A DNA stretch of 12,348 nt from Azolla caroliniana (taxonomy: Eukaryota > Plantae > Polypodiophyta): contig JBHGNT010001075.1 of NCBI GenBank assembly GCA_043228905.1, positions 1 to 12,348 on the forward strand, written 5' to 3'. Below the pieces are notes generated by a model, which made no database searches, was not told the origin of the DNA, and was given only the letters and a program-made list of their open reading frames with translations. A program made the position numbers and the translations under genes. Every line of letters starts with the position of its first letter. The first letter of the stretch is position 1. Below, piece by piece: positions 1 to 12,348 of this stretch.

Positions 1-745
1 ATCAATGTCCATGGGGGCCGCGCCTTGGTATTGGGCGCGTGAGTCGGTGGCTAATGGATGGGACCAACGAGGTTGGGTGCCAGATAATGTACAAACTTCG
101 ATTCATTGGGTGATGAGGATGGCGTCTTTGAATGTCTGCGAACCTTGGTCCCGAGCGCGGCGAGTGATGTCGTGGCGCAGACGAGGCCATAAGAAGAAAA
201 GCTTCATATGCTCGGGCATGGTAGGGTCAGCGCGAATGAGAAGTTGATTGAGGCGAACACCAAATTGGCCCACGGGTTCGTGTGCTTGTTGTTGCAATGT
301 TTCGAGTTGTTGTAATGCCGTTTGGGCTGAATTTTGATGGGCGAAGTTTTGTACGAGGAGATCCCGAAGGATCACCCAATTCTCGGTCACGTCGCTTGAT
401 TGTTGGACGTACCAGGTGGCGGCGACGTTTTCGAGCAGGGTACGAACTTCCAAAGTTTTGCGCTCGTTGGACCATCGATGGTAACTAGAGATCATCTCAA
501 AATGATCCAACCAAGCTAAGACATCCTCGGAAGGCAATCCGGAGAAGGACTTCGGGCGCACCTTGGAATCTGGAGAGGAAGGAGAGCATAGCTTGATTCG
601 TATGGCTGATTTGAAGCATGACGTTGGAGACGAGTTCCAAGAGCTGCTCCATTTGGAAAGGGGGAGGTCGTGCGTGAGGTTGCGAGAACTCAGGCTCCAT
701 CAGGGTATCGACGTTGGAGGCAGCGGAAGGGAATTGGGATGCCAT
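1..745 (-). pseudogene. gag: Degenerate Ty3/gypsy gag (element 1), continuing beyond the left edge
   Basis: ATG at 745 (MASQFP...QMEQLLELVSNVMLQ), frameshift near 570-590 into ORF 103-561 (RPKSFSG..EDVLAWLDHFE...WYVQ..W..L...L..NF..LQQQAHEPVGQF; retrotransposon capsid-like). Reading through the TGA at 103-105 gives IEVCTLSGTQPRWSHPLATDSRAQYQGAAPMDID, ending in the PMDID motif typical of gypsy Gag. Confidence 0.85.
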
Positions 746-774
746 GAACAATGTAGTAGTGGCTAAAATTTGAG

Positions 775-789
775 CCCGCTTCTCCACCA
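775..789 (-). other. Primer-binding site, probably for tRNA-Ala
   Basis: Minus strand TGGTGGAGAAGCGGG lies 4 nt inside the LTR end (...TTTCACA). The plus strand CCCGCTTCTCCACCA resembles the plant tRNA-Ala 3' end (CCCGCATCTCCA-CCA, recalled) with 1 mismatch. Confidence 0.7.
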
Positions 790-793
790 ATTA

Positions 794-1355
794 TGTGAAA
801 TGCACATAAAAGGAAACCAAACCAGCCTAGCTAGCTTCATACTTATCATTCAATATATAAAAGATAGAAAGAACCCATTTTGGGACGGCCTAGCTACACG
901 TGTCCCAAAATGGTGTGCTAAAAGGGTGGGCTAAAATGGGTGATGTGCTAAACGGGAGTGGCTAAAAGAGTGGTGTGTTCAAATGCATGCTCTTGCATGA
1001 AAGGGACACCACAATATGTTACGTTTGCGTATGAGTTTAATACCTTGATTTGTTGTAAAGGATATGTGTTTGGTCTCGTATGCGTAAGAGGTCAATACCT
1101 CAATTGCGTATTACGATGATCTCTTATTTGTGGATGTTTTGTGTGCGTAGAGGTATATACCTCGATTATGTATCTCAATCACATCATTTGTGTCTATTTA
1201 ATATAATGATATGTTTAATATAGGCATATGTGGTCAGGTATATACGTATTTGATCGTATATATGTGATAAGTAAACATATGTGTATATTCGTTATTACGT
1301 GATTATATCGAAAGTTGTCCTTGTCGGGAAAAGGATGTTGGTAGCCGTCCTCACA
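794..1355 (-). mobile_element. 5' LTR of gypsy element 1
   Basis: Bounded by TGTGA (794) and TCACA (1351-1355), adjacent to the PBS and upstream of gag on the minus strand; non-coding. The outer boundary is inferred only from the terminal inverted motif. Confidence 0.6.
905..978. repeat. Short degenerate tandem repeat (GCTAAAA-GGGTG-like units) inside LTR 1
   Basis: tgtgctaaaagggtgg / gctaaaatgggtga / tgtgctaaacgggagtg / gctaaaagagtggtgtg. Confidence 0.6.
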
Positions 1356-1842
1356 TTTTTGTGAGAATGGCGTTGTCACCATCCCTTTTTCAACAATTTT
1401 TTATTGTTGATGACCTCGATTTCGTTACATAAAGAAACGATTATAGCCATAATGATGTTGAGTACGTAGGGCTTGACCCACTTCAAGTGAGGTCGCTCCA
1501 ATGACACACGTATCCAACATCCCTCCCTCGTTACATGGATACGATGCCACCATGAGCTCGTTCTTACGAGAGGCATTCGTAATGACGTGACCATGTGATG
1601 GGCCACGTGGGCCTACTACGAAACGAGGGCTCATTTGGCTTGACCATTAGGTTGCCCTTTGGCATATGCCATCGTAATTACGAGACTTGAGGTTAGGTAA
1701 CGTACCAACATAGTTTTGGTAAATGAGGGTGAAATAAGGACCCTTGACATATATGTTCTTTTAAAAAAAACATATATGATCAAATGCCTCGCATATCTCT
1801 TATACGCATCAAACATTAAGAATTTGAGAAGACCTACTTACT

Positions 1843-1900
1843 TGGTTGGCTCAAGTGTCTAATGTATTTGTTCTCGAGGTCTCGAGTTCAAATATGACCA
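1843..1900 (+). other. Degenerate tRNA-like/SINE-head sequence (Pol III A and B boxes)
   Basis: A-box-like TGGCTCAAGTG (1847-1857) and B-box-like GAGTTCAAATA (1884-1894) preceded by GAGGTCTC, at tRNA-like spacing. No full cloverleaf. Confidence 0.4.
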
Positions 1901-2341
1901 AGACCATACAATATCCTTGATACATATGACTATTAACACATGTTTAGACTTAAGGTCTAAGTGCACCTCGGGGTCCTCATAATAGGACTTAAAGAGCCGA
2001 AACCACATATGTGGGCAAAGAAACATAGTTTATTCTTAACATTTTTTTCGTGTATAAACTACTCATGACGCGAACATACATGGTTGAGCCTCGGGGAGCC
2101 GCCATGAAAAAATCGATATAGAGATCAAGGAAAGACATTAAATTGTCACCCCCATGGTTTTTAAAACACCTTTGTGTTACCATAGTAACCTGATCTTGAA
2201 CCTCATCTCATACGTCTAGAGGGGTATAGACGTGAGATCATGATATCGATTAATGTTTGCCCATGATATGTTTACATCACGACATGATGTTATGACTATC
2301 TCTCTAACCTTATCCTATTTCTTTTCCAGAAATAATCTTTA

Positions 2342-3736
2342 ATGGCTAAAATTAACGACCCGATGTCATCCGCTCAAGCGGAAGGAACTCAAGGGAATCC
2401 TCCTAGACAAATATCCACTGAGATGTATTTGGCACAAATAAGCCAATACCTTAGTTTCACCGCTCAACAAATGACCGAACTTCGGCAATCTCAGAGTGCT
2501 CTTGAGGCACGTGTCATTAGTCTACAACGTGAGACTAATAGACCTTATGAGCGACAAGGTGAACCATCATTTGTCGTTAAGCCATTTACGGGAGACAAAA
2601 AGGAAAGAACCGAAGAAGCAATCTGCACATGGCTGGGACGATGTGAGTCTCATTTTGAGCTCTATCCCACGCCAGATAGTACGAAGATTGCATATGTCGA
2701 CCGAGAACTCGGGGGTAAGGCCGCCGCCTGGTGGCGTGGGCTCCGTACTATGGGGAAATTGCCCGATACCTGGACAGATTTTGTCACGGTGTCGCGAAAA
2801 TACGACGAGGATACGCGAACTTGAGGCAGGACCCCGGGGCCTCCGACCGAAGGATAATCACATGTGTGCGTTTATATTTTTAACAATTAACAGAAAGAAG
2901 AAATTTAATCATTTTCATTAACAAAGGAAAAAGAAATTACAATATGTCCCAAGATTGGGATTTAGAAGTTTTAGGTTTACTAAGATTAATAGAAAAGAAA
3001 AAAATTAGGGGTTTTGAGAGATATCGCTTCCGTAGGGAAGATTAGGATTAGGTTATATGAGTATTATGGCTTCCGTAGGGAATGTTTTTTCTTTTCTATT
3101 AATCTTAGTAAACCTAAAACTTCTAAATCCCAATCTTGGGACATATTGTAATTTCTTTTTCCTTTGTTAATGAAAATTATTAAATTTCTTCTTTCTGTTA
3201 ATTGTTAAAAATATAAACGCACACATGTGATTATCCTTCGGTCGGAGGCCCCGGGGTCCTGCCTCAAGTTCGCGTATCCTCGTCGTATTTTCGCGACAAT
3301 GGTTTTTAAGGGCCAATTTTTGCAACCTCCCTCTCGAACCGAGGCAGCACAAGCTTTAATGAACCTCTCTAGCAAGAAATTTTCCTCGCTAGAAGACTAT
3401 GTTCACCATGCTAGAACCCAAATCCAAAAATCAGGTCTAGAAGGGGACAATTGGTTGATAGCTTGTTTTGTCAATGGCATCCCCAATTCGGACTATCACT
3501 GGATATTGCATGATAAGGATCCAAAATCCTTCGAAGAGGCCATTAAAATAGTTCTTCACTATCAACGCACTTCAAAGAAGGACCACAACAAACCCAACGA
3601 AGCGCCCGGGACTAAGCAGTCGCAATTTGTTGGGAAACGCAAGACACCCAACGAATTCCTAGATCACGATTGTAAGCGACAACATCCTTTTTGCGTATTC
3701 TGGAAAAAGAAGGGTCACACAAAAGAGCAATGTTGA
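2342..3736 (+). pseudogene. gag: gag of element 2, interrupted by the 2790-3298 insertion
   Basis: ORF 2342 (VKPFTG...WL...E.HF...KIAY...L.GKAAAWW...PDTWTDFVT) joins in frame to VFKGQFLQP... at 3303 once the insertion and one TSD copy are removed. Zinc knuckle CVFWKKKGHTKEQC at 3692-3733 (CX2CX4HX4C with the 2nd Cys replaced by Trp). TGA at 3734-3736 is in frame with pol. Confidence 0.9.
2790..3298. mobile_element. 509-bp non-autonomous foldback (MITE-like) element with TG...CA ends and 4-bp TSD; Ginger-like or LTR-end-derived
   Basis: Inverted arms 2790-3003 and 3085-3298 are 213/214 identical (mismatch 2910/3178). 81-bp spacer. Flanks ACGG (2786-2789) and ATGG (3299-3302). Excision restores the gag frame. 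Confidence 0.93.
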
Positions 3737-6700
3737 AAGCTCCAACGAAAAGAGCACGATAGCAAACCTAAAGCTTCAGACCATAAAGGTCAGATTCCTA
3801 ATGTCCTTCTGGTCTATACACATCATTTAAGTAATTGTCAATGTTCTTTCCCTCACTATGTATTGGGTCCCAATGATTTACTACATGCAAACGAGTATAT
3901 CAATGGATCTCCTGTACAATTTTTATTTGATTCGGGAAGCTCACACAATTTTGTGAATGATCGTTTGGTTCAGATATGGGGAATCCAACCCACCGTAAGT
4001 GATCACACCTACACGGTGCACTTGGCTGATGGAAGAGTACAATACATCAACAGGGCGATTCATTCATTAGGAATTTCTATTGATACTTATATAGAGGAAG
4101 TAGACTTCCATGTAATGAATCTTTGTACCACCGATGTAATACTGGGTTATCCCTGGTTTTATAATAAAAACTCTTCTTTATTTATTTATTGGGTTCGCCA
4201 TTCCATTTCTTTTGTACTGAACGATTGTACACATTTTATTCAATGTATCAAAAAACAATCCCTCTCGATTGTTTCCTTGTGTTCATCAAAATCCGAGTTG
4301 TCTTGTTCTACGTTATTTTATTGTGTACTTGATCCGGACATTCACGTTTACAATATCAATAACGTCCCGGTTCAATTAACATATTTTGAACAACAACTTG
4401 ATGAAATCTTAAATTATTTTCATGATGTTTTTCCAAGTGAACTACCTAATGGGTTACCTCCTAAACGTAATATAGACCATCGTATAGATATTGTACCTGG
4501 TGTTGCACCAATAAGTATACCTCCATATCGCTTAAGTCGATCCGAAGAAGATAAGGTATCTAAGCAACTCAAGGACTATTTACGAATGGGTTATATACGT
4601 TATAGTAAATCTCCATGGGGTGCACCAGTTCTCTTGGTAAAAAAGAAAGAGGGCACATGGTGTATGTGTATTAATTACCGACGCTTGAATAAAGTGACAA
4701 TCAAGAATTCGTACCCATTGCCCCGGGCTGACGATCTAATTGACCGTCTCCAGGGAGCTCGGTATTTTACGAAACTTGAATTCCGTATTGGCTACCATCA
4801 AATACGAATAAGTGAGGACGATGTTCCTAAAACGGCATTTCGTACGCGTTATGGCCATTACGAGTTTTTGGTTATGCCTTTTGGTTTGACCAATGCTCCA
4901 GCTACTTTTCAACAAGAAATGAATGACATTTTCCGAGAACAACTTGGAAAATTTGTCGTTATTTTCTTGGATGATATTTTAGTTTATAGCCATACATTAA
5001 AAGAACATGCTAGACATGTCCGCTTCATTTTACAAACATTGCGTGACAAACAGTTTTATGCGAAGATCTCAAAATGTGAGTTCTTCAAGAAATCAATTAC
5101 TTATCTAGGACATCTCATAACCAAACGAGGAGTTGAAATTGATCCTTCTCGCATTGAGAAAATCAAGTTTTGGCCCACTCTTCGGAATATTCGAGAAGTT
5201 CGATCATTCCTTGGTTTTGTCGGGTTTTTGCAAAAGTCTCTTCGTAATTACTCCCAATTGACGACGCCATTTACTGATCTTTTAAAAGGTCAAACGTGTA
5301 AGTCTACAAAACCTATTGTGTGGAATGCTACACTAGACCTCGCCTTTAAGGAACTCAAGGACCTGGTTTGCAAGGCTCCTTCACTTCTTTTACCTGATCC
5401 TTCAAAACCTTTTGAGGTTGAAACCGATGCAAGCAATTATGCTATAGGTGTTGTCTTGTATCAAGATGGTAAACCAATAGCATTCGAGAGTAAGAAACTT
5501 GATTCTGCTCAATGTCGGTATACCGTTCAAGAAAAGGAATTATTTTCAGTTATACATGCGCTCAAAACATGGCACCATTATCTTTATGGAAATCTCTTTG
5601 TGGTAACTACGGACCACGAGTCCTTGAAATATTTTTGTGACCAACAAGACCTGAAAGGTCGTAAGGCACGATGGGTTGATCTCATCAAGGACTTTGATTT
5701 TTCCATACGATATCGTAAAGATTCCATGAACACTGTCGTTGATGCACTAAGTCGCATCCGTGAAGTTAACATGCTTAGCTTCACTGAAATAACATCAGAT
5801 CTTTATGATCACCTTCGAGGAAAGTATCATGATGACAGTTATTTTGCAAAATACTGGGCAAGAGTTGAGTCTGGAACAGACACCACCACATCCTCGAAGG
5901 AATACTTCCACATTGCTAACGGTTTGCTCTACCGTAATGGGAGGGTTTGTGTTCCAGATTTACCCGAGGTCAAAAAGAGGATTCTTTTTTAATGACATGA
6001 TGCACCCTCAACCGGGCACCCTAGAATACATCGTACACTCGTTCTCATCTCCACTCAATTTTATTGGCCTAAGATGCGTCTTGACATACATAGCTATGTG
6101 ATTAAATGTCACCAGTGTCAAGTTAACAAAGCCGAGCGACTTAAAGCCGTAGGACTTTTACATCCCTTGGACATTCCCAATAATAAGTGGGAAAGTATAT
6201 CCATGGATTTTATTGTTAGCCTTCCTCGCACCCAAAAAGGTCATGATGCCATCTGGGTTGTCGTTGATCGACTAACTAAAATGGCCAGATTTATTGCTAC
6301 TAAAACCACAGTTACATCTCCTGAATTGGCTTACCAATTCGTTGACAAATTATTTCATTTTTATGGGTTACCGATGGATATCGTGAGTGATCGAGATCCA
6401 AAGTTTACTAGTGACTTCTAGACGCAAGTCTTTAAGAAGTTAGAAACTACGTTGAGCATGAGCTCCACGGATCATCCTCAATCCGATGGACAGACAGAAC
6501 GAGTAAATCAAATTATTGAGGACATGCTTCGAGCATACGTTGGTGCAAAATCAACAAAATGGGAACGTTATCTCCCAATTTTGGAGTTTGCTTATAACAG
6601 CTCCAAGCATACGTCGACGGGATATAGTCCTTTTATGTTGATGTATGGTTTTCAGCCACGAGCTCCGATTGATGTTAATATACATCATGATGAGTTACGA

Positions 6701-7084
6701 AGTGCGCAAAACTTTCTTCGGGATATGCAAGATATGTTGCATATTGCACGAGATAATATAAAAACAGCTCAAGATAGAACGCGTTTTATGTCGATCATCA
6801 TAGGCAACCTCGTGTATTCAACCCTGGACAGAAGGTATTTTTACGTGTACCTCACAATTCTAAGACATTGTCTACGGGGTAAGTGCGCTAAGTTAGCCCC
6901 ACGGTTTTGTGAACCTTTTACAGTCCTCAAATGCATTGGGTCATCAGCCTATTGTCTCGCTCTTCCCGATGGTTTTGGAATTCATCCAGTCTTCCATGTG
7001 AGTCATCTAAAAGAACTTCTAGGTTTTGGTGACAACATAGTTACAACTGAAACTCTGGTTACTTCTGAAGATTTATCTTCGAAA

Positions 7085-7234
7085 CCACATGTACCAGAAA
7101 GAATTCTCGATGTTAAAACAAAAAAGTTACGTACTAAAGAAATCCGAGAATTTAAAATTAAATGGATGGACAAATCTATCAAAGATGCCACATGGGAACG
7201 CGAGAATACTCTAAGAACAAACTTCCCTAACTTT
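7085..7234 (+). other. Integrase C-terminal chromodomain (group II-like)
   Basis: PERILDVKTKKLRTKEIREFKIKWMDKSIKDATWERENTLRTNFPNF matches the chromovirus PE.IL...KW.....ATWE...L...FP.F pattern. Confidence 0.85.
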
Positions 7235-7257
7235 CCATTGCAAGAGTGCAATGTTTT

Positions 7258-7269
7258 AAAGAAGGGGAG
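7258..7269 (+). other. Polypurine tract of element 2
   Basis: AAAGAAGGGGAG, 2 nt before TGTTAC at 7272. Confidence 0.85.
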
Positions 7270-7271
7270 TA

Positions 7272-7731
7272 TGTTACGGGCATGACCATCTAATATCCCG
7301 TGGTGAGAATTTACCGTAGTTTTCTATACACGTGGATAAGTGTGAGGGTTAAACGAGAGTGTAAAGAAGGGGAGGATTACTTTTAATCCTCGGGATTGAG
7401 ACAACCCATTAGGTCAAGTGTGAACTTGCCTGGGGGCTTGGGTATCGCTATAAATAAGAGGCCTACCTACCCTCATTTGATGATCTTTTGACTACATCGA
7501 GACTCTGCTCTTGTGGTGGGTCAACTCTTGTAGTGAGCGCGCCAGCACCAGGTACGACTCGACGCCACGGCGGTAGTATGGGACGCCGATCGAGGCTCGA
7601 GTCCATCTCGATCCCTTCGCTCGAGGGTGGTCGGGTGGATCGGCACCCTTCTTTCTCTTTCTCCTTTCTATTTATCATTAGTTTATCCTTATCTTAAGCT
7701 TACTTTAGTACCTAGATCTCTAATAATGACA
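7272..7731 (+). mobile_element. 3' LTR of element 2 (right boundary tentative)
   Basis: Starts TGTTACGGG after the PPT. TATAAATA at 7449-7456, CT-rich tail, candidate end ...ATGACA at 7731 where the composition changes. Confidence 0.65.
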
Positions 7732-8353
7732 TTGGTCGTGGCACAAATTTCGGCAGCTCAAACACAATTACCCAACCTCCAATTGAACTGGCGTCTGTTT
7801 CCACGGCCTTTAACAACCTCCCCAACAAAAGTTGGGATGATCCGCGTCATGCGATGTTTCCTACATACATACTTAGACATCCCTTACCCAGACATCCAAG
7901 CCAACATTCGTTTTGAGCAACTCCTATTGGTGCTCCTTGACTCCCCCCTTACAAGTCCCCAACATTCAAACAGTGTCGCCACCTGTCGTAGGGTCTCACA
8001 TTTGATTTGAATAAAGACCCAACGTGCCATCAGGTGGTCAGCCTTTAGACCTGTGTCAACATACTCCCTGCCCATCCCAGTTTACATTAGTTCTGGTAGG
8101 ACCCCCCCTCTTCCTTCGTCGGCTAAAACACATCCACATGGCTCATTGGTCCCAATAAGGACTTCTTCAAAACAACCGATCAAATGCAAGAAATTCGCGT
8201 ACTTCCCCTCAACATCTGACGTCTTCGCCACCACCTTCACCATCGACCACCCCCCGATGAACCCGCAACTTTGGCCGCCGACAAACCCGCTGACGCCCCG
8301 AGCTCACCACCCACGGTGCACCCAAGAGTGTGTACTCATTAGGTTGGGGGGGA

Positions 8354-8892
8354 TCTTAAGCTCTTGGATTTTACCACGATCAGTCATGAAGAATGGTGTA
8401 TCAACAAGGACATAGTACGGCTAAATGAACTATGAAGAGCAAATGGCAAGAGGAAAAGGAGCTAATTGTCATCCAAGTGTGAAAGAGTCAAACCCTAAAT
8501 GTAAATACTATATAAACCACATTGTGGTGTCTTTGTAAGGGTTCTTCCATTTGTAAAGTTCTTTGTAGTGATTAAGAGTTTAAGCTTCAGGACTCTCTTC
8601 TCTCCTTGTAAACCTTTGAGCTTAAGAGAGATTGGTGATAGTGTTTAATAGAGAAAACATTAAGCTCTCTTCCTTGTTGGTGCTAGACTTCTTAGCAAGA
8701 GGGTAATAAAGAATATCTTTACTTCCATTATCTATGAGAGTGAACGAGAGAGAGAGTGTGAGAGAGATATAATATATTCTTAATCATTGTTTAATCGTTA
8801 ACTGTGACTTGTGAGGTTCAAATGTGAGTGACGATCATCTTCGCCCGATTCGCCATCGAAAGGGTATACACCAGTCCGAGTTCCGCACGACA
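8354..8892 (+). mobile_element. Probable LTR of another (older) retroelement
   Basis: Follows the G-run PPT-like GGGGGGGA (8346-8353). TATATAAA at 8509-8516, GA-rich tract, ends TTCCGCACGACA. The start reads TC rather than TG, so boundaries are uncertain. Confidence 0.4.
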
Positions 8893-9271
8893 TCAAGGAG
8901 GGTTTAACTCCATCGATACATAGATCTTACACAGTACCGTTGTCGTGTCGTTCGGCTCCGAATCGTTGCGTGAGTCGGGCGGGAACCACTAAGGTTTTGG
9001 ACTAGGACTCAGGAGAAAAGAAATTTCTAAGGCAATGAAGAGTATGAAATATGTTGTAAGAAAGAAAGATATGAAAAACTCGTGAATCCCACGAGTATAG
9101 TGTTTTAGTGAGTACTCAGATTAAGAGAGAAAAATAGTTAGCAAATTCGTGAATCCCACGATTATATTATATTAATCCACCCTTGTAAAATAAGCAACAA
9201 CCCCCCCATACATCTTTCTCTCCTCCTTATATAAGGATGGAAGAGGCTAAGCATAGCTTCATGCTTTTTCT

Positions 9272-9440
9272 AAAGTGTTCATGCACACTAAATGTGCATG
9301 AGTTGCCTTTTTACACTATGCTTTTATTTCCTAAATATAGTGCTCATGCTTGCTAGATGTGCACGAGTCATTTTTTATTGGTGTACATTTTTCTTATAAA
9401 TAAAGTATTCACGCATTCAAAAAAATGCATGACTTACCTT
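9272..9440. repeat. Three degenerate repeats at 65-bp period, each with an internal hairpin
   Basis: aaagtgttcatgcacactaaatgtgcatgagt (9272), atagtgctcatgcttgctagatgtgcacgagt (9337), aaagtattcacgcattcaaaaaaatgcatgact (9402). Confidence 0.7.
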
Positions 9441-9501
9441 TTAATAAAGGTAGGCGTAAATAAAGGTCTTATATATATTAAATCTATATTTAGAACACCT
9501 A

Positions 9502-9574
9502 GGATAAGTTAGTATAATGGTAAGGTTGGGGTTTGTTTATGTGAATGTATAAGGTTTGAATCTTGCCCTATGCA
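9502..9574 (+). other. Degenerate tRNA-like/Pol III A-B box sequence inside the 737-bp element
   Basis: TAGTATAATGG (9510-9520) and GGTTTGAATCT (9553-9563), followed by an A-run. Stems are poor. Confidence 0.4.
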
Positions 9575-9681
9575 TGTAATAAAAAAATTTAATATTTTAT
9601 TTTATTTATTATACTGTACTTTAAATCGGATATAGTATTTTACATATTTCACATAGTGTGTGATTCACACTACGACACCAT

Positions 9682-9819
9682 GGAAACCAATTGTTGTTTC
9701 AAGGACACATCCCAAATTTGATAGATATATTGAAGGAGAAAGTAAAGATAGGAATTTTAGAACTATCCAACGCACCTTACTCGAACAATTGATTCAAAAT
9801 TTCGAAGAAGAATGAGACC
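9682..9819 (+). pseudogene. Short remnant of a gypsy reverse transcriptase N-terminus (different family from element 2)
   Basis: Manual translation gives (TVP)WKPIVVSRTHPK, frameshift, LIDILKEKVKIGILELSNAPYSNN*FKISKKNET. This is comparable to element 2's [30 protein letters not shown] (G.I/L..S..P......KK.G/ET). Confidence 0.65.
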
Positions 9820-9974
9820 ACAAGGGAAGGGAGTAGCAATGTCGCATAAATGTGTGTCTATGTCCTGGGGGACCACAAGGGACTTGAACCAAGGAGGGCA
9901 TGATGTTGTGAGAAGACTTCTAAACCCCTTAGTGGGTTTCGTTGTGTAATTTCCCCTTTTGGTGAATTGCATTC

Positions 9975-10197
9975 TAGACTCGAGGAAACAATAGAATTGA
10001 TGAAAACCTAGACCCAAGTTGAGTAAACTCTAGATTTGAGGAAACCTCAAAGTCAAGGAAAACCAAGACTCAATTCAAGGAAAGTTGAAACTCATGGAAC
10101 CCTTAGAGTCAAGGAAACTTTAGATTCAAGGAAAGCTTAGACTCGATTCAAGAAAATCTTTCGACTTGAGGAAACCTCAAAGTTGAGGAATTCCCTC
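9975..10197. repeat. Minisatellite of about 12 units of 16-23 bp, consensus ~TAGACTCRAGGAAACYT
   Basis: tagactcgaggaaacaa / tagaattgatgaaaacc / tagacccaagttgagtaaactc / tagatttgaggaaacctc / ... / tagagtcaaggaaactt / tagattcaaggaaagct / tagactcgattcaagaaaatctt ... Confidence 0.8.
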
Positions 10198-12348
10198 ACC
10201 TTTTATCAATGTCGCAATTCAAACACGTTGCCTCTTTCACATTCTCTCCCTTTTACCACGATAGCGCTCAAGTGGCTAAGCACATGATTAGGGCTTAGTA
10301 CACTTTTTTAGTACAATGAAAGTATATTAAGGTAACGTCCACTAATTTGTTCACAAATTATATTCCCCTTTCCGAAAGCAGGGTTTACAATGAGCAATTA
10401 CAAATGAGGAATACAAAGAGATACTTTCAAGGAAAATAGCTACAAAGAAATAGAATAAACTAGGAGAAAGGATTCTTAACTTTTGGTGGCCCAAGCTCAC
10501 AAGCATCAGTTGTTGCACCCTTTGTTATAGCTTTCATGCCCTCTTGAATATCCTCCTTCATCAGTCACTTTCATCTTCATCCATCGCTTGAATATCCCAA
10601 GAAAGATTTTTTTCTCAAAGAGTCACTTGTGCATTGTGGGTTTTGTTGCATAGTTGAAGTAAATGTTCTCTACAAAATGCATCAAGATGGTTCATCTTGC
10701 CTACTCTAGAAACTCCCTAGCTTTTTTTGCCATGGTTGGTAGTTTTGTGGTCTTTCCAAACATTTTGATCAGTTTTCAAATGCTCCTTCCATAGGGCAAA
10801 GTTTTTTATCTCAAATTGTGTGTATATTGCTGGAAAATGTCCTTACAAATCCCAATTATCAATTTAATTGAAATTGGTTTCATCATAAGAATAGCTCCCT
10901 CAAACTAACTAGTTCTAATACCATTTTATTAGAGTAACGACTTGTAGGAGGGAAAGGAAGAAATGTGCACTGAGAGTAGTCAAGAGAACTAGCTTTGCAT
11001 CAACCCTTTATATAGCCAATATACAATGTAATTTGGGACTTTTTAGTGTATAATGGACATTTTGGGTGTAGAGTTTTTATGTCTGGCAACACTCTATATT
11101 TAACGCGATAGAAAATGGAAATTTTGTACTCAATTGTTTCTAAATCCGTGTCTATGGTTTTTCTTGTTGAAGTGACATTTATTGAGAAATCTCAAAAGGA
11201 AGTTAAGGGATTCTACATTTGAGTGGTCAATGGTTTGGATATGCCATCAAACACCATAGGTGCAACTTCATGCCAACTTCCCTCCATTTTATAAACCTTG
11301 CACCGGCCATATGATCATAAAGAGGTTTTATCCTTTGAGTAACAACTTTGACTTCTCGAACTCCACCATCCATAACTCAACAACTAATTTACGATCCTCC
11401 AAGTTTGTTATACTAGTCTCATTCCACTACATTACCTAAGCATTTGTTGTCATGGACATGTGTAAAGTCAAGCCTAATACGCAATCAATTGTATCATCAC
11501 AATTGCATGCATCATGTCCCCTACATTGAGGGGATTAAAACCATGGATTCAAAACTTCCACTAACTTTACATCCACCAAGTCTATAGCAGCAAAAAGCTT
11601 ACAAGAATCCAAAATGGTGATCATCTTGAATGTCAACATAGTTCATTCTATCGAGCTTGCCCTTCAAAAGCATTGTTTGTCATGGCCTTGTCTCATCAAC
11701 AAGTCCAACTTGTTCATACCATTTAATTCTCTTGATAGAGTGCGCATCATCCTTCTTCACATGTTTCTTAAATCTCTTCCTCTAACTCTTGTCATCCAAC
11801 TTGTCCATAAGCATTATATCTCTTATACCATATAAATTTCAAGTGGATAGGACCAACACAATCAAATTGAAAGACAAAGAGACATAATAGAAGAAATAGA
11901 GATAATAATATATAGCAAAGCATTTAAGCATGACTATGAATAGATGGGTAACACAATGAATGTGTAAGCATTTGTGCTTCTAAGCAAACATATGCAAATG
12001 CAATAAGTTTAACAATCTAGTTTACTCAACTATGGTTGCTTTTATAGGAGTAGGCTTCCTAGCCTAATGATTATGTTAGGCTAGTTCATTACCTCCTCAA
12101 CCACCCACTCTTCCGGATCATGATCAAAAGTTCTAATAGGTCTTGTGCCAACAACATCTTCAACATGTAAAAGATGTTACAATAACTCAAAACTAGAGCA
12201 CATATCTAATAATATGTGTGGAACCATAAACATGTCCCTTAGATGGTTGTGGCCATCTTTATTGTTAGTTATTTATAAACTTACTTTGGGAGGATATTTC
12301 TATTAGTTAGATGTACGTGTTGTTTCTTTTCATTGGATGAGATGATAT

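What the first reader, a model, noticed from the sequence alone, without database searches (positions are those of the whole stretch)
2786..3302. Foldback element with retroviral-type TG...CA ends and a 4-bp CCGT-type target: candidate Ginger-like non-autonomous transposon inserted in gag
Seen: 509 bp, 84% of it two 214-bp inverted arms, with ends TGTCGCG...CGCGACA and flanks ACGG/ATGG. Deleting the element plus exactly 4 bp restores gag (WTDFVT-VFKGQF), which fixes the TSD length. Known: common plant MITE superfamilies do not fit (Stowaway TA, Tourist 3 bp, hAT 8 bp, Mutator ~9 bp, CACTA 3 bp). TGT ends, long TIRs and 4-bp TSDs characterise Ginger (gypsy-integrase-related) DNA transposons. 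As I recall, Ginger1 prefers CCGG/CCGT, and ACGG is the reverse complement of CCGT. Inference: a non-autonomous family mobilised by an integrase-type transposase, rarely described in plants.
Basis: partly seen in the sequence, partly recalled or inferred. Interest (0 to 1): 0.85.

Follow-up and report, generated by a model that had tools for sequence, protein, structure and literature searches.

The report
Palindrome built from two retrotransposon ends
This 509-base mirror-image insert is made of two inverted copies of the same end of a plant Gypsy retrotransposon's terminal repeat rather than being a Ginger DNA transposon, and it was likely pasted in by that retrotransposon's own integrase as a rare copying accident.

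Summary
The structure is real: window 2790-3298, arms 213/214 identical, flanks ACGG/ATGG. Uninterrupted paralogues and a natural Gag homolog confirm a 4-bp duplication. The Ginger reading fails. The arm is the 3' (U5) end of a 1.2-1.3 kb LTR. Of 14 related metagenome loci, 8 run from this end straight into a tRNA primer site; three of these continue into gag and pol with reverse transcriptase. The other 6 abut host DNA at NCGN-type sites. A 4-bp NCGN duplication, tRNA-Trp priming and about 8 kb size define the Phygy lineage (PMC6317226), which explains the 'Ginger-like' target. The insert is the LTR's last 295 bp reversed, plus a second copy of the last 214 bp, with no U3. Most likely the integrase joined two U5 ends (snap-back cDNA or two cDNAs). 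No second palindromic copy was seen, but copy number at the turning point stays untested. If it is a family, it would be a living LTR-to-TIR intermediate of the kind proposed for Ginger1. The scan's notes show no look-alike stretch; one unchecked note describes another inverted-LTR accident in this genome.

The parts
2786..2789 (+). Left copy of the 4-bp target duplication (ACGG, an NCGN site)
2790..3003 (-). Left arm: last 214 bp of a Gypsy LTR (U5 end, ...CGCGACA) in reverse orientation
   Evidence: 80-86% identity over the best 173-224 bp to the LTR 3' ends in L001, L002, L003, L006, L009, L011, L013, L015
3004..3084 (-). Spacer: the next 81 bp of the same LTR, colinear with the left arm, with two copies of the LTR's internal repeat unit (3026-3039, 3069-3082)
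   Evidence: 84% over 86 bp to the repeat array inside the L006 LTR, same orientation as the left arm
3085..3298 (+). Right arm: second copy of the LTR's last 214 bp (U5 end), forward orientation; begins at a T-run facing the A-run at 2998-3004
3299..3302 (+). Right copy of the target duplication (ATGG; likely CpG decay of ACGG)
   Evidence: the same decay pattern (CTGG) is seen at L006
2336..2788 (+). Host chromovirus gag, 5' piece
   Evidence: 65% identity to P0195 residues 25-149
3302..3736 (+). Host chromovirus gag, 3' piece
   Evidence: 70% identity to P0195 residues 151-293
3737..7285 (+). Host chromovirus pol (protease, RT, RNase H, integrase, SH3, chromodomain), interrupted by stops; not related to the insert
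   Evidence: Pfam; separate clade from the insert's parent lineage, 100/100

Best explanation
The insert is a palindrome made of two U5 ends of one Phygy-like Gypsy LTR, likely joined into a 4-bp NCGN site in a chromovirus gag by the parent's own integrase, and likely a one-off or rare by-product of retrotransposition. Shown: both arms and the spacer are LTR 3'-end sequence; U3 is absent; the duplication is 4 bp; the parent lineage has LTR-PBS-gag-pol with RT and prefers NCGN. Inferred: the substrate had two U5 ends. Route 1: the minus strand, primed at the PBS, left its template 295 nt into U5, snapped back on a T-run/A-run microhomology and copied its first 214 nt. The copied primer site could then be re-primed to open the hairpin into a 509-bp duplex. 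Route 2: two cDNAs from one particle each gave a U5 end to one integrase complex, and their free tails were resected and joined at the same microhomology. Later CpG decay likely changed one target copy to ATGG.
For: LTR origin: 8 of 14 related loci have TCTT + primer site directly after ...CGCGACA. L010, L011 and L013 continue into gag (DUF4100) and pol; the two pol ORFs scanned (L010, L011) carry RT, RNase H and integrase. The true LTR 5' end is TGTCGTG after a purine tract, 1,181-1,317 bp upstream. It has no match in the window by motif, and the U3/R parts of three LTRs do not match the insert. Target: 7 of 8 host flanks are NCGN and the eighth is CTGG; P about 5e-9 at the loci's CG frequency (one of the eight, L011 position 10, is an LTR-like start not confirmed as an LTR). 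In run X2, 27 contigs match the left end plus CGG and then diverge into mixed flanks (agreement 0.36; table 7). One parent molecule or source: both arms carry C at arm position 27, where 14 of 14 loci and 86-99% of laid depth in four runs have T. Turn point: in L006 the repeat unit is followed by ATTTT, so a 3-4 nt T/A microhomology is plausible. Precedents: self-priming of minus strong-stop DNA in HIV-1 in vitro (PMC6088434); concerted integration of two separate U5 donors by PFV integrase (PMC2615609). Both ends being exact integrase ends is expected under this model.
Against: The loci are relatives (80-86%), not this genome's own subfamily, so the microhomology is inferred. The target copies differ at a CpG while the 20 arm CpGs show no asymmetry; a single CpG hit would fall there with P about 0.09, which hints that the arms may be younger than the insertion or homogenised. 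PMC6088434 calls self-primed products dead ends that are not detected in endogenous HIV-1 reactions; the re-priming step is my inference. No reference Phygy sequence was in the tree. The tRNA-Trp identity of the primer site is recalled, and two scans for such a tRNA gene found nothing. Copy number of the turning point is untested.
Confidence: 0.55

Rival explanations
1. The palindrome founded a self-propagating non-autonomous family: LTR-derived foldbacks moved in trans by the parent Gypsy integrase (excision and re-integration) or re-copied through RNA.
For: Two perfect integrase ends, near-identical arms and a sequence-specific target are what such an element needs. The parent lineage already supports gag-only passengers (L003, L008, L015, L016). 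Short-read assemblies tend to break in palindromes, so a family could be missed; 3 of the 6 host-flanked loci end 55-77 bp into the arm.
Against: 0 of 16 loci hold an inverted repeat of 40 bp or more. 11 of 14 informative-or-not loci are ordinary LTRs and 3 are uninformative. None of the 15 joints shown of 75 marks a foldback. No PBS or PPT lies inside the insert, so an RNA route has no primer sites. The scan's look-ups found no look-alike stretch.
Confidence: 0.14
2. An ordinary solo LTR in reverse orientation was later rearranged in the chromosome: a replication template switch replaced its U3 part with an inverted copy of U5, returning at the LTR's own short terminal repeat (TGTCG shared by both ends).
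For: It would make the arms younger than the target duplication, which fits 1 CpG change in the duplication and none among 20 arm CpGs (P about 0.09). U3 and U5 ends share TGTCG-G. Solo LTRs are common (established knowledge).
Against: The copy must stop and return exactly at the LTR termini, one of very many possible 5-bp microhomologies. It needs two prior events (insertion and solo formation).
Confidence: 0.12
3. Two sibling elements inserted head-to-head at the same NCGN site, and the resulting long palindrome lost its centre asymmetrically.
For: Double insertion at a preserved target, including an inverted LTR-element pair (Rover), is documented in Drosophila (PMC5932611). It leaves exact U5 ends outside.
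Against: Needs two near-identical insertions at one site among very many NCGN sites, plus a large deletion. The arms share a rare allele.
Confidence: 0.08
4. Non-autonomous Ginger1-like DNA transposon with its own RT-less transposase.
For: TGTNR ends, 214-bp arms and an ACGG 4-bp duplication all fit the Ginger1 description (PMC2836005).
Against: The arm and spacer are LTR sequence followed by PBS-gag-pol with RT. No TIR-bounded transposase element appears among 16 loci. ACGC targets were seen twice. The parent integrase has GPY but no YPYY motif. GingerRoot, the plant integrase-type DNA transposon, has a 6-bp duplication and mostly TA ends (PMC6839031).
Confidence: 0.04
5. Assembly or library artefact (inverted chimera).
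For: No contig listed spans the whole insert, and near-perfect inversions can be library chimeras (established knowledge).
Against: Both outer ends are exact LTR termini, gag resumes in register with a 4-bp duplication, and the arms and the target copies each differ by one base.
Confidence: 0.03

Closest known systems
Phygy, non-chromovirus Ty3/Gypsy lineage (Neumann et al. 2019, PMC6317226; passages and one supplement row seen)
   Same: Parent of the arms: 4-bp NCGN target, tRNA primer site read as tRNA-Trp (recalled), about 8.1-8.4 kb, gag-pol filling the interior, no chromodomain. Closest named relatives are Riccia sorocarpa proteins at 65%.
   Different: The window's insert has no coding region, no PBS, no PPT and no U3; it has two U5 ends in inverted orientation. 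Phygy was described there from Physcomitrella only.
Solo LTR
   Same: LTR-only sequence between a target duplication, TG...CA ends.
   Different: A solo LTR is U3-R-U5 (1.2-1.3 kb here). This one is U5-U5, 509 bp, palindromic.
Ginger1 (Bao et al. 2010, PMC2836005; passages and Discussion read)
   Same: TGTNR ends, long inverted arms, 4-bp CG-centred duplication, integrase-type chemistry. The paper proposes that Ginger1 TIRs came from two LTRs in opposite orientation.
   Different: No transposase and no TIR-bounded partner was found. The arms trace to an RT-encoding LTR element whose integrase lacks YPYY. Ginger1 was reported there from four animals.
GingerRoot (Cerbin et al. 2019, PMC6839031; abstract, introduction, first methods and passages read)
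   Same: Integrase-related element of non-seed plants with long TIRs and GC-rich targets.
   Different: 6-bp duplication and mostly TA...TA ends; here 4 bp and TG...CA.
Inverted tandem LTR insertions, e.g. Rover pair (PMC5932611; passages)
   Same: Two LTR-element ends facing outward at one target.
   Different: There two whole elements with a target motif at the junction; here 509 bp with an asymmetric turn inside U5.

Membership tests
Ginger1 DNA transposon | TGTNR termini and 40-270 bp TIRs | tested here: met
   TGTCG ends, 214-bp arms
Ginger1 DNA transposon | 4-bp duplication, CCGG or CCGT/ACGG | tested here: inconclusive
   Window ACGG fits, but related ends also use ACGC twice; the set fits NCGN better
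Ginger1 DNA transposon | Autonomous partner: TIR-bounded integrase-like transposase without RT/RNase H | tested here: not met
   The coding partners carry RT and RNase H and have direct LTRs; no inverted pair in 16 loci. The source genome itself could not be searched
Ginger1 DNA transposon | YPYY motif in the enzyme | tested here: not met
   No match in L011 pol; GPY present
GingerRoot | 6-bp duplication, mostly TA...TA ends | tested here: not met
   4 bp and TG...CA
Phygy (parent of the arms) | 4-bp duplication with NCGN preference | tested here: met
   7 of 8 single flanks NCGN; length 4 shown at the window site only; no full element with both flanks was in hand
Phygy (parent of the arms) | PBS mostly tRNA-Trp | tested here: inconclusive
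   An identical TGG-starting primer site follows the LTR in 8 of 14 loci; its isotype is recalled, and scans for the tRNA gene found nothing
Phygy (parent of the arms) | Size 7.7-10.0 kb, polyprotein fills the interior, no chromodomain or extra domains | tested here: met
   Interior 5,747-5,806 bp plus two LTRs of 1,181-1,317 bp = about 8.1-8.4 kb, a composite of different loci; Pfam shows no chromodomain
Phygy (parent of the arms) | Groups with REXdb Phygy in RT-RH-INT phylogeny | not testable with these tools
   No named Physcomitrium sequence among the 120 hits listed or 10 clusters opened; the tree only shows a clade with Riccia proteins apart from chromoviruses
MITE / non-autonomous TIR family | Multiple dispersed copies with the same structure and own duplications | tested here: inconclusive
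   0 foldbacks in 16 loci from other samples, where assembly bias works against palindromes; no source genome
Solo LTR | Complete U3-R-U5 between duplications | tested here: not met
   U3 start motif and U3/R sequence absent from the insert

The most novel reading that the evidence does not exclude
The U5-U5 palindrome is one copy of a family of LTR-derived foldback elements that a CG-targeting Gypsy integrase moves in trans: a retrotransposon end turned into a terminal inverted repeat, caught in the act. This is the LTR-to-TIR step that Bao et al. 2010 proposed, without an example, for the origin of Ginger1, whose target (CCGG/ACGG, 4 bp) is a subset of this lineage's NCGN.
Probability: 0.14. 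Interest if true: 0.82.

Novelty: new variant of a known kind. Interest (0 to 1): 0.4.

Why it matters
As a one-off, it is genomic evidence that a plant Gypsy integrase can complete a clean insertion with two U5 ends and no U3. It also shows how a TIR-like element with Ginger1-like ends and target can arise from one LTR in a single step. It warns annotators that TGT...ACA foldbacks with 4-bp CG targets in non-seed plants can be LTR debris rather than Ginger. If copies sharing the same turning point exist, the LTR-to-DNA-transposon transition becomes directly testable with one motif count and one integrase assay.

Tried and rejected
Source genome: none is held, so no direct copy count. Terminal-motif scans of viral contigs and prokaryote genomes gave 0 matches. 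A relative search with the parent pol in viral contigs gave no confirmed locus. Of the 16 metagenome matches, L004 and L012 were dropped: they diverge right after the 20-mer, give no BLAST hit to the element, and L012 encodes phage-like genes. ARAGORN found no tRNA in 10 loci. Two scans for a tRNA gene matching the primer site gave 0, and the listing of a paper search for that motif showed only unrelated mouse metabolism papers. Depth figures were not used as copy numbers. The X2 joint 3082 to 3172 (table 5c) was considered as a second foldback and set aside: the letters between are the LTR's ordinary repeat unit and the landing place fits either arm. Runs hold at most 0.55 of the stretch's words, so none is shown to be the source; organism names are coded and the plant is not identified. 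Cluster look-ups gave no organism names. Scan look-ups by sequence, relatives and words found no look-alike. Other superfamilies with short duplications were not pursued once the LTR origin was shown.

Full report
Observation. The window holds a 509-bp insert at 2790-3298: two 214-bp inverted arms (2790-3003, 3085-3298) around an 81-bp spacer. The arms match at 213 of 214 positions, and pairing ends exactly at TGTCGCG...CGCGACA. Shuffled windows give at most 20 nt of exact inverted match (50 shuffles). The flanks are ACGG and ATGG. The insert sits in the gag of a chromodomain-bearing Ty3/Gypsy element (Pfam).

Duplication length. The gag frame allows 1, 4, 7 or 10 bp. Contigs from four public runs, laid on 2300-3900, show uninterrupted paralogues. 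The joint 2787 to 3302 with one letter between (net 513 = 509+4) appears in 4 of 4 runs (5, 6, 6 and 2 contigs). A joint of 513 that reads the window-type 4-mer appears in 3 of 4 runs, one contig each (15 of 75 joints shown). The commoner paralogue 4-mer is ACAG, so this host copy carried a CG variant that made it a target. Compared separately, the two Gag pieces abut on residues 150/151 of the natural homolog P0195 with no extra residue. The 4-bp duplication is confirmed; ATGG is likely CpG decay.

What the arms are. No source genome is held. An exact scan of metagenome contigs with the terminal 20-mer gave 16 loci. Two diverge right after the motif and were dropped (L004, L012); 14 match further, the longer ones at 80-86% over about 175-225 bp. 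In 8 of 14 the end ...CGCGACA is followed by TCTT and an identical primer-binding site beginning TGG. In L010, L011 and L013 gag and pol follow; the scanned ORFs of L010 and L011 carry DUF4100, a weak protease hit, RT, RNase H and integrase, and no chromodomain. L003, L008, L015 and L016 are gag-only derivatives. The LTR's other end is TGTCGTG after a purine tract, giving LTRs of 1,181, 1,201 and 1,317 bp. The arm is therefore the U5 end of an LTR. The spacer is the next LTR segment, colinear with the left arm and holding the LTR's internal repeat unit (84% over 86 bp to L006). U3 is absent from the insert. None of the 16 loci contains an inverted repeat of 40 bp or more. Of the six host-flanked ends, three continue as ordinary LTR for 459 bp or more and three end within 55-77 bp.

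Target preference. Host flanks read CCGG, ACGC, CTGG, CCGG, ACGC and CCGT at U5 ends, ACGG at the L003 U3 end, and CCGT at an unconfirmed LTR-like start in L011. That is 7 of 8 NCGN (P about 5e-9). In run X2, 27 contigs match the left end plus CGG and then diverge into mixed flanks (table 7; 24 of 814 loose ends shown). Neumann et al. 2019 (PMC6317226; passages; one supplement row) give for Phygy: 186 elements, 4-bp duplication in 100%, NCGN, 7,656-9,968 bp, PBS tRNA-Trp in 81%. The parent here is about 8.1-8.4 kb by a composite of loci. From memory, its primer site matches the 3' end of plant tRNA-Trp; no call confirmed this. Its closest named relatives are Riccia sorocarpa proteins at 65% (120 of 231 hits listed). 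A 27-row RT-RH tree (24 of 25 chosen hits plus three local rows) separates this clade from the host chromovirus and its relatives with full support, but held no reference Phygy. I therefore call the parent Phygy-like. A 42-residue piece 62% identical to the parent pol lies at window 9700-9825, which suggests this lineage is present in this genome. The plant is not identified; the relatives point to a non-seed plant (inference).

Mechanism. Both arms carry C at arm position 27, where 14 of 14 loci and 86-99% of laid depth have T. Both arms therefore come from one molecule or one source copy. The turn lies just after a repeat unit that in L006 is followed by ATTTT, facing the A-run at 2998-3004, so a 3-4 nt microhomology is plausible (inferred, since L006 is a relative). 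Exact integrase ends on both sides and a clean duplication are best explained by integration of a substrate with two U5 ends. One route is snap-back of the nascent minus strand; self-priming is known for HIV-1 strong-stop DNA in vitro, though described there as a dead end not seen in endogenous reactions (PMC6088434, passages). The other is two cDNAs each lending a U5 end, the standard outcome with paired U5 donors for PFV integrase (PMC2615609, passages), followed by end-joining. I cannot separate these and give them 0.55 together. Against this: the duplication has a CpG change and the 20 arm CpGs have none (P about 0.09), which mildly favours later rearrangement of a solo LTR (0.12). That rival, however, needs the switch to return exactly at the 5-bp terminal repeat. 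Head-to-head double insertion with central deletion has a precedent (PMC5932611, passages) but needs more coincidences (0.08). The LTR origin itself I hold at about 0.9.

Comparison with Ginger. They also propose that Ginger1 TIRs came from two LTRs in opposite orientation. The insert looks like Ginger1 but fails membership: its coding partners carry RT, no TIR-bounded transposase element was found, and the parent integrase lacks YPYY. GingerRoot has a 6-bp duplication and mostly TA ends (PMC6839031; abstract, introduction, first methods, passages).

Novelty. I saw no description of a U5-U5 palindromic LTR insert in the listings. These were titles and abstract starts only, in an open-access library, so absence is weak. 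Whether the palindrome is a family is the open point: copy number at the turning point was not measured, the loci come from related plants, and short-read assemblies tend to break in palindromes. The scan's notes show no look-alike. One unchecked note (e1-10621211) reports another inverted-LTR insertion in this genome, read as a copying accident.

Verdict. The feature is real; the Ginger reading is replaced by a Phygy-like LTR-end palindrome. New variant of a known kind, interest 0.40. The family reading has probability 0.14 and would deserve 0.82.

Noticed in passing
window 9700-9825 (+): A 42-residue piece 62% identical to the parent Phygy-like pol (tblastn E 3e-11); a relic of the same lineage in this window.
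   Followed up: no
window 103-699 (-): Gag/capsid of a second Ty3/Gypsy element (Retrotrans_gag, Ty3_capsid), opposite to the host element.
   Followed up: partly
window 7258-7600 and 1900-2335: The host chromovirus has a purine tract and a TG start at about 7272, but no matching 5' LTR appears in the window self-comparison; its 5' end seems lost or replaced.
   Followed up: partly
window 9975-10213: Degenerate tandem repeats with 17- and 39-nt spacing (family D1).
   Followed up: no
window 1744-1783: A short imperfect palindrome of about 40 bp.
   Followed up: no
L015 1-3368, L016, L003 1117-4395, L008: Gag-only non-autonomous derivatives sharing the parent's LTR, primer site and the conserved stretch before the purine tract; interior 2,144 bp in L015, with a 620-650 aa ORF that has no Pfam hit in the two scanned. 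They resemble TR-GAG elements (name recalled).
   Followed up: partly
L006 4020-5948 (+): A 643-aa coiled-coil-rich ORF next to the LTR insertion, with only a weak Pfam repeat hit; probably another element's gag.
   Followed up: no
L002 998-1455: An LTR 3' piece of about 460 bp with a CCGG flank whose left part stops matching the other LTRs; a truncated LTR or one-ended event.
   Followed up: partly
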